DNA from: an uncultured virus (IMG/VR IMGVR_UViG_3300042507_002066)
Lineage: Duplodnaviria > Heunggongvirae > Uroviricota > Caudoviricetes
Reading direction: 5' to 3' (one strand)
IMG/VR virus record: IMGVR_UViG_3300042507_002066
DNA: 20,000 bases
A program made the position numbers and the translations under genes. Positions 1 to 20,000 of this stretch are shown in pieces. How positions within the stretch are numbered: the first letter of the stretch is position 1; each line of letters starts with the position of its first letter. The notes beneath the pieces were generated by a model. It made no database searches. It saw only the letters and a list, made by a program, of their open reading frames with translations, and was not told the DNA's origin.

Positions 1-7651: not shown

Positions 7652-7726
7652 TGGCACCGGTGGTAGGAATCGAACCCACTGCGCGAGGTTTTGGAGACCT
7701 CCGCTCTACCATTGAGCTACACCGAT
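7652..7726 (-). tRNA. tRNA-Trp(CCA)
   Basis: GAGGT-CT-CCA-AA-ACCTC; G73 CCA. Confidence 0.93.
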
Positions 7727-7734
7727 ATAAATTT

Positions 7735-7810
7735 TGGCTCCCTGACCAGGGCTCGAACCTGGGACATTCTGATTAACAGTCAGACGCTCTACCAACTGAG
7801 CTATCAGGAA
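7735..7810 (-). tRNA. tRNA-Asn(GUU)
   Basis: TCTGA-CT-GTT-AA-TCAGA; G73 CCA. Confidence 0.93.
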
Positions 7811-7815
7811 ACTAT

Positions 7816-7905
7816 CTCTGTTTTCCGCTATACCCCAGCGCATTGCGTGTTTCAGTAAAGTTTGGGTGGCCGACCCTCATTTACGGGATATAGCGGGAAA
7901 CAGAG
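7816..7905 (-). ncRNA. long-stem RNA candidate
   Basis: 21-position stem CTCTGTTTCCCGCTATATCCC/GGGGTATAGCGGAAAACAGAG (one C-A mismatch) enclosing two small hairpins. Confidence 0.55.
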
Positions 7906-7920
7906 CACTCGTTACAATAC

Positions 7921-7928
7921 TATTTATA
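7921..7928 (-). promoter_or_regulatory. T4-type late promoter TATAAATA
   Basis: Exact consensus overlapping the stop of 7924..8322. Confidence 0.65.
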
Positions 7929-8322
7929 CAACTTCAGCACGAAAGAAGTTGATCGCGTTGTCAAACATTGCTGCCATGCGATAAGGCAGACCCTTAAGGA
8001 AGCAGATGTAGCTGCCACCGTACATCATGTCGATATCGCTAAGCTCCAAACCTTGGACGATCCAACGAACTGCGTCTTCACGCGAACGAGCACCAACATC
8101 AAGAGCGTTTGCAATCTCAAGCTCGAAAGCATTGATCGCAGCGATCTGTTCTTGAGCTTCCCGCTCACGCGCTTGCTCAAGTTCTACAAGCAGGTTATCC
8201 CACATGGCTTGACGAGTGTCGTCGCCGCACTGAGTCCACTCTTCCCAGAAGTATGCATCTGGGCGATAGCCGTAAGCATCCTTGTGGAGGTCGGAGACGA
8301 TCGTTTCATCGAAGGTATACAT
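7924..8322 (-). CDS. hypothetical early protein, 132 aa
   Basis: SDLHKDAYGYRP motif; GAGG SD; own promoter. Confidence 0.85.
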   Translation of the reverse strand: MYTFDETIVSDLHKDAYGYRPDAYFWEEWTQCGDDTRQAMWDNLLVELEQAREREAQEQIAAINAFELEIANALDVGARSREDAVRWIVQGLELSDIDMMYGGSYICFLKGLPYRMAAMFDNAINFFRAEVV

Positions 8323-8348
8323 GATCAGTTCCTCTTCTGTATATTCTC

Positions 8349-8377
8349 AATCTACACTGATTCGACAGAAATGTCAA
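8349..8377 (-). promoter_or_regulatory. phage early promoter
   Basis: TTGACA-TTTCTGTCGAATCAGTG-TAGATT (17-nt spacer). Confidence 0.75.
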
Positions 8378-8380
8378 CTA

Positions 8381-8581
8381 TTATTTGTTAGCGAGGTAGT
8401 AACGAACCAACATCATATCAGTTTCATCGAGCGGTTTACCTGCCCAGTTTGCACCTTGGACGGCGACCTTTTCCGAAACGCGAGCGAGGTTGTTTGCAAT
8501 CACGTCGTTCTTGTGAGTGCGAGCCATCTCGGACATACCGTAGGCAATCTCAGCAAGTTTGGAGCTAGCGATATTCATCAA
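8381..8581 (-). CDS. hypothetical early protein, about 66 aa
   Basis: ORF track; AAGGA SD; own promoter. Confidence 0.75.
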   Translation of the reverse strand: MMNIASSKLAEIAYGMSEMARTHKNDVIANNLARVSEKVAVQGANWAGKPLDETDMMLVRYYLANK

Positions 8582-8607
8582 GGTTTCCTTTCGTTCCTTA
8601 CATTATT

Positions 8608-8636
8608 AGAATACACTGATTCGACATGAATGTCAA
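8608..8636 (-). promoter_or_regulatory. phage early promoter
   Basis: TTGACA-TTCATGTCGAATCAGTG-TATTCT. Confidence 0.75.
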
Positions 8637-8639
8637 TAG

Positions 8640-8804
8640 TTATTTGTATGTACCATTTTTAATTTGGGCATACACATAACGTGCATCAGCATCGAAATCT
8701 TCCCTAGTGCATTCGCTCAGGTCAAGATCCATCCAAGCAAACACTTTAGTCGCGACTTCTTTATCAACTTGAAGAAGCTCCATGATATCACGAATGTAAA
8801 GCAT
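8640..8804 (-). CDS. hypothetical early protein, 54 aa (not in ORF track)
   Basis: MLYIRDIMELLQVDKEVATKVFAWMDLDLSECTREDFDADARYVYAQIKNGTYK; AAGGA SD; own promoter. Confidence 0.75.
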   Translation of the reverse strand: MLYIRDIMELLQVDKEVATKVFAWMDLDLSECTREDFDADARYVYAQIKNGTYK

Positions 8805-8835
8805 AACGTTGTTTCCTTTCGTTACTTACATTATC

Positions 8836-8864
8836 AATATAAACTGATTCTATGTGAATGTCAA
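8836..8864 (-). promoter_or_regulatory. phage early promoter
   Basis: TTGACA-TTCACATAGAATCAGTT-TATATT. Confidence 0.75.
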
Positions 8865-8876
8865 CCATTATTTTTT

Positions 8877-8965
8877 TGGCGGGTGGCACAGAAATCGAAT
8901 CTGACAGACTTGCGCCTGCGCATCGCTTTCCAGGCGAGCCCTAGTCCCAACTAGGATTACCACCC
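8877..8965 (-). tRNA. tRNA-Ser(GGA) with 8/4 fold
   Basis: 8-bp acceptor GGGTGGTA/TGCCACCC; 4-bp T-stem CAGA/TCTG; extended D-stem; long variable arm; G73 CCA. Confidence 0.85.
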
Positions 8966-8969
8966 GTAT

Positions 8970-9057
8970 TGGCGGACCGTCTGGGAGTCGAACCCAGTGA
9001 ACGATTGCTCGTTCTACAGATTAGCAATCTGCTGCATTACCGTCCTGCCCACGATCC
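8970..9057 (-). tRNA. tRNA-Ser(GCU)
   Basis: GCAGA-TT-GCT-AA-TCTGT; long variable arm; G73 CCA. Confidence 0.92.
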
Positions 9058-9058
9058 A

Positions 9059-9292
9059 TTAGTCTTCATCAGTTGCTTTATAAAAGTCTTCCATCTTCTT
9101 TTCTTGAAGAGTCTTTTGATCCCACCACTTGCGTGGATTACCACATAAGTAGCAGGAACACAGATGCGGTGTATGAGAATAGACTCCAACATCAGCATCG
9201 GTTAGATCACGAGCTCGATGTTTTGAGAAAAACTTTCGAACCCACTGCTTCTTCTTAAGTTCTTGAAATCGTCGAAAAGCTCTATCGCGCAT
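9059..9292 (-). CDS. small basic protein with CSCxxCGNPRK motif
   Basis: AGGAG SD; HLCSCYLCGNPRK suggests Zn binding. Confidence 0.8.
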   Translation of the reverse strand: MRDRAFRRFQELKKKQWVRKFFSKHRARDLTDADVGVYSHTPHLCSCYLCGNPRKWWDQKTLQEKKMEDFYKATDED

Positions 9293-9312
9293 TGTGCTCT
9301 CCTATACTATAT

Positions 9313-9508
9313 AACAGAATGTTTGGGGAAAGCTAAGATTGCTCTTAGCGGCACCTTGCCATACTCCCCATCAAAGATACACTGTTTGGATTCAAACCTT
9401 GTTCTAGTCTTGTCGATCTGCGCTTCTCACAGTGCTGACAGTGTATCCATGGTGGGGAGTACTGGAATCGAACCAGTAGTTTTGTTTTGTTGCTGTAAAC
9501 ATTCTAAA
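9313..9508 (-). ncRNA. circularly permuted tRNA-like RNA (repeat copy C)
   Basis: T-arm + ACTCCCC-A-CCA precedes GGGGAGT + D-like arm; enclosed by AGAATGTTT/AAACATTCT. Confidence 0.75.
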
Positions 9509-9511
9509 TTT

Positions 9512-9588
9512 TGGTGCCCATGGAGGGACTCGAACCCCCAACATACGCGTTCTAAGCGCGCCGACTCTACCAATTGGCCTACATGGGC
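9512..9588 (-). tRNA. tRNA-Leu(UAG), short variable loop
   Basis: GCCCATG/CATGGGC; GCGCG-CT-TAG-AA-CGCGT; A73 CCA. Confidence 0.88.
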
Positions 9589-9595
9589 ATGTAGT

Positions 9596-9670
9596 TGGTG
9601 CGGAATGAGAGGGTCGAACTCCCGACAACCTCGGTGTAAACGAGGGGCTCTACCACTGAGCTAATTCCGC
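9596..9670 (-). tRNA. tRNA-Val(UAC)
   Basis: CCTCG-TT-TAC-AC-CGAGG; CCA. Confidence 0.93.
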
Positions 9671-9679
9671 ATTATTGAA

Positions 9680-9767
9680 TACGATGGAATAGTGAGCGAC
9701 GGTAGCGACCCGTACCTCTTTCTAGTTTATGTGTTAAGACAACCAAGACTCTAACACAACCATCGTA
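9680..9767 (-). ncRNA. candidate inter-tRNA structured RNA
   Basis: TACGATGG/CCATCGTA closing stem; TGTGTTA/TAACACA; ACGG-GTCGCTA-CCGT T-loop-like hairpin. Confidence 0.55.
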
Positions 9768-9770
9768 AGT

Positions 9771-9844
9771 TGGCGACCTATGAGGGACTTGAACCCTCTT
9801 TATCCGGTGGACAGCCGAATGTAATACCCATATACGAATAGGCC
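9771..9844 (-). tRNA. tRNA-Asp(GUC)
   Basis: TTCGG-CT-GTC-CA-CCGGA; G73 CCA. Confidence 0.9.
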
Positions 9845-9851
9845 AATTCTA

Positions 9852-9935
9852 TTACCAGCGATTTGATCCTGGTCCATCTGAAATCCAGAGAATTGCAACT
9901 ATAACCACTGCCATAAAGATAAGAAATGCAGCCAT
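9852..9935 (-). CDS. 27-aa single-TM peptide (not in ORF track)
   Basis: GGAG SD; MAAFLIFMAVVIVAILWISDGPGSNRW. Confidence 0.6.
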   Translation of the reverse strand: MAAFLIFMAVVIVAILWISDGPGSNRW

Positions 9936-9954
9936 TAGATGTTCTCCGTTATAT

Positions 9955-10030
9955 TGGTGGACCCTAGGAGGATCGAACTCCTGACCTCCTGCTTGCAAGG
10001 CAGGCGCTCTCCCAGCTGAGCTAAGAGCCC
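9955..10030 (-). tRNA. tRNA-Ala(UGC)
   Basis: G3:U70; CCTGC-CT-TGC-AA-GCAGG; CCA. Confidence 0.95.
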
Positions 10031-10036
10031 AAATTA

Positions 10037-10106
10037 AACAGGATCGTTTTGTCCGCTAAGACTATCATAACATTTTAGCGTTTTGGTTTGCTGAACCGAT
10101 CCTAAA
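10037..10106 (-). repeat. inter-tRNA ncRNA repeat, copy B
   Basis: Near-identical to 7496..7565 apart from the hairpin loop. Confidence 0.8.
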
Positions 10107-10109
10107 TCA

Positions 10110-10197
10110 TGGCGGAAGCGGTGAGATTCGAACTCACGGAACGTTTCCGTTCGGCAGTTTTCAAGACTGCAGGCATAAACCTCTCGCCCACGCTTCC
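10110..10197 (-). tRNA. tRNA-Ser(UGA)
   Basis: GCAGT-CT-TGA-AA-ACTGC; long variable arm; G73 CCA. Confidence 0.93.
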
Positions 10198-10198
10198 T

Positions 10199-10864
10199 TT
10201 ATTTTTGCGCTTCTGTATTTCTATATACAAACAGACCTTTGTCTATCGTATAGTTATGTTGTCTGATACCACCAAAAGTCCACAGTTCTCTTTCTTGTTC
10301 GATACTCTGTAAGTTGTTTGGTGGTTCAATTCTAGCTGTTTTCTTAATCGAAGAAATGTTTGAATTCTCTCCGTTTGATGCTTTAATATTAAATTGAACG
10401 CTTTCGATTTGAAAAAGTTTATTGCGAATTACGTTCATCATACTATCAATATATGATATTCTCTTTGTGTCGTGAAACATCATCTCTCCGCCGTTCTTTA
10501 ACAGATACCATGTCTTACGCGCAAAGTCTTCTCTAAATGTTTTCTCACCATCAACAAATATGAGATCAAAGCTTTCTTCTCTAATTTCTTTATTCATGAA
10601 ATCTTTATACCGATAGAACTCATAATTATTAGACTTATGTTCAATAAGATCTAATCTATTCTGTAGTTCTTCAATCCATTGCTGTCGAGTCTCAACGCAA
10701 GTAACTGATGCGTTAGAATCAATACTCTGAAGAAATATCATTGTCGAGCCACCAGGGCCAAATTCTAATATCTTTAGAGCAGTCTTTGACTTCTGAGCTA
10801 GTACGTCTGCGTCTTCAAGACTAAGAGCGCCAACCCATTGCATATTTTGAATATGAGTTAACAT
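10199..10864 (-). CDS. class I SAM-dependent methyltransferase (Methyltransf_24-like)
   Basis: ILEFGPGGST, DLIFVDG, MFHD; start reassigned to MLTHIQ because the longer ORF overlaps two tRNAs. Confidence 0.8.
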   Translation of the reverse strand: MLTHIQNMQWVGALSLEDADVLAQKSKTALKILEFGPGGSTMIFLQSIDSNASVTCVETRQQWIEELQNRLDLIEHKSNNYEFYRYKDFMNKEIREESFDLIFVDGEKTFREDFARKTWYLLKNGGEMMFHDTKRISYIDSMMNVIRNKLFQIESVQFNIKASNGENSNISSIKKTARIEPPNNLQSIEQERELWTFGGIRQHNYTIDKGLFVYRNTEAQK

Positions 10865-10887
10865 AGGAAACCTTTCAATAGAAAGTA

Positions 10888-10963
<76 letters not shown>

Positions 10964-11049
10964 AATGTTTTTGGCTCTAGCACCTCCTCGTGCCGACTTA
11001 GCTGCCCTATCCCAGCAGTACCGATTATAATAAGACCAAGAAATAATTT

Positions 11050-11126
11050 TGGTAGGCCCGCACGGACTCGAACCGCGATCAGCAATCTTATGAGGATTGT
11101 GACTTAACCAATTAGTCGACAAGCCC
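11050..11126 (-). tRNA. tRNA-Ile2(CAU), probably lysidine-modified (elongator Met not excluded)
   Basis: GGGCTTG/CGGGCCT acceptor resembles Ile2; CAATC-CT-CAT-AA-GATTG. Confidence 0.8.
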
Positions 11127-11133
11127 ACTAAAA

Positions 11134-11697
11134 TTATTTCTTTCTATTTCTTGCGCTTTCAGTCATTTTCTTTTTTGTTTCTTCTGAAAATGTTTGTCTT
11201 GCCCGCGCTTCTTTTATCTTATTTTTTGTTTCTTCTGAAAGTTTTCTTCCACTCATTGTTTTTGATATTTTATCTTTTTGATTTGATGATATTGTTTGAC
11301 CTTTGTTCCAAGCAGCGTTATCTTTATAGTGTTCTTTAAGACCTTCACTTATTTTTTTACGATGATCTACAGAGCTACTTATTTCTTTCATGTAAGAGCC
11401 GTGCTTTTTCCCTTTGAAATGAGGTCCTCCTTCTCCGCCAATTCCGGCGTTGTAAGTATCTTTTCTGGATACAAACTCTTCTGTTATCAACTCTTTCTCT
11501 TTTGTATTCATTTCTTCTTCAGTATCGAAGACAAATAGTATCTCTTTAGTAAAGTTCTCTTTACCATATTTCTTCATGGCAGACCTTATGAACTTTCCAG
11601 AGCCATAATATCTATCATTGAGATTGGTAGTTTGATGCTTTCCTATGTATATTTTTCCGTTAAGCTCATTAGTTATTTGGTATATTGTGTAAAGCAT
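11134..11697 (-). mobile_element. free-standing GIY-YIG (Seg-like) homing endonuclease with NUMOD3-like repeats
   Basis: TIYQITNELNGKIYIGKH, YYGSG, YN motifs; SEETKNKI / SEETKKKM repeats; AAGGAG SD. Confidence 0.9.
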
Positions 11698-11714
11698 TAT
11701 AATCTCCTTTTGTC

Positions 11715-11722
11715 TATTTATA
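11715..11722 (-). promoter_or_regulatory. T4-type late promoter for the endonuclease
   Basis: TATAAATA just upstream of the SD. Confidence 0.75.
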
Positions 11723-11738
11723 CAAAAAGATATTTCAT

Positions 11739-11772
11739 AGCGGGCAACTCTAACCAATTGAGCTAATCCCCC
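11739..11772 (-). pseudogene. 5' half of a tRNA gene truncated in the anticodon loop
   Basis: GGGGGAT-TA-GCTC-AATTGGTTA-GAGT-T-GCCCG-CT, followed by the endonuclease promoter region. Confidence 0.75.
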
Positions 11773-11779
11773 GATTTGT

Positions 11780-11867
11780 TTTAGACTGGGCTGTTTGCAG
11801 CTTTGACCTGCCGGCGATGACGGATCAGGGACACCTTCACAAGAGGTGATTAATTCTACAGTCTAAA
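11780..11867 (-). ncRNA. candidate four-way-junction RNA
   Basis: TTTAGACTG/CAGTCTAAA closing stem with CACCT/AGGTG, CCTG/CAGG and GCTG/CAGC arms. Confidence 0.5.
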
Positions 11868-11869
11868 CT

Positions 11870-11947
11870 TGGTTGCGGTGGGTAGGAATCGAACCTACGT
11901 CTTCGGCTTATGAGACCGTGCTGGAACCACCTCCAGTCTACCCCGCA
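11870..11947 (-). tRNA. tRNA-Met(CAU), initiator-like, atypical
   Basis: TGCGGGG..CCACCGCA-A-CCA (bulged A); CT-CAT-AA; CTGGA/TCCAG D-stem. Confidence 0.8.
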
Positions 11948-11951
11948 AAAC

Positions 11952-12100
11952 TTCTGTTTTCAACTATGACTGTGAAAGCTTCGAACTTTCGAGCGCTCAG
12001 GGGCACGCTGGCCCTTTTGGCATTGTAAATCACGGTCAGCCAGACCACCTATGGATTCGAACCATAGTACTCCCATTTACAGTCATATGTGAAAACAGAA
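11952..12100 (-). ncRNA. long-stem RNA containing a T-arm
   Basis: TTCTGTTTTCA..TATGACTGT / ACAGTCATA..TGAAAACAGAA enclosing CTATGG-TTCGAAT-CCATAG. Confidence 0.6.
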
Positions 12101-12159
12101 TTTCTTCTGTTTCCTTTTCTAAATTGTCAAAGAGCTAGTTAGTTTCTTCTTATATTGTT

Positions 12160-12188
12160 AGTATAATCTGATTCTAACGTTTTGTCAA
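12160..12188 (-). promoter_or_regulatory. phage early promoter heading the tRNA array
   Basis: TTGACA-AAACGTTAGAATCAGAT-TATACT. Confidence 0.75.
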
Positions 12189-12193
12189 CCATT

Positions 12194-12224
12194 AAATGAA
12201 GAAACCCAGGATTTTCATCCTGGG
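12194..12224 (-). terminator. intrinsic terminator of a putative attenuator
   Basis: CCCAGGAT-GAAA-ATCCTGGG then TTTCTTCATTT. Confidence 0.75.
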
Positions 12225-12269
12225 CTACTTTGAGATAGATTTGATCTTGTATCTATGTCAAAGTAGCCC
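12222..12269 (-). promoter_or_regulatory. putative antiterminator hairpin
   Basis: GGGCTACTTTGA-C-ATAGAT / ATCTAT-C-TCAAAGTAGCCC; shares CCC with the terminator stem. Confidence 0.7.
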
Positions 12270-12338
12270 GTCTCCATCAGTCCATACGCCTGGGAGATTT
12301 ATCGCCTGTCTTGATATGCTCGAATGTGTAGAAAGCAT
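12258..12338 (-). CDS. 26-aa leader peptide MLSTHSSISRQAINLPGVWTDGDGLL
   Basis: Follows TATAAATA and a weak GAGAAG SD; stop lies inside the antiterminator 5' arm. Confidence 0.65.
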   Translation of the reverse strand: MLSTHSSISRQAINLPGVWTDGDGLL

Positions 12339-12365
12339 GTTTCTTCTCTGTTGGTTATACAATAG

Positions 12366-12373
12366 TATTTATA
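12366..12373 (-). promoter_or_regulatory. T4-type late promoter TATAAATA
   Basis: Exact consensus 27 nt upstream of the leader ATG. Confidence 0.7.
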
Positions 12374-12415
12374 TCATTTGTATGAGATGTCAATGGTCGC
12401 AGACATTTTTTACAA

Positions 12416-12880
12416 TTATTTTTTCATTTTACTCGAATCATACGTGATAGCATGAACTGGTGTTGTTTTTGATCCGTGATGGGTGTTCATTGTGAGTCGA
12501 GTGTTTCCAGCTAAAAGATGCGTATGGCCGGTATGAGTATCATGAAGAACTATCGGCTTAGTCATTGGCTTTCCACTCTTCATCTGTTTTGTGACACGTT
12601 CTCTTTTGTCTTGTCTAAACGTGTCACGCGTTGGTTTGTATCCAGCGTCTGTGTTAGAGATCTTTTTAGCAGACGAAGGAGTCACAACCATGTGTTTCCC
12701 ACTCTTCATTGCAGAGTGGTAGTTGTCTTTATCTTTCAAATGTTGCAACATTTTATGAACGTGGTCTGGATATTCGCCATGAGGAACTTCAGACTGGACG
12801 TGAACTTCGTCGTGTTCATCAGTATGATGCGGCTTCACCCACTTAGATTGTTCTAACAAAAAATTTTTAAAAGACTGCAT
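12416..12880 (-). CDS. His-rich protein with ParB/Srx-like motif and probable capsid-targeting N-terminus
   Basis: MQSFKNFLLE; KPIVL...HLLAGNTRL. Confidence 0.7.
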   Translation of the reverse strand: MQSFKNFLLEQSKWVKPHHTDEHDEVHVQSEVPHGEYPDHVHKMLQHLKDKDNYHSAMKSGKHMVVTPSSAKKISNTDAGYKPTRDTFRQDKRERVTKQMKSGKPMTKPIVLHDTHTGHTHLLAGNTRLTMNTHHGSKTTPVHAITYDSSKMKK

Positions 12881-12895
12881 GTATAAATCTCCTCT

Positions 12896-20000: not shown

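Follow-up and report, generated by a model that had tools for sequence, protein, structure and literature searches.

Positions 9316-9505 on the minus strand of the 20,000-nt stretch of DNA that was analysed (the window) are the gene for a non-coding RNA of approximately 190 nt, which shares a transcript with the tRNA array of a lake phage of the T4 superfamily with a genome of approximately 218 kb. The RNA is built in three layers, i.e. a scaffold helix with the motif CAGCAA, a circularly permuted tRNA body and a hypervariable domain between CCA and G1. As a whole, it might best be read as a permuted, Tyr-derived and non-decoding tRNA mimic mounted on a scaffold, which would be nicked by RNase P and would divert a host factor directed at tRNA(Tyr); we assign this reading a probability of about 0.55.

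The DNA runs holding the phage were lake-water metagenomes. The contig represents 29% of the genome, and a complete relative of 217,966 bp carries an identical element. The large subunit of topoisomerase II was approximately 49% identical to that of schizoT4 Vibrio phages. An assignment to the T5-like phages was rejected, since only the 77-aa ORF downstream of the element has T5 relatives and topoisomerase II places the phage near the schizoT4 Vibrio phages.

Architecture and conservation of the element

A sequence-only reading of this DNA had described a circularly permuted, anticodon-less tRNA mimic. Every motif and coordinate of that description was recovered base for base on the minus strand, where the element comprises, in transcript order:

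9505-9497, minus strand: 5′ strand of the terminal helix, AGAATGTTT (RNA: AGAAUGUUU), pairing with 9316-9324; part of the inter-tRNA scaffold
9490-9496, minus strand: single-stranded motif ACAGCAA, adjoining the helix strand on its 3′ side; unchanged in all 15 variants
9478-9489, minus strand: A-rich linker; A-rich in 15 of 15 variants, variable in sequence
9461-9477, minus strand: T-arm ACUGG-UUCGAUU-CCAGU; T-loop invariant
9454-9460, minus strand: 3′ strand of the acceptor stem, ACUCCCC; perfect 7-bp partner of 9363-9369
9450-9453, minus strand: discriminator A and CCA; CCA invariant in 15 of 15 variants
9370-9449, minus strand: inserted domain of 80 nt between CCA and G1, including the leader UCUUUGAU
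9438-9447/9376-9385, minus strand: 10-bp basal stem of the inserted domain; compensatory changes at 5 of 9 pairs
9363-9369, minus strand: 5′ strand of the acceptor stem, GGGGAGU, with the predicted RNase P site at G9369
9350-9360, minus strand: D-like hairpin GGC-AAGGU-GCC, its loop containing GG; identical across all 15 variants
9332-9349, minus strand: hairpin at the anticodon-arm position, GCTAAGA-GCAA-TCTTAGC, with a 7-bp stem and a GCAA tetraloop
9325-9331, minus strand: UUUCCCC linker; conserved throughout the core family and also in L159 and L200, two distant members
9324-9316, minus strand: 3′ strand of the terminal helix, AAACATTCT (RNA: AAACAUUCU), followed by GU; covarying

The minimum-energy fold of the 196-nt stretch recovered all described helices at -66.4 kcal/mol, while 200 dinucleotide shuffles gave -41.8 ± 3.8 kcal/mol (z = -6.55) and none of them was equally stable. 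A fold well below that of the shuffles, together with the covariation described below, indicates that the element is more than a chance structure. ARAGORN found 26 tRNAs in the window, with none at the element and no tmRNA, and a search of the window with Rfam at gathering thresholds yielded tRNAs only; as neither ARAGORN nor the Rfam tRNA model makes a call at the element, it is no ordinary tRNA or tmRNA gene. That it belonged to no described family, as had been supposed, was likewise upheld: the only Rfam match was the permuted tmRNA at 15.1 bits (RF04321, cut-off 47 bits), and YrlA (RF02553, gathering cut-off 69 bits) gave no match at E ≤ 10. Neither the whole element nor its 3′ piece matched any of 50,697 phage records in blastn searches, and no description of this RNA was found in the literature on permuted phage tRNAs, tRNA mimics and two-piece tRNA-like RNAs.

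The 77-aa ORF downstream, which belongs to PHROG 4499 and is homologous to T5.055, served to collect 18 related viral loci. The element was present upstream of this ORF in 13 of them, was split by a gene for a GIY-YIG homing endonuclease in one (L015) and was absent from four. In most loci, approximately 21 nt separated it from the ribosome-binding site of the ORF that follows; in others it preceded a different small ORF, another structured RNA or tRNAs. A metagenome scan, whose pattern proved too degenerate, added at least five members (L038, L052, L115, L125 and L135), and the ORF-linked loci together with contigs from the pattern scans gave 15 distinct full-length variants. Three matches from a scan of bacterial genomes were rejected as chance hits in unrelated sequence, in which all other parts of the element were missing.

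Across the 15 variants, 97.5% of the 600 cells of the proposed structure could pair, compared with 36-47% when the partners were slid by one to three columns. Fifteen of the 40 pairs had changed on both sides, and the covariation score was reached by none of 500 shuffles. The compensatory pairs are spread over four helices: the terminal helix (2 of 9 pairs, with 99.3% of cells paired), the T-stem (2 of 5, reading CG/UA in nine variants and UA/CG in five), the hairpin at the anticodon-arm position (6 of 7, with a loop of the GNRA type in 12 of the 15 variants) and the stem at the base of the insert (5 of 9). The acceptor stem, the D-hairpin, the T-loop and CCA did not vary, except for mismatches in three apparently decaying copies, which affected the acceptor stem in L021, L164 and L186. 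A covariance-model check had been proposed for this RNA; the homologs were found to covary, and the model built from the variant alignment (R1) recovered members on which it had not been trained, with 127 bits for L200 and 74 bits for L159. Fold, covariation and the recovery of untrained homologs agree in establishing a tRNA-like RNA that is circularly permuted, lacks an anticodon and is under structural selection. Beyond pairing, conservation at the sequence level was observed in the acceptor stem, the elbow (T-loop and GG of the D-loop), CCA, CAGCAA and UUUCCCC, which suggests recognition by protein.

The segment between CCA and G1 had been regarded as intervening. Its length of 80 nt and its 10-bp stem were found as described, but it is no mere spacer, being itself a conserved structure. 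Its interior occurred in approximately nine unrelated versions of 65-109 nt, which were structured and hypervariable, and NCCA was retained even by relatives in which no more than 1-15 nt separate CCA from G1. In the fold of the isolated 3′ piece, GGGGAGU (9363-9369) paired alternatively with UUUCCCC (9325-9331). Two further candidate structures were discarded: a 4-bp linker hairpin (GUUU/AAAC, CAUU/AAUG), which was present in some variants only and failed in L038, L052 and L022, and a tetraloop receptor (UAUGG/GCUAAG), which variant L022 lacks.

A scaffold reused between tRNA genes

The terminal helix and CAGCAA form a scaffold that this phage lineage reuses between tRNA genes. When its cargo was skipped, R1 also matched short inter-tRNA spacers, and the following features of the window are of relevance here and below:

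7499-7562, minus strand: second scaffold copy, AGGAUCGGU-UCAGCAA ... AACGAUCCU, with a small hairpin only (R1 30.3 bits, R2 92.5 bits), between tRNA-Pro and a tRNA with the anticodon CUA
10040-10103, minus strand: third scaffold copy, with a small hairpin as cargo (R2 97.4 bits), between tRNA-Ser and tRNA-Ala
11134-11757: gene for a GIY-YIG homing endonuclease in the tRNA array
18758-18838, minus strand: the phage's own class-II tRNA-Tyr(GUA), found by Rfam only (tRNA model, 33.5 bits); context, not part of the element

The frame common to the copies reads AAAUUU-AG[AG]AU-NNNN-(N)CAGCAA ... NNNN-AU[CU]CU-GU. In its helix, five conserved outer pairs are followed by inner pairs that covary; position 6 was C-G in 17 copies and G-C in 15, and position 7 was G-C in 12, U-A in 13 and A-U in nine. 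A complementary downstream partner was present for 36 of 38 distinct scaffold 5′ motifs, compared with 14 of 38 after shuffling, and CAGCAA was kept in copies with other cargo. An Rfam search of one small copy (10025-10115) found nothing. This copy, 10040-10103, was covered by RNA-library contigs from two studies, and the hairpin loops of the small copies differed among otherwise near-identical phages.

Five related viral records, searched with a model of the scaffold (R2), yielded two to five copies apiece. Copies were also located between the tRNA genes of the cultured Vibrio phages nt-1 and 1.081.O (38.1, 32.1 and 23.4 bits), those of nt-1 lying at 96056-96132 of its record and upstream of tRNA-Tyr; T5 and Limnohabitans phage DC31 gave no match, and T4 none that was significant (best E 0.37). 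The cargo of the scaffold varied considerably. In L172 (813-967) it was a permuted body that has C73-CCA and whose D-arm is canonical, in L013 (444-588) a sister RNA without CCA whose acceptor was capped by GUAA, and in L217 (1729-1850) T- and D-arms only. The shared terminal scaffold, the tRNA-Tyr-like body and the meeting of the ends at the variable-arm position go beyond what the sequence-only reading had noted.

Relationship to tRNA-Tyr and processing of the precursor

Judged by sequence comparison, the nearest normal relatives of the element are phage tRNA-Tyr genes. A scan for the string formed by T-loop, acceptor and CCA returned 30 loci. Fifteen of these were new, comprising eight permuted elements, four class-II tRNA-Tyr(GUA), two other tRNAs and one unclear case. 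The four ordinary tRNA-Tyr(GUA) genes, one of which was truncated, agree with the element in the acceptor stem, in positions 8-9 (AU) and in the D-loop (AAGGU); identity of the acceptor stem to that of a normal phage tRNA-Tyr was seen in L170, L174 and L180, and the D-loop AAGGU is common to the element, the phage's own tRNA-Tyr and the tRNA-Tyr of the L170 type. When the element was compared with the phage's own tRNAs, tRNA-Tyr was only marginally best (score 23, followed by tRNA-Pro with 22). An unbiased blastn search with the T-arm/acceptor piece matched 129 of the 50,697 phage records, and the best 30 of these matches comprised 18 tRNA-Tyr, four tRNA-Arg, three tRNA-Asn, one tRNA-Lys and four unannotated sequences.

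The variant L024 has A26 and, where the others have the GNRA-capped 7-bp stem, a stem of 5 bp with the 7-nt loop CUUAUAA. The loop has U33 and A37, its anticodon being UAU and not GUA, and the stem is one that we take to be the anticodon stem of E. coli tRNA-Tyr. This arm indicates that the hairpin at the anticodon position is the old anticodon arm, which in turn puts the terminal helix, in tRNA order, at the position of the variable arm, and not in the anticodon stem as in YrlA. The ends of the RNA thus sit where the variable arm of a class-II tRNA would emerge, and the permuted body may have descended from a tandem pair of tRNA-Tyr genes. No cloverleaf with a 7-nt GUA loop was found in the element, while the acceptor, D-loop and T-arm were all Tyr-like. 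As it has no anticodon, the RNA probably imitates a tRNA and does not read codons.

Cleavage by RNase P into a two-piece, CCA-ended RNA, as the sequence-only reading had proposed, is no more than plausible. Its most likely step is a nick by host RNase P in the precursor at G9369, for which we consider the odds to be roughly even; trimming to a free CCA end is less likely than this. Several features fit a substrate of RNase P, i.e. the ideal stack of acceptor and T-stem (7 + 5 bp), the invariant CCA beside a variable discriminator and the base at position -1, which was U in 11 and C in four variants. The NCCA of the relatives with a short gap before G1 also speaks for cleavage. After nicking, the two parts would remain joined via the acceptor and terminal helices, and in computed folds the two pieces reached -42.9 kcal/mol when cofolded, compared with -29.0 kcal/mol apart. 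Processing of this kind has been described for the YrlA of M. smegmatis, which is cut by RNase P and receives a CCA tail in vivo (PMC4201824).

The discriminator N73 was A in 10 variants, G in four and U in one. It paired with N-1 in 13 of the 15 variants (A-U in nine, G-C in three and G-U in one; three compensatory), and C75 and A76 always paired with G and U of the leader, indicating that the precursor is a nearly continuous hairpin. Such a precursor disfavours RNase P and suggests that the closed form matters. Since the inserted domain is structurally conserved, it may be kept rather than trimmed. In RNA libraries only parts of the element were covered, by assembled contigs of relatives at a depth of two to three, one of which spans the CCA end and another G1; these neither show nor exclude processing. 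The sister RNA without CCA in L013 (444-588) counts against a CCA-ended product.

No promoter or terminator was found on the minus strand near the element, so the ends of the RNA must come from processing. The same finding would suit a device for processing or punctuation, which would direct cuts by RNase P and RNase E in the polycistronic tRNA/mRNA transcript and shape the 5′ end of the mRNA of the 77-aa ORF, with no role in trans. The scaffold invariably occupies spacers between tRNA genes and has AU-rich flanks, and the short distance between the element and the ribosome-binding site of the ORF in most loci points in the same direction. However, the element was also encountered before a different small ORF, another structured RNA and tRNAs, and simple hairpin cargos serve as spacers elsewhere in this array, for which purpose the elaborate tRNA body, the D-hairpin and the GNRA arm would be superfluous. 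Overall, we regard a pure punctuation role as rather unlikely.

Possible roles and competing explanations

The preferred reading is that of a non-decoding tRNA mimic, which would be bound or processed by tRNA-recognising proteins. The phage might benefit if the mimic occupied or misled a host factor directed at tRNA(Tyr), e.g. a defence nuclease. Septu and retron-Eco7 are described as cutting tRNA-Tyr in the variable loop, to which phages of the T5 and T6 types respond with a tRNA-Tyr of their own (PMC13096335, PMC11555353). A look-alike of tRNA-Tyr that is open where these systems cut makes a role as decoy or product mimic attractive by analogy. Like the tRNA-Tyr genes described as acting against Septu and retron-Eco7, the element is a Tyr-type molecule in a phage tRNA array beside GIY-YIG endonucleases; unlike it, those tRNAs decode and their rescue is reported to need the anticodon, which the element does not have (PMC11555353, PMC13096335). 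The discriminator, being A, G or U, makes uniform tyrosylation unlikely.

A bolder version of this analogy would have a Tyr decoy, displaying the acceptor stem, elbow and anticodon arm but opened in advance at the variable arm, titrate or jam the defence nuclease, and a general scaffold of T4-superfamily phages express exchangeable small RNAs with hypervariable loops from the tRNA arrays; we consider it improbable. A search of the 53-kb contig for antisense targets of the hypervariable loops gave none longer than 11 nt except self-structure.

Phage tRNA arrays are counter-defence loci, in which a role has so far been demonstrated for ordinary decoding tRNAs only. If the preferred reading is correct, a conserved, non-decoding RNA in the shape of a tRNA would represent a second strategy, based on mimicry instead of replacement, and tRNA-mimic RNAs would reach beyond the Ro60-linked YrlA family. 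A scaffold with exchangeable cargo in cultured Vibrio phages further provides a handle on unannotated phage small RNAs.

The element might also be a Y RNA of the YrlA type, whose terminal helix would dock to host Ro60 (Rsr) while the tRNA-like module tethers a nuclease. The likeness lies in the plan, since in YrlA, as described in PMC4201824, a helix formed by the ends encloses a permuted T-arm, an acceptor hairpin and a D-arm, and the element has the same modules in the same order. Some members of the family are reported there to be encoded by phages, and sister RNAs on the scaffold gave sub-threshold scores with the YrlA model (L172 813-967, 38.2 bits over the full model; L184, 34.4 bits; L158, 26.4 bits; cut-off 69 bits). 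The element itself, however, was not matched at E ≤ 10 (9150-9600), nor was the short-loop homolog L159 at E ≤ 1, and the Ro60 motif GNCGAAN0-1G, which YrlA has close to its 5′ end, occurred in none of the 15 variants. YrlA binds Ro60 and is modified by TruB/DusA. The element further differs from YrlA in its genome-encoded CCA, its full anticodon-arm hairpin, its large and structured insert in the acceptor loop, its terminal helix derived from the CAGCAA scaffold and the position of its ends at the variable arm and not in the anticodon stem. A Ro60/TROVE gene, for which a search of the genome had been suggested, did not turn up: TROVE/Ro60 (PF05731) was found in none of five phage records, two of them complete genomes, while the positive controls fired, and published YrlAs lie within 4 kb of Ro60, on the same strand. 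A YrlA identity is thus judged to be unlikely.

According to a further explanation, the element has no function and was left behind, now decaying, when tandem tRNA-Tyr genes recombined with the spacer scaffold. Tandem duplication of a tRNA would explain the gene order, and homing endonucleases that drive rearrangement are present in the array (GIY-YIG, 11134-11757), with a precedent described for SegB (PMC13096335). Acceptor mismatches in three of 15 variants, the copy split by an endonuclease and the absence of the element from four of 18 loci would also be accounted for. Mere decay is, however, difficult to reconcile with compensatory changes in four separate helices, with an acceptor, D-hairpin, T-loop and CCA that stayed invariant among variants diverged elsewhere, and with a plan kept as a whole in the distant members L159 and L200. 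We therefore consider this explanation quite improbable.

A tag-less, two-piece RNA resembling tmRNA and entering stalled ribosomes would have much the same order as the element, in which T-arm, 3′ acceptor strand and CCA are followed by an intervening segment and the 5′ acceptor strand and the pieces are held by pairing. Tag-less two-piece tmRNAs are described from jakobid mitochondria, where G3:U70 and A73 are retained (PMC3590771). The match to the permuted tmRNA model (E 0.54, within 9150-9600) extended over model positions 36-94 only, covering T-arm, acceptor, CCA, gap and 5′ acceptor, and its 15.1 bits are far below the cut-off of 47, in agreement with the silence of ARAGORN. G3-C70 in place of G3:U70 and the lack of room for a tag frame had been pointed out before, and G3-C70 was indeed found in 15 of 15 variants, which rules out alanine identity; nor is the discriminator constant. 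The 46 nt between the 5′ strand of the acceptor and the terminal helix hold two hairpins and a 7-nt linker, with neither tag nor pseudoknots, and a gene for SmpB was absent from four phage records. A tmRNA-like role is accordingly held to be very improbable.

In the red alga Cyanidioschyzon, permuted tRNA genes have the 3′ half upstream of the 5′ half and mature via a circular intermediate into ordinary decoding tRNAs. Maturation of this type, by joining of the ends, cleavage by RNase P and 3′ trimming to a decoding tRNA of normal order, would fit the order of the halves and the 7-nt loop of L024 with U33 and A37, but is hardly credible here, as 14 of 15 variants lack such a loop (12 having the GNRA tetraloop), linkers of 7 and 19 nt greatly exceed what a tRNA core could accommodate, there is no anticodon and no bulge-helix-bulge motif at the ends, and no gene for a ligase of the RtcB or Rnl type (RNA_ligase) was found in four phage records. 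A CCA-enzyme gene (PolyA_pol) was likewise absent from the phage records searched.

Species 1 and 2 of T4 (rnaC and rnaD) differ from the element in that they are not permuted and have no similarity to it in sequence or model, R1 and R2 having found nothing significant in T4. They resemble it in being small, stable RNAs of unknown function inside a tRNA cluster, and rnaC ends in a hairpin similar to a T-arm.

Scaffold RNAs between tRNA genes

Two inter-tRNA spacers of the window are each occupied by a small RNA built on the scaffold, i.e. the terminal helix with the CAGCAA motif. Both have the frame AGGAUCGGU-UCAGCAA ... AACGAUCCU-GU and carry a CGCUAA/UUAGCG hairpin as cargo, with a loop of 11-17 nt that varies between near-identical phages. 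No Rfam match was obtained for either RNA. Scaffold copies were also found in the cultured schizoT4 phages nt-1 and 1.081.O, where the flanking tRNA genes are unannotated in the records.

Scaffold RNAs in the window and in Vibrio phages
Window 7499-7562 (-): scaffold RNA with small hairpin cargo
Window 10040-10103 (-): scaffold RNA with small hairpin cargo
Vibrio phage nt-1, 96056-96132: copy between tRNA-Asn and tRNA-Trp
Vibrio phage nt-1, about 96528-96632: copy between tRNA-Met and tRNA-Tyr
Vibrio phage 1.081.O, 201057-201132: copy between tRNA genes

The RNA at 10040-10103 is spanned by RNA-library contigs from two studies (window 10037-10141), with a depth of up to about 240 in X17 and about 9 in X18. 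Several of these contigs end at 10037-10038, 2-3 nt beyond the helix. Together this weakly hints at an abundant, discrete small RNA.

The tRNA mimic and other structured RNAs

When the 3' piece of the tRNA mimic (window 9313-9369, -) was folded in isolation, the conserved UUUCCC(C) linker was predicted to pair with GGGGAG (-21.7 kcal/mol), which might represent an alternative conformation for the 5' acceptor strand.

In the related contig L015, a GIY-YIG homing-endonuclease gene of about 215 aa (about 445-1126) interrupts the mimic within its 3' acceptor strand, with ACTCC duplicated on both sides; no intron features were seen at this insertion. A second conserved hairpin-bounded element, GTTAACGTGATG ... 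CATCACGTTAA, lies immediately upstream of the 77-aa ORF or the tRNA mimic in two other contigs, replacing the mimic in L016 and adjoining it in L014.

A permuted tRNA-Asn-like gene was observed in L184 (410-643, -), an AT-rich 64-kb phage contig, in the order anticodon arm (GUU), T-arm, 3' acceptor, CCA, 29-nt hairpin, 5' acceptor and canonical D-arm; the YrlA model scored it at 34.4 bits. Contigs L158, L163 and L166 (about 390-783, -) contain a large multi-domain structured RNA; its parts include two T-arms, a canonical D-arm and an acceptor capped by an ACCAU loop.

Neighbouring genes and tRNA calls

Four tRNAs were detected with Rfam and missed by ARAGORN, and one ARAGORN call lacked Rfam support.

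Further features of the window
2877-2947 (-): tRNA-His(GUG), Rfam only
5004-5073 (-): tRNA-Gly(UCC), Rfam only
7412-7489 (-): CUA-anticodon tRNA, labelled Pyl by ARAGORN
10199-10885 (-): methyltransferase-domain ORF (PF13578)
11134-11757 (-): free-standing GIY-YIG/NUMOD3 homing endonuclease, SegE/SegB-like, within the tRNA array
11874-11946 (-): CAU-anticodon tRNA, Rfam only
12042-12128 (-): 87-nt 'tRNA-Glu', anticodon at position 29, ARAGORN only
18758-18838 (-): tRNA-Tyr(GUA), Rfam only

The longest GTG-started frame of the PF13578 ORF extends through two tRNA genes. The 'tRNA-Glu' call has a T-arm and an odd 5' part, and the CUA-anticodon tRNA is likely to be an amber suppressor.

Follow-up and report, generated by a model that had tools for sequence, protein, structure and literature searches.

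A short open reading frame carrying the codons of a downstream tRNA array: a candidate leader-peptide attenuator in a T4-like phage

Enterobacterial amino-acid operons are preceded by leader-peptide attenuators, among them trpL, hisL and pheL as well as the multivalent leaders of ilvGMEDA, ilvBN and thr. The tRNA region of phage T4 reportedly yields stable RNAs, species 1 and 2. To our knowledge, the regulation of phage tRNA arrays has essentially gone unaddressed. Why phages carry such arrays is actively debated: they have been proposed to serve codon compensation, to make up for host tRNAs that decay, or to evade defences that cleave tRNA (PMC10264068, PMC11555353, PMC11464382). No published account of codon-checklist leaders before phage tRNA arrays was found in the literature searched.

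We analysed a 20,000-nucleotide stretch of DNA (the window) from a distant T4-like phage. On its minus strand, positions 12194-12393 carry, in order of transcription, a late promoter, a 26-codon ORF, a hairpin (hairpin B) and an overlapping terminator; beyond these come a strong early promoter and a tRNA array with 20 credible genes. The earlier note on this DNA had described such a layout (promoter, ORF, hairpin with the stop codon in its 5' arm, shared CCC, terminator); every element was found at the coordinates given there, and the 26 leader codons match the sequence exactly. The features are as follows.

12364..12393, minus strand: sigma70-like promoter, TTGACA(12393)-18-AATACT, 10 of 12 consensus matches; overlaps the late promoter
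12366..12373, minus strand: T4-type late promoter motif TATAAATA, invariant in the alignment with a second lineage (see below)
12258..12338, minus strand: leader ORF, ATG at 12338, 25 more sense codons, TGA at 12260-12258; peptide MLSTHSSISRQAINLPGVWTDGDGLL
12272..12296, minus strand: hairpin A, within the ORF, CUCC..GGAG plus CAG/CUG, from the minimum free energy (MFE) fold
12222..12269, minus strand: hairpin B, 12 bp, a C/C mismatch and 6 bp, the proposed antiterminator; -25.6 kcal/mol alone
12194..12226 (stem 12226-12203), minus strand: intrinsic terminator, a stem of 10 pairs (AGCCCAGGAU/AUCCUGGGUU) capped by a GAAA loop and followed by the U-rich tail TCTTCATTT; -16.6 kcal/mol alone
12160..12188, minus strand: early promoter module GGTTGACA..TTAGAATCAG..TATACT, TTGACA(12188)-17-TATACT, 11 of 12 consensus matches; directly after the terminator
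12042..12128, minus strand: doubtful tRNA-like element, an 87-nt 'Glu-UUC' call by ARAGORN; left out of the tRNA count
2636..11946, minus strand: tRNA array, 20 credible genes with ORFs between them (ARAGORN and Rfam)

The 5' arm of hairpin B contains the leader stop codon, and the last three C of hairpin B are also the first three C:G pairs of the terminator, with AGCCC common to the terminator stem and the 3' arm of B. Across the ~10-kb array scanned (coding strand, 2400-12400), the terminator at 12226-12194 is the sole terminator-like site. Its tail adjoins the -35 element of the early promoter (12188), with a gap of 6 nt. The leader RNA as a whole is highly structured (MFE -52.3 kcal/mol, z -5.1; 0/200 shuffles equally stable), and hairpin A is possibly a pause or auxiliary hairpin of this predicted fold.

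The tRNA set was assembled from 17 ARAGORN predictions, with His-GUG, Gly-UCC and a second CAU tRNA added by Rfam and low-threshold ARAGORN. Counting from the leader, the order is CAU (fMet-like), CAU, Arg-UCU, Ser-UGA, Ala-UGC, Asp-GUC, Val-UAC, Leu-UAG, Ser-GCU and Asn-GUU in the first half, and Trp-CCA, Pro-UGG, CUA, Gly-UCC, Thr-UGU, Leu-UAA, His-GUG, Gly-GCC, Leu-GAG and Gln-CUG in the second. The 21 downstream tRNAs previously counted thus become 20 credible ones, the 87-nt 'tRNA-Glu' call being dropped. The element at 12042-12128 has poor stems and no Rfam tRNA match at E<=1; it is the first item transcribed from the early promoter.

The codons of the leader ORF, read with strict wobble rules, cover 18/19 sense tRNA species of the downstream array (18/20 tRNAs), leaving Leu-UAA and the CUA tRNA uncovered. 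The earlier figure of 19 of 21 is revised accordingly, and the same two exceptions stand. Chance does not produce such coverage at any appreciable rate: no draw out of 1,000,000 by phage codon usage reached 18 species (mean 9.6, max 17), uniform codons give P = 3e-6, and 6 of 500,211 stop-free mononucleotide shuffles of the leader reached 18, so that the permutation test proposed earlier places the coverage far beyond expectation. Among the 33,471 stop-free 26-codon windows in six frames of the 53-kb contig, the leader is the unique coverage maximum, the best elsewhere being 15. Either CAU tRNA is at most a putative reader of AUA. With both CAU tRNAs omitted, 16/17 species are covered (P = 1.7e-5 to 3.9e-5). 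Given in-array codons alone, completeness has P = 0.002. The codon checklist is therefore real and statistically extreme. The ORF is also devoid of Lys, Glu, Phe, Tyr, Cys, CGN, ATY or GTY codons. An exclusion of codons belonging only to the other tRNA array had been claimed; it applies to the window ORF but not to the relative, whose leader contains TTC and GTC.

That relative, hereafter the second lineage (L025-27, L100/101/105, L104/108; topoisomerase 85% identical to that of the window phage), is the only diverged one in the collections searched, which makes two lineages in total. In the alignment, the promoter, ATGCTTTC, hairpin B, the terminator and the next promoter are ~100% conserved between the two, and the TTGAC of the sigma70-like -35 (12393) is kept. 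The centre of the ORF, by contrast, has been rewritten with a net change of -2 nt, and the frame enters hairpin B differently. The result is an ORF of 27 codons with its stop, TAG, deeper in the same arm of hairpin B. This ORF covers the same 18 species, a result equalled by 3/634,007 shuffles. Eight covered species lie at alignable codon positions and 10 at non-homologous positions; the probability that 17 random codons would supply those 10 is P = 1.3e-5. In both lineages the ATG frame is the sole frame open from the ATG to hairpin B. Hairpin B itself is nearly invariant between the two, a single T>C substitution in the second lineage disrupting one pair, and the terminator stem and loop are identical across all leader-bearing contigs examined. 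The U-rich tail varies, being TCTTCATTT in the window, TCATTATTT in L106, and TCTTTATTTT and TCTTAGTTTTT in the second lineage. When the window is compared with one member of the second lineage (L246), the hairpin at the hairpin A site proves to have a stem of another sequence, in which both partners of 3 pairs differ.

Comparison of orthologous leaders, which the earlier note had put forward as a check, gives a divided answer. Coverage of the 18 species is kept in the diverged relative, but leader content does not track the gain and loss of tRNAs among close contigs: an identical leader occurs in three contigs whose first tRNAs differ, and contig G001 of the second lineage has no Trp or Asn tRNA within 12.7 kb downstream, yet its leader has TGG and AAT.

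Ensemble folding of the window sequence gives a probability of 0.003 for all three terminator C:G pairs in free RNA (0.0008 with the U tract), an ensemble difference of 3.4-4.0 kcal/mol favouring hairpin B. When a ribosome is placed with its A site at codon >=22, the full-terminator probability becomes ~1.0. The second lineage behaves alike, moving from 0.08 in free RNA to ~1.0 with a ribosome. In silico, the hairpin B/terminator pair is thus a switch that responds to ribosome position. The overlap is only 3 bp, as had been cautioned, and the two helices alone (full B with a 5-bp terminator versus B minus 3 with an 8-bp terminator) differ by only 0.9 kcal/mol; strand exchange over these 3 bp may be fast. 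Some species are read only in late codons, where a stalled ribosome would already melt B. In the window these are Gly-UCC, Leu-UAG and, as a borderline case, Asp-GUC (codons 21 and 23); in the second lineage they are Ile-AUA, Gly-UCC, Ala-UGC and Trp. The putative sensing part of the ORF still covers 15/19 species in the window (P = 1.6e-4) and 14/19 in the second lineage (P = 7.9e-4).

We favour, with a probability of roughly 0.55, a reading of the element as a leader-peptide transcription attenuator, mediated by the ribosome, through which the decoding of codons belonging to the array itself is sensed. Transcripts from the late promoter, and possibly from the overlapping early one too, would carry the 26-codon ORF, with about one codon per downstream tRNA species. 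A fast ribosome would arrive at the last codons or the stop, within the 5' arm of B, while RNA polymerase has yet to leave the terminator; B would be melted, the CCC freed, the full terminator formed and transcription ended. Where a cognate aminoacyl-tRNA is scarce, the ribosome would lag and B would form first, holding the three C needed beside the U tract, and the polymerase would read on into the tRNA array. The ORF would act as a transit-time sensor, summing the waits at codons of many tRNA species and feeding back on their synthesis. Starting from the anatomy, the codon statistics, the conservation of open frame and codon set and the switch in silico, all of them observed, we infer that the ORF is translated, that its translation is coupled to the polymerase and that a regulatory outcome follows. 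A link to anticodon nucleases, as in the 'damage sensor' proposed earlier, is conjectural, and the same evidence fits simple feedback on tRNA supply.

The translation signal is weak, a caveat already raised and here borne out: the leader Shine-Dalgarno scores -2.9 kcal/mol, where 61 long ORFs have a median of -5.6, and 34% of random positions are as strong. That of the second lineage scores -4.9. With regard to transcription, the coding strand of the 53-kb contig has 9 copies of TATAAATA and the opposite strand 0, with ~3 expected per strand, and the copies are mostly intergenic, just 5' of ORFs; judged by this distribution, the motif behaves as a real late promoter in this phage. Three more copies lie inside the array at 11722, 7928 and 6056, together with four sigma70-like promoters at 8864, 8636, 8377 and 3537. 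The early promoter right after the terminator, TTGACA(12188)-17-TATACT, had been noted as a further caveat and is confirmed. Since this promoter and those inside the array allow much of it to be transcribed without passing the leader, the three late motifs and four sigma70-like promoters mean that the leader cannot be the sole switch; with promoters downstream of it and within the array, the leader was not found to be the main transcription route into the array. The early promoter module recurs in related viral contigs (51 stretches, 24 contexts), where it mostly precedes protein genes. Two metatranscriptome runs share a small fraction of the sequence words, and their contigs fall only on 11138-11174, 11739-12120 and 12934-13228, that is, outside the leader. 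The attenuator originally proposed is thus partly supported, in silico, as regards the codon checklist, the open frame and the switch, but is weakened by the internal array promoters and by the three or four species sensed too late.

More tentatively, and at less than even odds, the leader could be a multiplexed transit-time sensor, a near-pangram of codons read by the phage's own tRNAs. Were any of ~15-18 tRNA species lost to host shut-off, to tRNA decay or to an anticodon nuclease, the leader would detect it, and the phage would respond by reading through, late in infection, into a 10-kb replacement array. Translation-gated tRNA operons would then form a broader class in large phages, one not yet described. 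Blastn of the leader region against the phage collection, in near and distant modes, gave no match. Synteny of neighbouring proteins led to 19 loci, 5 identical to the window and 14 in which protein genes, not the leader, follow the homologue. An nhmmer profile of the leader, run over the collected loci, matched only the two lineages and repeats of the early promoter module. A 14-mer around the start codon returned at least 120 stretches of viral contigs, and a hairpin-arm pattern 13 stretches, 12 of them already known and one an unrelated GC-rich match (L233). A metagenome scan gave at least 119 stretches, dominated by an unrelated repeated hairpin AAAGTAGCCCAGG..CCTGGGTT, and no new leader lineage was recognised among the matches listed; nhmmer on these stretches matched only 30-60-nt hairpin segments, except for one match of 94 positions (L273, model 130-223, E 2e-4). 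In the 24 contexts of the early promoter module, the leader was present in the two known lineages only. No second leader precedes the upstream array, which directly follows a 155-aa ORF. Checklist ORFs in the related loci L066 and L071 (14-16 tRNAs) show no excess over chance for ~300 ORFs.

Three other explanations of the locus were weighed against the attenuator. The best of them, which we nevertheless consider unlikely, holds that the ORF is translated and its codon set selected, with the read-out elsewhere: in processing or stability of the leader transcript, in occlusion of the early promoter, or in a ~150-nt terminated RNA acting in trans as a small RNA. The codon statistics demand translation and not attenuation as such, the species covered only in the last codons would fit better if completion of the whole ORF is what matters, and both the array's own promoters and the terminator tail abutting the next -35 agree with it. 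Against this, the stop falls within B's 5' arm in each lineage even though the frames differ, and B shares exactly the critical C:G pairs of the terminator, which is what attenuation requires; no alternative target or processing site was found. The sequence GAAGAAAC before the ATG is complementary to GUUUCUUC of the U tract. This candidate regulatory helix was rejected, since only 6 nt are kept in the second lineage and since a purine-rich Shine-Dalgarno region and a U tract pair by composition.

Slightly less probable again is a non-coding region in which the codon content is incidental, either the terminator of an upstream operon with a stabilising 3' hairpin or a late small RNA of ~150 nt. 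Small RNA genes are laid out in this way, with a terminator following the promoter at a distance of ~165 nt here, and the tRNA regions of T5 and T4 carry stable RNAs of unknown function. The weak Shine-Dalgarno, the compensatory change in hairpin A and the greater conservation of the promoter and 3' hairpins relative to the peptide all point the same way. However, coverage has P ~1e-5 in each of the two lineages, too low to be put down to chance, and a non-coding origin would leave unexplained the unique genome-wide coverage maximum, the 10 species re-supplied at non-homologous positions and the sole openness of the ATG frame in both lineages. Nor does the region match an Rfam family: against the window, the sole non-tRNA match was Acido-Lenti-1 (23.7 bits versus a gathering threshold of 37, E = 0.11), on the opposite strand over the terminator palindrome. 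Finally, a functional 26-residue micro-protein is very improbable, for although the open frame and a conserved start (MLS.H.S) are present in both lineages, the peptides are otherwise unalignable, their C-termini come from different hairpin frames while the flanking non-coding DNA is ~100% conserved, and nothing in a protein function would account for the ORF matching the tRNA set.

If the attenuator reading is true, the phage gauges its decoding capacity directly and sets tRNA synthesis accordingly. Leader-peptide attenuation, so far a matter of amino-acid supply and of one to three specificities, would then also embrace the supply of tRNA, with more than 15 specificities. The element is ~180 nt long and self-contained, and could serve as a compact natural sensor of translation capacity.

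Among known systems, the T5 and T4 small RNAs resemble the leader as short structured transcripts among phage tRNA genes; RNAI, RNAIII and others are annotated as small RNAs in the T5 tRNA region (NC_005859). They differ in being processed stable RNAs for which a codon match is not reported, and no similarity to the leader was found. Inspected by eye, the T5 tRNA region has no annotated small CDS resembling a codon checklist. T-box riboswitches likewise sense the state of a specific tRNA and control terminator read-through, but each recognises a single tRNA by binding its uncharged form, needs no translation to do so, and acts on synthetase or amino-acid genes. At E<=1 the leader matched neither the T-box nor any other cis-regulatory family of Rfam.

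A parallel is also found in Caulobacter phage phiCbK (JX100813), where short ORFs written in the codons of the following tRNA block are succeeded by a rho-independent terminator directly upstream of that block. Gene gp083 and an annotated terminator precede Pro, Pro, Lys, Lys, Leu x3 and Ser x2; gp083 covers 9/9 species with 21/44 in-block codons, and 29/180,619 shuffles reach both values. Similarly, a 32-codon ORF and an annotated terminator precede Phe, Val, Ile, Ile, Val, Gln and Gln, with 6/6 species covered and 10/31 in-block codons (134/205,117 shuffles reach both). This shared logic counts in favour of the attenuator reading. The phiCbK and window leaders are without sequence homology. 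The tRNA blocks of phiCbK are arranged by amino acid, and 3-4 amino acids are over-represented in their leaders, as in classical attenuators, and a segment of the block-3 ORF, GGCGGGCC, duplicates the 3' arm of the terminator and would, from its sequence, form a textbook antiterminator. The window leader, in contrast, is a near-pangram over one mixed 20-tRNA array and has a separate hairpin.

With the enterobacterial attenuators the window leader shares a promoter-proximal short ORF with codons cognate to what the operon supplies, and a stop at the edge of a helix that competes with an intrinsic terminator, where a slow ribosome would lead to read-through and a fast one to termination. It differs in having further promoters downstream of the leader and an antiterminator-terminator overlap of only 3-5 nt, without the classical 1:2/2:3/3:4 register. 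Moreover, tRNA genes lie downstream in place of biosynthetic enzymes, and where the enterobacterial leaders carry runs of codons for one to three amino acids, this one carries about one codon each for 16-18 tRNA species.

The leader and the tRNA array that follows it lie on the minus strand, which carries all genes of the window.

Elements of the leader and the promoter beyond it
12393 (start of TTGACA), minus strand: sigma70-like promoter TTGACA-18-AATACT, overlapping TATAAATA
12373-12366, minus strand: late-promoter motif TATAAATA
12338 (ATG) to 12260-12258 (TGA), minus strand: leader ORF, 26 sense codons including the ATG
12296-12272, minus strand: hairpin A, within the ORF
12269-12222, minus strand: hairpin B, 12 bp, a C/C mismatch and 6 bp, its 5' arm containing the stop codon
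12226-12203, minus strand: terminator stem AGCCCAGGAU/AUCCUGGGUU
ending at 12194, minus strand: terminator tail UCUUCAUUU
12188-12160, minus strand: promoter TTGACA-17-TATACT, beginning six bases past the terminator tail

The 26 codons listed in the earlier note match the sequence exactly. The last five nucleotides of hairpin B are also the first five of the terminator, and the leader RNA has a folding energy of -52.3 kcal/mol, against -33.4 ± 3.7 for shuffles (z -5.1; 0/200 shuffles equal). At -2.9 kcal/mol, the Shine-Dalgarno pairing of the leader ORF is weak: the gene median is -5.6, and 34% of random positions pair as strongly. It reaches -4.9 kcal/mol in lineage 2, the only diverged leader-bearing relative. 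The terminator and the end of hairpin B (12203-12236; AAAGTAGCCCAGG..CCTGGGTT) resemble a hairpin that recurs many times in metagenome contigs from peat, bog and soil (L247-L365), a likeness that is probably coincidental; the same segment gives a weak Rfam match to Acido-Lenti-1 (23.7 bits, E = 0.11).

The window comes from a viral contig of 53 kb, and an identical sequence lies inside a record of 217,966 bp whose completeness is rated at 100%. Because its two topoisomerase II subunits (13954-17171) match the T4-type gp52/gp39 families, with the large subunit <50% identical to cultured-phage versions and closest to those of KVP40-like Vibrio phages, the phage is, as judged from these genes, a distant T4-like myovirus. 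On the 53-kb contig, TATAAATA has 9 copies on the coding strand and 0 on the other, where approximately 3 per strand are expected; the copies are mostly intergenic and a little upstream of ORFs, which by position is the behaviour of T4-type late promoters. Upstream of the leader, a 154-aa ORF (12416-12880, minus strand) belongs to no PHROG family; its relatives occur in 14 other viral contigs (45-69% identity) with differing neighbours, and lineage 2 has another gene in this position.

ARAGORN identifies 18 tRNA genes below the leader on the same strand, and Rfam adds three that ARAGORN missed (11874-11946, 5004-5073 and 2877-2947), which a low-threshold reading assigns as CAU, Gly-UCC and His-GUG. 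The array totals 20 tRNAs, 19 sense-reading and one with anticodon CUA. An 87-nt 'Glu' call at 12042-12128 (minus strand) was left uncounted because its acceptor and anticodon stems are poor and it has no Rfam match; this tRNA-like element lies directly past the early promoter; its T-arm is good, and it contains a hairpin, AACAGAAGAAATTCTGTT. For a related strain, an RNA contig carries 84 other letters in place of 11953-12086. In the acceptor stem and the anticodon arm, the CAU tRNA at 11874 is like the T5 initiator tRNA; a second CAU tRNA, at 11050, is a candidate elongator Met or Ile2. Between them lies a GIY-YIG-type homing endonuclease ORF (11134-11757, minus strand; phrog_314, E = 2e-44) with a late-promoter motif of its own. 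The amber-reading CUA tRNA occurs in both lineages (7412-7489, minus strand, in the window; 5017-5094 in the lineage-2 locus L246), and the leader ORF stops at TGA in the window and TAG in lineage 2. Wholesale amber recoding is not evident, since of the contig's 61 long ORFs 7 end in TAG, 35 in TAA and 19 in TGA.

Under strict wobble (G34 reads C/U, U34 reads A/G, C34 reads G), the leader ORF contains at least one readable codon for 18 of the 19 sense-decoding species, the sole gap being Leu-UAA. Twenty-four of its 26 codons fall inside the decoding set of the array, and each of the other two, TCT and ACT, belongs to a four-codon box for which the array supplies the U34 tRNA. The earlier note had put coverage at 19 of 21 downstream tRNAs; the near-completeness stands, with the count corrected to 18 of 19 species in an array of 20. 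The permutation against phage codon usage that it proposed gave a mean of 9.6 (sd 1.7) and a maximum of 17 in 1,000,000 draws. Uniform codons give P(≥18) = 3e-6, and stop-free mononucleotide shuffles of the ORF bases reached 18 in 6/500,211 cases. Among 33,471 stop-free 26-codon windows in the six frames of the contig, coverage of at least 16 is seen only in those overlapping the leader, and is ≤15 elsewhere. Omitting both CAU tRNAs leaves 16/17 (P = 1.7e-5 to 3.9e-5); completeness conditional on using in-array codons only has P = 0.002, and a Fisher test over 32 wobble classes gives 6.6e-6. Given these null models, the coverage is not due to chance, even after allowing for a search of many windows, and the codon-checklist observation is confirmed as statistically extreme.

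Two leader lineages were found in the collections searched, the window type and lineage 2. Copies identical to the window type are present in loci L001-5, L020-24, L102, L103, L107 and L109-111, while the near variant L106 has two ORF changes (AAT>AAC and GAC>GGC) that keep coverage. Lineage 2, with 85% identity in the small subunit of the topoisomerase, comprises L025-27 (= L100/101/105) and the variant L104/108. Preserved there almost base for base are the -35, TATAAATA, the motif AGAAACATGCTTTC, the terminator stem and loop, and the -35 and spacer of the downstream promoter, of which the -10 varies, as does the terminator tail. Hairpin B is nearly unchanged, a single T>C breaking one pair. 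The ORF has been rewritten in its centre (net -2 nt); it has 27 codons, enters hairpin B in a different frame and stops in the same arm, five bases further in. The 18 species that it covers are those covered by the window ORF, and 3/634,007 shuffles do equally well (P = 1.6e-4 for completeness conditional on in-array codons only). In a match-maximising alignment of codon tokens between the two ORFs, 8/18 species are aligned and 10 are supplied elsewhere, and the chance of 17 random codons supplying those ten is P = 1.3e-5. From the ATG to hairpin B, the ATG frame is the only open frame in both lineages. Across the two lineages the codon set persists in an unbroken frame, with the peptide free to vary, a pattern as would be expected from selection on the codon set, not on the peptide or nucleotide sequence.

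The exclusion of other-array codons claimed in the earlier note fails in lineage 2, whose leader has TTC and GTC. Leader codons do not track short-term tRNA gain and loss: the first tRNAs are not alike in three lineage-2 contigs that share one leader. Contig G001 has no Trp or Asn tRNA within 12.7 kb downstream, and its leader nevertheless contains TGG and AAT. Leader-profile, start-codon, hairpin-arm, metagenome and promoter-module searches yielded no third leader lineage among the matches listed.

The isolated energies of hairpin B and the terminator are -25.6 and -16.6 kcal/mol. In equilibrium calculations with these two helices only, full B with a 5-bp terminator stump (-30.7) is close in energy to B minus 3 bp and an 8-bp terminator (-29.8); over the full ensemble B is favoured by 3.4-4.0 kcal/mol and all three C:G pairs adjoining the U tract form with a probability of 0.003 (0.0008 with the U tract included), although the three-pair strand exchange may be fast. 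In the ribosome model, the 15 nt preceding the A-site codon and the 14 nt that start with its first base were blocked. While the A-site codon is one of codons 5-18, the outermost C:G pair of the three has a probability of 0.003-0.02, which rises at codon 20 and is ~1.0 from codon 22. For lineage 2 the C:G pair probability is 0.08 in free RNA, already 0.36 for a ribosome with codon 5 in its A site, and ~1.0 from codon 20. Because of this computed dependence on ribosome position, a ribosome reaching the ORF end in time would permit termination and a lagging one would favour read-through; the direction of the switch would be that slow decoding gives more tRNA synthesis. Some species are supplied only by codons at which a stalled ribosome would already open B. 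For the window these are Gly-UCC and Leu-UAG, with Asp as a borderline case; for lineage 2 they are AUA, Gly-UCC, Ala-UGC and Trp. Even so, codons 1-20 of the window ORF cover 15/19 species (P = 1.6e-4), and codons 1-19 of lineage 2 cover 14/19 (P = 7.9e-4).

The leader is not the sole route into the array, as promoters follow the terminator and occur inside the array.

Promoter-like sites inside the array
11722, 7928 and 6056: TATAAATA motifs
8864, 8636, 8377 and 3537: sigma70-like sites

The last of these lies just upstream of Leu-UAA, in agreement with the earlier suspicion that this gene has its own promoter. An early-promoter module that recurs before many genes of the phage group (51 stretches, 24 contexts) has one copy directly past the leader terminator. 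Its extended form, GGTTGACA-N5-TTAGAATCAG-N1-3-TAnnnT (12160-12190 in the window and 24 contexts in L369-L419), is common to many phage-group contigs, usually 25-40 nt before a strong-SD gene. An inverted repeat of ~17 bp (7843-7902, minus strand; CTCTGTTTCCCGCTATA ... TATAGCGGAAAACAGAG) stands after the late-promoter motif at 7928 and before tRNA-Asn, and a near copy follows the second early-promoter module in L396. Two metatranscriptome runs gave contigs only beside the leader.

Taken from sequence and computed folding, an attenuator, in which ribosome position on the ORF would choose hairpin B or the terminator, is the best-supported mechanism for the leader, with a probability of roughly 0.55. 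Its extension to a putative 'tRNA-damage sensor' is possible. Yang et al. 2021 reportedly hold that host tRNA decay drives tRNA acquisition.

Similar units are present in the cultured phage phiCbK (JX100813).

Leader units of phiCbK (positions in locus L368)
2741-2970: unit 1, leader ORF gp083 and terminator
4542-4703: unit 2, leader ORF and terminator

Immediately upstream of the Pro, Pro, Lys, Lys, Leu x3 and Ser x2 tRNA genes stand the 45-codon gp083 and a terminator annotated in GenBank; the ORF covers 9/9 species with 21/44 codons in-block, both values being reached in 29/180,619 shuffles. An unannotated 32-codon ORF (4542-4640), also with an annotated terminator, precedes Phe, Val, Ile, Ile, Val, Gln and Gln, and covers 6/6 with 10/31 codons in-block (both reached in 134/205,117 shuffles). 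Nothing comparable was found in two window-related loci with 14-16 tRNAs or, on examination by eye, in T5, and full-text searches of the literature outside subscription journals yielded no published link of leader peptides or attenuation to phage tRNA genes. The second phiCbK leader, in which an ORF segment repeats the 3' arm of the terminator, has the classical antiterminator design. Compared with known leader-peptide attenuation, the window leader would differ in having tRNA genes as its targets and in being multiplexed over about 15-18 specificities.
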